DNA of 64,000 nucleotides, taken from positions 224,001 through 288,000 of the forward strand of contig CAVSIV010000001.1 in NCBI GenBank assembly GCA_963728205.1, written 5' to 3'. Within the stretch, counting starts at the first letter, position 1. Every line of letters begins with the position of its first letter. The DNA comes from an uncultured Chloroflexia bacterium. Its GTDB lineage: Bacteria; Chloroflexota; Dehalococcoidia; UBA2979. Shown here one piece after another: positions 1-64,000 of the stretch. The notes below the pieces were generated by a model. That model had not been told where the DNA came from. It made no database searches and worked only from the letters and a program-made list of their open reading frames with translations. Position numbers and translations under genes: made by a program.

Positions 1-1876
1 CAAGCAGCGGCCCCATGAACGAGCGGTACGGCGACTCGATCACCACCAGCGGCACGTCGGGGACGCGGCGGTCCCACATCGCCTCGAAGGCCTCGGTCTC
101 CACGCCCTCGTCGCGCACGATGTGGATCGCGGTGACGTTCGACGAGATCCCGCGCGCGTACTCGATCGCCCGCAGCCCGACGTAGTTCAGCTCGCGCACG
201 GGCACGAGCACCGGCCGCGACGGCAGGTTGTCCGGCCGGGGCGGCATCTCGATCGGCCCGTCGCCGGGGATCGCGAACCGACGTCGCAGCCCCTCGTAGT
301 GCGCGTGGATCTGGTGCAGCAGCGCGACGAACAGCGGGATCAGGATCAGCACGATCCACGCGCCGTGCTTGAACTTCGTCCCCGCGACCACCACCGCGAC
401 GACGCCGGTCATCGCCGCGCCGATCACGTTGATCACCGACGACCGCTTCCAGCCGGGCTCGCGCGTCTTCCGCCAGTGGATGAACAGGCCACTCTGCGAC
501 AGCGTGAACGCAATGAAGACGCCGACCGCGTACAGCGGGATCAGGCGGTGCGTGTCGGCGTTGAAGAGGATCACGATGACGGTCGCGATCGAGGCCAGCA
601 CGATGATCCCGTACGAGAACGCCAACCGGTCGCCGCGGAAGGTGAACTGCCGCGGCATGTAGCCGTCCTGCGCCATGATCGCCGCCAGGCGCGGGAAGCC
701 ATTGAACGCCGTGTTCGCCGCGAGGATCAGGATTAGCGCCGTCGCGCCCTGCAACAGGTAGTACGGCGGCGTCGTCCCGCCGAACGCCACGCGGCCGATC
801 TGCGAGATCACCGAGTCGTCGGTCACCGGGACGATGCCCTCGCGCACCGCGAGGAACGTCGCGCCCACGAAGAACGTCGCGAGGATCGCGCCCATTAGCG
901 CCATCGTCGTCGCGGCGTTCTTCGATTCGGGCGACTTGAACGCCTGCACGCCGTTCGCGATCGCCTCGACGCCGGTGAGCGCCGTGGACCCCGACGCGAA
1001 CGCGCGCAGGACGAGGAACAGCCCGAGTGGCTCGAGCACCTGCAGCGGCTGTCGTGGCGGCGCCGAGTGCGCGAGCGTCGGCAGGCCGGGCCCGAGGATC
1101 CGCCAGACGCCGGCGACGAGCATCGCGGCGAAGATCGCCACAAAGACGTAGGTCGGGATCGCGAAGATCGAGCCGGACTCGCGCACGCCGCGCAGGTTGA
1201 TGATCGTCATCGCGATAATCGAGACGACGGCGATCTCCACGCGCCACTGCGCAAGCCCCTGGTTGGCCGAGATCACCGCCAGCACGCCGGCGGAGATCGA
1301 CACGGCGACGGTCAGCACGTAGTCGGTCATCAGGGACGCGCCGGCGATCAGGCCCCAGAGGTCGCCCAGGTTCTCGCGCGACACCGAGTACGCGCCGCCG
1401 CCCTCCGGGTACGCCCGCACGGTCTGCCGGTACGACGCGACGACCATCGTCAGCAGCACGGTGATCGCAATGGCGATCGGCAGCGCCATGGTCAGGCTCT
1501 GCTGCCCCGCGAGGACGAGGACGAGCAGGATCTCCTCGGTGGCGTATGCCGTGGACGAGAGGGCGTCGGACGCGAAGATCGCGAGCGCCTTGAGCTTGCC
1601 GAGGCGCTCCTCGGTGTCCGCGGCGGTCGGGAGCGGGGTGCCGAAGAGGCGCCGCCGCACCCCGGCGAACAGCCGGCCGAAGAAGCCGTGGGGCCGGTCG
1701 GCGGCGAGGGTGGCGATCCAGTGGCGGGCGTCGAGGAAGCGGATCAGGCGGTCGCGCGGGCGGACGACGCGGTAGCGCTGTGAGCCGGGCTTCGCGCCGC
1801 GCCGCATCTCGCCCGGCGTGCGCGGTGTCGGCTCGCGCCCGTCGTCGCGTCGCGGGGGCTGACGCTGCTCCGTCAT
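1..1876 (-). CDS. APC-family permease, KimA/YdaO-like K+ transporter (3' end runs off the window)
   Basis: Manual minus-strand translation gives ...ERLGKLKALAIFASDALSSTAYATEEIL..., many TM segments, and C-terminal LVVIESPYRSFMGPLL typical of KimA/YdaO. In-frame ATGs at 1876 and 1807. Absent from the ORF track because it is truncated. Confidence 0.85.
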   Translation of the reverse strand, partial: MTEQRQPPRRDDGREPTPRTPGEMRRGAKPGSQRYRVVRPRDRLIRFLDARHWIATLAADRPHGFFGRLFAGVRRRLFGTPLPTAADTEERLGKLKALAIFASDALSSTAYATEEILLVLVLAGQQSLTMALPIAIAITVLLTMVVASYRQTVRAYPEGGGAYSVSRENLGDLWGLIAGASLMTDYVLTVAVSISAGVLAVISANQGLAQWRVEIAVVSIIAMTIINLRGVRESGSIFAIPTYVFVAIFAAMLVAGVWRILGPGLPTLAHSAPPRQPLQVLEPLGLFLVLRAFASGSTALTGVEAIANGVQAFKSPESKNAATTMALMGAILATFFVGATFLAVREGIVPVTDDSVISQIGRVAFGGTTPPYYLLQGATALILILAANTAFNGFPRLAAIMAQDGYMPRQFTFRGDRLAFSYGIIVLASIATVIVILFNADTHRLIPLYAVGVFIAFTLSQSGLFIHWRKTREPGWKRSSVINVIGAAMTGVVAVVVAGTKFKHGAWIVLILIPLFVALLHQIHAHYEGLRRRFAIPGDGPIEMPPRPDNLPSRPVLVPVRELNYVGLRAIEYARGISSNVTAIHIVRDEGVETEAFEAMWDRRVPDVPLVVIESPYRSFMGPLL

Positions 1877-2065
1877 CGACCGGCCTCTCTGCGCCCGATG
1901 CTCCCCCGGCGGGCGCAGCGGGGCGCGGGGGCCGGCTGCGCGTGGCGGTGGGCGTCGCCCGATCCTAAGTGACGATCGCGCAAAGGGGGACGCATGCTTT
2001 AATGAGGTCACCCGGGGTGCGCGCCGGCTCGCTCCGCCGCCGCGCATCGCCAGTGGCGAGGTCGC

Positions 2066-2761
2066 GTGACGTACGTTCCGGTCGCCAACAAGCGCCTCCT
2101 GGTCGTCGACGACGACCAGGCCGTGACGAGCCTGCTGCGCCGCGGCTTCACCTACGAGGGCTTCAGCGTGCAGACGGCGTCGTCGGGCGAAGAGGCCCTG
2201 CGCCGCGTCCACGAGGAGCCGCCCGACCTCGTCGTGCTCGACCTCATGATGCCCGGCATCGACGGCATCGAGGTCTGCCGCCGCCTCCGCGGCGCCGACG
2301 CGCGGCTTCCCATCCTCATCCTCACCGCGCGCGACGCCGTCCCCGACGAGGTCGCGGGCCTCGACGCCGGGGCGGACGACTATGTCACCAAGCCCTTCAG
2401 CTTCGACGTCCTGAATGCTCGCATCCGCTCGCTGCTGCGTCGCAAGGGAGGCTCGCAGCCCGAGACGCTGCGCTATCTCGACCTCAGCCTCGACGTGCGC
2501 GGCCGCGTCGCCTACCGCGGCGAGCGCCGCGTCGACCTCACGGCCACGGAGTTCGACCTGCTCGCGCTGCTACTCGGGCACGCCCAGCGCGTGCTCACAA
2601 AGGAGCAGATCCTCGAGCGCGTCTGGGGCTACGACTTCGGGGGCAACACCAACATCGTCGAGGTCTACGTGCGGTCGCTGCGCATCAAGCTGGAGGCCGG
2701 CGGCGAGCCGAGGCTGATCCAGACCGTGCGCGGCTACGGCTACGTGCTCCGCGAGGCATGA
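2066..2761 (+). CDS. OmpR/PhoB-family DNA-binding response regulator (MprA-like)
   Basis: [22 protein letters not shown], winged-helix C-terminus IQTVRGYGY. Confidence 0.95.
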
Positions 2762-2771
2762 CCTGGCGCTC

Positions 2772-2870
2772 GTGTCGCTAACGCCCCGGCCGGTACGGCC
2801 ATGTCGCTGAAACCCCGGCCGGTACGGCCATGTCGCTGAAACCCCGGCCGGCACCACCATGTCGCTGAAA
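2772..2870 (+). repeat. 29-bp tandem repeat (3 copies plus a partial fourth) containing the kinase start sequence
   Basis: RTGTCGCTRAxxCCCCGGCCGG... units start at 2772, 2801 and 2830; the fourth ATGTCGCTGAAA at 2859 is the kinase start. Confidence 0.95.
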
Positions 2871-4370
2871 TTGCGCCTCGCGCTCTGGTACGCCGGCCTC
2901 ACCACCGCCGTCGTCCTCGGGATCGTCGCGACGGCCTACGTCATCCACGGCCGCAGCCAGTACCTCGACGTCGACACCAAGCTCGCCGGAGACGCCGCGG
3001 AGTACGTCCCGGTGCTGCGCTTCGTCGCCGGCGACGCCGGCGCGCAGGTGCCCTCGGCCGGTCCGACCTCCTTCGTGCAGCTCTACGACGCGCACGGCGT
3101 CCCGATCGACGGCGGGGGTGCCTCGCCGCAGCCGCCGCTCGGGCCGCTCGCGACCGTCGCCGCCGACGCCGGCCCCGCCTACGGCCCGCCCCTGCGCTGG
3201 CTCCCCGGCGGCGGCATCGACACGCCCGGCCACTTCGCGACCGTGCGCGATCCCGGCGGACACCGCGTGCGCGTCTACGCGCAGCGCGTCGCGACGAGCG
3301 GCGCCCTCACGGGCTACGTCGAGACGTGGGCGTCGCTCGAGGCCACCGACGCCTCCATGGTGCGCTTCCGCCAGATCATGCTCGGGCTCGCGATCACCAG
3401 CGTGATCGCCGTCGGCCTGCTGGGGCGCGCCATCGCCGGCCTCGCCCTGCGGCCCGTGAGCACGATGATCGCCACAGCCCAGGCGAACGCGACCCTGCGC
3501 GGCTTCGGCAGGCGCGTGCCCGAGCCGCACCCCGAGCGCCACGACGAGCTCTCCACGCTCGCGCGCACCTTCAACGAGATGCTCGATTCGCTGCAGGGCG
3601 CCTATGTCGCGCAGCAGCGCTTCATCGCCGACGCCGCGCACGAGCTCCGCGCGCCGCTCACGGCGATCCGCGGCAACATCGAGCTGCTCGAGCGCGTGAA
3701 GGACATGCCGGCAGAGGACCGCGAGGAGGCGCTCGGCGATCTGCAGCGCGAGTCGCTGCGCCTGCTCGGGCTCGTCGAGCAGCTCCTCCAGCTCGCGCGC
3801 TCGGACGCCGGCCTGCGCGTCCGGTTCCGCCCGGTCGAGCTCGACGCCGTGCTGCTGCAGGCGATCGCCGACATGCGTTCGCTGCCCGGCGCCTCGCGCC
3901 TGGAGCTGAACTCGCTCGTGCCGCTCACGGTCCGCGGCGACGCCGACCGCCTGCGGCAGCTGATCACGATCCTGCTCGACAACGCCTACAAGTACACGCC
4001 CGCCGGCGGCCGCATCCACACCTGGCTGCTGCTCGACCGGAGCGACGCCGTGCTGCGCGTCCAGGACAGCGGCGTCGGCATCTCCGCCGCGGACCTGCCC
4101 CACGTCTTCGAGCGCTTCTTCCGCGCCGATCCCGCGCGCTCCCGCGACCCCGGCGGTTCGGGGCTTGGTCTCCCGATCGCGAAGTCGATCGTCGACCAGC
4201 ACGGCGGGCAGATCGACATCGTCAGCGTCGCCGGCGCGGGTACGACGGTGACCGTCCGTCTCCCCGTGCTGACGCCGCGCACCGGCGCGCGGGACCCCGG
4301 CGTGGACGACGACGCGGCGGGCGCCGCGCGCGTCGCGGATGCCCCCGGCGGCGGGGCCGCCTCGTCCTGA
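2859..4370 (+). CDS. HAMP-domain sensor histidine kinase
   Basis: Two TM helices, HAMP (DELSTLARTFNEML), H-box AAHELRAPL, N-box LLDNAYKY, G boxes DSGVG and GSGLGL. Confidence 0.95.
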   Translation: MSLKLRLALWYAGLTTAVVLGIVATAYVIHGRSQYLDVDTKLAGDAAEYVPVLRFVAGDAGAQVPSAGPTSFVQLYDAHGVPIDGGGASPQPPLGPLATVAADAGPAYGPPLRWLPGGGIDTPGHFATVRDPGGHRVRVYAQRVATSGALTGYVETWASLEATDASMVRFRQIMLGLAITSVIAVGLLGRAIAGLALRPVSTMIATAQANATLRGFGRRVPEPHPERHDELSTLARTFNEMLDSLQGAYVAQQRFIADAAHELRAPLTAIRGNIELLERVKDMPAEDREEALGDLQRESLRLLGLVEQLLQLARSDAGLRVRFRPVELDAVLLQAIADMRSLPGASRLELNSLVPLTVRGDADRLRQLITILLDNAYKYTPAGGRIHTWLLLDRSDAVLRVQDSGVGISAADLPHVFERFFRADPARSRDPGGSGLGLPIAKSIVDQHGGQIDIVSVAGAGTTVTVRLPVLTPRTGARDPGVDDDAAGAARVADAPGGGAASS

Positions 4371-4469
4371 GCGCGCGCGTCGCCGGCCTCAGGGCCACCT
4401 CAGGCCCTCCTCAGCAGGGATTCAGCGGCACGGCCGACGCTCGAAGCAGTACCGCGAAGGCAGGGCCGG

Positions 4470-4860
4470 ATGAGCATCGGCAGCGGATCGAGCTCGCACG
4501 TGGCGGCGCGGCCGGCGACGCACCGCGTGGGCACCGGTCCGGACAGCATCTACCTGCATGCGGTCGCGCCGAAGGTCGTCGCCGGGGGACCGGTCGCGAT
4601 TCTGCGGCTACCCGCTGCGCGAGACGACGCTGCGTCCCGCGCGCGGCGACGGCGGTGCCTTCGAAGAGCTGGTTCGGACGTCTGCCCACTGCTGCCCCGA
4701 GTGCCGCTCCGGGCTGGCGCTCGACGGTGCCGCGCGGCAGGCTGCTCGTCCGCGCGCCGCGCGGTGGGCGTGGATGAAGTGGGTGGCCCTCGCGATGGCG
4801 GCCGCGACGTCGCTCGGGGGGATCGTGCGCGTCGCCGCGACGCTGGTTCGTCGGTTCTGA
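4470..4860 (+). pseudogene. Small putative Zn-binding membrane-anchored protein, frameshifted at about 4600
   Basis: Deleting one T in GATTC (4598-4602) joins YLHAV...PVA to ICGYP...HCCPEC... and a C-terminal hydrophobic helix, giving 130 codons. Confidence 0.45.
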
Positions 4861-4902
4861 CGCTCGCGCGCCATGCAGGGTCGATAGCGCAAAGGAACGC
4901 AC

Positions 4903-5121
4903 ATGTTCGGTGACATTGGCTGGCAGGAGCTGGTGCTGACGCTGGCGATCCTCGCCCTGGTCTTCGGGGCGAGCCGCGTGGCGGACATCGGCGGGGCCCT
5001 CGGCAAGGGCATCCGCGAATTCCGCACCGAGATGAAGGGCGATGAGGACACGACGCCGACGCCGAAGTCGCAGTCGGCCGACGCGGCCGCGCCGGCCGCG
5101 CCGAAGGACGCCGCCGAGTAG
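4903..5121 (+). CDS. tatA: Twin-arginine translocase TatA/TatE subunit
   Basis: MFGDIGWQELVLTLAILALVFGASRVADIGGALGKGIREFR; AAGGA RBS. Confidence 0.93.
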   Translation: MFGDIGWQELVLTLAILALVFGASRVADIGGALGKGIREFRTEMKGDEDTTPTPKSQSADAAAPAAPKDAAE

Positions 5122-5378
5122 CGTCGTCCCCGTTCGCGAGCACGCAGCTCGCACCCCCCGCGCCCCCGCCGTCGGGCGCCGCGCGCGGGGGGAGATGCAT
5201 TCGACGCGATCGCGCGCGACAATCCCCGACGAGCAACGCTCACTCCCGTGAGTCGGGGTCGTGGCCCGGCGCACCCTGCGCCGCGCCAGGCGTCTCCTGA
5301 CGCCGACGCCCCAGCCTGAGCGACGCCGCCGGCGCCGCACCGGGAGCGGGTGCGCGCGGGGAGCGGTCGCGAGCGCAC

Positions 5379-7880
5379 GTGCACATCACCTTCGAACGGC
5401 CCAGGCAAGGCGTCATCGCCGCGCGCGATCGGCTGCTCGGCAACTACCTGCGCAAGTGGGTCATCCTCGGCCTGTGCATCGGCCTGATCGCCGGCGTCGG
5501 CGCCGACGCCCTGCTGATCGCCAAGGACTGGGCCTCGCAGCTCTTCCTCGGCGACCTCGTCGGCTACGCCGTGCCGCTGCCCCGCGGTGAGGGCGTCCCC
5601 GTGGTCACCGCGATGGCGCGCCCCTGGCTGCTGCCCCTGTCGCTGGCGCTGGGCGGCCTGCTCTCCGGGCTCATCGCGTTCCGTCTCGCCCCTGAGATCG
5701 CGTACGGCGGCATGAACCACGCCATCGACGCCTTCCACGAGGCCGGCGGCCGCATGCGCAAGCGCGTGCCCGTCCTCAAGCTCGTGGCCTCCGCGATCAC
5801 GATCGGCTCGGGCGGCAGCGCCGGCCGCGAGGGCCCGGCGGCGCAGATCGGCGCCGGCATCGCCTCGTGGATGGGCGACGCGTTCCACCTCTCGCCCGCC
5901 GACCGTCGCATCGCGATCGCCGTCGGCATCGGCGCCGGCATCGGCGCGATCTTCAAGGTGCCGCTCGGCGGCGCGCTCCTCGGCGCCGAGGTCCTCTACG
6001 TCCGCGACTTCGAGCTGGAGGCGCTCGTCCCGGGCTTCATCGCCTCGTCCACCGCCTACGCGGTGGTCGCGACGCTGACCTCGTGGACGCCGCTCTTCGG
6101 CGGCCAGGCGGGCATCCAGTTCTCCGACCCGTCGCAGCTCGTCTGGTACGGGGTCCTCGGTGTCGCGTGCGCCGCCGCCGGCCTGCTCTTCGTGCGCGTC
6201 ATGCACCTGCTGCGCCACTCGTTCGACGAGCTCGCGCTGCCCCGCGAGGTGAAGCCCGCGCTCGGCGGCCTTGCCGTGGGCCTCATCGCCCTGGTCTTCC
6301 CCCAGATCCTGTCCGGCGGCTACGGCTGGATCCAGTTCGCGATCGACGGCAATACCGCGGAGCTCGCGGTCACCGTCATGATCGCGCTGGTCTTCGTGAA
6401 GATGGTCGCCACGGCGCTCACCATCGAGTCGGGAGCCAGCGGCGGCGACCTCGCGCCCGCGCTGTTCATCGGCGCGATGGTCGGCGGCGGGATGTGGGGG
6501 CTGCTGCACGGCAACGTGCCGGCGTTCCCCGCGCAGGCCGCGCCGTTCGTCGTCGTGGGGATGGGCGCGTTCTTCGGCGGGATCGCGAAGGCTCCGATCT
6601 CGTCGATCCTCATGGTCGCCCAGATGACCGGCGAGTTCTCCATGATCATGCCGGCCATGGTCGCCGTCTCGATCGCCTACATCCTGACCGGCGACACCAC
6701 GATCTACGGCAGCCAGGTGCCCACGCGCGCCGACTCCTCCGCGCACCGCGGCGAGTACACGATCCCCCTGATCCAGACGATCAGCGTCGCCCAGGCGATG
6801 CGACAGGTGCCGACCGTCGGGCCCGACGACGCCGTCACCGTGCCCGAGCAGCTGCTCGAGGACGGCGAACTGCGCGCCGTGCCCGTCGTCGCGGACGGCC
6901 GGCTGGTCGGCATCATCACGGTCACCGACATCATTCGCGCGCGCGCGGACGACCGCACGCGCGTCGGCGACGTGATGCATCGCGACCCGCTGATCGCGTA
7001 CCCGACGGACAGCCTGCACACGGCGCTGCAGCGGATGGCCCGCGCGTCGATCGGCGCGCTGCCCGTCGTGCAGCGCGAGCGGCCCGACCAGCTGCTCGGC
7101 CTGGTCACGATGGCGGATCTCGCGCGCGTGCTCGACGCACAGGCGAACGAGCTGACGTCGCGCCCCGAGGGCGTGCGCTCCGCGGCGGACGACCCGCTGC
7201 GCTACGTGCCCGTCGAGGAGGTGATGAGCCGCACCTTCGAGACGGTGCCGCTCACGGCGCCGCTCGAGGCGGTGGCGAACCGGCTCTCCGAGTCCGGCCA
7301 GCACGCCGTGCTCGTGGTCGACGGGGAAGGCAGTCTCGCCGGCATCGTCACGCTGACCGACCTCGAGCGGGCGGCGGCCGGGGAGGACGGCTCAACGCCG
7401 GTGTCGAACATCATGACGCGCAACGTCGTCACCGCGCGCGTCGGCCAGTTCATCTCCGAGGCGCTGGCGCAGTCCGGCGCGGAGGCTGCGCGGCAGATCG
7501 CCGTGATCAACGACCGCGACCCCGCGCACCGCAACGTGCCGGTCGGCCTGCTCCGGCGCAACGACATGGTGCTGGCGTACCTGCGCGGCCGGGAGCGGCT
7601 CGCCTCGGCGAGCGAGCGGGCCCGCCAGCGCGGCAACAGCCCCGACGACGAGGTCGTGGCCACCGAGATGCCGATCGAGCGGCTGGACCGCGCGAATGGG
7701 CAGACGCTCGCCGAGCTGCGCCTGCCGCCCGGCGCCGTGATCACCGCCGTCGAGCGCGACGGCTCCGTGCTCGTGCCGCGCGGCCAGCTGCGGCTGCTCG
7801 CCGGCGACCGCGTGCGCATCCTCGCCAACCGCGACGTCCTCGACGCCGTGCTGGCGCGCTTCCACTCCGGCGCCGTGTAG
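5379..7880 (+). CDS. ClC-family anion channel/antiporter with two CBS pairs and a C-terminal RCK_C (TrkA-C) domain
   Basis: GGSAGREGPAAQIG, FKVPLGGALLGAEV, IAKAPISSILMVAQMTG, four CBS repeats, C-terminal GQTLAELRLPPGAVITAVERDG...GDRV. Confidence 0.93.
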   Translation: MHITFERPRQGVIAARDRLLGNYLRKWVILGLCIGLIAGVGADALLIAKDWASQLFLGDLVGYAVPLPRGEGVPVVTAMARPWLLPLSLALGGLLSGLIAFRLAPEIAYGGMNHAIDAFHEAGGRMRKRVPVLKLVASAITIGSGGSAGREGPAAQIGAGIASWMGDAFHLSPADRRIAIAVGIGAGIGAIFKVPLGGALLGAEVLYVRDFELEALVPGFIASSTAYAVVATLTSWTPLFGGQAGIQFSDPSQLVWYGVLGVACAAAGLLFVRVMHLLRHSFDELALPREVKPALGGLAVGLIALVFPQILSGGYGWIQFAIDGNTAELAVTVMIALVFVKMVATALTIESGASGGDLAPALFIGAMVGGGMWGLLHGNVPAFPAQAAPFVVVGMGAFFGGIAKAPISSILMVAQMTGEFSMIMPAMVAVSIAYILTGDTTIYGSQVPTRADSSAHRGEYTIPLIQTISVAQAMRQVPTVGPDDAVTVPEQLLEDGELRAVPVVADGRLVGIITVTDIIRARADDRTRVGDVMHRDPLIAYPTDSLHTALQRMARASIGALPVVQRERPDQLLGLVTMADLARVLDAQANELTSRPEGVRSAADDPLRYVPVEEVMSRTFETVPLTAPLEAVANRLSESGQHAVLVVDGEGSLAGIVTLTDLERAAAGEDGSTPVSNIMTRNVVTARVGQFISEALAQSGAEAARQIAVINDRDPAHRNVPVGLLRRNDMVLAYLRGRERLASASERARQRGNSPDDEVVATEMPIERLDRANGQTLAELRLPPGAVITAVERDGSVLVPRGQLRLLAGDRVRILANRDVLDAVLARFHSGAV

Positions 7881-8029
7881 CCGCCGCGCGAGCGGCAGGT
7901 GAGCGCGAGGCGCCGCCCGCACATCCCGACGACCGGTCTGTCTCCGCCGCGCACACCGCTCGCCCGCGCCCTGCCGCGCTTCGCGGCCGCGGGTATGCTG
8001 ACGCCGCTGTCCGCACGCGAGGTTCGCCC

Positions 8030-8419
8030 ATGCCGCCCGACGCCGATCCCCGCGCTCGCGATGACGACGACGCGGGGCTGCGCGTGCGCTCGAAGGTGTG
8101 GGTCGAGCGCGACGGCACGGTGGTCATCAGCGAGTACCGCGCGCGCCTGCTCTCGGCGATCGCCGAGCACGGCTCGGTCGCGGCCGCCGCGGACGCCGTC
8201 GGGCTCCCGTACCGCACCGCGTGGAAGAAGCTGCGCGAGATGGAGGAGGCGGCGGGCGTCCCGCTGGTCGCCTCCGACTCCGGCGGCGCGGCCGGCGGCG
8301 CGAGCCGGCTGACCCCTGCCGCGCGCGCGCTCCTCGACGCCTTCCAACGGGTGAGCGAACCGGTCGCGCACGAGGTCGAGGCGCGCTTTCGCCGCGAGCG
8401 GACACACTTCGACACGTGA
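8030..8419 (+). CDS. ModE N-terminal-type winged-helix transcriptional regulator without molbindin domain
   Basis: KVWVE...RARLLSAIAEHGSVAAAADAVGLPYRTAWKKLREME...GGAAGGASRLT. Confidence 0.85.
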   Translation: MPPDADPRARDDDDAGLRVRSKVWVERDGTVVISEYRARLLSAIAEHGSVAAAADAVGLPYRTAWKKLREMEEAAGVPLVASDSGGAAGGASRLTPAARALLDAFQRVSEPVAHEVEARFRRERTHFDT

Positions 8420-8624
8420 CTTTTGCGCAGCCGACGGCGCGCAATCGCGTGCGTGAAAACGCATGACGCCGGTAGTAGATTTCCTCCGGGGCCGCCCATA
8501 GGATGCGCGGGCCGGCAGACCGACAGACTGCCGGTATGTAATCCGGGCCGAGCACACGTTCGGCCGGACAAGGGGCGCGCCGCGCACGGAACACGGCGCG
8601 CGCCGCCATGCACGGAGGGGACTC

Positions 8625-10340
8625 TTGATCGATCGCGGGTACTGGCAACGAGCGCGGACCGCGCGGACCTCACGCCGCGCAGTCCTGCGAGGCGGCGCCC
8701 TCGGGGTGGCCGGGCTCGCCGGCGCAGCCCTCATCGGCTGCGGCAGCAGCAGCAACGGCACGGCGACGCCGTCCGCGGCGGCAACGACCGCCGGGACGGC
8801 TGCGGCCGGCGGGAGCGCGACCGCCGCTGCTACGTCCACGGCGGAGCCGAAGACCGGCGGCAACTACCGCGCGGGCTTCACGGGCCCCTTCGCCGGCGTC
8901 GACCCCCACAACTCGGTCTACGGCGGCGCCGGCATCGTGCCGCTCGTTTACAGCAACCTCTTCCGCAAGGAAGTGCTGCGTCCGGAGGTCGGGCTCAAGT
9001 ACGAGCTCGCCGCCAGCCACGAGCTCCAGAGCGACAACGTCACCTGGGTCTTCAAGCTCCGCAACGACGTCAAGATCGCGCCGAACGGCCACAGCGTGCC
9101 CGAGCGCGTCATGGACTCCGAGGACGTCCTCAAGAGCTTCGATCGCATCGCGGACCCGAAGTCCGGCGCGAACGGCTACGCATTCTTCAGCCGCTGGGTC
9201 GACAAGTACGACGCCCCCGATGCCACCACGGTGCGCATCGTCACGAAGAAGCCGTACGCCTGGGTCGAGGAAGTGCTCGGCGACAACCTCCAGGGCGCGA
9301 TCGTCCCGAAGGAGTGGGTCGTCAGCTCCGACATCAAGAAGGACGCCGTCGGCAGCGGCCCCTTCATGCTCAAGGAGCTCACCGAGGGCCAGCGCGCGAT
9401 CCTCGTGCGCAACCCCAACTTCTACGACAAGCCGCACCCCTACCTGGACCAGCACACGATCCTGTCGTTCCAGGACCTGGCCACGCAGCGGACCGCCTTC
9501 AACACTCGCCAGATCGACACCTACGGCGGCAACAACGTCGATATCGACGAGGCGAAGCAGCTCGAGCAGTCCGTCAAGAACGTCGTCCGCTACGAGAATC
9601 CGAGCGTCGGCTACAAGTCGTTCTGGATGCGTGTCGACGCGAAGCCGTGGAGCGACGACCGCGTCCGCAACGCGATGAGCTTGTCGATCAACCGCGACCA
9701 GTTCGTCCAGATCATCGGCAAGGGCCAGTACACGCCGATCGGCCCCGTCACGGACGCGTTCGGCGACTACGCCCTGGCGAAGGACGAGCTCGCGAAGCTG
9801 CAGCCGAACGACCCCGCCGAGGCGAAGAAGATGTTCGACGCCGCCGGCGTGTCGGAGCTGACCTTCAATCACCCGACGAGCAGCAACACGAACGACTACG
9901 TCAATATCCTGGTGCAGCAGCTCCAGAAGATCGGAATCACGGCCAAGCCACAGCCGCAGGACGCCGGCACGTGGGTGGCTGCGTACTTCCAGGGGAAGCT
10001 CGAAGCGAGCCTCTCGCTGAACCAGACGTACAAGACGCCCGACTTCGCGCTGCAGTGGTTCCGCACAGGCGGCATCACCGGCAACGGGCACTACGACACG
10101 AAGTACTCGGTGCAGGCCGTTGACGACGCGATCGACAAGGCGGCGTCGACGATTCCGGAGGCCGAGCGCAAGGCTGCGTACCTCGACGCGCAGCGGCTGA
10201 TCCTGAAGAGCGCGCCGCCGTTCATCAACCTCGTGGACCAGTTCGACAACATCCTGGTCTACAAGGACATCATGAACTTCACACACGGACCCGGGTCAAT
10301 CGACAACTACTTCATCCGGGACATCTGGATCAACTCGTAG
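8625..10340 (+). CDS. ABC transporter substrate-binding lipoprotein, family 5 (Dpp/Opp/Nik), Tat signal
   Basis: SRRAVLRGG twin-arginine motif, lipobox ALIGC, VFKLRNDVK, GSGPFML, RNPNFY. Confidence 0.92.
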   Translation: MIDRGYWQRARTARTSRRAVLRGGALGVAGLAGAALIGCGSSSNGTATPSAAATTAGTAAAGGSATAAATSTAEPKTGGNYRAGFTGPFAGVDPHNSVYGGAGIVPLVYSNLFRKEVLRPEVGLKYELAASHELQSDNVTWVFKLRNDVKIAPNGHSVPERVMDSEDVLKSFDRIADPKSGANGYAFFSRWVDKYDAPDATTVRIVTKKPYAWVEEVLGDNLQGAIVPKEWVVSSDIKKDAVGSGPFMLKELTEGQRAILVRNPNFYDKPHPYLDQHTILSFQDLATQRTAFNTRQIDTYGGNNVDIDEAKQLEQSVKNVVRYENPSVGYKSFWMRVDAKPWSDDRVRNAMSLSINRDQFVQIIGKGQYTPIGPVTDAFGDYALAKDELAKLQPNDPAEAKKMFDAAGVSELTFNHPTSSNTNDYVNILVQQLQKIGITAKPQPQDAGTWVAAYFQGKLEASLSLNQTYKTPDFALQWFRTGGITGNGHYDTKYSVQAVDDAIDKAASTIPEAERKAAYLDAQRLILKSAPPFINLVDQFDNILVYKDIMNFTHGPGSIDNYFIRDIWINS

Positions 10341-10345
10341 CGGAG

Positions 10346-10383
10346 CGGGAGGGGCGAACGCGTACGGCGTCCGCCCCTCCCGT
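10346..10383 (+). terminator. Intercistronic stem-loop after the SBP gene
   Basis: GGGAGGGGCG...CGCCCCTCCC inverted repeat immediately after the stop codon. Confidence 0.6.
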
Positions 10384-10403
10384 TGCTTCCAGGCCGGGGA
10401 ATC

Positions 10404-11351
10404 ATGCTCAACTACACGCTCCGACGCATCGTCCTGAACCTGGTCATCCTCTGGTTCCTGTCGGTGACGATCTTCGTCCTGATGCGCGTGACCGGACCCG
10501 ACGTGGCGCTGTTGCAGCAGGGCATCAACGCGACGCCCGAGAAGGTGGCGGCGATCCATCACGAGCTCGGGCTCGACAAGCCGATGCCCGTGCAATACCT
10601 GGACTGGGTCAAGGGCTTCGTGACCCTGCACCTCGGTCGCTCGGTCCTCAACCAGGTGGACATCACCACCGAGTTCAAGGCGCGCTTCCCCGTCAGCCTC
10701 GAGCTGATGGCGCTGACGCTCGTCTGGACCGTGACGTTCGGCATCCCCTTCGGCGTCATCTCCGCGATGCGTCGCAACTCCGGCTCCGACTACAGCGTGC
10801 GGTCGTTCGCGGTGCTCGGCCTGGCGGTCCCGGGGTTCTGGTTGGCCACCCTGGTGTTGATGATCCCGGCGCAGAAGTGGGGCTACGCGCCGCCGCTCGA
10901 TCAGACGTACAGCATCATGCGCGACCCGCTCACGAACCTCCGGCAGTTTCTGCCGCCGTCCCTGATCCTCGCGTTCGCGCCGATGGCCAGCGTGATGCGC
11001 CTCACGCGCTCGTCGCTGCTCGAGGTGCTGCGGGCCGACTACGTGCGCACCGCGCGCGCGAAGGGGCTGGCGGAGCGCGTGGTCGTCGCGCGGCATGCGA
11101 TGCGCAACTCGATGATCCCCGTGCTCACGGTGATCGGTCTGCAGATCTCGGGCCTGCTCGGCGGGGCCGTGATCATCGAGCAGATCTTCAACCTCAACGG
11201 GCTCGGCCAGTACATCTTCAAGGCGCTGTCGCAGAAGGACTTCGCCGTCGCCCAGACGCTCGTCATGTACACGGCCGCCACCGTCGTCACGATCAACCTC
11301 GTGATCGATCTGCTCTACGGCGTGCTGGACCCGCGGATTCGCTACGCATGA
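10404..11351 (+). CDS. ABC transporter permease, DppB/OppB type
   Basis: ELGLDKPMPVQY, DYVRTARAKGL, HAMRNSMIP, LDPRIRY. Confidence 0.95.
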   Translation: MLNYTLRRIVLNLVILWFLSVTIFVLMRVTGPDVALLQQGINATPEKVAAIHHELGLDKPMPVQYLDWVKGFVTLHLGRSVLNQVDITTEFKARFPVSLELMALTLVWTVTFGIPFGVISAMRRNSGSDYSVRSFAVLGLAVPGFWLATLVLMIPAQKWGYAPPLDQTYSIMRDPLTNLRQFLPPSLILAFAPMASVMRLTRSSLLEVLRADYVRTARAKGLAERVVVARHAMRNSMIPVLTVIGLQISGLLGGAVIIEQIFNLNGLGQYIFKALSQKDFAVAQTLVMYTAATVVTINLVIDLLYGVLDPRIRYA

Positions 11352-11408
11352 GCGCGGGAAACCGCTCTTCATGCCAGCCCGTCGCGCGATGCGGTTCGGA
11401 GGTGACCC

Positions 11409-12320
11409 GTGGCTGAATCAGTGCAGGGGCGTGCGGCCGACGCACCGATCGCGGCGGTCGCGCGGCGCCCACGCGGTCGCGGTCGCCGCCTCTGGAACAT
11501 CGTGCGCGACAACCCGCTCGGCGCCGCCGGCGCCGTCGTGCTGCTCGTGCTCCTGCTTGCGGGGGTGTTCGCTCCGATCGTCGCGCATTACCCGATCAAC
11601 GACTTCGCCGGTCAGCCGGGCCTCGCGCCGACGGGGACGTTCTGGTTCGGCACCGACCGCTTCGGCGAGGACATCTTCAGCCGCGTCGTCTTCGGCGCGC
11701 GGATCTCGCTCGAGGTGTCGTTCCTCTCCGTGATCGGCGGCACCGTCGTCGGCCTCGTGATCGGCGCGTTCTCGGGCTTCAAGGGCGGCAAGGTCGACAC
11801 GGTCGTCCAGCGCGTCGTCGACACGATGATCGCGTTCCCCGCGCTCATCTTCCTGCTGCTGATGATCCAGATCCTGGGGCCGTCGATTAAGACCGTGATC
11901 ATCGTGATCGGCATCGTGATCATCCCCGGCATCGCGCGCACGATCCGCAGCGCGGCGCTGAGCGAGCGCAACAACCAGTACGTGGAGGCGGCGCACGCGC
12001 TGGGCGCGACCGACCTCCGCATCCTGCTGCGGCACATCATCCCGAACGTCGTGCCGCTCGCGATCGTCCTCTCCACGACGCTGCTCGGCGCCGCGATCCT
12101 CGCGGAGGCGTCGCTGTCGTTCCTCGGCCTCGGCATCCCGCCCCCCAACCCGTCGTGGGGGAACGACATCAGCCAGTCGCGCCTGGCGTTCCCGATCAAC
12201 GTCTCGGCCGCCTTCTTCCCGGGGCTCGCCCTGACGCTCACGGTGCTCGGGTTCAACCTGCTGGGGGACGCGCTACGCGACATCCTCGACCCGAGACTGC
12301 GCGGCGCGCGGCGCGCCTGA
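11409..12320 (+). CDS. ABC transporter permease, DppC/OppC type
   Basis: FGTDRFGEDIFSR, YVEAAHALGA, EASLSFLGLG, GDALRDILDPR. Confidence 0.95.
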   Translation: MAESVQGRAADAPIAAVARRPRGRGRRLWNIVRDNPLGAAGAVVLLVLLLAGVFAPIVAHYPINDFAGQPGLAPTGTFWFGTDRFGEDIFSRVVFGARISLEVSFLSVIGGTVVGLVIGAFSGFKGGKVDTVVQRVVDTMIAFPALIFLLLMIQILGPSIKTVIIVIGIVIIPGIARTIRSAALSERNNQYVEAAHALGATDLRILLRHIIPNVVPLAIVLSTTLLGAAILAEASLSFLGLGIPPPNPSWGNDISQSRLAFPINVSAAFFPGLALTLTVLGFNLLGDALRDILDPRLRGARRA

Positions 12321-12368
12321 TTCCGCTCGCGGCCGGGCCGCCCTCCGCTCGTTGCTGCCGGCACGCCG

Positions 12369-12396
12369 GCGTATCCCCTCGCGAGAGGGGATACGC
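12369..12396 (+). terminator. Perfect 12-bp hairpin with GCGA tetraloop downstream of the first ABC unit
   Basis: GCGTATCCCCTC-GCGA-GAGGGGATACGC; no long U-tract. Confidence 0.55.
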
Positions 12397-12703
12397 GTGT
12401 GCGGGGCTCCGGCCGAGGATCTGGGGGTACGGTTGGCCGCCCACCCGCGTCCGTGAGTGGACCACGACGCCTCCGTCAAGAGGCGTTCGGGGAGCGATTA
12501 CAGGTTATGGATTCGTTAACTGCTCATTGACCGTGTGACCCGGGCGGTGTCGAATATTTCTAAATCCGCGCGGACGTTCAAACCGTATGCATTTGTGTGA
12601 ATGCCGCGTGGAATCCGTCAGCGTCGGCGACCGATGTGTCGCCGAGGGCACGGCCACCGTGCCGGGATACGCTGCGGGATCGCTTTCGCCGGGAGGAGGC
12701 AGA

Positions 12704-14476
12704 ATGCGTAACGTTTCGTGGCGCCTGATGCTGCCGCTGTTGCTGGTCGTGGCCCTGGTGGCCGCTGCCTGTGGCGGCGGGAGCAGCACGGCGACCGCCA
12801 CCCCGGCTGCGTCCGGTGGTGCTGGCAGCACCGCCACCGCAGCCGCAACCGGGACGGCGGCAACGGCCGGGACCCTCGACAAGGACCAGACTCTCAACGT
12901 CAACCTGACCGCCGAACCACAGTCGCTCGACCCGCAGCGCGCGACGGACGTGGTGAGCATCAGCGTCCTGCGCCAGCTCTACTCCGGGCTCCTGCAGGTC
13001 GACGAGAACCAGAAGATCCAGCCGGCCCTGGCCAAGGACGTGCCCACCACCGAGAACGGCGGCATCTCCTCCGACGGCCTGACCTACACCTTCCACCTCC
13101 GTGACGGCCTGAAGTGGTCCGACGGCACGCCGCTCAAGGCCCAGGCCTTCGTCGACGGCGCCAAGCGCCTCTTCGAGCCCGGCAGCGGCGACTACTACGT
13201 CGACTTCTATCGCGTCATCGCGGCGCAGGGGAAGAACAAGGACGTCCAGTCGCAGCTCGCCGCCGGCAAGAAGGACGCCGACATCAAGGACGTCGAGCAG
13301 GCGGTGGTCGACAACCTCGAGGTGACCGCGCCCGACGACCAGACGGTGGTCTACCACCTCAACCAGAAGAGCCCCGTCTTCCTGCTGCTCTCCACGCTCT
13401 GGCCGCTCTACCCTGTGCGCGCCGACATCGTGAAGGCGCAGGGCGACAAGTGGACCGACCCGGGCAACCTGGTCTCCAGCGGGGCGTTCATGCTCAAGGA
13501 CTGGACCCACAACCAGTCGTTGACGCTGGTCAAGAACCCGAACTGGTACCAGGCCGACCAGGTGAAGCTGGCCACCGTGAAGATGGCCGAGATCACCGAC
13601 ACGTCGGTCGCGTACCTCGCCTACCAGAAGGGCGAGCTCGACGCGATCACGCTGGGCCCGGACCAGCTCGTCCAGGTCCGTGGTGACGCCAAGCTCCAGA
13701 AGGAGTTCCAGGCGTACGCGCTCCTGAGCACCATCGGCGTGTACTTCAACATGGACTACAAGCCGTTCCAGGACGCGAAGGTGCGCCAGGCCCTCGCCGG
13801 CGGGTTCAACCGCGAGCAGTACGCGGAGACCGTGCGTGAGGGTGCCGTGCTGCCGGCGTACAGCTGGATCCCGCCCGGGATGCCCGGCCACGACGACAAG
13901 CTCGGTCAGCAGTACAAGGACGCGGTCGACGCGTCGAAGAAGCTCCTCGCCGACGCCGGCTACCCGGACGGCAAGGGCCTGACGGTCGAGATCCTGCAGG
14001 CCGACAGCAGCGTCTCCAAGCTCACGGGCGAGTGGCTCAAGGAGCAGTGGGAGACGAACCTCGGCATCACCGTCAACCTCAAGACCGAGGAGACGGCGAC
14101 CTACTTCGCCGACCGCAACGCCGGCAAGTACCAGGTGACGTCCGGTGGGTGGGGCGCCGACTACCCCGACCCGCAGAACTGGATGCCGCTCTTCAAGACC
14201 GGTGGCGCGCTCAACTCGGGCAACTTCTCGAACGCTGACTTCGACAAGTTGATCGACGCGGCGGACACCGAGCTCGACAACACGAAGCGCCTCGACGACT
14301 ACGACCAGGCTCAGAAGATCCTGATCGACCAGGCTCCGTTCGCACCGCTCTACCACGGCCGGCGCAACGCCCTGATCAAGCCGTACGTCAAGGGCATCGT
14401 GCCGAGCCCGATGGAGGGCGAGATCCCGGGCGACTTCTTCCTCTGGAAGATCTCGATCTCGGGCCGCAGCAGCTAG
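12704..14476 (+). CDS. oppA: Oligopeptide ABC transporter substrate-binding lipoprotein (OppA-like)
   Basis: GGAGGAGG RBS, lipobox VAAAC, EPQSLDP, DGLTYTFHLRDGLKWSDG, GWGADYPDP. Confidence 0.9.
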   Translation: MRNVSWRLMLPLLLVVALVAAACGGGSSTATATPAASGGAGSTATAAATGTAATAGTLDKDQTLNVNLTAEPQSLDPQRATDVVSISVLRQLYSGLLQVDENQKIQPALAKDVPTTENGGISSDGLTYTFHLRDGLKWSDGTPLKAQAFVDGAKRLFEPGSGDYYVDFYRVIAAQGKNKDVQSQLAAGKKDADIKDVEQAVVDNLEVTAPDDQTVVYHLNQKSPVFLLLSTLWPLYPVRADIVKAQGDKWTDPGNLVSSGAFMLKDWTHNQSLTLVKNPNWYQADQVKLATVKMAEITDTSVAYLAYQKGELDAITLGPDQLVQVRGDAKLQKEFQAYALLSTIGVYFNMDYKPFQDAKVRQALAGGFNREQYAETVREGAVLPAYSWIPPGMPGHDDKLGQQYKDAVDASKKLLADAGYPDGKGLTVEILQADSSVSKLTGEWLKEQWETNLGITVNLKTEETATYFADRNAGKYQVTSGGWGADYPDPQNWMPLFKTGGALNSGNFSNADFDKLIDAADTELDNTKRLDDYDQAQKILIDQAPFAPLYHGRRNALIKPYVKGIVPSPMEGEIPGDFFLWKISISGRSS

Positions 14477-14502
14477 GCTGCGATCGGTAACGCGATACGA
14501 CG

Positions 14503-14536
14503 CGGGGCGGGCGGATCTGCGGATCCCCCGCCCCGC
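14503..14536 (+). terminator. Intercistronic stem-loop after oppA
   Basis: GCGGGGCGGG...CCCGCCCCGC inverted repeat. Confidence 0.55.
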
Positions 14537-14575
14537 GGTCCTTGCGGCGCCGGCAACACACGCCAGGGGCGCAAC

Positions 14576-15520
14576 ATGTTCCAGTACATCATCAGCCGCC
14601 TCGTGCAGAGCGTGATCACGCTCTTCTTCATCGCCCTGATCACGTTTGCGCTGATGCACAAGGTGCCGGGTGGTCCATGGGACGCGCTCGCCGGCCAGCG
14701 CCAGCTCTCCCAGCAGTTCATCCAGTCGCAACAGGCCTACTACGGCTTCGACAAACCCCTGCCGCAACAGTTCGTCCAGTACATGGGCAACCTCCTGCAC
14801 GGCGACCTCGGGCTCTCGTTCGCCCAGAAGGGCGTCACCGTCAGCTCGCTGATCGCACAGAAGGCGAAGCCGTCCGGCCTGCTCGGGGCAATGGCCTTCA
14901 TCATGATCTTCGCCGTGGGGATTCCGGTCGGTGTCGTCACGGCGATCCGTCGCAACTCGATCTGGGACTACTTCGGCCTGGCCGGCAGCACGGTGCTCGC
15001 CGCGGTCCCCAACTTCGTGCTCGCGTTCGCGTTCCTGATCGTGTTCGCCGTCTGGCTCGGCTGGTTCAACGTGCGCATGGGCACCGGTTTCGGCACCAGC
15101 CTCGGCACCGTCAAGAACGGCATCCTCCCCGCACTCGCGCTGGGCGCCACGCCGATGGCGCTCGTTGCACGGCTCACCCGCGGCGCGATGCTCGAGGTGC
15201 TCGACCAGGACTACATCCGCACGGCCCGCGCGAAGGGCCTCTCGCGCTCCGGCATCTACCTCCGGCACGCGCTCCGCAACGCCCTCATCCCGGTCATCAC
15301 GATCTCCGGCCCGATCTTCGCGGGGCTCATCACGGGGTCGATCATCGTCGAGCAGATCTTCGGGATCGCCGGCCTGGGCACGGCGTTCGTGACGTCGGTC
15401 TTCCAGCGCGACTACGGCATGATCATGGGGACGACGCTGCTTTACGCGGCGCTGCTCATGTTCATGAACCTCCTGGTCGACCTCGTCTACCCGCTCGTCG
15501 ATCCGAGGGTGAGGCTCTAG
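14576..15520 (+). CDS. oppB: Oligopeptide ABC permease OppB
   Basis: VPGGPW, YGFDKPL, DYIRTARAKGL, HALRNALIP, VDPRVRL. Confidence 0.9.
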   Translation: MFQYIISRLVQSVITLFFIALITFALMHKVPGGPWDALAGQRQLSQQFIQSQQAYYGFDKPLPQQFVQYMGNLLHGDLGLSFAQKGVTVSSLIAQKAKPSGLLGAMAFIMIFAVGIPVGVVTAIRRNSIWDYFGLAGSTVLAAVPNFVLAFAFLIVFAVWLGWFNVRMGTGFGTSLGTVKNGILPALALGATPMALVARLTRGAMLEVLDQDYIRTARAKGLSRSGIYLRHALRNALIPVITISGPIFAGLITGSIIVEQIFGIAGLGTAFVTSVFQRDYGMIMGTTLLYAALLMFMNLLVDLVYPLVDPRVRL

Positions 15521-16495
15521 ATGGCCGCCGCTGCCGAACCGCTGGGTCAGCTCGCCGTACAGGAGCGCAAGTCGGGGTTCTTCTGGGACGCCGTGCGCCG
15601 GCTGCGCCGCAACCGCGCGGCCGTCGTCTCCGCCTTCGTCATCCTCGCGCTGCTGCTCTCCGCCGCCTTCGCCACGGCGATCGCGCCGTACAACCCGTCG
15701 AAGCAGTTCTTCAAGTCCTCGACCGTCGCCGCCGGCGACCCGATGGCCCCGCGCGACACCGGGAAGTTCGAGAAACCGACGCGCGATCACATCTTCGGCA
15801 CCGACCAGCTCGCGCGCGACATCTTCAGCCGTACCGTCATCGGCCTGCGCATCTCGCTGTCCGCCGCGTTCTTCGCCATCGGCGTCGTCACCATCGTCGG
15901 GATCGCCGTCGGAACGCTCGCCGCCAGCGGACCGCGCATGATCGACGACATCTTCATGCGCTTCACAGACATCATCTATTCCTTCCCGGACCTGCTGTTG
16001 ATCATCATGCTGCGGTCGGTCTTCGGGAACGCGATCTTCGGCTTCACGAGCATCGCCGGCGTCGACGCGAACCTGCTGCTGCTGTTCCTCGCGATCGGCG
16101 TGACAGCCTGGCCGACGATGGCGCGCATCATCCGCGGCCAGCTGCTGTCGATCCGCGAGACCGAGTATTCGGTGGCGGCACGCGCGCTCGGCGCCAGTCG
16201 CACACGCATCGCGCTGCGGCACTGGCTGCCGAACGCCGTGGGGCCGGCGATCGTCGAGCTCACGTTCCTCGCCCCGCGCGCCATCTTCGCCGAGGCAGCG
16301 CTGTCCTACATCGGCATCGGCGCGAACCCGCCGACACCGAGCCTGGGTGTGCTGATCAGCGAGCATCAGCAGTGGGTGACCGTGAACTGGACGGGCGTCG
16401 CCTTCCCGACGGCCGTGCTCGCGATTCTGTTCCTCGCGTTCCAGTTCTTCGGCGATGGCCTCCGCGACGCGCTCGACCCGCGCAGCATGCACTGA
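15521..16495 (+). CDS. oppC: Oligopeptide ABC permease OppC
   Basis: FFWDAVRRLRRNRAA, FGTDQLARDIFSR, EAALSYIGIG, GDGLRDALDPR. Confidence 0.9.
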   Translation: MAAAAEPLGQLAVQERKSGFFWDAVRRLRRNRAAVVSAFVILALLLSAAFATAIAPYNPSKQFFKSSTVAAGDPMAPRDTGKFEKPTRDHIFGTDQLARDIFSRTVIGLRISLSAAFFAIGVVTIVGIAVGTLAASGPRMIDDIFMRFTDIIYSFPDLLLIIMLRSVFGNAIFGFTSIAGVDANLLLLFLAIGVTAWPTMARIIRGQLLSIRETEYSVAARALGASRTRIALRHWLPNAVGPAIVELTFLAPRAIFAEAALSYIGIGANPPTPSLGVLISEHQQWVTVNWTGVAFPTAVLAILFLAFQFFGDGLRDALDPRSMH

Positions 16496-16744
16496 GTTGT
16501 CGCGCTACCGGCCGGCGCGGCCTCGCGCTGACGCGCTCGGTCGCTCCGGCGAGCGCGCGGGTGCGCGGAGGCTGCCGGGCGGACCTTCCGGCGCTCGCGG
16601 CGCGCACGCCCGGCAGCCGCGCGGCGGCGCGCCCGCGCGGAACCCAAGGACACCGTCGCGTCCATCGCCCGCGGTGCGACTGATGCCTCGCGCGCATCGC
16701 GTAGACTCCCGGCACACCGACCGCGCGTGGAGGGGGGGACCGCG

Positions 16745-17536
16745 ATGTCCTGGGTCGACGTCAACGGCACCGACATCTACTACGTCGAAGAGGGGAGCGG
16801 ACCGCCGCTGCTCTTCCTGCACGGCAACAGCTCGTGCGGCGAGGCCTGGTGGCAGCAGTTCGCCGCCTTCCGCGACCGCTTCCGCGTCATCGCCTACGAC
16901 AGCGTGAACCACGGGCACTCGTCGAACTCGTCGCGCGACGTCGAGGAGCCGGATCGCGTCGACGAGCTCGAGGGATTCATCGCCGCCCTCGGGCTGCGTC
17001 GTCCCGTGATCGCCGGCAACTCGATGGGCGCGAACACGCTGCTGCGCTGGGCGACGCGCCACCCGGACGATGCGGCCGCGCTCGTCCCGTCGGGCATGGG
17101 CATCATGGAGCCCGGCGCCTCCGCGCCGCGCGCGGCCGAGCCGCTCAACCCCGAGACGCTCTTCCTGCCCATCGGCGACTCGCTGACCGACGGCTTCAAG
17201 GCCGCCCAGCCGCGCATGTACGAGCGCTACCTGCGCATCCGCTCGACGGCGACGCGGCTCGAGGCGATGCGCCACCCCCGCCGCCCCGCGGCGCGGACGC
17301 TCGAGGAGCGCGGCGCCCTCGGCGAGCGCGCGGGCGCGATCCGCTCGCCCATGCTGATCGTCGTCGGCACGCTCGACCGGATGCTGGAGCCGGCGCGCCG
17401 CCTGCACGACGCCGTCGGCCACTCCGAGCTCGTCGAGATCGCGGGCGCGCCGCACAACGTCTACTACGAGGCCGGCGAGCCCTACAACGCGGCCGTCGCC
17501 GGCTTCCTCGACCGCGTCGGAGCGGCGATCGCCTGA
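16745..17536 (+). CDS. Alpha/beta-fold hydrolase
   Basis: LLFLHG, nucleophile elbow GNSMG, GTLD, C-terminal GAPH. Confidence 0.9.
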   Translation: MSWVDVNGTDIYYVEEGSGPPLLFLHGNSSCGEAWWQQFAAFRDRFRVIAYDSVNHGHSSNSSRDVEEPDRVDELEGFIAALGLRRPVIAGNSMGANTLLRWATRHPDDAAALVPSGMGIMEPGASAPRAAEPLNPETLFLPIGDSLTDGFKAAQPRMYERYLRIRSTATRLEAMRHPRRPAARTLEERGALGERAGAIRSPMLIVVGTLDRMLEPARRLHDAVGHSELVEIAGAPHNVYYEAGEPYNAAVAGFLDRVGAAIA

Positions 17537-17636
17537 CATCCGCGGACGGCGCGCGGCGGGTTTCAGGCCCGCCGTGCGAGTGCGTGGGCCGGCGAGCAGC
17601 GCGGCCGGCAAGCTCCACGGCACGCCTGGAGCGCGG

Positions 17637-19505
17637 CTACCAGCTGCCGACGCTGCCCCCGCCCCCGCCGCCGCCGGAGAACCCGCCGCTGCCGAAGCCG
17701 CTCGACCCCGACCCGGACGGCGTGCTCGCGATCGTGCCCGCGCTCACCGTCGAGAACGAGCCGATCGCGTCGGCGAACGCCAGCGCCGTGAACGGGTGCG
17801 ACGACACGTACCAGTCCGTGCGCGGCGGCTCCGCCAACCCGGCGAACGCCTTCGCCCAGCGGTCCACGCAACCGAACACCACCGCGTACGCGAGGTAGTC
17901 CGAGAACAGGTGCGCCTGCTCGGCGAAGCGCGCCGGCTCCTTCTCCGCCTCCTCGATGAACCGCCGGAACCCGTACACCCGCCGCAGCGTCCCCGTCCCC
18001 TTCGCCGTACGCCGCGGCATGAAGCCGTGCAGCGCCACCAGCGCCAGCGCCGCGAGCACGAGCGGCACCGGCACCAGCGCGAACGTCGTCCATGCCGCCG
18101 CCGCCACCTCGATCGCGACGGCGAGCCCCAGCGCCACGAGCCCGCCCGCGAGCCACCAGCCGCGCGTCGTCTGCGGGCTGCGCCGGAACCAGCCCTTGTC
18201 GACGGCGTCGTCGTAGAGCGCGAGCTGCACGTTGTGCAGCCGCACCGAGAACGTGCGCTTGAGCGCCGACAGCTGCACCGCGTCGCCGTCCTCGAACAGT
18301 CCGTCGAGCAGGCGGCGCTCGTACTCCATCAGGTCGTCGCTCGGCTTCAGCCGCTCGAGCTTCCAATCCGCGGAGTTCCAGAAGTGATCCTTCTCGATCT
18401 CCGTGATGCGCAGGTAGCCGCGCGCCGCGAGGTCGACGATCGTCGCCGTGACGTCGAGCACGTTCGCGCGCTCGTCGACCAGCGTGCCGACCTCGCCCGG
18501 GCGGATGCCGTCGGGCGGCTCGTACTCCACGGGGTACGGCCCGCCGTCGCCGAAGAGACCGACGCGCTGCACGGCCTCCCCGGTCGTGCCGAACGCGACG
18601 TCGACGGCGGATCCGACGTAGCGGCGGTCGCGGCCGGCGGTCCACACGAGCCGCGCCAGGCCGGCGGCGAGCGCCCCGGCGAGGACCACCGCCAGGCCGA
18701 CCGTGAGGACGTTCACCGTGAAGGCGCGTCGCAGACTCCAACGCGTACGCAGGATCGGCGCCGGCGGCGGGACGACGCTGCCCGGCGGGAACGCCACGAC
18801 CACCGTGAACGCCTCGCCCGCGTCCAGCGCGCCCTGCTTGAAATGCGCCGCGTCGCCGGACGCACCCATCTCCGCGCACGCCAGCCGCGACCCGTACGCC
18901 CCGGCGAAGCAGTTCACCTGCGAGACGTCGCCGGGCGCGGTGACGTCGACGCTCGCGTGGTCGATTGGCACGGCCTGGTCCGCGCTGATGGCGTTCCAGT
19001 ACAGCTCGTCGTGCGACGGGAAGGCGTTGAGCGCGCCCTGCACGCGGTAGCGAATCGTGTAGGTGTGCTCGCCGCTGATGGTGTGGTCCGGGTCGCCGAT
19101 GCGGATGCGCTTCATCCCGCCGGCGACGCTCTCGACCTGGTACTGCGTCGGCGTGCCCGGCGAACCGGTCACGCTCAGCACGTCGAGCGGGTAGACGCGG
19201 TCGTGCTCGTTGTCGTAGTGCAGCCGCACGGGGATGTCCCGCGTGATGCCGTGCCGGTCGGCGCTGCCGAAGTCGTAGTCGATGGTCTCCTCGACCACGA
19301 TCGCGCCGTCCGGCTGGATGGTGATCGCGACGGCGTAGGAGCGGATGCTCTCGCCCGCGCCCTGCGCCCGCGCGCGACCGGCGGGGCCGAGCACGACGAG
19401 GGCCGCGAGCAGCGCCAGCGCCGCGGCGAGCGGCGCGACACGCGTCGCGACCGGCCGGTGGCGCGCCCGGCCCGCGACCGGCCGAGTGGTGGGGTGGGTG
19501 GCCAC
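17637..19505 (-). CDS. DUF2207 membrane protein
   Basis: Signal peptide, IVVEETIDYDF, ELYWNAI, ATIVDLAARGYL, YAVVFG, Gly/Ser-rich tail ending GSW. Confidence 0.9.
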   Translation of the reverse strand: MATHPTTRPVAGRARHRPVATRVAPLAAALALLAALVVLGPAGRARAQGAGESIRSYAVAITIQPDGAIVVEETIDYDFGSADRHGITRDIPVRLHYDNEHDRVYPLDVLSVTGSPGTPTQYQVESVAGGMKRIRIGDPDHTISGEHTYTIRYRVQGALNAFPSHDELYWNAISADQAVPIDHASVDVTAPGDVSQVNCFAGAYGSRLACAEMGASGDAAHFKQGALDAGEAFTVVVAFPPGSVVPPPAPILRTRWSLRRAFTVNVLTVGLAVVLAGALAAGLARLVWTAGRDRRYVGSAVDVAFGTTGEAVQRVGLFGDGGPYPVEYEPPDGIRPGEVGTLVDERANVLDVTATIVDLAARGYLRITEIEKDHFWNSADWKLERLKPSDDLMEYERRLLDGLFEDGDAVQLSALKRTFSVRLHNVQLALYDDAVDKGWFRRSPQTTRGWWLAGGLVALGLAVAIEVAAAAWTTFALVPVPLVLAALALVALHGFMPRRTAKGTGTLRRVYGFRRFIEEAEKEPARFAEQAHLFSDYLAYAVVFGCVDRWAKAFAGLAEPPRTDWYVSSHPFTALAFADAIGSFSTVSAGTIASTPSGSGSSGFGSGGFSGGGGGGGSVGSW

Positions 19506-19580
19506 GGCGGCCTCCTGCCTGCAATCGGTGCTCCCGGAAGATACCCTCCGCCCCGGTTGGGTACGATGCCTCCGCCGCCG

Positions 19581-19718
19581 CCGGCGACTCGAACGCGCGT
19601 CGCGTTCCGACTCACCGGGCGCAGCCCACCGGCGAGCGGAACGCGTCCCGCGTTCCGACTCACCCGCGCAGCCCGCCGGCGAGCGGAACGCGTCCCGCGT
19701 TCCGACTCACCGGGCGCA
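19581..19718. repeat. Three tandem 47-48-bp copies, each with an internal palindrome
   Basis: CCGGCGAGCGGAACGCGTCCCGCGTTCCGACTCACC... at 19581 (degenerate), 19629 and 19676. Confidence 0.92.
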
Positions 19719-19736
19719 CGCACTGGAGGTCGCCCC

Positions 19737-20306
19737 ATGCCCGCGCCCGCCGCCTGGACCGCCGCTCTCATCGCCGTGATCGTCGTGGGGTGGGTGATCT
19801 TCGCCTTCAACCGGCTCGTGCGACGCCGCATGCGCGTGGACGCCGGCTGGGCGCAGATCGACGTCGAGCTGAAGCGCCGGCACGACCTGGTGCCGAACCT
19901 CGTCGAGGCGGTGCGCGGGGCGGCCGGCTACGAGCGTGGCGTGCTCGAGCGCATCACCGCGGCGCGCGCACAGGCCGTCGCGGCGCCGGATCTGGCGGCG
20001 CGTGCCGGCGCGGAGCAGGAGCTCACCGGTGCGCTGCGCAGCGTCTTCGCCAACCGCGAGGCGTACCCGGCGCTCACCGCGAACGCGAACTTCCTCGCGC
20101 TGCAGCAGGAACTCGCGACGACCGAGGAGCGCATCGCCTACGCGCGCGGCTACTACAACGCCGCCGTCGCCGACTACGAGCGGAGCCTGCGGTCGTTCCC
20201 GTCGAGCGTGGTCGCGGCCGCGTTCGGCTTCGAGCCGCGGCCCTACTTCGAGGCCGACGTGCAGTCGCAGGCGCCGGTCTCCGTCGACCTCGCGTCCTCG
20301 GGCTAG
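19737..20306 (+). CDS. lemA: LemA family protein
   Basis: GGAGG RBS; N-terminal TM helix, WAQIDVELKRRHDLVPNLV, EAYPALTANANFLALQQEL, FPSSVVA. Confidence 0.93.
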   Translation: MPAPAAWTAALIAVIVVGWVIFAFNRLVRRRMRVDAGWAQIDVELKRRHDLVPNLVEAVRGAAGYERGVLERITAARAQAVAAPDLAARAGAEQELTGALRSVFANREAYPALTANANFLALQQELATTEERIAYARGYYNAAVADYERSLRSFPSSVVAAAFGFEPRPYFEADVQSQAPVSVDLASSG

Positions 20307-20396
20307 GCCCATCCTCGGTGCCGCCGGGAGGCGCGCTTGATCGCACTCGTACTATCGATTCCTGGTGGCCGGGCGGCACATGACGGGAGGCATCCG

Positions 20397-20770
20397 ATGG
20401 CCGATCGGATTCGCCACGTCGCTGCCGGCGACGTGAAGCCGGGCCCGCCGACCCCGGCATGGATCGCCGCGAGGCGTTCGCCGACGAGGGCGTGTGGTTC
20501 GGCGAGGTGCACACCGAGCCGGAGTCGCTGTCCGCGTGGCACCACCACGGTGAGCACGCCACGTACGGCCGGGTGATTGCGGGGAGCATCCACTTCGAGT
20601 TCGGGCGCGACGGCGGCGATTCCGTCGACATCGGTCCCGGCGGTTACTTCATGGTGCCGCCGCACACGGTGCACCGCGAGGGCAACCCGGGAGGCGCGCC
20701 CGGGCTCGTCGTGCTCACCCGCGTCGGGTCGGGGCCGACCGCGTTCAACGTGGATGCGCCCGACGCCTGA
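20397..20770 (+). CDS. Cupin-domain protein with an apparent 1-nt deletion near 20455
   Basis: GGGAGG RBS plus MADRIRHV...GPPTP, then in another frame (G)MDRREAF...SAWHHHGEH...VPPHTVHRE. Adding one base in the CCCCGGC run restores a 125-codon ORF. Confidence 0.8.
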
Positions 20771-20877
20771 GAGACCGCCGGACTGCGGACGAGGCGGCGA
20801 CGAGAGCCCGGCCGGAGCGAGCGCGGTCCGCGGTCACGGTGCCGCGCTCGCCGAGAGCACCACGCGCAGCCGGCGGC

Positions 20878-21945
20878 TCAGTGTCGTCGTCGCCGGCGCC
20901 GCCGGTGCCGGTCCGACTCCAGGTACGCGAGGACGGCGCGCTCGACGGCGCGGCTCCCCGCGCCGCGGCGCTCCCGCGCGGTGAACCGGCTCGCGGCGTG
21001 GCCCTCGAGGACGCCGGGGTGGACGTACGATGCGCGCGAGACCGTCGGCGTGTCGCCCAGCACCTCCGCCGCCGCCTCGATTGCGCGCTGCGCGTGGCGC
21101 TTTGCCTCCGCCGCCGACCGCGGGGCCTCCTGCGCGAGCAGCGCGCCGCCCGCGGCGACCGTGGCGCGCCACGTGCGGAAGTCCTTCGCCGTGAAGGCGC
21201 CGTCCGCAACGCGCGCGAGGTAGCGGTTCACGTCCGTCGCGTGCGCCGGCCGCGGCACGCCGTCCGAGTCGCGGTACTGGAACAGGCGGTCGCCGGGCAG
21301 GCGGCGGCAGCGCCGCACGACATCCGCGACGCGCGCGTCCTCCACGCACGCCTCCTGCTGCTTGCCGCCCTTCCCGGGAAACCGCAGCGTCACCAGCGAG
21401 CCGCGCAGGCGGACGTGCTCGCGGCGCAGGGTCGCGAGGCCGAACGACGCGTTCTCACGCGCGTACTCGTCGTGGCCCACGCGCTGGCCGGTTGCCTCGA
21501 GCAAGCGGACGACGGCGGCCAGCACGCGCCGTCGCGGAAGTCCCGGGCGTGCCAGGTCGCGCGACACCCGCCGGCGGATGCGCGGGAGTGACTCCGCGAA
21601 CGCGACGACCCGCTCGTACTTCGCTGCGTCCTGTGCCTCGCGCCAGCGCGGGTGGTAGCGGTACTGCTTGCGGCCGCGCGCGTCGCGACCGGTCGCCTGC
21701 ACGTGGGCGTCGGCGTCGGGGCTGATCGAGACGTCGACCCAGGCCGGGGGCACGGCGAGCCCGCGAATGCGCGCGAGCACCCGGGGATTGCGGATGCCGC
21801 GCCCGCGCTCGTCCGTGTACCGGAAGCCACGACCGGCGCGCCGGCGACGGATGCCGGCATCCGTGTCGGCGACATAGACGAGGCCGGCAGCCGCAGCCGC
21901 AGCGCGCCGCCGCCGCCCGGGCGTCGGCATCGCCCTCGGCCGCAT
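20878..21945 (-). CDS. Bacterial DNA topoisomerase IB
   Basis: VPPAW, TGRDARGRKQYRYH, RVGHDEY, FPGKGGK, TAKDFRTW, LGDTPTVSRASYVHP (catalytic Tyr); start uncertain. Confidence 0.92.
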   Translation of the reverse strand: MRPRAMPTPGRRRRAAAAAAGLVYVADTDAGIRRRRAGRGFRYTDERGRGIRNPRVLARIRGLAVPPAWVDVSISPDADAHVQATGRDARGRKQYRYHPRWREAQDAAKYERVVAFAESLPRIRRRVSRDLARPGLPRRRVLAAVVRLLEATGQRVGHDEYARENASFGLATLRREHVRLRGSLVTLRFPGKGGKQQEACVEDARVADVVRRCRRLPGDRLFQYRDSDGVPRPAHATDVNRYLARVADGAFTAKDFRTWRATVAAGGALLAQEAPRSAAEAKRHAQRAIEAAAEVLGDTPTVSRASYVHPGVLEGHAASRFTARERRGAGSRAVERAVLAYLESDRHRRRRRRRH

Positions 21946-22190
21946 GGCCGGACGAAGCTTGCGTGGGACTCATGGCGTTGAGGGTGCCGCCTGTGGCGCG
22001 ACGAAATCAGCACACGCCGCCTCCGATGCTCGCGGATGCGCAACGACTCGCGGATCTCCGGCCCCCACTGCGCACGGCCGTGCCTGGCAGGCGGAGGCGC
22101 GGAGAGGATGGGTGGTCGAGACGAGGTCGTTCCGAGCGGATCGCCGACGGCGCGCGACGTCCTCGATACGCTGTCGAGGCTTCGCGACGC

Positions 22191-22266
22191 GCCCGTGTAG
22201 CTCAGGGGATAGAGCAGCGGCCTTCTAATCCGCGGGTCGGAGGTTCGAATCCTCCCACGGGCTCCA
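22191..22266 (+). tRNA. tRNA-Arg (anticodon TCT)
   Basis: Acceptor stem GCCCGTG/CACGGGC, D-arm GCTC..GAGC, anticodon loop CT-TCT-AA, GGTTCGAATCC T-arm, encoded CCA; 76 nt. Confidence 0.96.
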
Positions 22267-22380
22267 TGCTTCGATCACCCGACGTCGATCACCCGAGCTG
22301 CTGGGTCACCTCCGGGGCGCGCATGCGCGACGAATGCGCGCCCCGTCGGCGCCAGTCCATGTCGAAACGCCGGCCGTCGG

Positions 22381-23128
22381 TCAGCCGGTAGCCGCACCGA
22401 AGACGTAGCCGACGCTGAACGTCACGGCCATCGCGAGCGCCCCGCCGACCACGAGCCTGAGAATCGCCATCCGCTTCGGCGCCCCGCCGAGATACGCACT
22501 CACCCATCCCGTGACCAGCAGGGCGATCAGCACGGCGACGAAGGTGACGGCGATCCGCACACCGGCCGGGGGGAGCAGGATCGCAGCGAGGGGGGCGGCG
22601 GCTCCGGCCGCAAAGGCGAGCGCGGACGAGCCCGCGGCAACCCAGGGGTTCGCGAGCTCCTCCTGGTCGATCCCCAGCTCGACGCTGAGGTGGGCCTTGA
22701 GCGCGTCGCGCTCGGTCAGCTGCCGGGCAGTGGAGGTGGCGCTTTCCCGGTCCAGTCCCCGCTGTTCGAGGAGTCCGACGAGCTCGGCGAGCTCGGCCTC
22801 GGGGCTGGTCGCAAGCTCCTCGCGTTCTCGTGCGATCAGCGCGCGTTCGGTGTCTCGTTGACTGCTCACCGAGACGTACTCGCCGAGTGCCATCGACACG
22901 GCGCCGGCCACGAGGCCCGCGACTCCTGCGGTCGCGAATCTCGATCCGCCCGGTCGTCGCGGCCGCCACGCCGATGACGAGGCCGGCGATGGAGATGATG
23001 CCGTCGTTGGCGCCCAGCACACCGGCTCGCAGCCAGTTCAGGCGGCCCGCGACCGACCCGCTGTGGGGCTCGAAACCGTGCACGGCTTCGCCGGCCGGGT
23101 GAGAACCGCCGACGTCGTTCCCCGACAC
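22381..23128 (-). CDS. VIT1/CCC1 family Fe/Mn transporter with an apparent frameshift at 22936-22940
   Basis: LNWLRAGVLGANDGII in one frame and AGAVSMALGEYVSVSSQRD in another; removing one base from GATTC gives 249 codons; AGGGAG RBS before the GTG. Confidence 0.88.
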
Positions 23129-23226
23129 TGGGTGCTCCCTGTCAAGGCGTGGGCGCGCTGGTTCGTCATCGTATCCCCGGGCGGACCCCGGACGCGGGCG
23201 CGAGCGCGCGGGACGGGGCCCGCTCC

Positions 23227-24888
23227 TCACTGACGGTGGCGCGCCGACAGGATCGCCCAGGCCCAGAACCCGCCGACGGCGAAGGGGCCGCCGAAGAACA
23301 CGATTGCGGCGAAGACCTCCCACGCCGGCGGCTTGTACACCTGCAAGACGAGCCCCATCGAGATCGCGATCGCCGCTCCGAGGATCGCCGCGGCGATCCG
23401 GTTGACCAGCGCCGACGCCCCTTCGAGCGCCATGTTGATCTCGTCGCGGCGCAGCCGGACCTCGAAGTCGCCGCTCTCGACCTGCCGCAGCACGCGGCGC
23501 AGCTGCCCGGGCAGCTCGTGCACCAGCGCGACCGTCTCGCCGATCGCGTCCGCCGCCCGCTCCGCGATCGCGGCGGGCGAGTAGTGGTGACCCATGACCT
23601 CGCGCGCGAAGTCCTCGGCCTCCTCCGCCGGGTTCACGTCCGGGTCGAGACGGCGCGCGAGCGTCTCGGCCATCGCGGCCGTCTTCGCAAGCAGCGCCAC
23701 GCCGGGCGGGAACGCGAGGTTGTGCCGTCGCGCGACCCCGGCGACGTCGCGCAACATCTGGCCGACGGAGAGGTGCTCGAGATCGAGCCCGTAGTAGGCG
23801 TCGAGCACGTGGCCCACGTCGCGCTGCACGGAAAGGCGCTCCTCTGGCGCCGGGCGCACGCCCAGCCGGGCGAGGCTGTCGATCACCTGGTCGACGTCGC
23901 CGTCCACGACGCCGCCGAACAGCGTGACCAGCGCCGTACGCATCTCGTCGTCGACGCGCCCCGACATGCCGAAGTCGAGCACCACGATCGTGCCGTCCGA
24001 CTCGACGAGGTAATTGCCCGGATGTGGGTCGGCGTGGAAGAAGCCGTGGACGAGCACCGACGCGAGCATCATCCGGATCAGGCGCCTGGCGAGTTCCGTG
24101 CGGTCGATGCCGGCTGCGTCGAGGGCGGCGACGTCGTCGATGTGGATGCCGTCGACCCGCTCCATCGTCAGTACGCGCGCAGTGGTGTGCTCCCAGTCGA
24201 TGCGCGGCGCGCGCAGCCGCGGCTCGTCGGCGAACTGGCGACTGAAGCGCTCGGCGTTGCGCCCCTCGCGGACGTAGTCGAGCTCCGCGCGGAGCGTCCA
24301 CTTCATCTCCTCGACGAGCGACGCGACGCCGTACTGCCGCGCGAGCGCCACGCGGTGCTCCGCGTGCTCGGCCAGGCGGCGCATCACGGCGAGGTCGACC
24401 TCCACCTGCTGCTCGACGCCCGGCTTCTGCACCTTCACGACGACCTCGCCGCCGCCGCGCAGGCGCGCCCCGTGCACCTGCCCGATCGACGCGCTGGCGA
24501 GCGGCTCGTCGTCGAAGCGCTCGAAGATGGCGTCGACGGGACACCCCAGCTCGCGTTCGACGACGGCGCGGATGTCCGCCGGGTCGGCTTGCGGCGCGGA
24601 CTCCTGGAGGCGCGCGAGCTCCTCGGCGTACGCGGGCGGGAGCAGGTCCTCGCGGGTGCTCAGCACCTGTCCGAGCTTGATGAACGCGACGCCCAGCTCC
24701 TCGCAGGCGAGGCGAACGTGCTCCGGCTCGGTGGCCGGGCGGCCGCCGCGTCCGCGCCCGAGGCGATCGGAGAAGGGGATGAAGCGGCGCAGGCCCGTGC
24801 GCGCGGCGCCCATGCCGAGGCCGTGCCGCGCGAGCACGGCGACGGCCTCGCCATACCTGCTGAACTCTCGAGATCCCGGGACCAGCAT
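23227..24888 (-). CDS. ABC1/AarF/UbiB family protein kinase-like protein
   Basis: FIKLGQVLSTR, ASASIGQVH, VVVKVQKP, FFHADPHPGN, LDFGM, C-terminal TM helices. Confidence 0.95.
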   Translation of the reverse strand: MLVPGSREFSRYGEAVAVLARHGLGMGAARTGLRRFIPFSDRLGRGRGGRPATEPEHVRLACEELGVAFIKLGQVLSTREDLLPPAYAEELARLQESAPQADPADIRAVVERELGCPVDAIFERFDDEPLASASIGQVHGARLRGGGEVVVKVQKPGVEQQVEVDLAVMRRLAEHAEHRVALARQYGVASLVEEMKWTLRAELDYVREGRNAERFSRQFADEPRLRAPRIDWEHTTARVLTMERVDGIHIDDVAALDAAGIDRTELARRLIRMMLASVLVHGFFHADPHPGNYLVESDGTIVVLDFGMSGRVDDEMRTALVTLFGGVVDGDVDQVIDSLARLGVRPAPEERLSVQRDVGHVLDAYYGLDLEHLSVGQMLRDVAGVARRHNLAFPPGVALLAKTAAMAETLARRLDPDVNPAEEAEDFAREVMGHHYSPAAIAERAADAIGETVALVHELPGQLRRVLRQVESGDFEVRLRRDEINMALEGASALVNRIAAAILGAAIAISMGLVLQVYKPPAWEVFAAIVFFGGPFAVGGFWAWAILSARHRQ

Positions 24889-25062
24889 CGCGCCCTCTTC
24901 AGGGTGACCCGCCCCAGGTCAACGCTATCACCGGGTCGCGAGGCCGCCTGGTGCGTATGGGCGAGATGCGGCCGCGGGTGCGGTATGGTGCCGCCGCCGC
25001 ATCGCGCCGGCGCGCGAACAGCGGAGGCGGTCGGAGTTGCGACAAGGTGGAGGAGGTGGCGG

Positions 25063-25815
25063 GTGGTCGACATCACCTGGCGCGGCGATGGCGCCGTCGA
25101 CGGAGGCGTGCACGAGCGCGAGTTCGCGCTCCCCGGGGCGCGCGACACGATCACCGGCGTCCTGTGGTCGCCGGAGGGCGGCGTCCCCGCCGGCTCGCCG
25201 CTCGTGTTGCTCGGCCATGGCGGCGGCGCGCACAAGCGCGCGCCGTCGGTGGTGCCGACCGCGCGCGGCTTCGTGCTGGAGCACGGCATCCCCGCCGTCG
25301 CGATCGACGCGCCCGGCCACGGCGAGCGCGGCGGCGTCGCCGGCCGGTCGCCCGAGTACTACGCGCTGTGGGCCGACGCGCAGGTGATGACCGACAACGC
25401 GAGCGCCGACTGGTCGCTCGTGCTGACGACGCTGCTCGAGACCGGCTGGTTCGACCCGGAGCGGGTCGGCTGGTCGGGCATGTCGATGGGGTCGCTGATC
25501 GGCGTGCCGTACGTCGCGATGGAGCCGCGCATCAAGGTGGCGGCGCTCGGGCTGTGCGGCGTCGCCGGCTCGACGCCGAGCCGCGGGAGCATCGGCGGGC
25601 TGCTGGTGAACCGCGCGCCGCTCGTGCGCTGCCCGGTGATCTTCATGCTGCAGTGGAACGACGAGCGCTTCACGCGCGACGGCTCGCTGGCGCTGTTCGA
25701 CCTGCTCGGCACCCGCGACAAGCGGCTGATGGCGTTCCTCGGTGCGCACGCGGAGATGCCGGACGAGGGCCGCCGTGCGGCGCGTCGCTTCGTCGCGGAG
25801 CGGCTGAAGGGCTGA
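25063..25815 (+). CDS. Alpha/beta hydrolase (dienelactone hydrolase-like)
   Basis: GGAGGAGG RBS; LLGHGG, IDAPGHGER, GMSMG, WNDE, GAH. Confidence 0.85.
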   Translation: MVDITWRGDGAVDGGVHEREFALPGARDTITGVLWSPEGGVPAGSPLVLLGHGGGAHKRAPSVVPTARGFVLEHGIPAVAIDAPGHGERGGVAGRSPEYYALWADAQVMTDNASADWSLVLTTLLETGWFDPERVGWSGMSMGSLIGVPYVAMEPRIKVAALGLCGVAGSTPSRGSIGGLLVNRAPLVRCPVIFMLQWNDERFTRDGSLALFDLLGTRDKRLMAFLGAHAEMPDEGRRAARRFVAERLKG

Positions 25816-26005
25816 CCCCGGCCGGCGCCGGGGTGCCGGGACCGGTTCGCGCCCGCGGTACGATCGCTCGGTGCCGCGCACATCGCGGCCACGTGCGCCC
25901 GCTCCGAGCGGTTCTGCCACACGCCCGGTCGCGAACCGGGGCGGTGAGCCGCCCACGGGCGCCCGGAACGACGCACGACGCCCCACCCGTCGAGAGGACC
26001 CTGCC

Positions 26006-26446
26006 GTGAGCGACGCCGCCGACTACGTGACCGCCAACGCCGAGTCGCTCGAGCGGCTCCGCGCGCTCGTCGAGCGCCTGACGGAGGAGGACCTCGCGCG
26101 CCCGCTCGAGGGCGGCTGGACCGTGTCCGCGACGCTCGCGCACATGGCCTTCTGGGACCGCAGGCAGCAGTACGCGCTCGCGCGCTGGCGCCGCGACGGG
26201 CAGGAGGCGGCGGACCAGGACTCCGACGCGATCAACGACGCGCTGCTTCCGCTGGCGCTGGCGCTGCCGCTGCGAGACTGCGCCCACCTCGCGCTGACCG
26301 CTGCCGCGGCCGCCGACGCGGAGGTCGCGCGCACGCCGGTTGCGTTCGCGAAGCAGGTCGAGGACGCGGGCTTCCCCTACCTGCTGCGCCGCTCGCAGCA
26401 CCGCCTGAATCACATCGACCAGATTGCGCGCGCGTTCGATCGCTGA
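26006..26446 (+). CDS. DinB/MDMPI N-terminal family protein
   Basis: GWTVSATLAHMAFWD and C-terminal HRLNHIDQI. Confidence 0.8.
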   Translation: MSDAADYVTANAESLERLRALVERLTEEDLARPLEGGWTVSATLAHMAFWDRRQQYALARWRRDGQEAADQDSDAINDALLPLALALPLRDCAHLALTAAAAADAEVARTPVAFAKQVEDAGFPYLLRRSQHRLNHIDQIARAFDR

Positions 26447-26497
26447 GCGCGCCCACCCCTCGAATGCGTCCTCCGCCCGGCGACTCCCGCCCGGACC

Positions 26498-26594
26498 CCA
26501 CAGCGGCGGAAGAGATGCCGCCGACAGATGCGCGGCGCAAGCCGCCCCGACGTGCGTCCGGGTTCTGTCGGCGGCATGTCTGGCGCCGCTGTGG
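26498..26594. repeat. REPIN-like paired-hairpin element, copy 1
   Basis: CAGCGGCGGAAGAGATGCCGCCGACAG ... CTGTCGGCGGCATGTCTGGCGCCGCTG; interior is the near-identical reverse complement of copy 3. Confidence 0.85.
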
Positions 26595-26644
26595 TTGCGG
26601 CCGCTCGGTAGCGTGAAGAGAAAGGCCCGACGAGGAGGTGCCGC

Positions 26645-27031
26645 ATGCCCGACGCACCGCGACGCGACGAGATGACCGTGACCGTCGACCGTCTCGTCGT
26701 GCACCTCACGGGCTACCGGAGGCTGCCGAGCGCGCGTTCCGGCATCGAGACGGTGGAGCTCGACATGGCCGTCGAGAACCCGCCCGGGTCACCCGGCTCC
26801 ACGCGGCGCCTGCCGCAGATGGAGCTGCGCGACGCCGCGGGCAGTGCGTACGACGTCATCCAGGACGACTCGCTCGCCGTCGCCGTGAAGCCGACCGAGC
26901 AGGCCGCGGGGCACCCCCGCTTCGAGGTCCCGGCCGACAGCACGGGGCTGTCCGTCGTGATCGCGCCGGGGACCGAGGGAGAAGCCGTCGTGCCGCTTGC
27001 TCCGCCCGCCGCACCGCCGCACAGCGGCTGA
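26645..27031 (+). CDS. Hypothetical Ig-like protein (DUF4352-like)
   Basis: GAGGAGG RBS; VELDMAVEN, MELRDAAGSAY, FEVP pattern. Confidence 0.55.
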   Translation: MPDAPRRDEMTVTVDRLVVHLTGYRRLPSARSGIETVELDMAVENPPGSPGSTRRLPQMELRDAAGSAYDVIQDDSLAVAVKPTEQAAGHPRFEVPADSTGLSVVIAPGTEGEAVVPLAPPAAPPHSG

Positions 27032-27066
27032 GCGCGGGCGGCGACGCGGCCGAGAGGAGCGGAGCG

Positions 27067-27363
27067 ATGACGGAAGCACGAGAGCTCGACGAGCAGCGTC
27101 TCGAGTACGAGCTGCGCGGGCTGAACGCCTGGAACGCGACCGAGCGCACGCTCGTTCGCGAGTTCGCGTTCGGCGATCGCCCGGAGGCGATGCGCTTCGT
27201 CAGGGCGGCCAGCGAGGTGGTCGGCGATCATGAGTCGTCGATCGACTTCTTCAGCCGCTTCGCGCAGGTGCGCGTGGCGATCTCCACGGAGGGCGCCGAG
27301 CGCGTGACGATGGGCGACATCGAGCTCGCGCACCGCATCGACGCGCTCGCCGGAAAGCGGTAG
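27067..27363 (+). CDS. Pterin-4a-carbinolamine dehydratase-like protein with degenerate active site
   Basis: W...LVREFAFGD..EAMRFV...VRVAIST...VTMGDIELAHRID fold signature; lacks the HHP and TH histidines. Confidence 0.75.
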   Translation: MTEARELDEQRLEYELRGLNAWNATERTLVREFAFGDRPEAMRFVRAASEVVGDHESSIDFFSRFAQVRVAISTEGAERVTMGDIELAHRIDALAGKR

Positions 27364-27389
27364 CGGCGCGTCGGCGCGCGCCGGGCGCG

Positions 27390-28916
27390 TCACTCCTCGG
27401 CGTAGATGTGCTCGGAGAGGAACGCGCGGTGTGACGCCTGTGCCTTCGCCTGCTCGGCGGCGACGCGCCGGCTCTCGTCCATGATCGCGCGCATCCGCGA
27501 CAGGTCTGCCGCCCGCGGCACGCCGATGTCCGTGAGCCGCGGGATGAAGCGGTAGCCGACGAGCAGCGTGTGCCAGCTCGTCTCCTTGAACACCGGCGCC
27601 GGCTCCGCCTCGTTGAAGCCGCGGCGATAGCGGATCAGCTTCTCCTCCAGCCCCGGCCGCATCGCATGCTCCCGGTGCTTGAGGTCGCGCCAGTATTCCG
27701 TGTCCTCGCGGTTCGTCAGCGCGTAGTGCAGCTGCAGGAAGTCGATGATCTCCGCGTACCGCTCGATCACCGCGCGGTTGTAGAGCCGGCGCGTGACGAA
27801 CGACGACTCCCGCCGGATGCCGAGCGCCCACAGCAGGTACTCGGCGCCGATCTGCGACAGCTCGATGCCGGTCGACTCCAGTGGCTCCACGAACCCCATC
27901 GCGAGCCCGATCGCGACGACGTTGCCGACCCACGCGCGCCGGTGGTGCCCGACGCGCATCTGGATGTGGTGCATCTCGACGTCGCGCACGCGCTCCTCGC
28001 CGAGGTGGCGGCGGAACTCCGCCTCGGCCTCGTCGGGCGAGCGGTACCGGCTCGCGTAGACGTAGCCGGCGCCGATCCGCGAGTGCAGCGGGATGTGCCA
28101 GGCCCAGCCCGCGTCGAGCGCCGTCGCCGTCGTGTACGGGTGCATCTCGTCGTCGGCGTCGACGTACGGCACGCGCGCGGCGATCGCGCGGTCGTTCGGC
28201 AGCACGTCGGTGCGGTCCTCGAACGCCTCGCCGAGCGCGCCCTCGATCAGCAGCGAGCGGAACCCCGTGCAGTCGACGAAGAGGTCGGCCGTGAGCTCGC
28301 CGTGACCGCGCGTGACGACCGCCTCGACGTCGCCGGCCGGGCCGACGCGCACGTCCGTGACGTCGTCGACCACGTGGCGCACGCCGAGCGGCAGCGCGAT
28401 GCGGTCGCGCAGCAGCGCGTGAAAGGCGGTCGCCTCGAGGTGGTACGTGTAGTCGGCGACGTCGCGCACGGCGTCGAAGTTCGTCTTCGACGCCTCGTTG
28501 ACGCGGTTCGCGGCGTTGCGGACGGTGTTCGGGTAGCAGAGCTCAAAGTAGGAGTCGTGCGAGAGCCCCTCGGTGAGGTGGCGGTAGACCCAGAAGTTCG
28601 TGATGTGCGGGCCGTCGACGGCATCCTGGAACGGGTGCCAGTACGCGTGTCCGACGTCGTAGAAGTCGCGGAAGCGGATGCCCTCCTTGTAGGTGGCGTT
28701 GCACGCGCGCATCCAGTCGCGCTCGGACAGCCCCATCGCCTTGAGGAAGGCCGTCATGTGGATGATGGTCGCCTCGCCGACGCCGACCGTCGGCACGGCC
28801 GCGGACTCGACGAGCGTGATCTCCAGCGCGTCGCCGAGGTGCTTCGCGAGCAGGCTCGCCGTCATCCAGCCGGACGTGCCGCCTCCGACGATCGTGACGC
28901 GGCGAATCTCGGCCAT
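27390..28916 (-). CDS. Flavin-dependent halogenase (tryptophan halogenase family)
   Basis: GGGTSG FAD motif, VGVGEAT, ATYKEGIRF (catalytic Lys), FVDCTGF, WAWHIP, FVEPLESTG. Confidence 0.93.
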   Translation of the reverse strand: MAEIRRVTIVGGGTSGWMTASLLAKHLGDALEITLVESAAVPTVGVGEATIIHMTAFLKAMGLSERDWMRACNATYKEGIRFRDFYDVGHAYWHPFQDAVDGPHITNFWVYRHLTEGLSHDSYFELCYPNTVRNAANRVNEASKTNFDAVRDVADYTYHLEATAFHALLRDRIALPLGVRHVVDDVTDVRVGPAGDVEAVVTRGHGELTADLFVDCTGFRSLLIEGALGEAFEDRTDVLPNDRAIAARVPYVDADDEMHPYTTATALDAGWAWHIPLHSRIGAGYVYASRYRSPDEAEAEFRRHLGEERVRDVEMHHIQMRVGHHRRAWVGNVVAIGLAMGFVEPLESTGIELSQIGAEYLLWALGIRRESSFVTRRLYNRAVIERYAEIIDFLQLHYALTNREDTEYWRDLKHREHAMRPGLEEKLIRYRRGFNEAEPAPVFKETSWHTLLVGYRFIPRLTDIGVPRAADLSRMRAIMDESRRVAAEQAKAQASHRAFLSEHIYAEE

Positions 28917-29089
28917 GGCGAGCGGCTCCCGGCGGGGCTGGGCGACACGGTGGCGGGTCGCGGGCACCTTAGCGAACCGGGTGTGCTTTGGGAACGTGGT
29001 TCACGAATGGCGTGCACGCCCGCGGCCACGTGCCCGGTCGCCGCGCCATCGCTACGCTCCGCCGGGCATCGCTCGGAAAGGATCGGTCG

Positions 29090-29539
29090 ATGGTGCACTT
29101 CCGCTTTCACGAGAGGAACTCGCGGCTCGCCCGCCCGTTCGGCAACGACACGTTCGGCCGCGCCGCCGAGTGGTTCGCGCGGATCTTCGGCACGCCGTGG
29201 TTCCTCGCGGTGCAGACGATGCTGGTCTTCGTCTGGATCGGCGCCAACGCGTTCGCGCTGGCGCACTTCGATCCCTATCCCTTCATCCTGCTCAACCTCG
29301 CGTTCAGCACGCAGGCCGCGTACGCGGCGCCGCTGATCCTGCTCGCCGCGACGCGGCAGGCCGACCGCGACCACGCGATGTCCGACGCCGACGCGCGCCA
29401 CCGCGAGGACCTCGCGCGCACGACGCTCGAGCTGCTCGCGCAGAACACGGAGCTGACGCAGCAGGTTGCTGCGCTCGCGCAGCGGATCCGAGACCTGACG
29501 GAGGAGATCCACGGGCGGGTCGTGGCGCAGGGGGCGTAG
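29090..29539 (+). CDS. DUF1003 membrane protein
   Basis: FDPYPFILLNLAFSTQAAYAAPLILLA. Confidence 0.92.
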   Translation: MVHFRFHERNSRLARPFGNDTFGRAAEWFARIFGTPWFLAVQTMLVFVWIGANAFALAHFDPYPFILLNLAFSTQAAYAAPLILLAATRQADRDHAMSDADARHREDLARTTLELLAQNTELTQQVAALAQRIRDLTEEIHGRVVAQGA

Positions 29540-29557
29540 ACGGCTCGCGGCCACCCC

Positions 29558-29641
29558 GGCAAGCGGCGGCAGATACGCCGCCGATTTCAACGCGGCCCGC
29601 GGGCCGCGATCACGTCGGCGGCGTGCCTGCCGCCGCTTGCC
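29558..29641. repeat. REPIN-like paired-hairpin element, copy 2
   Basis: GGCAAGCGGCGGCAGATACGCCGCCGA ... TCGGCGGCGTGCCTGCCGCCGCTTGCC between convergent genes. Confidence 0.88.
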
Positions 29642-30096
29642 TAGAACTCCAGATCCATCCACCGGTGCTCGATGCCGGCGTCGAGGAACACCTCGCCGCG
29701 TGCGACGTAGCCGAGCCGCTCGTAGAACGGGATCGCGTGGAGCTGCGCGGCGAGCGCGATGCCGCCGAGCCCGCGCCGCCGCGCCTCGTCCTGCAGTGCC
29801 TGCATCACCGCATTGCCGTAGCCGCGACGGCGCTGCTCGGCGAGCACCGCCACGCGGCCGATGTGCGGGAAGCGGTCGCCCGCGTCGAGCAGGAGGCGCG
29901 CGGTCGCAACCGGGACGCCGTCCACGCGGCCGATCACCTGGACCGCCGCCGGCACCGTCGCCGGGTCCGCGTCGTAGCCGTCGATCTCCTCGTCCTCGGC
30001 GACGCCCTGCTCGTCGATGAACACGCGGCGGCGGACGGAGAGCGCTTCCTCCATCTCGGCGGGCGTGCGGATCACGCTGACCTCGATCGTCGACAT
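29641..30096 (-). CDS. GNAT acetyltransferase (ElaA/YjcF-like)
   Basis: RRRVFIDEQGV, IGRVAVLAEQRRRGYG, AQLHAIPFYERLGY, FLDAGIEH. Confidence 0.92.
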   Translation of the reverse strand: MSTIEVSVIRTPAEMEEALSVRRRVFIDEQGVAEDEEIDGYDADPATVPAAVQVIGRVDGVPVATARLLLDAGDRFPHIGRVAVLAEQRRRGYGNAVMQALQDEARRRGLGGIALAAQLHAIPFYERLGYVARGEVFLDAGIEHRWMDLEF

Positions 30097-30220
30097 CGCC
30101 GGTCCCATCGCTGCGCGCGGCGTGGATCGTAGCGGACGCGCCGTCCGTATCATGCTCGCAGCCCGACCCTCGACGCACGCACGCCGTGCTGCGGCCGAGG
30201 CCGCGCAGCGAAGGAGCGCC

Positions 30221-31549
30221 ATGCCCGGCGACCCGACCGGCCCCATCGACTGGCCCGCCGTCCAGGCGGAGGCGCTCGACGTGCTCGTGCGCTACCTCCG
30301 CATCGACACCTCGAACCCGCCCGGCCGCGAGGCGCCGGCGGCGCGCTTCCTCGGCGCGCTGCTCGAGGCCGAGGGCATCCCCTGCGAGTACATCGCGATC
30401 GCGCCCGAGCGCGAGGCCGTGATCGCGCGCATTGCCGGCGACGGGTCGCGCCCCGCGCTGATGCTCGCGAACCACACCGACGTGGTCCCGGTGGAGGCCG
30501 ACTACTGGGACGTGCCGCCGTTCGGCGGCGTCGTGCGTCACGGCCGCATCTACGGCCGCGGCGCGATCGACATGAAGGGCACCGGCGTGATGCAGCTCTT
30601 CGCGATGCTGCTCGCGCGCCGGGGTCGGCTGCCGCTGCGTCGCGACCTCGTGTTCGTCGCGGTGCCCGACGAGGAGGTGGGCAGCGACCTCGGCATGGCG
30701 TGGCTCGTGCGCGAGCGTCCCGACCTCTTCGCCGGCGTCGACTTCGCGTTGAACGAGGGCGGCAGCGGCCTGGCCGACTTCGGCGGCGAGGACGCGCGCC
30801 TGTTCGCAATCGCGGTGAGTGAGAAGGAGATGTGCCCGCTGCGCATCACGACGGTCGGCACGCCCGGCCACGGCAGCCGCCCGCACGCCGACAACTCCGC
30901 GGTGCGGCTCGCCGAGACGCTGGCGAAGCTCGCGCGCTGGGAGCGCCCGCTGCGCCTCGGCCCCGAGGCCGCCGACTTCCTCGCGCGCCTGCACGCCGGC
31001 GGGCTCGTCGCGTCGCCCGACGACCGTTCCGCGGTCGAGCGCCTGCTGCGCGCGAGCCCGGACACGCAGGCGACGTTCCAGGACACGCTGAACGTGACGA
31101 TGCTCACCGCCGGCATCAAGTCGAACGTGATCCCCGCGAAGAGCGAGGCCATCGTCGACTGCCGCCTCGCGCCGGGGCAGACGCCCGAGGCGTGGCGCGA
31201 CGCCGTGACGGCCTACATCGACGACCCGCGCGTGCGGGTCGACTTCATGTACGCGCGCGAGCGGGCGCGCCCCGCGGTATCGCCGTGGGACACGGAGCTG
31301 GGTCGCGTGATCGAGGCGGTGGTGCGCGAGGCGTTCGAGGACGCGGTCGTCGCCCCTGCCGTCGCGACGGTCGGCACCGACAACCGCTTCCTGCGCCCGC
31401 TCGGCATCCCGTCGTACGGCTTCATCCCGTGCCTGCTCAGCCAGGCCGAGCGCGACGGCTTCCACGCGAACAACGAGTTCCTGACGGTCGACAACCTGAA
31501 CATGGGGCTCGAGCTGATGTACGAGGTCGTGCGGCGGGCCTGCACCTAA
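30221..31549 (+). CDS. M20/M25/M40 family metallo-hydrolase
   Basis: NHTDVVP, GRGAIDMKG, PDEE, LNEGG, GHGS, GTD, FHANNE. Confidence 0.93.
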   Translation: MPGDPTGPIDWPAVQAEALDVLVRYLRIDTSNPPGREAPAARFLGALLEAEGIPCEYIAIAPEREAVIARIAGDGSRPALMLANHTDVVPVEADYWDVPPFGGVVRHGRIYGRGAIDMKGTGVMQLFAMLLARRGRLPLRRDLVFVAVPDEEVGSDLGMAWLVRERPDLFAGVDFALNEGGSGLADFGGEDARLFAIAVSEKEMCPLRITTVGTPGHGSRPHADNSAVRLAETLAKLARWERPLRLGPEAADFLARLHAGGLVASPDDRSAVERLLRASPDTQATFQDTLNVTMLTAGIKSNVIPAKSEAIVDCRLAPGQTPEAWRDAVTAYIDDPRVRVDFMYARERARPAVSPWDTELGRVIEAVVREAFEDAVVAPAVATVGTDNRFLRPLGIPSYGFIPCLLSQAERDGFHANNEFLTVDNLNMGLELMYEVVRRACT

Positions 31550-31638
31550 GCGGCGGCAGACATGCCGCCGACAGGACCCGGACACGTGTCCGGGCGGCTT
31601 GCACCGCGCATCTGTCGGCGGCATGTCTGCCGCCGCTT
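31548..31638. repeat. REPIN-like paired-hairpin element, copy 3 (most intact)
   Basis: AAGCGGCGGCAGACATGCCGCCGACAG - spacer - CTGTCGGCGGCATGTCTGCCGCCGCTT; perfect 27-bp terminal inverted repeat overlapping the M20 stop codon. Confidence 0.93.
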
Positions 31639-31678
31639 TGGTTGCCCTGGGACCATCGCGCGGCTCCCCACCCGTCGT

Positions 31679-32167
31679 CTACGCCTCCCCGAACCGCTCC
31701 CACAACTCGCAATCCCACTCCACGCGCGCGGCGGCGTACGCGGCGAACTGCATCGTCTCGCCCGAGCCGATGGTCGCGTAGCCGTCGGTCACCCACAGCC
31801 CCATGTGCTCCGGCCGGCGGTTCGACGGCATGCGGTGGGCGACGACGCGCTCCTCCTTCGGCGGCCGGTAGCGCACCATGCGCCCGCCGACGAACGGACA
31901 TGCGAAGAACGCGTAGCGCGCGCATTCGAGGTGCATCGGCCCGTCGCGGAAGATGCCGGTGTTCATCGAGAGCACGCCGCCCGCGAACGCGATCTCGCGC
32001 CGCAACGGCTCACCGCAGAGGTGGCAGAGGTTGCGTCGCACGTGATCCGCGACGCGATCGACGTCGGGCGTCGTGAAGTCCGGCACGCCGTGCTCGACGA
32101 CGAGCGTCGACGGCACGGGCATGCCCCGGTAGTGCGGGCGGCGCTGCAGTCGCTTCGGCTCGCGCAT
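31679..32167 (-). CDS. Hypothetical Cys/His metal-binding protein
   Basis: RGMPVP, PDF, LCHLCGEPL, GPMHLECARYA..ACPF; TAGCCT lies 6 nt before the ATG. Confidence 0.7.
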   Translation of the reverse strand: MREPKRLQRRPHYRGMPVPSTLVVEHGVPDFTTPDVDRVADHVRRNLCHLCGEPLRREIAFAGGVLSMNTGIFRDGPMHLECARYAFFACPFVGGRMVRYRPPKEERVVAHRMPSNRRPEHMGLWVTDGYATIGSGETMQFAAYAAARVEWDCELWERFGEA

Positions 32168-32222
32168 GGAAGGAGGCTACGAATCACGTGGCTCGGGCGC
32201 CATCGCCGCCGAACCCATGGCG

Positions 32223-32328
32223 GGCGGCAGACACGCCGCCGATGTCTCCGCGGACGGACGTCCGTGGCGCGGGGACGGCGAGGCCTCCCGGCCCCGGAGA
32301 CATCGGCGGCGTGTCTGCCGCCGCTTGC
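32223..32328. repeat. REPIN-like paired-hairpin element, copy 4
   Basis: GGCGGCAGACACGCCGCCGATGTCTCCG ... CGGAGACATCGGCGGCGTGTCTGCCGCCGCTTG. Confidence 0.9.
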
Positions 32329-32354
32329 GAGGAACGCGATTGCCGCCGCCCGAC

Positions 32355-33128
32355 TTACAACCGCGCGATGAACTCCCGGAGCATCGGGTTGCACTGGTCC
32401 GGCGACTCGACCTGGAGGAAGTGCCCGGCGCCGACCACGCGCGCGAACTGGATCTGCGGGATCAGCGTCTGCAGCTGGTCCCACCGCGCGTTCGCCTTCG
32501 CGGCCGCGATGTACAGGGTCGGTTGCTTGATGCGCTTCGCCGCCGGCGGCACGCGGTAGGTGAGCAGGCCCTCGAACGCCGCGATCCCCGCGGCGCGCGG
32601 CATCTCACCGGCCTCCGTGATCATGCGCGCGGCGAGGTCCGTGTCGCGCGTGTCCTGGAAGAAGCCCGCGTAGAGCTGCAGTGCGCCGGACGGCCAGTCG
32701 GCGCGCAGCAGCTGCATCAGCCGGTGGCCGCGCAGCGCGGCCTTCGTCACGCCGCCGGTCGTGAGCGGCGAGTCGATCATCACCAGCGCCCGCGCGAGCT
32801 CCGGGTGCTGCCGCGCGAGCTCCAGCGCCACGAGGCCGCCCATCGAGTGGCCGATCACGACCGCGTCGCGCACCCGCCGCGAGCGCGCCAGCGCCGCGAC
32901 GTCCTCCGCGAACTGCGCGATCGTGTAGCCGCCGGCGGGCACGTCCGAGCCCCCGTGGCCGCGCAGGTCCATGCGCAGCACGCGGTGAGCGCCGGCGAGC
33001 GCCTCGACCTGCGGCTCCCAGTGCCGGAGGTTCGACGCCCACCCGTGCACCAGGATGACCGCGGGCGTGCCCTTGCCCGACTCCTCGTAGTTGAGCCGCA
33101 CCCCGTCGGGCGTCCGGTACCTGGCCAT
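32355..33128 (-). CDS. Alpha/beta-fold hydrolase
   Basis: ILVHGW, DLRGHGGS, GHSMGG, GAGHF. Confidence 0.92.
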   Translation of the reverse strand: MARYRTPDGVRLNYEESGKGTPAVILVHGWASNLRHWEPQVEALAGAHRVLRMDLRGHGGSDVPAGGYTIAQFAEDVAALARSRRVRDAVVIGHSMGGLVALELARQHPELARALVMIDSPLTTGGVTKAALRGHRLMQLLRADWPSGALQLYAGFFQDTRDTDLAARMITEAGEMPRAAGIAAFEGLLTYRVPPAAKRIKQPTLYIAAAKANARWDQLQTLIPQIQFARVVGAGHFLQVESPDQCNPMLREFIARL

Positions 33129-33175
33129 CGCGCGCTCCTCGCTCCTCGCTCGTCGACCCCGGCCGCGCCCCGTGC

Positions 33176-34081
33176 CTAGCGGAACGGCGCGAGCACCTGC
33201 TCGCGCAGCCGGTCGTACGCCTCCTGCTTCGCGCCGACCTCACGGCCGAGGTTGAAGTCCGGCACGATCAGCTCGTCGACGCCGGCCTCCTGGTACTCGC
33301 CCATCACCTGCTGGAGCTCGTCGGCGCTGCCCGCGATCAGCGCGAAGCCGCCGCGCGAGCGCGCCCGCTCGATCGCGTCGCGGTCGTCGCTGAGCATCAT
33401 CAGCGCGTTCGCCGAGCGGCGGATCGACTGCGGGTCGCGGCCGAGCGCCTCGCAGTGCCGGTCGAGCACCTCGCCCTTCTGCTTCAGCACCGCCGGCGTG
33501 CCCCACACGTTCCACTCGTCGGCGTACTGCGCGGCGAGGCGCAGCGTGACCTTCTCGCCGCCACCGCCGATCAGGATGGGCGGGTGCGGGCGCTGCACCG
33601 GCTTCGGCGCCAGCGGCGCGTTCGTCAGCGTGTAGTACTTGCCGGCGAAGGTCGTCTGATCGTTCTCGAACAGGCTCTTGATGATCTGGACCGACTCCTC
33701 GAGGCGCCGCAGCCGCTCCCCGACGGTGTAGAACGGGATGCCGTACGCCTCGTGCTCGTTCTGCTGCCACGCCGCGCCGATGCCGAGCACGACGCGCCCG
33801 CCGCTGATGACGTCGACCTGGGCGACCTGCTTCGCGAGCACCGGCGGGTGGCGGTAGGTGTTGCCGGTGACGAGCGAGCCGATCCGTACGCGGGGCACGC
33901 GCGCCGCGATGGCGGCGAGCAGCGTCCACGCCTCCTGCACGGGGCCGCTCGTGTCGGCCTGGTTCGGCATGAAGTGGTCGGCGACCCACAGGCCGTCCCA
34001 CCCCGTGCGCTCGACGTGCTCGCAGAGCTGGATCAGCTGGTCCCACGGCGTGGCCGATCCCGGCCAGGCGCTGAAGCGCAT
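33176..34081 (-). CDS. LLM-class F420-dependent oxidoreductase (Rv1855c-like)
   Basis: LWVADHFMP, EAWTLLAA, GNTYRHP, DVISGGR, PKPVQRPHPPILIGGGGEKVTL. Confidence 0.92.
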   Translation of the reverse strand: MRFSAWPGSATPWDQLIQLCEHVERTGWDGLWVADHFMPNQADTSGPVQEAWTLLAAIAARVPRVRIGSLVTGNTYRHPPVLAKQVAQVDVISGGRVVLGIGAAWQQNEHEAYGIPFYTVGERLRRLEESVQIIKSLFENDQTTFAGKYYTLTNAPLAPKPVQRPHPPILIGGGGEKVTLRLAAQYADEWNVWGTPAVLKQKGEVLDRHCEALGRDPQSIRRSANALMMLSDDRDAIERARSRGGFALIAGSADELQQVMGEYQEAGVDELIVPDFNLGREVGAKQEAYDRLREQVLAPFR

Positions 34082-34201
34082 GTGTGTGTCCCTTCGGTGC
34101 GTGTCTGTGGGGGGAACGTACAGGATTTCGCGGCGGGCGAAACCAGCGGGCCGGCGGCTCGCTGCTCGCCGGGCGTCGGGGCGGGACCTATCCTCGCGCG
34201 C

Positions 34202-35164
34202 ATGTCCGACCGCGTTCGCGTCGTGATCCCCGGCGACTCGCCGACGCAGATCGGCGACTCCCCGCATCTCGCCCGGCTCGCGCCGTACGCGGATGTCACG
34301 CTGCACCGCGACCCGCCGCGCTCGCCCGAGGAGCAGCTCGCGCGCGTACGCGGCGCAGAAGTGCTGCTGAACTCGCGCAGCAGCGTGCGCTGGCCGCGGG
34401 CGCTGCTCGCGCAACTGACTGGCCTGCGCCTGATCTCGCTGTGCGCGATCGGCACCGACGCCATCGACCTGGCGGCCGCGCGGGACCTGGGCATCACGGT
34501 CTGCAACCAGGGCGGCGGCACCGCTCCGATCGTCGCCGAGCACGAGTTCGCCCTCATGCTCGCGGCCGCGAAGCGGCTGGCCTACCAGACCGCCGAGCTG
34601 AAGGCGGGACGCTGGGCGCCGGGCGAACAGATGACGCTTCGCGGGAAGACGCTCGGCGTCGTCGGCACCGGGAACACCGGCGCCGAGATGGCGCGGCTCG
34701 CCCTCGCCATCGGCATGGACGTGATCGCGTGGACGTTCCACCCGTCGGAGGAGCGGGCGCGGGCGCTCGGCGTGCGCTTCGTGCCGCTCGACACGCTACT
34801 CGCGGCGGCCGACGTCGTGAGCCTGCACGTCGCGCTCACGCCCGACACGCGCCACCTCATCGGCGCGGGCGAGCTGGCGCTGATGAAACCCGGCGCCCTG
34901 CTCGTGAACGGGGCGCGCGGCGCGGTCGTCGACACGGACGCGCTCGTCGACGCGCTGCGCGCGGGGCGTCTCGGCGGCGCGGGGCTCGACGTCTTCGAGA
35001 CGGAGCCACTCCCGGCCGGGCACCCGCTGCTCGCGCTCGACCAGGTGGTGCTCACGCCGCACAACGCGGACGCGACGCCCGAGGGCATGGACCTGCTCAA
35101 CCGCGTCGCCGTCGACAACGTGATCGCGTTCCTCGAGGGGCGCCCGCAGAACGTCGTCGCGTAA
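34202..35164 (+). CDS. D-isomer-specific 2-hydroxyacid dehydrogenase
   Basis: GTDAIDL, GKTLGVVGTGNTG, DVVSLH, NGARG, LDVFETEP, LTPH. Confidence 0.93.
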   Translation: MSDRVRVVIPGDSPTQIGDSPHLARLAPYADVTLHRDPPRSPEEQLARVRGAEVLLNSRSSVRWPRALLAQLTGLRLISLCAIGTDAIDLAAARDLGITVCNQGGGTAPIVAEHEFALMLAAAKRLAYQTAELKAGRWAPGEQMTLRGKTLGVVGTGNTGAEMARLALAIGMDVIAWTFHPSEERARALGVRFVPLDTLLAAADVVSLHVALTPDTRHLIGAGELALMKPGALLVNGARGAVVDTDALVDALRAGRLGGAGLDVFETEPLPAGHPLLALDQVVLTPHNADATPEGMDLLNRVAVDNVIAFLEGRPQNVVA

Positions 35165-35227
35165 GGTCGCGCCCCCCGCGCGGGCCGTATGATCGCCGCG
35201 ACCGGCGGCGACGAATCGAGGACCCCG

Positions 35228-35617
35228 GTGACGAACGCCCCGACCTCCGGCCTCTCCGGCCTCATGCAGATCGCGATGCGGGTACGCGACGTCGATCGCG
35301 CGGTCGCGTTCTACCGCGACACGCTCGGCATCCCCTTTCTCGTTCGCGCGGGCAACCTGGCGTTCTTCGATCTCGACGGCGTGCGCCTGATGCTCGATCT
35401 GCCGGAGGGCGAGGAGTTCGACCATCCCGGCTCGATCCTCTACTTCCGCGTCGACGACGTGCCGGCGAAGTACGAGGAGCTGCGCGGGCGCGGCGTGGAG
35501 TTCATCGACGAGCCGCACGTGATCAACCGCACGCCGACGAGCGAGCTGTGGATGGCGTTCTTCCGCGACGGGGAGGAGAACGTGCTCGCGCTCGCCGCGG
35601 ACGTGCCGGTGGAATAG
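35228..35617 (+). CDS. VOC/glyoxalase family protein
   Basis: QIAMRVRDVDRAVAFYRDTLG, LYFRVDD, WMAFFRDGEEN. Confidence 0.9.
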   Translation: MTNAPTSGLSGLMQIAMRVRDVDRAVAFYRDTLGIPFLVRAGNLAFFDLDGVRLMLDLPEGEEFDHPGSILYFRVDDVPAKYEELRGRGVEFIDEPHVINRTPTSELWMAFFRDGEENVLALAADVPVE

Positions 35618-35618
35618 C

Positions 35619-35712
35619 CCCTCGCAAGCGGCGGCAGACATGCCGCCGATGTGATCGGCGGCGCCAGCCGCGGACTGCGTCCGCGCCCTGTCGGCGGCTG
35701 GCGCCGCTGTGG
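35619..35712. repeat. REPIN-like element, copy 5 (right arm partly deleted)
   Basis: CCTCGCAAGCGGCGGCAGACATGCCGCCGATGT ... CTGTCGGCGGCTGGCGCCGCTGTGG. Confidence 0.85.
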
Positions 35713-35728
35713 GTGTACCGCGGACCGC

Positions 35729-36664
35729 CTACAGCATCCCGCACTGCTCGAGCGCGGTGCGCACGAAGACCGTGTGCAGCTCCGCGCGGCGCGCGACCGC
35801 CTGGTCGATCTGGCCCATCTCCACCAGCACCGGCACCACGCCCGGCACCCATTTCGGGAGCGACAGCGACGACGTCCCGACGCGCGCCCAGCTCGCCTGC
35901 GACCCGACCCCGCTGCGCAGGGTCAGCTGCTCACGCTCCGTGATCTGCGCGTTCACCGCGTCGACCACACGCGCGATCGCCGGCAGGGCTTCGACCCCGC
36001 CGCCCTCGCTCACCGTCTGCCCGATGAAGGCGGTGCCGGTCTGGCCGTTCGCGCGCTCACGGTAGAAGCCCCACGACTCATGCATGTCGATGAGCAGATC
36101 GGCGTCGACCTCGCGCAGGAGCTCGACGATCGCATGCGCCATGTGCGACATCGGCAGGGCGTCCGGCGCGTCGGAGCCCGGGTAGAGGCGGTTGAGGTCG
36201 CCGAGGGCGTCGGTCGTGCGCACGAGCGCCCGGTCGGCGACGACGTTCGCCTGCGGCACGACGACGAGGCTCCCCGCGACGACCTGCCAATCGGCGATCG
36301 CCTCGGCGGCGATCCAGCCGCCGGGCTCGTTGCCGTGCACGCCCCCGAGTACGACGACGCGCGGCCCGGCGACGCCGCTGTGCGTGAGCACGGCGCGCGT
36401 GGCGGACGGCGTGCCGTCGAGCAGCGTGCGCTCGCTGCGACCGGCCGGCGGCACCGGCCGCGGCGTGGGCGTGGGCGACGGGGTGGGCGTGGATGACGGC
36501 GTGGGCGGCGCGACGGTGGGTTGCCCGACGACGGCGACCGGCGTGGTCGCCCGCGAGCACGCGGCGAGCACGGCCGCGCCGATCGCGCCGCCCGCGAGCG
36601 CGAGCGCGCGGCGCCGGGGCACGAGGCCGGGGTCCCGGGCGGGGCGTGCGGTACGCGTCATCAT
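35729..36664 (-). CDS. Tat-exported lipoprotein, M14-like succinylglutamate desuccinylase/aspartoacylase family
   Basis: RRRALALAG...LAAC, PT-rich linker, GVHGNE, DLNRLYP, IDMHES. Confidence 0.85.
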   Translation of the reverse strand: MMTRTARPARDPGLVPRRRALALAGGAIGAAVLAACSRATTPVAVVGQPTVAPPTPSSTPTPSPTPTPRPVPPAGRSERTLLDGTPSATRAVLTHSGVAGPRVVVLGGVHGNEPGGWIAAEAIADWQVVAGSLVVVPQANVVADRALVRTTDALGDLNRLYPGSDAPDALPMSHMAHAIVELLREVDADLLIDMHESWGFYRERANGQTGTAFIGQTVSEGGGVEALPAIARVVDAVNAQITEREQLTLRSGVGSQASWARVGTSSLSLPKWVPGVVPVLVEMGQIDQAVARRAELHTVFVRTALEQCGML

Positions 36665-36809
36665 GCGGATTCTACGGCGTCGCGGCGGCGCTTCGGCGAC
36701 GCCCCGGGGGTGGTTCGAGCGGCGCCTGGTGAGGCGCCAGTTGCCGGCGAGCCGATGCAGCGAGCCGAGCCGATGCAGCGAGCCGTGGGGCGGCCGCCTG
36801 CGCGGCGGC

Positions 36810-38087
36810 TCAGCCCGCTGACGCGGGGCCGTTCGCCGCGGCCGTGGCGATCATCCCGGCGGCGACGGTGTTGTTCGTCGCCTCGTCGATCAGGATGAAG
36901 CTGCCCGTGTGGCGGTTACGCCGGTAGGCGTCGAAGAACAGCGGCACCGTCGTGCGCAGCCGCACCCGGCCGATCTCGTTGAGGGCGAGCCCGTCGGCGC
37001 CCGGCACCTCGTCGAGCGTGTTCACGTCGAGGCGCGACTCGATCGCGGTAACCACCGCGCGCGCGCTTCGCGTCGTGTGCTTGATCGCCAGGCGCGCGCC
37101 CGCCGCCAGCCGGCTGCGCTCCGCCATCCAGCACACGACCGCGTCGACGTCCTGCCCCACGCACGGCTCGCGGCCGGCGCCGACGATCATGTCGCCGCGC
37201 GAGACGTCCACGTCGTCCTCGAGCTGCAGCGTGACCGACATCGGCGGCATCGCGGCCGCGACCGGGCCGTCGTACGTGTCGATCGAGCGGATGCGGGTCG
37301 CGACGCCGGACGGCAACACGCGCACCGGGTCGCCCGGGCGCAGCACGCCGCCGGCGACCGTGCCCGCGTAGCCCCGGTAGTCGTGGTGCGCGTCGCTCAT
37401 CGGACGGATCACGTACTGCACCGGGAAGCGCGCGTCGTCGAGGTCCTCGTCGCGCGCGATCTCGACCGTCTCCAGGTGATCGAGCAGCGTCGGCCCCGAG
37501 TACCACGGCATCGCCGCCGACGGCTCGACGACGTTGTCGCCCCGCAGCGCCGACACCGGGACGTATGTCGCCTCGCGCACGTCGAGCCGTCGGGCGAAGG
37601 CCGCGAAGTCGTCGCGGATGTGCTCGAACGTTGCCCGGTCGTAGTCGACGAGGTCCATCTTGTTCACGCATACCACGAGGTGTGGGATGCCGAGCAGCGA
37701 CGCGATGATCGCGTGACGCCGCGACTGCTCCACGACGCCCTGACGCGCGTCCACGAGGATCAGCGCGAGGTGCGCGGTCGACGCGCCGGTGACCATGTTG
37801 CGCGTGTACTGCACGTGGCCCGGCGTATCCGCGATGATGAATTTCCGCCGCGGCGTCGCGAAGTAGCGGTAGGCGACATCGATGGTGATCCCCTGCTCGC
37901 GCTCGGCGCGCAGGCCGTCGGTGAGCAGCGCCAGGTTCACGTACTCGTCGCCGCGGCTGCGGCTGCTCGCCTCGATCGCCTCCCACGTGTCCTGCAGGAT
38001 CGCCTTCGAGTCGTAGAGCAGCCGGCCGATGAGGGTGCTCTTGCCGTCGTCCACCGAGCCGACGGTCGCGAAGCGGAGCAACTCCAC
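36810..38087 (-). CDS. cysN: Sulfate adenylyltransferase subunit 1 (GTPase), no CysC fusion
   Basis: LLRFATVGSVDDGKST, EREQGITIDVAYRYF, DTPGH, NKMD, GSFILIDE; start overlaps the cysD stop. Confidence 0.96.
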   Translation of the reverse strand: MELLRFATVGSVDDGKSTLIGRLLYDSKAILQDTWEAIEASSRSRGDEYVNLALLTDGLRAEREQGITIDVAYRYFATPRRKFIIADTPGHVQYTRNMVTGASTAHLALILVDARQGVVEQSRRHAIIASLLGIPHLVVCVNKMDLVDYDRATFEHIRDDFAAFARRLDVREATYVPVSALRGDNVVEPSAAMPWYSGPTLLDHLETVEIARDEDLDDARFPVQYVIRPMSDAHHDYRGYAGTVAGGVLRPGDPVRVLPSGVATRIRSIDTYDGPVAAAMPPMSVTLQLEDDVDVSRGDMIVGAGREPCVGQDVDAVVCWMAERSRLAAGARLAIKHTTRSARAVVTAIESRLDVNTLDEVPGADGLALNEIGRVRLRTTVPLFFDAYRRNRHTGSFILIDEATNNTVAAGMIATAAANGPASAG

Positions 38088-39031
38088 TAGAAGTACCCCT
38101 CGCGCTTGCGGTCTTCCATCGCCGCCTCCGAGAAGCGGTCGTCGGCGCGCGTCTGTCCGCGCTCGGAGACGCGCGTGATCGCGATCTCCGCGATCACCTG
38201 CTCGAGCGTGCGCGCGTCGGACTCGACCGCCGCGGTGCACGTCATGTCGCCGATGGTGCGGAAGCGCACGCTCGCCTCGAACGGCTCTTCGCCGGGGAGA
38301 CGCTGGAGGTGCTCGCCGTCCGCCATCAGCATGCCGTCGCGGCGGAACACACGACGCGGGTGCGCGAAGTAGAGCGACGGGATCTCGATGCCGTCGTCGG
38401 CGATGTACTGCCAGATGTCGAGCTCGGTCCAGTTCGACAGCGGGAAGACGCGGATGTGCTCGCCCTGGCGGTGGCGGCCGTTGTAGAGGCTCCACAGCTC
38501 CGGGCGCTGGCTTTTCGGATCCCACTGCCCGAACTCGTCGCGGAACGAGTAGACGCGCTCCTTCGCGCGGGCCTTCTCCTCGTCGCGCCGGGCGCCGCCG
38601 AACACGGCGTCGAAGCCGTGCGCGGCGATCGTGTCGAGGAGCACCTGCGTCTGCAGGCGGTTGCGCGACGCGCGCGCGCCGGTCTCCTCGACGGCGCGGC
38701 CGTCGTCGATGGCCTGTTGCACGGAGCCGACGACGAGCCGCACGCCCACCTCCGCGACCCGCCGGTCGCGGTACGCGAGCGCCTCCGGGAAGTTGTGGCC
38801 GGTATCGATATGCACGACCGGAAACGGGATCTTCGCCGGCCAGAACGCCTTCTCGGCGAGGCGCAGCATGACGATGGAGTCTTTGCCGCCGGAGAAGAGC
38901 AGGCCGGGCCGCTCGAACTCCGCCGCGACCTCGCGAATGATGTGGATCGACTCGGCTTCGAGCGCGCGGAGGTGTGAGAGGGGCGCGGGCACGCCGTCGG
39001 GCCGGCCGTCGCGCGTGCGGATGGCGGTCAT
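38087..39031 (-). CDS. cysD: Sulfate adenylyltransferase subunit 2
   Basis: LEAESIHIIREV, FSGGKDS, GGARRDEEKARAKER, QRPELW, MEDRKREGYF. Confidence 0.97.
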   Translation of the reverse strand: MTAIRTRDGRPDGVPAPLSHLRALEAESIHIIREVAAEFERPGLLFSGGKDSIVMLRLAEKAFWPAKIPFPVVHIDTGHNFPEALAYRDRRVAEVGVRLVVGSVQQAIDDGRAVEETGARASRNRLQTQVLLDTIAAHGFDAVFGGARRDEEKARAKERVYSFRDEFGQWDPKSQRPELWSLYNGRHRQGEHIRVFPLSNWTELDIWQYIADDGIEIPSLYFAHPRRVFRRDGMLMADGEHLQRLPGEEPFEASVRFRTIGDMTCTAAVESDARTLEQVIAEIAITRVSERGQTRADDRFSEAAMEDRKREGYF

Positions 39032-39053
39032 CGTGGATCCTTCGTGCTGCGGG

Positions 39054-39785
39054 TCAGCCAACGTGGAGGCCGCACTCGGTCTTGTCGGTCCCGGACCACC
39101 GGCCTGCGCGCTGGTCTTCGCCGGGGCGCACGGCGCGGGTGCAGTGCGTGCAGCCCAGCGTGGGGAAGCCCTGGTCGTGCAGCGGGTTGTAGGGGAGGCC
39201 GTGGGCGAAGATGTAGGCCCACGCGTCCTTCTCGCTCCAATTCACGAGCGGGTTCGCCTTCGCGAGCCCGAACTTCGCGTCCCATTGCAGCGCGGGCGTC
39301 CCGGCGCGCGCTGCCGACTGATCGCGCCGCACGCCGGTGATCCACGCCGACCGGCCCGCCAGCGCGGTCTCGATCGGCCGCACCTTGCGGATGTCGCAGC
39401 ACGCGTTCGCGTCGCGCTCCCAGAGCGCCTCGCCGTGCACCGCCACCTGCTGCTCCGGCGTCAGCGCTGGCGTGTAGCGGCGAAAGTCGAGTTCCGGCCA
39501 GTGCGCGCGCGACCGCTCGATCAGCGCGTAGGTCTCGGGGAACAGGAAGTCGGTGTCGAGGTAGAACACCGGCGCGCCCGGCCGGCGCTTCGCGACCATG
39601 TCCATCAGCACGATGTCCGACGTGTTGCCGAACGCGCTGGCGAGCACGACGCCGCCGGCGTAGCGCGCGAAGAGCCAGTCGAGGATCGCGTCGGGAGCCG
39701 CGGCGTCGAGGGCGCGCGCGGCGGCGTCGAGGGCTGCGGCTTCCGCGGGCGGCGGCTCGATGCGGACGGTCGGGGCCTCGGCCAT
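39054..39785 (-). CDS. cysH: APS/PAPS reductase with [4Fe-4S] cysteines (APS-type)
   Basis: LDTDFLFPETY, CCDIRKV, WITGVRRDQ, GCTHCT, RAGRW, ECGLH. Confidence 0.95.
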   Translation of the reverse strand: MAEAPTVRIEPPPAEAAALDAAARALDAAAPDAILDWLFARYAGGVVLASAFGNTSDIVLMDMVAKRRPGAPVFYLDTDFLFPETYALIERSRAHWPELDFRRYTPALTPEQQVAVHGEALWERDANACCDIRKVRPIETALAGRSAWITGVRRDQSAARAGTPALQWDAKFGLAKANPLVNWSEKDAWAYIFAHGLPYNPLHDQGFPTLGCTHCTRAVRPGEDQRAGRWSGTDKTECGLHVG

Positions 39786-39911
39786 GGGGGGTTCCTTCCT
39801 GCGCGCGGCGTGCGGGCGGCGCCGCGGGGTGGAGTTGTGACGAACGTCACACACTGTTCGCGCGCGGACGGCCGGTGCGCTCCCGCACGGCCGTCCGCGC
39901 GGAATGCGTCG

Positions 39912-41693
39912 CTAGACGGCGCACTCGCCTTCCCCGCGCTCCAGCACGTAGAGGCCGTCGCGCTCCCAGTCGATGAACTCCTGGAAGTCGTCGGTCTTGA
40001 AGACCGGAGTCACGGTCAGGTCCTTCACGGCGGCCTCGAACGGCGGGATGCCGACGCGGTCGACGTAGGCGTTGAACTCCTCGCCATCCTGCCGCTCGGC
40101 CAGGTAGAGCTTCACGAAGCGCTCGACCGCGACCGGCACGCGCTTGGCGGGAATGCGCAGGCGCGCCAGCCGGCCCATGCGCAGCGCCTCGCCCTCGCGG
40201 CGCTGGCCGCCCAGGAAGACGTTGTAGGCGGGGATCTGCCGCGCCTCGTTCTTCATCGACGCGCCGTGGAATCCGATGTTGCCGATGTGGTGCTGCCCGC
40301 ACGAGTTCGGGCAGCCGCTGATGTTGATCAGGATGCGGCGGGCCAGCGGGTCGGTGACGTCGAGCGACTCGACGTGCTGCTGGATCGCGCGGTTCAACCC
40401 CATCGACGAGGTGATGCCGAGCTTGCAGCTGTCGGTGCCGGGGCAGCTCACGACGTCGGTGATCTCGGTGGCGTCCTGGTCGCCGAGGCCGAGGTCGCGC
40501 AGCTCGCGGAAAACCGAGTAGACGCGGCCGTCGGGGATCCAGCGCAGCACGAAGTTCTGGTCCTGCGTGGTGCGCGCGCGCCCGATGCCGTAGGTGCGCA
40601 GGATGCGCGCGAGCCCGCGGAACTGCTCGGGCGTGAGATCGCCCTGGCGCACCTTCGCGGTGACGGCCGAGTAGCCGGCCTGCTTCTGCCGCCGCACGTT
40701 CACCGCGACGAAGCGCGCGAACGCCTCGGCGTCGGCGGGCGGCACCGCGTCGGCCGACGCCGGGAAGTCCGGCGCCTCCGAGGCCTCGTCGTCGACGAAC
40801 AGCAGCGCGTCGAGATCGGGGCGGCGCTGCGCCCACTCGCCGCGCAGCTCCTCCGCGACCATCGCCTGGAACGCCTCCTCGCCCACGCGGTGGACGAGGA
40901 ACTTCAGCCGCGCCTTGAGGATGTTCACCCGCAGCTCGTCGGCGCGCTCGAAGATGCGCAGCACGGCCTCGCTGTACGTGAGGAAGTCGTCGACGGGGAC
41001 GAACTCGCTGATCAGCACGGCGTCCTTCGGCATCGTCGAGAGGCCGCCGCCGACCACCATCTTGAAGCCGCGCACCTCGCGGCCGTCGATCTCGCGGACG
41101 CGCGGGATGAAGCCGATGTCGTGGATCGCGGTCATCGCGGCGTCGGCGTCGCTGCCCGAGAACGTGACCTTGAACTTGCGGGGGAGCGCCTGGCTCAGCG
41201 GGTTGCGCACGAAGTAGCGCACGAGCGCACCGGCGTACGGGGTGATGTCGAACGCCTCGTCCTCGCGGATGCCGGCCCACGGGTCGCCGGTCACGTTGCG
41301 GACGACGTTGCCGCAGGCCTCACGCGTCGAGAGGCCGGCGTCGCCGAGGCGTCGCAGCGCGTCGTACGCGCGCGCCAGCGGGATGTGGTGGTACTGGATG
41401 TTCTGGCGCGTCGTGATGTGCCCGCGCCCCAGGGGCGCGAACTCCTCGGCCACGTCCGCGAGCGCCTCGAGCTGGTCGGAGCTGACCCCGCCGAACGGCA
41501 GCTTGCACCGGATCATCTGCCGCGCCTGCTGGCGCTGCCCGTACACGCCCTGCTTCAGGCGAAACTTGATGAAGTTCTGCTCCACGCGCTGCTGCGCCAG
41601 GAACGCCTGCGCCTCGGTCCCGAAGTCGCTGAGCTCGTCGTCGAGAATCGGGATGACGCGGCCCGGGGTATCGGTGCGGGATGCGATGGTCAT
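39912..41693 (-). CDS. sir: Ferredoxin-dependent sulfite/nitrite reductase (siroheme)
   Basis: TTRQNIQY, EACGNVVRNV, LPRKFK, SCPGTDSCKLG, SGCPNSCGQH; upstream of cysHDN. Confidence 0.92.
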   Translation of the reverse strand: MTIASRTDTPGRVIPILDDELSDFGTEAQAFLAQQRVEQNFIKFRLKQGVYGQRQQARQMIRCKLPFGGVSSDQLEALADVAEEFAPLGRGHITTRQNIQYHHIPLARAYDALRRLGDAGLSTREACGNVVRNVTGDPWAGIREDEAFDITPYAGALVRYFVRNPLSQALPRKFKVTFSGSDADAAMTAIHDIGFIPRVREIDGREVRGFKMVVGGGLSTMPKDAVLISEFVPVDDFLTYSEAVLRIFERADELRVNILKARLKFLVHRVGEEAFQAMVAEELRGEWAQRRPDLDALLFVDDEASEAPDFPASADAVPPADAEAFARFVAVNVRRQKQAGYSAVTAKVRQGDLTPEQFRGLARILRTYGIGRARTTQDQNFVLRWIPDGRVYSVFRELRDLGLGDQDATEITDVVSCPGTDSCKLGITSSMGLNRAIQQHVESLDVTDPLARRILINISGCPNSCGQHHIGNIGFHGASMKNEARQIPAYNVFLGGQRREGEALRMGRLARLRIPAKRVPVAVERFVKLYLAERQDGEEFNAYVDRVGIPPFEAAVKDLTVTPVFKTDDFQEFIDWERDGLYVLERGEGECAV

Positions 41694-41876
41694 GCGGCGG
41701 ACCCCTCGAGGTGCGGTTCGGGCAAAAGACGATATTGTTGCTCGAACAAGTAAAGAATAGCCAGCAGGATAGCACGGGCAAGGGCGCGGTCAACCGGGAT
41801 CGCTCCGGGGGCCGTTCGGCGACGCCCGATCGGTGCCCGGGTTGCCACTCGTCCCGCACCCGCCCAGAGTGAGCGC

Positions 41877-42755
41877 ATGCGCCATCCCGCCCACGACGCC
41901 ATCGCGCGGTCCGTCGCCGGCTGGTATCGCGAGTCGTCCCCAGAGCTCGGGTACGTCGCGGAGCGCCGCGCGTACGGATGGGTGCAGCGGCACCCCGCTC
42001 TCGCGGGCGCCGCCGTCACCCTCGCTCCGTGCGCGCCGGAAGACGTCGCGGACCACCTGGCCGCGCTGCGCGCCGATCTCGGCGGCACGCCAGCGTCGCT
42101 GCGCGTCGAGGGCCGGGACACCGACGCCCGCCTCCGCCCCGCGCTCGAGGCTGCCGGCTGCCACGCCGGCACCGCCGAGTCGTTCCTCGTCTTCGTCGGC
42201 GACCTGCCGTCGGCGAGCCCCTCGGAGCATGTCGCGATCGAGGCGGTCGACGAGAGCGGCCTCGAGGCCTGGGCGCGCACGAAGGTCGCCGGCTTCGCCG
42301 GTGTCGAGCCGGCGGCGGTCGGCGCCGCCGAGTTGCGCGCGGAGCGGCGCATCCGCGCGGCCGAGCTGCGCGGCGGCCTGCGGCTGCGGCTCGCGCGCGT
42401 CGACGGCGAGCCGGCCGGCGCGATCGCCGCCTACACGCGCGGCCACCCCGGCGGCGACTGGCTCGTGTTCTCGCTCGCGACGCTTCCCGCGTTCCGCGAG
42501 GCCGGCGTCGCGCGGCTCCTGCTGGTCGACGCGCTCGATGCCGCCCGTGCGGCCGGCGCGCGGTCGACGCTGATCAATGCCGACCCGGACGACTGGCCCC
42601 ACGGCTGGTACGTGCGGCTGGGGTTCGAGGACGAGGTGTACTGGAGGCGCAGCTACGCGGTGGCGAATGGCGAGTCGTGGGGGGGCATGAGCCCCGTGCT
42701 GCCGTCCGCTAGTACGTCGACACGTCCATCTGCGGGAGCATCCCCGTCACCGTGA
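41877..42755 (+). CDS. GNAT family acetyltransferase (C-terminus possibly over-extended by an indel in a G run)
   Basis: LATLPAFREAGVARLL, WYVRLGF; as assembled it overlaps the phoU 3' end by 47 bp. Confidence 0.75.
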   Translation: MRHPAHDAIARSVAGWYRESSPELGYVAERRAYGWVQRHPALAGAAVTLAPCAPEDVADHLAALRADLGGTPASLRVEGRDTDARLRPALEAAGCHAGTAESFLVFVGDLPSASPSEHVAIEAVDESGLEAWARTKVAGFAGVEPAAVGAAELRAERRIRAAELRGGLRLRLARVDGEPAGAIAAYTRGHPGGDWLVFSLATLPAFREAGVARLLLVDALDAARAAGARSTLINADPDDWPHGWYVRLGFEDEVYWRRSYAVANGESWGGMSPVLPSASTSTRPSAGASPSP

Positions 42756-43374
42756 AGACGGTGCGCTCCGCGATGTTGGTCGCGCGGTCGCCGACGCGCT
42801 CGAGGTTGTGCGCGACCCAGAGCAGGTGCGTCGCCGGCTCGACCGTCGACGGGTCGTTGATCATGATCTCGACGAGGTCGCGGTAGATGCGGTCGTAGAG
42901 CTCGTCGACGCCGTCGTCGAGCGCGCCCACGCGGTATGCCTCGTTCACGTCCTTGTCGGAGAACGCCTGCAGCGAGATCTTCAGCATCTCGCGTGCACGC
43001 TCGGCCATCACCGGCAGGTCGACCAGCGGCTTCACCAGCGGCTCGTCCTGCATCAGCAGCACGATGCGACCGATGCCCTCGGCATGGTCGCCCATGCGCT
43101 CGAGCTCGGCGCCGATCGACGTGACCGACACGATCACGCGCAGGTCGGTCGCCATCGGTGCCTGCTGGGCGAGTAGCGAGAGGCACATATTCTGCAGGTG
43201 GAACGCCGTCGCGTTGATCTCGGTGTCGTCGTCGATCACCTTCTGCGCGAGCTCGGCGTCGCGGTCGATCAGCGACTGCATCGCGCGGTCGATGGCGCGG
43301 TCCACCATCGACCCCATCTCCAGGATGCTGTCCTGCAGGGCGTCGAGCTGGCGGTGGAACTGCTCTCGCGGCAC
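42709..43374 (-). CDS. phoU: Phosphate signalling protein PhoU
   Basis: QAPMATDLR, ELERMGDHA, DDGVDELY, NLERVGDRATNIAE; GAGGAGG RBS. Confidence 0.96.
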   Translation of the reverse strand: MPREQFHRQLDALQDSILEMGSMVDRAIDRAMQSLIDRDAELAQKVIDDDTEINATAFHLQNMCLSLLAQQAPMATDLRVIVSVTSIGAELERMGDHAEGIGRIVLLMQDEPLVKPLVDLPVMAERAREMLKISLQAFSDKDVNEAYRVGALDDGVDELYDRIYRDLVEIMINDPSTVEPATHLLWVAHNLERVGDRATNIAERTVFTVTGMLPQMDVSTY

Positions 43375-43480
43375 GGAGCCGCCTCCTCGTCCGGTGATGC
43401 CCGCCCCGCGGTGGTGCGCCGCGCCGGCGTCCCGATGATACGGCCCTGGTCGCGGGGCGGTGCCGGGGGTTGCTCGCATC

Positions 43481-43529
43481 ATTCTGGCGGCCGCAGCCGG
43501 CTACGCGCTTTAACGACGAGTTAAGCGCG
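43481..43529 (-). promoter_or_regulatory. Candidate Pho box and -10 element of phoU
   Basis: Minus-strand TTAAC-N6-TTAAA direct repeat (11-bp period) followed 22 nt later by CAGAAT; coincides with a CGCGCTT/AAGCGCG inverted repeat. Confidence 0.5.
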
Positions 43530-44756
43530 GTCGGCGGGCGCGACCGGGTCTGCCTCGCGCGCAATGGGCAGCGTGAAGCGCACGTCGGCGCCGCGCTCGC
43601 TCGGCGCGGCCCAGATGCGGCCGCGGTGGCGCGAGACGATGTGTCGCGCGATCGCGAGTCCGAGTCCGGTGCCGCCGCGGCCGGCCGTGCGCGAGCGATC
43701 GCCCGTGTAGAACCGCTCGAAGATGCGCGCGCGATCGCTCGGCAGGATGCCCGGGCCTTCGTCGCGCACGTCGAAGCGCACCTCGTGCGCCTCGGGCACG
43801 GCGCTCAGCGTGACCGTGCCCTGCGGCGGGCTGAAGCGCAGCGCGTTGTCGAGCAGGTTGGCGAGCACCTCGAGCACGCGCTCGCGGTCCGCGAGCACCG
43901 GCGGCGCGTCGGCCGCCTCCACGACGACGCGCTGGTCGGGCCCGGCAAGCGGCCGGATGCGGTCCGCCGCGGTGGCGAGCAGCTCCGCGGGCGCGACCGG
44001 ATCGAGGTGGAACGGCTCGTCGGCGAACTCGATGCGGGACAGCCGTAGCAGCCGGTCGACGATCTCCCCGAGCCGCGCGATCTCGGCCGTGAGCTGTGCG
44101 AGGAAGCGCGCGCGGCGGTCGGGGTCGGGCACGCCGCTCTCGAGCGTCTCCGCGAGCGCGAGCGCGGCGGTGATCGGCGTGCGCAGCTCGTGCGAGACGT
44201 TGCCGACCAGGTCGCTGCGCGCGCGTTGCGCGGCGCGCAGCTCCGTGAGGTCCTCGAGCGAGAGCAGCGCGTGCACGCCGCGCGCGTCGAGCCGGCGCGC
44301 GGTCGCGCGCACGACGTGGCCGCTGCGCAGCGTGACCTCGCGCGGCGTGCCGGCTGCGTCGCGGACCAGCTGGAGGAGGTCGTGGTCGCCGGTGGCGCGG
44401 ATCAGCGAGCGGCCGCGGATCGCCGCCGGGGTGCTGTCGAAGAGCGTGGCGGCGGCCTCGCTGGCGGCCACCACGATCGCGAGGTCGTCGACGAGGAGGG
44501 CCGGCGCCTCGAGCGCCTCGATGACCGCGGCGGGCGTCGCGTCGGCGGCCGCCGCGGGGGCGGTCGCAACGCCGTCGCCGCGCGGCGACCGCGGCGCCGA
44601 CGCCATGCCCGCCGCGCGTCGCCACGCGAGCACCGCAACCGCACCGGCGACGACGCCGGCGGCGAGCGCGTCCCAGCCGCGCGGCAGCACGAGCACCACG
44701 ACGGCGGCCGCGGCGGCCACCGCAATCACGGTCGGCGTGGCGCGCGCCCGGTCCAT
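43521..44756 (-). CDS. phoR: PhoR-like sensor histidine kinase
   Basis: TM helices, PAS-like region, NVSHELRTP, NLLDNA, DEGPG, FERFY, GTGLGLAI; next to phoU. Confidence 0.88.
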   Translation of the reverse strand: MDRARATPTVIAVAAAAAVVVLVLPRGWDALAAGVVAGAVAVLAWRRAAGMASAPRSPRGDGVATAPAAAADATPAAVIEALEAPALLVDDLAIVVAASEAAATLFDSTPAAIRGRSLIRATGDHDLLQLVRDAAGTPREVTLRSGHVVRATARRLDARGVHALLSLEDLTELRAAQRARSDLVGNVSHELRTPITAALALAETLESGVPDPDRRARFLAQLTAEIARLGEIVDRLLRLSRIEFADEPFHLDPVAPAELLATAADRIRPLAGPDQRVVVEAADAPPVLADRERVLEVLANLLDNALRFSPPQGTVTLSAVPEAHEVRFDVRDEGPGILPSDRARIFERFYTGDRSRTAGRGGTGLGLAIARHIVSRHRGRIWAAPSERGADVRFTLPIAREADPVAPADRA

Positions 44757-44760
44757 CGCC

Positions 44761-45459
44761 TCAGGGCACGAACTTGTAGCCGACGCCGCGCACGGTCTGG
44801 ATGTGCTCGGGCCGCGCCGGATCAACCTCGAGCTTCTCGCGCAGCCAGCGCACGTGGACGTCCACCGTGCGCGTCTCGCCGGCGTAGCTGAACCCCCACA
44901 CCGACTCCAGGATCATCTCGCGGGTCAGCGCCTGTCCCGGGTGCCGCATCAGGAACTCGAGCAGCTGGAACTCGCGCGGCCGCAGCGCAATCGGCGCGCC
45001 GTCGCGCAGCACCTCGTGGCGCCCCGCGTCGAGGGTGATGCCGGCGCCGGTCACGCGCGTGCTCGTCTCGCGGTCGTCGGTGCCGGCCTCGCGCGACAGC
45101 CGGTCCCGCCGCAGCAGCGACGACACGCGGGCGCGCAGCTCGCGCATCGAGAAGGGCTTCGTCACGTAGTCGTCGGCGCCGAGGTCGAGCCCCTGCACCT
45201 TGTCCGCCTCGCCGGTGCGCGCGGTCAGCATCAGGATCGGCACCGTCTGCTCGGCGCGCAGCACGCGGCAGACGTCGAGCCCCGACATGCGCGGCAGCAT
45301 GACGTCGAGCACGACGAGGTCTGGGTGCTCCGCCCGCGCCGACTCGAGCCCGGCGACGCCGTCCGCCGCGCGCAGCACGGCGTGGCCGTCCGCCTCGAGG
45401 TTGTAGGCGATGGCGTCGAGGATGGCCGGGTCGTCTTCGACGACGAGCACAGTCGGCAT
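44761..45459 (-). CDS. phoB: PhoB/PhoP-like response regulator
   Basis: [40 protein letters not shown]. Confidence 0.88.
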   Translation of the reverse strand: MPTVLVVEDDPAILDAIAYNLEADGHAVLRAADGVAGLESARAEHPDLVVLDVMLPRMSGLDVCRVLRAEQTVPILMLTARTGEADKVQGLDLGADDYVTKPFSMRELRARVSSLLRRDRLSREAGTDDRETSTRVTGAGITLDAGRHEVLRDGAPIALRPREFQLLEFLMRHPGQALTREMILESVWGFSYAGETRTVDVHVRWLREKLEVDPARPEHIQTVRGVGYKFVP

Positions 45460-45559
45460 CGCGGCCCCTCCCGCGAGAAATGTAAGCGTTCCGACGCCAG
45501 GAATCTGTTTCGGTCCGCGCGCGCGCCGTGCTTCAGGCACGCCGCGGCGACGGGACCGG

Positions 45560-46882
45560 CTACAGCAGGCCCAGCTTCCGCGCCTGTGCGGTCAGCTCGC
45601 CGCGGTGATCCGGGTGCGCGATCGCGATCAGCTCGCGCGCGCGGTCGCGCTCGCTCTTCCCGAAGAGCGACGCCACGCCGTACTCCGTCACGACGAAGTC
45701 GGTGAGGAAGCGCGGCACCCCGACGACCGCGCCCGGCGGCAGCTCGGCCACCACGCGCGTGTGCTCCGCGTCCGTGCCCGCGCTCGACGGCAGGATGTGA
45801 ATCGACTTCCCACCGGGCGCGTACACGGCGCCGACGACGAACTCGAACTGCCCGCCGGGCCCCGTGTACATCTCGCGGCCGATGCTGTCGAAGACCACCT
45901 GCCCGGTGAGGTCGATCATCGTGCCGGTGTTGATCGCGGTCATCTGCGACTGCGAGGCGATCACCGCCGGGTCGTGGATGTAGTCGACGCCGTAGACCTC
46001 CCAGGCAGCGAAGTGGCGCTGGACGATCTCGAGCTCCTCGGGCTCGGGTGGCAGCGCGGTCACCACCATCTTCCCGACGTCGCGGCTCTTGCGGCGCCCG
46101 GTGAACACGCCCTGCTCGTGCAGCGCCGCCACGCCCGGGCTCGTGAGCTCCGAGTGGAAGCCGAGGTCGCGCTTGCCCGCGAGGTGCGGCGTGATGGCGT
46201 TCGACGCCGCGCCCACGCCAATCTCCACGGTGTCGCCGTCGCGCACGAGCTCCGACGCGAGGGCCGCCGCGACGTCGAGGACCGCCGCCTGCTCGGGCGT
46301 CGTCGGCGCCTGGGTCGTCGCGCGGCCCTGCGGCGGCTCGACCTCGACCAGGTAATCGACCTCGTCGACGTGGACGAAGTTGTCGCCGGCGGAGCGCACG
46401 CGGCCTTCCTCGACCTCGGCGACCACCACCTTCGACGTGCGCAGCGCGAGCTTGTTGTCCCAGAGCATCGCGCCGAACGACATCAGCCCGTTCGCGTCCG
46501 GCTCGGAGAGGCGGAAGAAGCCGATATCGGGCGCGGAGATGTCGCGCTCGTAGCGGCGGTGCGCGGTGAAGACGGTCGACGGCGTGTAGCTGATGCGGCG
46601 CTGGCGGTAGGCGGAGCGCGGACCGGGGGTGAGGTAGCCGGCGCGCAGCTCCACGTGGCGCTCGGCGGCGGTGGGCGCGTCCCACAGCGTCGGCACGCGC
46701 ATCAGGTCGCCGTAGGCGACGACCTCGCGCAGCTCGCCGGCGCGCTTGGCGATCAGCGGGGCAATCCGCCACGGGTCGGCGTGGACCATGCCGAAGTGGA
46801 GCGTCATGCCGTCGCGCACGAGCCCGGCCGCCGCCTCGGCGGTCACGAGCTTGTCCGCGTAGCGCGTGCGCCAGTCGCTCAC
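45560..46882 (-). CDS. Acetyl-CoA hydrolase/CoA-transferase family (4-hydroxybutyrate CoA-transferase-like)
   Basis: YADKLVTAEAA, DGDTVEIGVG, LGFHSE, IDLTGQ, GPGGQFEF, VVTEYGVA, IAIAHPDHR. Confidence 0.9.
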   Translation of the reverse strand: MSDWRTRYADKLVTAEAAAGLVRDGMTLHFGMVHADPWRIAPLIAKRAGELREVVAYGDLMRVPTLWDAPTAAERHVELRAGYLTPGPRSAYRQRRISYTPSTVFTAHRRYERDISAPDIGFFRLSEPDANGLMSFGAMLWDNKLALRTSKVVVAEVEEGRVRSAGDNFVHVDEVDYLVEVEPPQGRATTQAPTTPEQAAVLDVAAALASELVRDGDTVEIGVGAASNAITPHLAGKRDLGFHSELTSPGVAALHEQGVFTGRRKSRDVGKMVVTALPPEPEELEIVQRHFAAWEVYGVDYIHDPAVIASQSQMTAINTGTMIDLTGQVVFDSIGREMYTGPGGQFEFVVGAVYAPGGKSIHILPSSAGTDAEHTRVVAELPPGAVVGVPRFLTDFVVTEYGVASLFGKSERDRARELIAIAHPDHRGELTAQARKLGLL

Positions 46883-46998
46883 GGCCGTCCCCCCCGCTTG
46901 GCTCGCCGGCCGGGCCGCCTGCCGGCGCCGGGGCAGCATAGTACGCACGCGATGCCGCGGACCGCCGCGCCCGCGGCGGCGACCTCTACACTGCGCGC

Positions 46999-47709
46999 AT
47001 GTGCGGCCGGTTCACGCTCACCTCCGACGATCGCGACTGGCTCTCCGCCGAGCTCGGCGTGCCGCCGGACGAGCTCGACGACATCACGGAGCTCGTCGTC
47101 CCGCGCTTCAACATCGCGCCGACGCAGCCGCACTGGGTCGTGCGCGCGGTCGGCGAGGACCGCGCGCCGCTGCGCGCCACGTGGGGACTCGTCACCGACT
47201 CCGCCCGCGCGGCCGAGGCCGCGCGGTACATCAACGCGCGCAGCGAGGACGTCGCGGACCGGCCGATGTACCGCGACGCTTACCGGGCGCGCCGCTGCGT
47301 GGTCCCGGCGGACGGCTTCTACGAGTGGGTCCGCGGTCCGGGCCGGCGGCGCCGTCCGTTCTGGTTCCACCGCCCCGACCGCGGGCTGCTGCGCTTCGCC
47401 GGCCTCTACGCCGAGCCGATCGCCGGCATCCCGCCCGCCGCCACCTTCACGATCCTCACCACCGCAGCCGGCGACGACGTCGCGCCGGTGCACGACCGCA
47501 TGCCGGTCGTGTTGGCGGACGACGCCGCGGTCGAGGCATGGCTCTACGCGCGGCAGCCGGCGGACGCGCTGCGCGCGCTGCTGGCGCCGGCCCCGGCGGG
47601 ATCGCTCGAGCGGCGCGCGGTCTCGCCGCGCGTGAACGCCGTCGCGCACGACGACCCGGACTGCCTCGCCGAGGCGGAAGCGGGGCTGCAGCCGACGCTG
47701 TTCGGCTGA
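46999..47709 (+). CDS. SOS response-associated peptidase (SRAP/YedK abasic-site protection protein)
   Basis: N-terminal MCGRF, RFNIAPTQ, INARSE, ADGFYEW, HDRMPV. Confidence 0.95.
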   Translation: MCGRFTLTSDDRDWLSAELGVPPDELDDITELVVPRFNIAPTQPHWVVRAVGEDRAPLRATWGLVTDSARAAEAARYINARSEDVADRPMYRDAYRARRCVVPADGFYEWVRGPGRRRRPFWFHRPDRGLLRFAGLYAEPIAGIPPAATFTILTTAAGDDVAPVHDRMPVVLADDAAVEAWLYARQPADALRALLAPAPAGSLERRAVSPRVNAVAHDDPDCLAEAEAGLQPTLFG

Positions 47710-47874
47710 CGGCGAGCGCGGGCATCCGCCCCGCGGTTGACCACGATCGATGCCGAAGCCCCGCGCTCGACCGCGGACCGCGCTCGCCGGGGCTGCGCGC
47801 GCGACGTGGGGAACGCCCCAATGGGGCCCTCCCCAATCGGAATCCGCGGGGGCGCAACCGACAATCTGTGCGGA

Positions 47875-48825
47875 ATGAAGAACGCCACCGCCATCGCCGG
47901 CGTGCCTCCACACGAACTCCTGGAGGTACCGATTGCCGTCGCCGCGCTGCTGCGGCGCACGCCGTTCCCCGTGTTCGACGTGAAGGGGAACGCGATGCGC
48001 ACGCGCAACGCGCGCGACACGCAGATGGCGTACGTGCTCGCGGACGACGGCGACGTGCTGCTCGATGCGGTGCGGGAGGACCTGACCGACCTCGTCGAGT
48101 CGGGCACGATCCCCGCGCAGCACCGCGCGTGGGCGTTGCGGTACGTGTTGCTCGCGGACGTCAGCGCCCTCTATCGCGACGCGCACGCGGGCGACATGCC
48201 GCTGGGACTACCGTCCGCCCTCGACGAGGTCGGGCACTTTCTGTCGCGGGCCGCGGGCGCGCCGCTCGCGCTGATGCAGGTGATCGACGACGACGACCCC
48301 GGCCTCGTGACGCACGCGCTGCACAACGCGTTCCTGTCCCTGATCCTCGCGCACGCGGCCGGGTTCCGCCGCGCGGACCAGCTCGCGGCGCTCGGCTTCG
48401 GCGCGGTGTGCGCGGACCTCGGCCTCGCGGGGCACCCGTTCGAGCTGCTGATCCGCGACGACCTGAGCTTCGGCGAGCAGGCGACGCTCGAGGAGCACCC
48501 GCGTCGCTCGCTCGAGGTGATGCGCCGGCTGGGTTTGATGCCGCAGACCGCGCACGAGGCTGTGCTGTGGCACCACGAACGCTGGGACGGGAACGGCTAC
48601 CCCGACCGCGTCTCCGGCGAGGACCTGCCGTTCGCCGCCCGCTGCGTGGCGCTGGCCGACCGCTACGGGCTGATGAAGCTGCAGAAGTCGCGCCGGTCGG
48701 CGACGTCGTCGGCGCTGGGCGAGCTGGCGGCGATCGACGGCGAGTTCGATCCGTCGCTGCAGCAGATGTTCGTGAAGCTGCTGCACCAGCACGCGCCGGG
48801 ATCGACCCGGCGCCGCATTCGCTGA
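47875..48825 (+). CDS. HD-GYP domain protein with degenerate HD motif
   Basis: THA, CADLG in place of HDIG, EHP, HHERWDGNGYP, LADRY, FDP. Confidence 0.85.
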   Translation: MKNATAIAGVPPHELLEVPIAVAALLRRTPFPVFDVKGNAMRTRNARDTQMAYVLADDGDVLLDAVREDLTDLVESGTIPAQHRAWALRYVLLADVSALYRDAHAGDMPLGLPSALDEVGHFLSRAAGAPLALMQVIDDDDPGLVTHALHNAFLSLILAHAAGFRRADQLAALGFGAVCADLGLAGHPFELLIRDDLSFGEQATLEEHPRRSLEVMRRLGLMPQTAHEAVLWHHERWDGNGYPDRVSGEDLPFAARCVALADRYGLMKLQKSRRSATSSALGELAAIDGEFDPSLQQMFVKLLHQHAPGSTRRRIR

Positions 48826-48880
48826 TGCCCGGCGCGGCGCGCGCCCGCCGGCACCGGACGCTGCCGTCGCGGACGGCCCG

Positions 48881-49360
48881 CTACGGTGTCGCGCGCGTGT
48901 AGACCTTGCGCACGCCCGGCACGAGCGTGCGCGTCCCCGTCAGCTCCACGCGGTCGAGGTCCGACCGCGTCGTCAGGTGCCGCTGCACGGCTCGGCCGAG
49001 CGGCTGCGCCGCCACCACCGCGACCATCGCCGCCGTGAACGCGGAGCCGAAGCGCCGCCGCAGCGGCCCCGTCGACAGCACGGCGGTGGTCGCGGTCGCG
49101 GCCGCGACGGCCGACACGGCGATGTTCGTGCCGCACAGCGGCGAGACCGCGAGGTCGGCCTGGCCCGCCTGCAGCCGGCGCAGCGCCTCGACGGCGCACG
49201 CCTGCAGCTCCGCCTCGTCGACGTCGCCGAGGATGAAGAAGCCGTTGCCGCTGGCGCGGCCGGCCATGCGCGTCGGCCCGTGGCGCGCCAGGAAGACGGC
49301 GACGGTGGCGTGTTCCAGCGCGTGATTGCGCCGAACGGCGTCGACCCAGCGACTCAGCAT
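48881..49360 (-). CDS. DUF6391-like protein
   Basis: VRRNHALEHAT, GFFILG, LAVSPLCGTN; GAAGGAG RBS. Confidence 0.75.
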   Translation of the reverse strand: MLSRWVDAVRRNHALEHATVAVFLARHGPTRMAGRASGNGFFILGDVDEAELQACAVEALRRLQAGQADLAVSPLCGTNIAVSAVAAATATTAVLSTGPLRRRFGSAFTAAMVAVVAAQPLGRAVQRHLTTRSDLDRVELTGTRTLVPGVRKVYTRATP

Positions 49361-49422
49361 GCGGGCTCCTTCGGTGCGAGGCGGGCGATCGTCCTTCGAG
49401 TATAGGGAGCGTGGGGGCCACC

Positions 49423-49500
49423 CAAAGCGGCGGCAGACATGCCATCCACAGGCCGCGGCCGCAGGGCCGCGGCCGGCGGCGGCGGATACACCGCCGCCGC
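49423..49500. repeat. REPIN-like element, copy 6 (degenerate)
   Basis: CAAAGCGGCGGCAGACATGCCATCCACAG left arm with decayed right arm. Confidence 0.7.
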
Positions 49501-49515
49501 CGGCCAGATGCGGAG

Positions 49516-50862
49516 TTACCGCGCGCGGCTCGTACCCGGCGTCCCCACCTCGAAGTCGGCCACCACGTCGACCGTGACCGTGACGGGCGGCGCGCTCGAG
49601 TTGGGCGAGCTGATGGTGATCGTCCCCGTGCTGCGCGCCCTTGGCAGCAGCGTCGGGTTCACCGTGATGTCGAGCCGCCCGGCCGGACACGGTGAGGACG
49701 CGCACGCGAGCCCCGGGCCCACGGCGACGCCCGCGGGCGGCGAGAGCACGAGGAAGTTGTCGTTCGTATTCGCCACCCACGACAGGATCCCGGTGCCGAG
49801 GTTGCGCACCGTCACCGAGGCCACGGCCTGCGACGGCGCCCCCTTCGTGCGGATCGTGACGGTGGTGCTGCCGTCGACGCTCAGCCGCGGCGCGCCGAGG
49901 ACGCTCTGCGGGTAGCCGGCCGGCACCGTCGCCGGCGCGACCAGGTGCGCGGGCTGCGGCGACGGCATGTCCATCCCCGAGTACGGGTACTGGAACTTCG
50001 ACAGCGATAGCGCGTCGAAGAACACCGGGATCGTGAGGTTCGGGAGCGTCGCCGCCATCGGCTGCCAGAGCAGCTGACCGTTGCGCGACGGCGGGTTCGC
50101 CATGCAGCCCCACACCAGCTCCTGGTAGGGGTAGCGGTCACGCGACTGCGTGCCGTCGCACCTGTACGCCGGCCGCGGCCACGACAGCGCCGGGTCGAGC
50201 GGGTGGTTGCTCTTCACCGAACCCGGGCCGGTGAAGCCGTTGTAGCCCCAGACCGCGAAGTACCAGTTCTCGACGAGCAGCGGGTTGCCGCCGGTGTCCG
50301 TGCCGGCAACCGGCCGCGTCTCGGGCGCCATGTTCCACTTGTCGGCCAGCACCCACGCGCCGCGCGCGACGTTGTAGACGTAGTGCGTCGCGACCTCGAG
50401 CTGGCGGTCGGTCGCATGGCCGTCGACGCCGAGCGGGATCGTCATGCCGGTCGTCACCTGCATCACGCCGTGCCCGCAGTCGAACGACACCAGCGCGTCG
50501 CCGATCGAGTCGAACTGCACCGACCGCGAGGCCATCGTCAGGTCGGACTCCACCCAGCCGATCGCCTTGAGCAGCACCGCCGGCATCACCGCCGGGCCGT
50601 CGACGCGCGAGGTGCGTGTGCCGGTGCGCACCGCCGGCAGCCCGAAGTAGGGGTCGCCCGGGAAAAGGTGGTTGACGGAGGCGGCGTCGATGGCCGTGAG
50701 GTAGGCGGAGCGGCCCTGGTCGGCCTCGTAGGTCTGGGGGCGGCGGGGGTCGAAGGCGCAGGCGAGTGCGGTGTGCGCGTGCGGCACGAACGCCGCGAAG
50801 GCGCCGCTCACGAGCAGGGCCGCCGCCACGACGGTGAGCCATGCAGCGGTGCGCCTACGCAC
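49516..50862 (-). CDS. Secreted lysozyme-like/lytic transglycosylase-fold protein with C-terminal BACON/Ig-like domain
   Basis: Signal peptide; LKAIGWVES, GHGVMQVT, YNVARGA, AVWGYNG; VRNLGTGILSW Ig-like module. Confidence 0.7.
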   Translation of the reverse strand: MRRRTAAWLTVVAAALLVSGAFAAFVPHAHTALACAFDPRRPQTYEADQGRSAYLTAIDAASVNHLFPGDPYFGLPAVRTGTRTSRVDGPAVMPAVLLKAIGWVESDLTMASRSVQFDSIGDALVSFDCGHGVMQVTTGMTIPLGVDGHATDRQLEVATHYVYNVARGAWVLADKWNMAPETRPVAGTDTGGNPLLVENWYFAVWGYNGFTGPGSVKSNHPLDPALSWPRPAYRCDGTQSRDRYPYQELVWGCMANPPSRNGQLLWQPMAATLPNLTIPVFFDALSLSKFQYPYSGMDMPSPQPAHLVAPATVPAGYPQSVLGAPRLSVDGSTTVTIRTKGAPSQAVASVTVRNLGTGILSWVANTNDNFLVLSPPAGVAVGPGLACASSPCPAGRLDITVNPTLLPRARSTGTITISSPNSSAPPVTVTVDVVADFEVGTPGTSRAR

Positions 50863-52012
50863 GTCCGATCCAGCCGATGAAGATCAGCTCCGCGTTCCCC
50901 CGGACCGGGATGCGCCGCCCCTGCGCCGGGTCGACCACCACCATCGACGCCTTGCCCGGATCGCTGGAGTTCATGCCGTCGAAGGTCTGCACCGCGAGGT
51001 AGTCGCCGTCCTGGCTCCACGCCAGCGGGACATCGAAGCCCTGCGCCGGAGCCGGCAGCGCGCGCACGCTTCCGTCGAGGCCGATCACTGCGGCCGCCCG
51101 CTTCGCCGCCGGGTACGCCTCCTGCCCGACCGTCAGTGCCTCGCCGCCGGGCGTCCACACCGGGCTGTACTGCTCGCTCGCGGCCGTGGCGGCCGTGGCG
51201 GCCGGCGTCGGCAGGTTGCGCACGGCGTCGCTGGTGAGCGACACGACGTGCACGCGCTGGACGACGCGCTCCTCGAGCTGCTCCGGAGCGAGGTACGAGA
51301 GCGTGGCGCCGTCCGGCGAGAGCCGCCAGTCGCGCGCGACGTTGTCCGATGCATGGAACAGCTCCTCGGCCGGGCCGCCGGTCGCGACGCGATAGACATC
51401 CGTCCCGGCGGTCGAGAGCCGTGAGAACACCACCGCGCCGCTCGCGTCGAAGGCGATCGGATAGACGCCGAACGACGTCTGCTCGCTGTACACGACCGAC
51501 CGCACCTGCGAGTCGAGGTCCACGACGACGAGCGACTGCCGATCCTGCCGGCTGCTGCGATAGACGAGCGCTCGGCCGTCGGCGCGCAGCACGGGCTGCA
51601 CGAGGAGGTCTGCGTCGCTGGCCACGCGGGTCTGCTGCCGCGTGGCGAGGTTGGAGACCCAGAGCTCGGCGGGAGCGTCGCGCTGCGCCGGCGAATCGGG
51701 CGGGAGGACGGTGTACGCGAAGAGCGAGCCGGCCGGGGCGGGCGCGGGGTTGATGCCCCAGCCCTCGGCGTGCGGGACGGTCTGAACGAGGGTGCGCTGG
51801 GCGGGGTCGGACGCGGGGCTGGTGTAGATGTGATCGGCGCCGGAGCCGTACTCCGCGAACGCGAGCAGCGGCTGACCGCTCGCGACCTGCTGCTCGCCGC
51901 CACCGCCGCGTCGCGCCGCGCGCAGCACGAGCGCGCCGCCCGCCAGGGCGAGCAGCAGCGCGATGGCGCCAACGGACGTGAGGAGGCGGCGCAGGCGGGG
52001 TGATCTGAGCAT
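50855..52012 (-). CDS. Membrane-anchored TolB/PD40-like beta-propeller protein
   Basis: N-terminal TM helix; repeats LSPDGATLSY, PVWTPGG, AWSQDGDYLAV; overlaps the start of the downstream gene. Confidence 0.75.
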   Translation of the reverse strand: MLRSPRLRRLLTSVGAIALLLALAGGALVLRAARRGGGGEQQVASGQPLLAFAEYGSGADHIYTSPASDPAQRTLVQTVPHAEGWGINPAPAPAGSLFAYTVLPPDSPAQRDAPAELWVSNLATRQQTRVASDADLLVQPVLRADGRALVYRSSRQDRQSLVVVDLDSQVRSVVYSEQTSFGVYPIAFDASGAVVFSRLSTAGTDVYRVATGGPAEELFHASDNVARDWRLSPDGATLSYLAPEQLEERVVQRVHVVSLTSDAVRNLPTPAATAATAASEQYSPVWTPGGEALTVGQEAYPAAKRAAAVIGLDGSVRALPAPAQGFDVPLAWSQDGDYLAVQTFDGMNSSDPGKASMVVVDPAQGRRIPVRGNAELIFIGWIGRA

Positions 52013-52249
52013 GCCGGGGGGCACTGCTGAAATGAGTCCGACACCGGGCACCCCGCCAGGTCCTGCGTCGGCGACGAGTGTGTGGTGCCCCGAACTCCCT
52101 TTCGTGTCCCCTGGGTGGTTCGCGCCGGGGCCACCCCGGCGTCACAGCCGCACCAGCATATGAATCTTCGCGCTACCGCGCACGATGCGAGAGCCCGCGA
52201 ACCGGGCGCGCGCGAGCGCTAGCGCGAAACCACGCGCTATCTTAAGCCC

Positions 52250-52993
52250 GTGATCTTTCGTTACCTCACGATCCTGACCAGCGCACCCAACGTCTTCGTC
52301 ATCATCCTGGCGGCATTCACCGTCGCGATGCTCACTGGGCTCGCGTTCCACGAGTTCTCGCACGCGCTCGTCGCAGACGAGCTCGGCGACCGCACCCCGC
52401 GCTCGTTCGGGCGCCTCACGCTCAACCCGATGGCGCACCTCGACCCCGTCGGCTCCCTGCTCATCTTCTTCATCGGCTTCGGCTGGGCGAAGCCGGTGCC
52501 GGTGAACCCCTACAACACGAGCAACCCGAAGCGGAGCATGGCGCTGATCGCCGCGGCCGGCCCGGTGTCGAACCTCGTGATGGCGGGCATCGCGTCGATC
52601 CCGATCAAGCTCGGGCTCGTGCCCTTCCTTCACCCGTTCCTCGCGACTCCGGAGATCTCGTTCTTCGTCGAGCGGTGGTCGCACTCGCCGACCGACCTGA
52701 TCGGGCTGTTCCTCGGCACGATCGTGCTGCTCAACGTGCTGCTCGCCGTGTTCAACTTCATCCCGCTGGCGCCGCTCGACGGCTTCCGCGCGGCGGTCGG
52801 TCTGCTGCCCGACGAGCTGTCCGAGCCGCTGGCGCGCCTCGAGGCGTGGGGCCCCGGCGTCCTGCTGCTGTTGATCTTCCTGCCCTTTCTCACCGGCGGC
52901 CGCTACAACCCGCTGTTCGACGTCATGGGCCCGCTCATCACCTTCTTCCTGAACCTGTTCGTGGGGCACGGTGGGGCGATTTTCCTGGGCTAG
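52250..52993 (+). CDS. Site-2 protease (M50 family)
   Basis: HEFSH, GRLTLNP, GWAKPVP, AAGPVSN, FNFIPLAPLDG. Confidence 0.95.
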   Translation: MIFRYLTILTSAPNVFVIILAAFTVAMLTGLAFHEFSHALVADELGDRTPRSFGRLTLNPMAHLDPVGSLLIFFIGFGWAKPVPVNPYNTSNPKRSMALIAAAGPVSNLVMAGIASIPIKLGLVPFLHPFLATPEISFFVERWSHSPTDLIGLFLGTIVLLNVLLAVFNFIPLAPLDGFRAAVGLLPDELSEPLARLEAWGPGVLLLLIFLPFLTGGRYNPLFDVMGPLITFFLNLFVGHGGAIFLG

Positions 52994-53513
52994 CGACGGC
53001 GCGACCGGCGCCCTCTACCGCGCGCGCCAGTTCTTCGCGGGCTTTCGCGGATGGCTGGAGCCGGCGCAGATCGGCGAGGTGCGCGACACGCTCTCGCCGC
53101 AGGAGCTCGACCTCTTCGTGCGCATGCAGGGGCGCGACCAGAAGCACTCGTTTCGCGTGCTGCGCCGGCTGCAGCGCTCCGCCGTCGAGCGCGGCCGCCG
53201 GCTGCCGCACGAGCTCGCGGTCGCGGCGCTGCTGCACGACGTCGGCAAGGGCCGGCTCGCGACGTGGCATCGCGTGGCGTTCGTGCTGCTCAACGCCGCG
53301 TCGCCGCGCCTGGCCGCTCGCCTCGAGCGCCGGGACGCCCCGGGGTGGCGCAACGCGCTGTGGCGGCTGCGCCACCACGCGCGCCTCGGCGCCGAGCGCC
53401 TTGCGGCCGCCGGCGTCGCGCCGCGCATCGTGGATCTCGTCGCAGGTCACACCGGCGACCCCGGCGACGACGCCGAGCTGGCCTGGCTGATCGAGGCCGA
53501 CTCGCGCTCCTGA
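52971..53513 (+). CDS. HD-domain protein
   Basis: YRARQF, DQKHS, ALLHDVGK, HARLGA, EAD; start uncertain. Confidence 0.8.
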   Translation: MGRFSWASDGATGALYRARQFFAGFRGWLEPAQIGEVRDTLSPQELDLFVRMQGRDQKHSFRVLRRLQRSAVERGRRLPHELAVAALLHDVGKGRLATWHRVAFVLLNAASPRLAARLERRDAPGWRNALWRLRHHARLGAERLAAAGVAPRIVDLVAGHTGDPGDDAELAWLIEADSRS

Positions 53514-53607
53514 GCGAGCCGGCGCGGCGCGTTCGCCCCCGGCGCGACCGGTGCTAGGATTCGCCCATCGACCCCCTTCGCGCCCACCACCATCCCCGGA
53601 GACGCTC

Positions 53608-54637
53608 ATGACGACGGTTGCGATCCTCGGCACCGGCCTGATCGGCTCATCGATCGGCCTCCGGCTGCGGCAGTCGTCGAGCATCCCGGAGCTCGAGGTC
53701 GTCGGCTTCGACCGCTACCGGCAGAGCCTGCAGGCCGCGCGCAAGGTGGGTGCGATCGACCGCGGCGTGGACGATCCCGCGCGGGCGGTCGAGGGCGCGG
53801 CGCTCGTGATCCTGAGCGCGCCGATCCTCTCGAACCACTGGCTGATGGAGCAGATCGCCGAGGCGCTGGAGCCGGGTGCCGTGGTCATGGACACCGGCTC
53901 CACGAAGGCCGCGACGCTGGCGCACGCGCGCAAGCACCTGCCGACGTCCGTCTCGTTCGTCGGCAGCCACCCGATGGCCGGCAAGACCGAGACCGGCGCG
54001 CAGGCGGCCGACGCCAACCTCTTCGAGGGCGCGCGCTGGGTGATCGTGCCGCCGGCGAACGTGTCGGAGCGCGCGGTGGATGCGGCCGTGCAGGTCGCCG
54101 AGAACTGCGGCGCGGAGACGATGTTCATGGACGCCGAGGAGCACGACGCCTACGTCGCCGCCATCTCGCACCTGCCGATGCTCAGCGCGATCGGCCTCTT
54201 CCGGCTCACGCGCGCATCGGAGGCCTGGCCGGAGCTGTCGCTGCTCGCCTCGGGCGGCTTCAAGGACACCACGCGGCTGGCCGGCACGGACCCCGCGATG
54301 TCCTACGACATCATCGTCACGAACCGCGAGCAGATCGCGCACTGGCTCGACCGCATGCGCGACGAGCTGCGCGAGCTGCGCGAGCGCGTGATGGATCAGG
54401 AGGGCGAGGGCGACCTCTTCAAGCTGCTCGCACAGACCGAGTTCGAGCACACCGCGTACCGCGCCGGCAAGGTCGGCCGCGACGTGAAGAACCCGATGGC
54501 CGACGCGCCGATGTTCGACTTCAGCTCGTTCATCATGGGCGAGGCGTTGAAGCAGAAGATGCACGAGATTCTCGATGAGCGAAGAAGAGCGGCTCAAGGA
54601 GCAGCAGGAGACGCGCCGCTTCCACCGCGACGTCTGA
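53608..54637 (+). CDS. tyrA: Prephenate/arogenate dehydrogenase with an apparent frameshift near the 3' end (54567-54571)
   Basis: GTGLIG, DTGSTK, SHPMAG, HDAYVAAISHLP, GFKDTTRLA; GATTC to GATC gives ...EISMSEEERLKEQQETRRFHRDV* and removes the overlap with aroA. Confidence 0.92.
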
Positions 54638-54695
54638 CCGCGCCTTCACCGCGCCGTTCGTGCCCAGCCCGCCCACCGAGGAGCACCAGCGTCCC

Positions 54696-56015
54696 GTGAC
54701 CCTGCAGACTGCCCCCGACGACGCCCGCACCGTCCGCGCCGCCCGCCGCCTGCGCGGCGAGCTGGCGGTTCCCGGCGACAAGTCCGTCACGCACCGCGCA
54801 CTGATGTTCAACGCGCTCGCCGCGGGCGACGCGCGCATCGACGGCTTTCTCGACAGCGAGGACACGCACGCGACGATGGCGTGCCTGCGCGCCATGGGCG
54901 TGCGCATCGATGAGCCGGGGGGCGGCACGGTCATCGTGCACGGCGCCGGCCGCGCCGCGCTGCACGAGCCCGAGAACGTGCTCGACTGCGCGAACTCCGG
55001 CACGACGATGCGCCTGTTGTCGGGGCTGCTCTCCGGCCTGCCGATGCTCACGATCCTCACGGGCGACGACTCGCTGCGCCGCCGGCCGATGGCGCGCGTC
55101 GTGCGGCCGCTGAGCGAGCTCGGGGCGCGCATCACCGCGCGCGCGGAGGGCACGCTGCCGCCGATCGTGATCCAGGGCGGCCCACTCGCGGGCGGACGCA
55201 CGGTGCACACGGGCGTCGCCTCCGCGCAGGTGAAGTCGGCGCTGCTGCTGGCCGCGCTCGCCGCCGACGGGCCGGTGACCGTCGTCGAGCCGGCGCAGAC
55301 CCGCGACCACACCGAGCGCATGCTCGGCGCGATGGGGGCGCGCGTGGCGGTCGACGGCCGCGCGATCACGCTGACCGCGCCGCCGGGCGAGCTCGCGCCG
55401 GTCGACGTGCGCGTGCCCGGCGACATCAGCACCGCCGCCGCGTGGATCGTCGCGGCGACGCTGCACCCCGACGCGGAGGTCGTGCTTCGCAACGTCGGCA
55501 TCAACCCGACGCGCACGCTGCTGCTCGATGTGCTGCAGGAGATGGGCGCGCACGTCGACCTCGTCGAGGAGCGGACGGTCGGCGGCGAGCCGGTCGCCGA
55601 CCTCATCGTGCGCTCTGCGCGGCTGCACGGCGTGGAGGTCGGCGGCGAGGGCATCGCGCGCGGCATCGACGAGCTGCCGCTGATCGCGCTCGCCGGCGCC
55701 CTCGCCGAGGGCACCACCGTGATCCGCGACGCCGAGGAGCTGCGCGTCAAGGAGTCCGACCGCGTCGCGTCGACCGCCGCGGTGCTGCGCGGCTTCGGCG
55801 TGGCCGTGGAAGAGCGGCCCGACGGGATGCTCGTGCACGGCGGCGCCGTGCTGCACCCGGGGCGCGCGCGCTCGGAGGGCGATCACCGGCTCGCGATGCT
55901 GGGCGCGGTCGCCGGGCTGCTCGCGGGCGGTGAGAGCGTGATCGACGGGGCCGGGGCTGTTGCCGTGTCGTATCCTGACTTCTGGTCGGACCTGGCCCGG
56001 TTGAGCCTCGCCTGA
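54696..56015 (+). CDS. aroA: EPSP synthase (class II)
   Basis: PGDKSVTHR, NSGTTMRL, SAQVKSA, RDHTERML, IDELP, ELRVKESDR, DHRLAM, SYPDF. Confidence 0.97.
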   Translation: MTLQTAPDDARTVRAARRLRGELAVPGDKSVTHRALMFNALAAGDARIDGFLDSEDTHATMACLRAMGVRIDEPGGGTVIVHGAGRAALHEPENVLDCANSGTTMRLLSGLLSGLPMLTILTGDDSLRRRPMARVVRPLSELGARITARAEGTLPPIVIQGGPLAGGRTVHTGVASAQVKSALLLAALAADGPVTVVEPAQTRDHTERMLGAMGARVAVDGRAITLTAPPGELAPVDVRVPGDISTAAAWIVAATLHPDAEVVLRNVGINPTRTLLLDVLQEMGAHVDLVEERTVGGEPVADLIVRSARLHGVEVGGEGIARGIDELPLIALAGALAEGTTVIRDAEELRVKESDRVASTAAVLRGFGVAVEERPDGMLVHGGAVLHPGRARSEGDHRLAMLGAVAGLLAGGESVIDGAGAVAVSYPDFWSDLARLSLA

Positions 56016-56062
56016 TCGGGTCAGGACGTGAGACCGGGCGCCGTTCTGGAGGGCCCCTCCCA

Positions 56063-56323
56063 GTGCACACCGAACTCATTCACGTGGGCTTTGACAACCA
56101 CCTCGCGCTCAATCGCGTCGTGTCTGTCGCGGCCCCCGGATCCGCTCCCGTCAAACGCATGGTGCAACGCGGCAAGGAGGCGCAGCGGGTGATCGACCTC
56201 ACCAGCGGGCGCCGCACGAAGGCCGTCGTCGTCCTCGACAACGACTGGGTCGCGCTGATCGCGATCACGCCCGAGACCTTCGCCAGCCGCGCCGCGTCGA
56301 TGCGCGCCGAGACCGCCGCCTAG
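56063..56323 (+). CDS. remA: RemA/DUF370 family regulator
   Basis: LIHVGFDN, SAPVKR, IDLTSGRRTKAV, ITPET; conserved position before gmk. Confidence 0.9.
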   Translation: MHTELIHVGFDNHLALNRVVSVAAPGSAPVKRMVQRGKEAQRVIDLTSGRRTKAVVVLDNDWVALIAITPETFASRAASMRAETAA

Positions 56324-56325
56324 CA

Positions 56326-56940
56326 TTGGGCGACGCGACCGCGATCCCGGCTCATCCGCTGGTCATCGTGCTGTCCGGCCCCTCGGGGGTCGGCAAGGAC
56401 GCGCTCATCGAACGCATGCAGGCGCGCGGCCTGCCGATCGCGCGCGCGGTCACCCTGACCTCGCGCGCCGCGCGCCCGACCGAGGTCGATGGCGTCGATT
56501 ACTTCTTCGTCTCGCGCGAGGAGTTCGAGCGGCGCATCGCCGCGGGCGACCTGATCGAGCACGCCGAGGTCTACGGCGACCTCAAGGGTCTGCCCCGCGA
56601 CCAGGTGCGGCGCGCGCTCGCGAGCGGCAGGCACGTCGTGATCCGCGTCGACGTCCAGGGGGCAGCGACGCTGCGCGGGCTCTTGCCCGGCGCGCTGTTC
56701 ATCTTCCTCGCGCCGGAGAGCGTCGATGCGCTCGAGGCGCACCTGCGCGGTCGGAAGACCGAGGATGAGGCGGCGCTGCAGCGCCGCCTCGCGATCGCGC
56801 GCGAGGAGATCGCGCAGGCGGACCGCTTCGATCACACGGTGCGCAACGTCGAAGGCGACCTCGACGCGACCGTCGACGCGGTGTGGGCGATCATCGAGCG
56901 CGAGGCCGCACGAACGGACCGCGCGCCGGTCGAGGTGTAG
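56326..56940 (+). CDS. gmk: Guanylate kinase
   Basis: LSGPSGVGKD, RPTEVDGVDYFF, EHAEVYG, DVQGA. Confidence 0.95.
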   Translation: MGDATAIPAHPLVIVLSGPSGVGKDALIERMQARGLPIARAVTLTSRAARPTEVDGVDYFFVSREEFERRIAAGDLIEHAEVYGDLKGLPRDQVRRALASGRHVVIRVDVQGAATLRGLLPGALFIFLAPESVDALEAHLRGRKTEDEAALQRRLAIAREEIAQADRFDHTVRNVEGDLDATVDAVWAIIEREAARTDRAPVEV

Positions 56941-57173
56941 CGCCGCAGTGCCGCCGCGGAACGTCGCACGCGTCGAGCGGCGCGTGCTTCGAACGTCGCG
57001 CGCTTCGAGCGGCATCCGGTGAGGATGCTGAGCTCCTGTGCCGCCAGGTCGCGCTGGGCTCCGGATCGCCTCAGCGCCTTGACCAGGCGCCGCTCGAAGC
57101 GGGCGATGCGGACGCGCGGGCGCGCGACTCAGCGCCTCCGCCGGGCGCCGCCCGCTTTGAGCGGCGCCGGGGG

Positions 57174-58040
57174 CTACCCGCCGAGGCGATCCGGGCGCAG
57201 CCGCGCCAGCGAGGCGCGCACCTCGTCGAGGTCCCGCCGGTTGGTGATCCCCGCCCACGTCGCAGGCGTGCGGGTAACGCGCACCGTGAGCGCGCCGTCG
57301 TGCATCAGCCCGCCGATCTCCGTCGGTAGCAGGCACTCCGCCGACGGGTCGTCGCGGTGCGCGGCGAGGAAGGCATCGAAGCGCGGTCGGAGCGCGTCGA
57401 AGATCGACGCGTCGAAGCCCCAGAGGTTCATCGACACCGGCGTCGCCGGGTCGAGCGGAGGGCCGCCGGGCGCGGCGATGGCGCCGTCCGGGCGCCGCGC
57501 GACGCCGTGCGTCTCGGTCAGCGCCGCGAGCACGCCGTCGCGCACGTCGCACACGCCGCGCGACACCGCGCCCTCGGGCGGCACGGTGTGCCCGAGCTCG
57601 AAGGCGACGAGCACCGCGGTTCGGGCGTCGACGGCGTCCAGGGCGCCGACCGCGGCGCCGATCGCCGCGCCGTAGTAGTCGTCCGCGTTGGCGAGCACGA
57701 ACGGGCCGTCGACGGCGGCCGCGGCAGCGAGGACGGCATGCGTCGTGCCCCACGGCTTCGCGCGCGGCGGCGGCAGCTCGTCCTGGTTCACGAGCGTGAG
57801 CGCAGGTGCATCGCGGCGGCCGGCGAGCAACGCCTCGACGTGCCCGCGGACGGCGTCGTGGATCTCGCGGCGCACGATCAGCACGACGTGCCCGACGCCG
57901 GCCGTCACCGCGTCGTGGATCGTGTAGTCGACGATCGCCTCGCCGTGCGGGCCCACGGCTTCGAGCTGCTTGAGGCCGCCGAAGCGCGAGCCGAGGCCGG
58001 CCGCCATCACCACGAGCGCGCGCCGGGCCGCGAACGTCAT
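57174..58040 (-). CDS. Nucleotidyltransferase (NDP-sugar synthase-like)
   Basis: MAAGLGSRFGGLKQ, KPWGT, NADDYYG, SRGVC, SMNLWGF. Confidence 0.9.
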   Translation of the reverse strand: MTFAARRALVVMAAGLGSRFGGLKQLEAVGPHGEAIVDYTIHDAVTAGVGHVVLIVRREIHDAVRGHVEALLAGRRDAPALTLVNQDELPPPRAKPWGTTHAVLAAAAAVDGPFVLANADDYYGAAIGAAVGALDAVDARTAVLVAFELGHTVPPEGAVSRGVCDVRDGVLAALTETHGVARRPDGAIAAPGGPPLDPATPVSMNLWGFDASIFDALRPRFDAFLAAHRDDPSAECLLPTEIGGLMHDGALTVRVTRTPATWAGITNRRDLDEVRASLARLRPDRLGG

Positions 58041-58167
58041 GCGCTGAGGTTCGCGGCCGTGCGCGCTAGCCGCCACCGCCGCGGCCCTCTGTTCGAGCGG
58101 CAGCCGGGTGGGTGCCGATCCCGCTCGCCCCTGGCTAGGATGCGAGCACCACGACGGGAGCCGCCGC

Positions 58168-58806
58168 ATGACGGGCGAGCCAGCACGCCACAGCGCCGTC
58201 GCGATCACGCGCGCCTACGCCGGCGACGCCGCCGCCTACGCGGCGTTCAATGCCGACCGCTCGTTCGCCGAGCCGCTGCTCGACCTGCTCGCGGCCGCGC
58301 TCCCGCCGGGCGGCGCCGTCGTGGATCTCGGCTGCGGCCCCGGCTGGGAGACCGCCGCGCTCGCGCGCCGCGGCCTGCGCGCGCTCGGCCTCGACCTCAC
58401 GCGCGACTTCGTCGCCTTCGCCGCGCGCGAGCACCCCGCCGCCGGCTGCGTGCAGGGCGACTTCCTCGCCCTGCCGTTCGCGGACGGCGCGCTCGACGGT
58501 GCGTGGGCATGCTCCTCGCTCGTCCACCTGCCGAGCGCGCGCGTCGACGACGCCCTCGCCGAGATCCGCCGCGTGCTGCGACCCGGGGGCGCGTTCTTCG
58601 CGTCGATGCAGGCCGGCGCCACGGAGGGCGAGATCCCCAGCGTGAGCTTCCCCGGCAAGCGCTACCACTACGCGTTCTACGACCCGGCGGACTGGCGGGC
58701 GCGCCTCGAGCGCGCCGGCTTCGCGGTGCTCTCGTGGAACGAGCACCCGGGGACGACGAACCCGGGGGCGACCGGCTGGATCGAGTCGCTCGTCCGCCGG
58801 ACCTGA
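58168..58806 (+). CDS. Class I SAM-dependent methyltransferase
   Basis: VDLGCGPG, GDFLALPF, EIRRVLRPGG. Confidence 0.9.
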   Translation: MTGEPARHSAVAITRAYAGDAAAYAAFNADRSFAEPLLDLLAAALPPGGAVVDLGCGPGWETAALARRGLRALGLDLTRDFVAFAAREHPAAGCVQGDFLALPFADGALDGAWACSSLVHLPSARVDDALAEIRRVLRPGGAFFASMQAGATEGEIPSVSFPGKRYHYAFYDPADWRARLERAGFAVLSWNEHPGTTNPGATGWIESLVRRT

Positions 58807-58895
58807 GCGGGGCGCGCGGGGTGCGCGCGCCCGGTATGCTGCGTCGACGCGGCCGCGGGCGGCCGCGAGCGCGCGTCCGAACCCGCGGAGTGACG

Positions 58896-59588
58896 ATGGA
58901 CTCTCTCGACGTGATCCGCGCCCGTCTCGGCAAGATGACGGAGCGCATCCTCTTCCGCCTCGCCGACCGCGCGGGCTTCCCGCTCAACGCCGCGGTCTAC
59001 GAGCCGGGCGCCGTGCCGATCGTCGGCCGCGCCGGCGTCTCGTTCATGGAATTCGCCGTCGAGGGCCTCGAGGCCTATCACGCATCGCTCGGCCGCTACG
59101 AGTACCCCGACCAGCACGCGCTGACGCGCGCCGCGCGCCCGAACTCCGCCGCGCGTCGCGAGATCGGCGTGCCGGCGCTGCCGCACGTCGACATCGACCT
59201 CAAGGACCGCCTCTTCCGCTTCTACCGGGACGACGTCCTGCCGCGCCTGTGTGCGCCGGAGGCCGACCCGAACACCTACGGCGAGACGGCCTACCTGGAC
59301 GCGGACGTACTCGAGTTGATCCACGAGCGGATCAACCTGGGCCGCTACGTGGCACGCGCGAAGTTCGAGACGACGCCGCAGATGCGCGACCCGTCCCTCT
59401 CCGCCGAGCTGTTGATTGCGCTGTTGCGCGACCCGGCGCAGGAGGAGCGCATCCTCGCCGGCGTGCGGCGCGACGCGCAGCGCTACGGCGTCGACGTTGC
59501 GGTCGCCGAGCGCGTGTTCCGGTGGATCATCGAGCAGACGATCGACGTCGAGGTGGCGTACCTGCGTGCGCTGCCGTCGCTGACGTAG
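58896..59588 (+). CDS. Monofunctional chorismate mutase, eukaryote-type (Aro7/AroQ-beta)
   Basis: Colinear with yeast Aro7 as recalled: LDVIRARL, ILFRLADRAGF, VYEPG, SFMEF, HASLGRYEYPD, NTYGETA, ERINLGRYVARAKF, QEERIL, YGVD, TIDVEVAYL. Confidence 0.85.
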   Translation: MDSLDVIRARLGKMTERILFRLADRAGFPLNAAVYEPGAVPIVGRAGVSFMEFAVEGLEAYHASLGRYEYPDQHALTRAARPNSAARREIGVPALPHVDIDLKDRLFRFYRDDVLPRLCAPEADPNTYGETAYLDADVLELIHERINLGRYVARAKFETTPQMRDPSLSAELLIALLRDPAQEERILAGVRRDAQRYGVDVAVAERVFRWIIEQTIDVEVAYLRALPSLT

Positions 59589-59605
59589 CGCGACACCCGT
59601 TTCCG

Positions 59606-59635
59606 TTGACATAGGATCCCGCCCCCCCGTACCGT
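59606..59635 (+). promoter_or_regulatory. Sigma70-type promoter of the trp leader
   Basis: TTGACA-N18-TACCGT upstream of the T-box. Confidence 0.6.
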
Positions 59636-59664
59636 CGGTGCTCATACTTTCGGCGTAGATGACT

Positions 59665-59953
59665 GACGTCGAACGGGAGTAGTACGCCGCCACGCGGGGC
59701 CCAGAGAGCCGGGGATTGGTGGAAACCCGGCGCCCGACGAGCAGCGGCCGAATGGACCCGGGAGTCTCGACCCGAACCGGCGCCCCGCGGGGCCCGCAGT
59801 AGGCGTCGACGGTGCGGGCGCCGTTATCCAGGCCCAGGACATCGCCCCCGGCAACGGGAGGCCGTGTCCCGCATGAGTCCCCCCGGCGACGGGCGGGAAG
59901 AGTGGGTGGCACCGCGAGGACCATCGCCCCACGGGCGATGGTCCTTTTGTTTT
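59665..59953 (+). ncRNA. T-box riboswitch with tryptophan specifier and intrinsic terminator
   Basis: AGTA, AGAGA box, GGTGGAA, specifier GAA-TGG-A (59753-59755), AGTAGG, CCGTTA, T-box GGGTGGCACCGCG, terminator GGACCATCGCCC/GGGCGATGGTCC-TTTTGTTTT. Confidence 0.93.
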
Positions 59954-59988
59954 GGGTGTGAGCAGACAGCGACCAGAGGAGAGCGGAG

Positions 59989-60117
59989 ATGTCGAACTTC
60001 AGCGCGCAGCATGGCCGGGCGGACCGCATCGAGCGGGGCCGCTGGTGGCGGCGCGCGCTTCGCGGCTCCCCCACCGCTGCCGGCGACCGCGGACGCGGGG
60101 CGTGCCGTGCTCGGTGA
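59989..60117 (+). CDS. Putative Trp-Trp leader peptide (42 aa) overlapping the trpE start
   Basis: AGGAG 7 nt before the ATG; MSNFSAQHGRADRIERGRWWRRALRGSPTAAGDRGRGACRAR*; tandem TGG at 60043-60048. Confidence 0.55.
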   Translation: MSNFSAQHGRADRIERGRWWRRALRGSPTAAGDRGRGACRAR

Positions 60118-61582
60118 GTACACGCCGTCGCTTGCCGAGGTGCGGCACCTCGCGGGGCGCGGCAACGTCGTGCCCGTCTACCGCGAGGTCCGCGCCGACC
60201 TCGAGACCCCCGTCTCCGCCTTCCTCAAGGTCGCGCGCGGGCCGTATTCGTACCTGCTCGAGTCCGTCGAGGGCGGCGAGCGCATGGGGCGCTACTCGTT
60301 CATCGGCACCGAGCCCTACCGGGTGCTGGACGCGCAGCACGCCGACGGCGACCCGCTGATCGAGGTCGAGCGCGAGCTCGCGCGCTTCCAGCCCGTACCG
60401 GTCGCGGGCCTGCCGCGGTTCCACGGCGGCGCGGTCGGCTACCTCGGCTACGAGGTCGTCACGCACTTCGAGCCGCGCGTCCCCATCGGCGGACCGGACG
60501 TGCTCGGCATCCCCGAGTCGTGGCTGATGTTCACCGACACGCTGCTCGTCTTCGACCACCTGCAACACACCATCAAGGCCGTCGCGCACGTGCGGCTCGA
60601 CGGCGACGTCGACGCCTCGTACGAGCAGGCACGCTGGAAGATCGACCAGCTGATCGAGCGGCTCGAGGCGCCGCTCGGCGCGCTCCCCTACGTGCCGTTC
60701 AGCGGCCGCGGCGGCCAGGAGGTGCGCTCGAACTGGGAGCGCGACGACTTCCTGCGGGCGGTCGCGCGCACGAAGGAGCACATCGTCGCCGGCGACATCA
60801 TCCAGGCGGTGATCTCGCAGCGCTTCACCCGCGAGACGGGCGCGCACCCGTTCGAGGTCTACCGCAGCCTCCGCGCGATCAACCCGTCGCCGTACATGTA
60901 CTACCTGCAGTTCGGCGAGACGACGATCGTCGGGGCGTCGCCGGAGCTGCTCGTGAACGTCGAGGACGGCGTCGTGGAGGTGCACCCGATCGCCGGCACG
61001 CGGCCGCGCGGGGAGACGCCGCTCGACGACGAGCGCCTCGCGGAGGAGCTGCGCAACGACCCGAAGGAGATCGCCGAGCACGTGATGCTGCTCGACCTCG
61101 GCCGCAACGACGTGGGCCGCGTGGCGGAGCCGGGCAGCGTGCAGGTCACGCAGCGGCTCGACCTCGAGTTCTACTCGCACGTCATGCACATCGTCAGCCA
61201 CGTGAAGGGGAAGCTGCGCGCGGGGATGTCGCCGTACGACGCGCTGCGCGCCGGGTACCCGGCCGGCACCGTGAGCGGCGCGCCGAAGATCCGCGCGATG
61301 GAGATCATCGCGGAGCTCGAGCCCGACCAGCGCGGCCCGTACGCGGGCGCGGTCGGCTTCTTCGACCTCTCCGGCAACATCGAGACCTGCATCACCATCC
61401 GCACCCTCGTGATGCAGGGCGGCCTCGCGCACGTGCAGGCCGGCGCCGGGATCGTCTACGACTCCGATCCCGTGAAGGAGTACGAGGAGTGCCAGCACAA
61501 GGCGCGCGCGCTGCTGGCGGCCATCGACGACGCCGAGCGCGGCGAGGGCGGCGGCGCGCCGTCCGGCAGCCTGGGCTACTGA
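60107..61582 (+). CDS. trpE: Anthranilate synthase component I
   Basis: DLETPVS, LLESVEGG (Trp feedback motif), GRYSF, NPSPYM, ASPE, PIAGT, EHVMLLDLGRND, GTVSGAPK; alternative start ATG 60011. Confidence 0.96.
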   Translation: MLGEYTPSLAEVRHLAGRGNVVPVYREVRADLETPVSAFLKVARGPYSYLLESVEGGERMGRYSFIGTEPYRVLDAQHADGDPLIEVERELARFQPVPVAGLPRFHGGAVGYLGYEVVTHFEPRVPIGGPDVLGIPESWLMFTDTLLVFDHLQHTIKAVAHVRLDGDVDASYEQARWKIDQLIERLEAPLGALPYVPFSGRGGQEVRSNWERDDFLRAVARTKEHIVAGDIIQAVISQRFTRETGAHPFEVYRSLRAINPSPYMYYLQFGETTIVGASPELLVNVEDGVVEVHPIAGTRPRGETPLDDERLAEELRNDPKEIAEHVMLLDLGRNDVGRVAEPGSVQVTQRLDLEFYSHVMHIVSHVKGKLRAGMSPYDALRAGYPAGTVSGAPKIRAMEIIAELEPDQRGPYAGAVGFFDLSGNIETCITIRTLVMQGGLAHVQAGAGIVYDSDPVKEYEECQHKARALLAAIDDAERGEGGGAPSGSLGY

Positions 61583-61593
61583 GGAGACGCGCG

Positions 61594-62535
61594 ATGCCCG
61601 AACCCGGCAAGCCCGATCTCGCCTCCGCCGTCGTGATGATGCGCGACGACGACGCCGTGCTTCTCGTGCGGCACCCGCAGCGCGCCGGTGAGGACGTCGG
61701 TCCGTTCGACGGGCGATGGTCGCTGCCGATGGCCGCCGTCGTCGGCATGGAGTCGGCCGAGGACGCCGTCGCGCGCGTGATGCGCGACCAGCTCCACGTC
61801 GCGCCCGGACCGCTCGAGTTCAACGACACGATCTACATGGTCGGCGGCGACGGCTCGCGCTTCGTCGTGAACGCGTTCCTCGCGGTCGGCTGGGAAGGCG
61901 ACCCGCGCTTCAGCGGGCGCGACTACGCCGACGCCGCGTGGGTCGAGCCCGGCGGCGCCCTCGACCTCGACGGCGAGCTCGCCGACGGCATCGCCGAGTG
62001 GCTCGCGCGCGTCTTCGAGCGCGACGCCACCGCGCTCACGCCCGACGCGCTGCTCGCCGCGCTCGACGCCGCGCGCGCCGAGCTCGTCGCGGCGTTCGAC
62101 GCGATCCCGCAGCGCTACCGCGACGAGCCGCTCGAGGGCGACTGGTCGCCGCTCGACGTGATCGCGCACGCGGCGGACGCGGAGGCGTACTACGCCGCGG
62201 AGACGCGGCGCATCCTCACCGTCCCCGGCCACGCGTGGCAGGGCTTCAACGACGCACAGTGGAGCGAGTCGCGCGCGCTGCGCCGCGCGACCGGCGAGCG
62301 CGACGGCGAGGACGCCGTCCGCGCGCGGCTGGCGCGGGCGCGCGCGAACCTGCGCGGGTGGCTGCGCACGCTCACGCCCGTCGACCTCGACGCCTACGGC
62401 AACCACCCGGAGCGCGGCGTCGTGCAGGTCGGCGACCGCATCGACAAGATTGCGCGGCACGACCGCGAGCACGCCGAGCAGCTCAGGGGGATGGCGCGTG
62501 CCGCCCGCGTGCAGGCCGCGGCTCAGGAGACATAA
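61594..62535 (+). CDS. Fusion of a degenerate NUDIX domain and a DinB-like domain
   Basis: GAGGAG RBS; VLLVRH...[23 protein letters not shown]; WSPLDVIAH...GNHPERG...[10 protein letters not shown]. Confidence 0.8.
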
Positions 62536-63130
<595 letters not shown>

Positions 63131-63229
63131 GCCGCCGGTCGAACCATGTTGCCGCCGGCGAACGGCTCCGCGTGAGCGGGGTGAGCCGCCGCCACCGCCC
63201 CGTGCCCTCCCGGACGTAAGGAGCGCCCC

Positions 63230-64000
63230 ATGATCAAGGAAGCCATCGCCGCCATCGCCGAGGAGCGCCGCGACCTCAGCGAGGGCGAGGCCGCCGAGGT
63301 GATGCACGAGATCATGCGCGCCGGTCGCGAGCGCACCGACGAAGACGAGGTGCGCGCGACCGAGGCGCAGTTCGGCGCCTTCGTCACCGCCCTCGCCATG
63401 AAGGGGGAGACCGTCGACGAGATCACCGGGATGGCGCGCATCATGCGCGCCTACGCGCTGCATGTGGACGTGCCCGACCGGCCGCTGCTCGACACCTGCG
63501 GCACGGGCGGCTCGCGCCTCAAGAAGTTCAACGCGTCGACCGCGGCGGCCTTCGTCGCGGCCGCGGCCGGTGCGAAGGTGGCGAAGCACGGCAACCGGGC
63601 GGCGACCTCGCAGTCCGGGTCGGCCGACCTGCTGGAGGCGCTCGGTGCGACGGTCGCGCTGGCGCCCGACCAGGTCGCGGAGTGCATCGCCCGCACGGGC
63701 GTGGGCTTCATGTTCGCGCCGGCGATGCACCCCGCGATGAAGTTCGCGGGACCGCTGCGGCCGCAACTCGGCATCCGCACCGTCTTCAACATCCTCGGCC
63801 CGCTCACGAACCCGGCGAACGCGAACTGCCACGTGCTCGGCGTGCCGAACCGGGAGCTCGCGGAGAAGCTCGCGCACGTGATGGCGCGGCTCGGCATGCG
63901 CCACGCGCTCGTCGTGTCGGGCTCGGACGGACTCGACGACATCACGGTCACCGGCCCGACGCACGTCTTCGAGATCAAGGCGAACGGCGTGACGCCGTGG
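63230..64000 (+). CDS. trpD: Anthranilate phosphoribosyltransferase (3' truncated by the window)
   Basis: AAGGAG RBS; MKGETVDEI, DTCGTGG, FNAST, AKHGNRAATSQSGSADLLE, RTVFNILGPLTNP. Confidence 0.96.
   Translation, partial: MIKEAIAAIAEERRDLSEGEAAEVMHEIMRAGRERTDEDEVRATEAQFGAFVTALAMKGETVDEITGMARIMRAYALHVDVPDRPLLDTCGTGGSRLKKFNASTAAAFVAAAAGAKVAKHGNRAATSQSGSADLLEALGATVALAPDQVAECIARTGVGFMFAPAMHPAMKFAGPLRPQLGIRTVFNILGPLTNPANANCHVLGVPNRELAEKLAHVMARLGMRHALVVSGSDGLDDITVTGPTHVFEIKANGVTPW

Follow-up and report, generated by a model that had tools for sequence, protein, structure and literature searches.

Why would a trp operon that already carries a T-box riboswitch also place a short open reading frame with consecutive tryptophan codons between the riboswitch terminator and trpE? 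T-boxes and leader-peptide attenuators are commonly regarded as alternatives used by different phyla, and in the window (the whole stretch of 64,000 nucleotides analyzed here, from an uncultured Dehalococcoidia bacterium, in which every feature discussed lies on the + strand) both appear ahead of one biosynthetic gene. On balance, we favor reading the trp operon leader as a two-tier sensor of tRNA-Trp charging, the second tier of which would act by relief of occlusion. The parts of this reading deserve different degrees of confidence: it is very probable that the leader is translated and, through its Trp codons, works as a sensor alongside the T-box, and the choice of relief of occlusion, set against rival modes for the second tier, is a tentative preference that falls somewhat short of probable. 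The evidence supports control of transcription by the T-box and control of trpE translation by ribosome pausing at UGG; for the latter, we infer both direction and mechanism.

The first tier is, judged from sequence and family membership, a class-I transcriptional T-box. The stretch 59660–59953 reads as a T-box that has a Trp specifier and ends in a strong intrinsic terminator, and it is the only T-box found in its genome. Its leader RNA, from Stem I through the antiterminator (59660–59934; 74% G+C), was identified with Rfam model RF00230 and a family-specific HMM, the latter at E 9.7e-68. The RF00230 match, the sole Rfam match at E<=1 within 58000–64000, spans the full model (1–219 of 219) at 44.1 bits (E 1.7e-7), which falls below the curated gathering threshold of 93; relatives of the same order score 37–67 bits. 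We read this sub-threshold score as the mark of a divergent, high-G+C lineage, because all the structural features of a T-box are in place: a specifier codon with a purine after it, a 7-nt bulge in the antiterminator, and an exclusive terminator. The specifier, GAA-UGG-A at 59750–59756 with UGG at 59753–59755, aligns with the specifier position of the model, and GAATGGA is found in 65 of 68 family T-boxes. The conserved T-box sequence GGGUGGCACCGCG is present, and the bulge UGGC (59907–59910) complements the G-CCA end of the genome's tRNA-Trp(CCA), on contig C1, whose discriminator base is the matching G.

The antiterminator (59899–59933) is predicted to fold into two helices with the canonical 7-nt bulge. 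The terminator (59916–59953), located by a terminator scan and by folding, comprises a 14-pair stem and a 3-nt loop followed by TTTTGTTTT; its hairpin (59916–59946) has a predicted stability of -27.3 kcal/mol (z -5.33, with 0 of 200 shuffles as stable), and it is the only terminator-like site in 59500–60300. The two structures share 59916–59932 and hence are mutually exclusive folds. The first-pass annotation had called a complete Trp T-box with terminator from the bare letters, and specifier, tRNA-matched bulge and alternative folds all bear that call out. A putative promoter was read from the sequence at 59606–59635, with TTGACA at 59606–59611, an 18-nt spacer and TACCGT at 59630–59635. A consensus promoter scan did not call this site because its -10 hexamer matches at only 3 of 6 positions; of the 51 family loci with enough upstream sequence, 45 have TTGAC[AG] within the 75 nt that precede the T-box.

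The candidate second tier opens with a Shine-Dalgarno (SD) sequence, AGGAG (59977–59981), which begins 24 nt after the terminator and lies 7 nt before an ATG. The leader ORF that follows (59989–60117; MSNFSAQHGRADRIERGRWWRR...) has 42 codons, runs in frame +2 relative to trpE, and is without any Pfam match. Codons 19–20 are the tandem UGG UGG (60043–60048), the presumed ribosome pause site. The remaining 3' part of the leader (60049–60106) is C-rich and G-poor, with a skew, (C-G)/(C+G), that rises from 0.03 ahead of the Trp codons to 0.28 behind them and drops to 0.12 in early trpE; this part includes a weak SD-like GGGG for trpE (60097–60100). trpE itself, encoding anthranilate synthase component I of 491 aa (60107–61582), is supported by Pfam matches to Chorismate_bind (E 2.9e-90) and Anth_synt_I_N (E 3.7e-28). 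Its start was placed via relatives: GTG 60107–60109 aligns with the ATG start of L002, L003, L004, L006 and L015, which have GAGG or GGAG 6–8 nt upstream. The leader TGA (60115–60117) ends 11 nt past the first base of this GTG, giving a start/stop overlap at 60107–60117. An earlier argument from codon usage, that GCT GGT in the trpE frame betrays selection for TGGTGG, is moot because those bases precede the trpE start. On its own, a 42-codon ORF in DNA of 74% G+C is unremarkable, and it is conservation that carries the weight.

Conservation was assessed across the whole order as represented in the genome collection, 99 genomes in total. trpE is present in 97, and in 75 of these its transcription unit includes a T-box, which lies no more than 600 nt from trpE in 68 units and upstream of an intervening trpS in seven. 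Directly before trpE, a tandem-Trp ORF occurs in 68 of the 75 T-box units; it is SD-led in 62 genomes, covering 15 of 21 genera, and has a weak SD in six more. These 68 leaders represent 16 genera of one order and are kin, hence not independent. Within this census, no tandem-Trp leader ORF was found without a T-box. Where trpS intervenes, the leader stays with trpE in 6 of 7 units, and the order T-box, trpS, leader, trpE occurs in two genera.

The leaders range from 34 to 50 codons across the order. Their Trp clusters start at codons 16–27 (median 19), end 43–88 nt (median 50) before the trpE start, and are followed by R in 38 of 62 cases. Outside the Trp codons, the peptide sequences diverge freely. 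One reading of such a pattern is that the ORF goes untranslated and that UGGUGG is conserved as an RNA motif or arises as a side effect of T-box-like sequence, as might be suggested by relative L022, in which a GGCTGGTGGCG stretch lies just before a T-box-type terminator. We consider this very improbable. The Trp codons of the window sit 90 nt downstream of the terminator, and the relatives' leaders keep SD and start codon at a fixed distance and the frame open across diverged sequence. With the reading frame set by the SD alone, the leader frame holds 93 TGG across 32 loci and the other two frames hold 13 and 6. Successive Trp codons are a whole number of codons apart, in varying patterns (WW, WWW, WRW, WSWWW, WCW, WWRWW).

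The stop codon, moreover, is pinned to the trpE start. It ends 4–17 nt after the first base of that start in 54 of 62 loci, abuts it from 1 nt before in four, and lies 22–34 nt before it in three; in the other off-frame, 18 of 32 loci have their first stop at a distance of more than 87 nt. Overlaps of the ATGA/GTGA type account for 32 of the 54 loci with a stop inside trpE (62 loci in total). An ATGA-type stop/start overlap is a classic signature of positive translational coupling, and as a counterpoint to occlusion would suggest the opposite sign.

An assembly indel could in principle produce such an arrangement in a single genome, with ATG 59989 as the true start of a TrpE bearing an N-terminal extension. 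The trpE frame in the window happens to be open from 59864, and same-strain reads, in the form of one identical contig from four DNA runs, cover 59600–59858 and stop short of the leader, for which those runs offer only the contig of a diverged relative (16 other letters, 8 gaps). The relatives make this explanation hard to entertain at all. Leader and trpE differ in frame in all 62 independent assemblies (+1 in 32, +2 in 30, the same frame in none). In L002, L003, L005, L006, L007, L009, L010 and L015, stops close the trpE frame ahead of the aligned start, and the aligned trpE ATG has its own SD. We also considered a programmed frameshift at hungry UGG codons into the trpE frame; it was rejected because no single shift serves both +1 and +2 leaders.

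Comparison with relatives thereby establishes the existence of the leader, its frame of translation and selection on its Trp codons, and, on this comparative basis, the pairing of T-box and leader is neither chance nor indel. What the first-pass annotation had described, an SD-led ORF rich in Trp codons that follows the T-box out of the trpE frame and ends on the trpE start, is present in the window at the coordinates given there and is conserved among relatives, as are its SD, in-frame WW and stop/start overlap. The annotation had itself raised two contrary outcomes: relatives keep the WW ORF rather than an N-terminal TrpE extension, which is not conserved, and the 1-nt indel that would join leader and trpE in one frame is not seen among them.

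How might the two tiers cooperate? In the scheme we favor, uncharged tRNA-Trp would pair with the UGG specifier and the UGGC bulge and stabilize the antiterminator, such that RNA polymerase passes the terminator at 59916–59953. Ribosomes would then load at the strong leader SD beyond the terminator and translate the ~40-codon leader. With Trp-tRNA plentiful, they would reach the TGA that overlaps the trpE start; wrong-frame traffic and terminating ribosomes would cover the trpE SD and start, and independent initiation would be held down. With Trp-tRNA scarce, they would pause at the tandem UGG, ~50 nt upstream and beyond the ribosome footprint, leaving the trpE initiation region free for more TrpE to be made. 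By analogy, this occlusion logic would be that reported for rtpLP-rtpA, here applied directly to a biosynthetic operon.

The opposite sign has its own appeal. If coupling were only positive, the leader would serve as a ribosome "antenna" that feeds a weak or structured trpE start by termination-reinitiation, with the Trp codons as a brake; TrpE output would need some charged tRNA-Trp and peak at intermediate charging, yielding a band-pass in combination with the T-box. Were the leader the obligatory ribosome route to trpE, the two sensors would oppose one another as a band-pass or rate-limiting gate, the T-box opening transcription as charging falls and the tandem UGG throttling ribosome delivery upon a further fall. 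Independent initiation at trpE may be poor in the window because of the GTG, the weak GGGG SD and the high predicted cost of opening the ribosome-binding site (RBS; 16.4 kcal/mol), and the overlap belongs to the ATGA/GTGA type at 32 of the 62 loci. Such a circuit would, however, be non-homeostatic, with TrpE dropping just when Trp is short, and an antenna alone leaves the strong, frame-specific selection for two to five Trp codons unexplained. Most of the listed relatives, moreover, provide trpE with a proper SD of its own, GGAG or GAGG. We know of no amino-acid attenuator for which band-pass or rate-limiting logic has been described. Purely positive coupling strikes us as unlikely, as does the band-pass that it would create, and an obligatory route through the leader is similarly doubtful.

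A paused ribosome might instead act through RNA or Rho rather than occupancy. In the RNA form it would prevent a structure that sequesters the trpE RBS, after the manner of ermC-type or mycobacterial polycysteine translational attenuation; in the mycobacterial account, ribosomes stalled on polycysteine tracts block sequestration of a downstream RBS (bioRxiv 10.1101/834739). As this form would have it, folding predicts the Trp codons to be largely base-paired (mean unpaired probability 0.19). Thermodynamic predictions nevertheless recovered no sequestering structure conserved across loci, whether from opening energies (19 loci) or from pairing (30 loci). Placing a ribosome on the Trp codons brought no consistent drop in the predicted opening energy of the trpE RBS across the 19 loci: values moved from 16.4 to 16.6 in L001, 5.7 to 5.6 in L003, 4.8 to ~7 in L008 and 15.0 to ~12 in L021. 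Pair-probability maps and a k-mer method gave no sign, in the 30 representative loci, of conserved pairing that would join the Trp region to the trpE RBS, and 60030–60125 folds no better than shuffles (z +0.98; 165 of 200 at least as stable). A specific pairing proposed earlier, of GGTGG in the Trp codons with CCACC at 60071–60075, does not rise above chance: of 30 representative loci, 9 have CCACC 3' of the Trp codons, where shuffled sequences average 7.3 and 555 of 2000 shuffles reach that count.

In the Rho form, the paused ribosome would change how Rho loads onto the C-rich stretch that separates the Trp codons from trpE. The genome encodes Rho (PF07497, 113 bits), and in 25 of 25 loci C outnumbers G downstream of the Trp codons; against this, it is not obvious that a ribosome stalled ahead of a rut site would keep Rho from acting. 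Action through RNA or Rho is, taken together, an improbable route for the second tier. The first-pass proposal of two-tier gating is supported in its tiers. Its wording of the second, "stalling or translational coupling", joins two modes of opposite effect between which sequence does not choose, and the thermodynamics reveal no conserved switch.

If relief of occlusion is correct, the implications extend beyond this operon. Both sensors stand in series on one biosynthetic operon, kept across a whole order of uncultured Chloroflexota, and tandem sensing of the B. subtilis type would have arisen again, directly on trpE. A ribosome-pausing sensor could then work by stop/start geometry alone, with neither terminator nor conserved RNA switch, and annotation pipelines would do well to look for translated leader ORFs downstream of riboswitches. 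Related genomes offer a natural series for such studies, from T-box alone (other families) through T-box and leader (this order) to T-box, trpS, leader and trpE (two genera).

The first member of that series has itself been described. A Trp T-box before trpE is reported for Dehalococcoides CBDB1 and 195 in PMC2494555, and we find one directly before trpE in L025, L027 and L030, from other families of the class. A Trp-specifier T-box controlling trpE is a likeness shared with other Dehalococcoidia, Dehalococcoides included. The difference is the leader ORF between terminator and trpE, present in 0 of 6 loci from other families; in these genomes, the leader is an addition specific to the order.

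Short leaders with two or three UGG, often followed by Arg, are likewise familiar from classical trp attenuators (E. coli trpL, RF00513; Corynebacterium; Streptomyces), and double or triple UGG is described for them in PMC1262725. Unlike those systems, the leader here reads into the structural gene, transcription is left to the T-box, and no terminator or alternative hairpins follow. A trpL-type attenuator was accordingly rejected as a candidate: no terminator-like site was found between 59957 and 60300, no RF00513 match at E<=1 in 58000–64000, and no stability beyond that of shuffles in 60030–60125. Mycobacterial polycysteine sORFs (bioRxiv 10.1101/834739) share with the leader here that control is translational, in a high-G+C organism, and that ribosomes pause on the cognate codons of an upstream sORF with no terminator involved. 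They differ in being leaderless and in blocking an RBS-sequestering structure, whereas the leader here is SD-led and lies behind a riboswitch, with no conserved sequestering structure found among the loci compared. A genome-wide scan for analogous leaders sensing other amino acids (SD-led short ORFs with single-residue runs, ending on the start of a long ORF) returned 39 hits, mostly alternate-frame artefacts; it recovered the trpE leader and yielded no other convincing case.

By architecture, the best analogue would be rtpLP-rtpA of B. subtilis. To our knowledge, a double sensor of T-box and Trp leader is otherwise described only for that one regulatory gene, and we found no description in the literature of the pair on trpE. 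The differences are instructive. rtpLP has 10 codons, three of them Trp, and its stop lies at the SD of the downstream gene; here, leaders have 34–50 codons with Trp at ~codon 19, and the stop falls 4–17 nt inside the downstream ORF. A 2003 study by Chen and Yanofsky reportedly showed that completed rtpLP translation inhibits AT synthesis. The regulated gene is biosynthetic trpE here and a TRAP regulator there, and Chloroflexota are compared with Bacillota, with no claim of sequence homology. The window nonetheless has two features of the rtpLP type, namely a consecutive-Trp ORF between terminator and gene, and a stop positioned to hold a terminating ribosome over the start. In PMC10327191, the at (rtpA-ycbK) operon is laid out as a Trp T-box, then rtpLP, then rtpA (anti-TRAP), and the comparison that the first-pass annotation drew with it is apt: in each case a single transcript carries a Trp T-box with terminator and then a short consecutive-Trp ORF directly before the regulated gene, and tRNA-Trp charging would be sensed twice, at transcription and then, by ribosome stalling, at translation.

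On the forward strand (+), where all features of the window described here lie, a chorismate mutase gene (CM_2; 58899-59588) and trpE, the first trp gene (start at 60107; Pfam Chorismate_bind and Anth_synt_I_N), flank an interval carrying, 5' to 3', a possible promoter, a T-box, the T-box terminator and a short ORF led by a Shine-Dalgarno (SD) sequence. The candidate promoter, TTGACA-18-TACCGT (59606-59635), was recognized by eye, and a consensus scan gave no call. Because the chorismate mutase gene ends just 18 nt before it, branch-point enzymes for Phe/Tyr and Trp are neighbours, although the two branches appear to be under separate control. Gene order continues trpE, NUDIX-DinB gene, trpG, trpD, with the NUDIX-DinB_2 fusion gene (61606-62535) sitting within the operon between trpE and trpG.

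The T-box (59660-59934) matches the whole of Rfam model RF00230 (1-219) at 44.1 bits (E 1.7e-7), short of the curated cut-off (93). No other Rfam match occurs in 58000-64000 at E<=1, and the enterobacterial Trp leader family gave none in that interval at this threshold. Within the match, the specifier loop reads GAA-UGG-A (UGG at 59753-59755), and the T-box bulge, UGGC (59907-59910), is the exact complement of the G-CCA end of the tRNA-Trp(CCA) of the window's genome assembly, G000. The segment 59899-59933 is predicted to fold as two helices with a 7-nt bulge, as expected of an antiterminator. Competing with this fold is the terminator (59916-59946 plus TTTTGTTTT), whose predicted energy of -27.3 kcal/mol (z -5.3) is matched by 0 of 200 shuffles and which is the only terminator-like site in 59500-60300. 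These features bear out the complete Trp-specifier T-box and terminator proposed in the first-pass annotation. Across all 4.1 Mb of the assembly, no second T-box was detected at E<=0.01, whether before ileS or any other aminoacyl-tRNA synthetase gene, bearing in mind that T-boxes as divergent and G+C-rich as these reach scores well under the Rfam cut-off. ARAGORN called a second 'tRNA-Trp(cca)' on contig C6 (1288426-1288523, minus strand); at 98 nt and nearly all G and C, this call is probably spurious.

Behind the terminator, the SD AGGAG (59977-59981) lies 7 nt before the ATG (59989) of a 42-codon ORF in another frame than trpE, which carries tandem UGG at codons 19-20 (60043-60048) and ends at TGA 60115-60117. 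Five relatives (loci L002, L003, L004, L006 and L015) have an ATG in alignment with the trpE start GTG 60107, each with GAGG or GGAG 6-8 nt upstream; this gives leader and trpE an overlap of 11 nt, and the out-of-frame Trp-Trp ORF running past the trpE GTG is confirmed as first described. Elsewhere in G000 (plus strand of contig C1, 504234-504335), five Trp codons occur in a 33-codon ORF (..SWWWAPAWWAS..) that is led by an SD and has its stop on the start of a 360-codon ORF (VIVLERNDSFARETSSHNTG...); this short ORF may be an artefact of reading high-G+C DNA in an alternate frame.

How widely is the arrangement shared? The sample comprised 99 species genomes of the window's GTDB family in the collection. 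At completeness >=80% the order is represented there by this family alone (78/78 genomes), and the relatives are kin, all from one order. TrpE is present in 97, and up to 600 nt upstream of trpE were taken from each. An HMM built from 11 T-boxes matched full-length by Rfam placed a T-box within 600 nt of trpE in 68 of the 97 loci, 65 of them with GAATGGA. Seven more genomes, belonging to two genera, have trpS immediately in front of trpE and a full T-box ahead of trpS, bringing T-boxes in the trpE transcription unit to 75 of 97 genomes. For the leader, the best SD-led start codon behind the T-box was chosen at each locus blind to ORF content, and tandem Trp meant two Trp (W..W) separated by no more than two residues. 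On this basis 62 genomes in 15 of 21 genera carry an SD-led tandem-Trp ORF, which follows a nearby T-box in 56 and trpS in 6; six further T-box loci have such an ORF with a weak or no SD by our criteria, giving a leader in 68 of 75 T-box units. The trpS insertions are instructive: the order T-box, trpS, leader, trpE holds in L011, L127, L130 and L131 (genus g3) and in L147 and L149 (genus g20), and only L129 (genus g20) has T-box, trpS, trpE without a leader. With the leader still joined to trpE in six of seven such loci, the two sensors are separable modules.

In the other leaderless units, the ORF has two Trp at a distance of five residues (L013, L138) or just one Trp (L018, L143), the leader body is deleted (L128), or the T-box abuts trpE (L148). 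At L128 (genome G055, genus g8), the trpE ATG follows almost directly on the leader start, which is ATGATCGAGCA as in congeners; this represents either natural loss of the leader body or a MAG assembly artefact. The 22 genomes without a detected T-box, among which we found no convincing leader, belong mainly to three genera, whose inspected loci are AT-rich and whose sampled genomes are small, and to most of genus g15. Four g15 loci (L022, L156, L169, L170; ~60-190 nt before trpE) have lost T-box Stem I and retain a conserved TTGACA-17-TAGCCT promoter, a ~90 nt leader and a T-box-type terminator hairpin (GAGGACCATCGC...GCGATGGTCC plus T-run); the GGCTGGTGGCG stretch occurs in L022 only. A fifth g15 genome is that of L148, with its full T-box. 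No leader was found among six loci sampled in other families of the class, though four have a T-box.

Composition and geometry point to a translated leader. With frame assigned from the SD alone in 32 loci, TGG occurs 93 times in the leader frame vs 13 and 6 in the others. Trp codons, in patterns such as WW, WWW, WRW, WCW, WSWWW and WWRWW, are always spaced by whole codons, in peptides with little else in common. Together this is comparative evidence that ribosomes read the leader ORF and that its Trp codons are under selection. Across the 62 loci, leaders span 34-50 codons; the first Trp of the cluster is at codon 16-27 (median 19), 43-88 nt (median 50) separate the cluster's end from the trpE start, Arg directly follows the cluster in 38, and the stop is TGA in 60. 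No leader is in the trpE frame (0/62; +1 in 32, +2 in 30). Measured from the first base of the trpE start, the leader stop ends 4 nt after it (ATGA or GTGA) in 32 loci, 8 nt in 11, 11 nt in 8, 17 nt in 3 and 41 nt in 1, and before it by 1 nt in 4 and by 22-34 nt in 3; as a control, 18 of 32 loci have their first stop in the other off-frame >87 nt into trpE. An assembly indel or an N-terminal TrpE extension can be rejected, since the leader is never in frame with trpE, its stop is pinned at the trpE start, and stops close the trpE frame upstream of the aligned start in eight relatives. The outcome named beforehand as contrary to the proposal, relatives that have a conserved N-terminal TrpE extension in place of the Trp-Trp ORF, did not occur.

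The mode of action of the second tier is a matter of weighing models. The proposed GGTGG:CCACC pairing is no commoner than expected by chance (9 of 30 loci; mean of the shuffles 7.3), and the window's 60030-60125 folds no better than shuffles (z +0.98). A pair-probability map of 30 non-redundant loci, anchored on the Trp codons, predicts these to be mostly paired (unpaired probability 0.19) and contains no conserved contact between them and the trpE ribosome-binding site (RBS). When a ribosome was placed on each leader codon and the opening cost of the trpE RBS computed, a footprint on the Trp codons brought no consistent predicted relief in 19 loci. C>G skew is 0.28 after the Trp codons vs 0.03 before (positive in 25/25 loci), and G000 encodes Rho, but we found no connection from these to a homeostatic mechanism. 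The conserved feature left is position: a presumed pause site at least one footprint upstream of the trpE initiation region, and a termination site on it. The observation itself holds up, and the two-tier interpretation is supported in part: the T-box, the Trp leader and the stop/start overlap stand, and the pairing does not.

We favour relief of occlusion, by analogy with rtpLP-rtpA of B. subtilis, where Chen and Yanofsky reportedly found in 2003 that finishing leader translation inhibits anti-TRAP (AT) synthesis. Ribosomes completing the leader would stay on the trpE SD and start, whereas a pause at UGG would leave both cleared of ribosomes. The opposite, positive coupling in which leader translation feeds the trpE start, fits the ATGA overlaps and the window's weak GTG/GGGG trpE start; we nonetheless consider it improbable and prefer relief of occlusion because, in every studied case known to us, tandem cognate codons before a biosynthetic gene raise expression when charged tRNA is scarce.

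Our full-text literature search returned no account of trpE being preceded by a T-box and then a Trp leader. The components of this arrangement are familiar: Trp T-boxes before trpE in Dehalococcoides (PMC2494555), classical trp attenuators of Corynebacterium and Streptomyces, which combine terminators with two or three UGG codons (PMC1262725), translation-level attenuation via polycysteine sORFs in mycobacteria (bioRxiv 10.1101/834739), and reinitiation, as proposed for leader genes (PMC4833913). For the combination itself, the precedent is B. subtilis, where PMC10327191 pairs a T-box with ribosome stalling at the level of translation.
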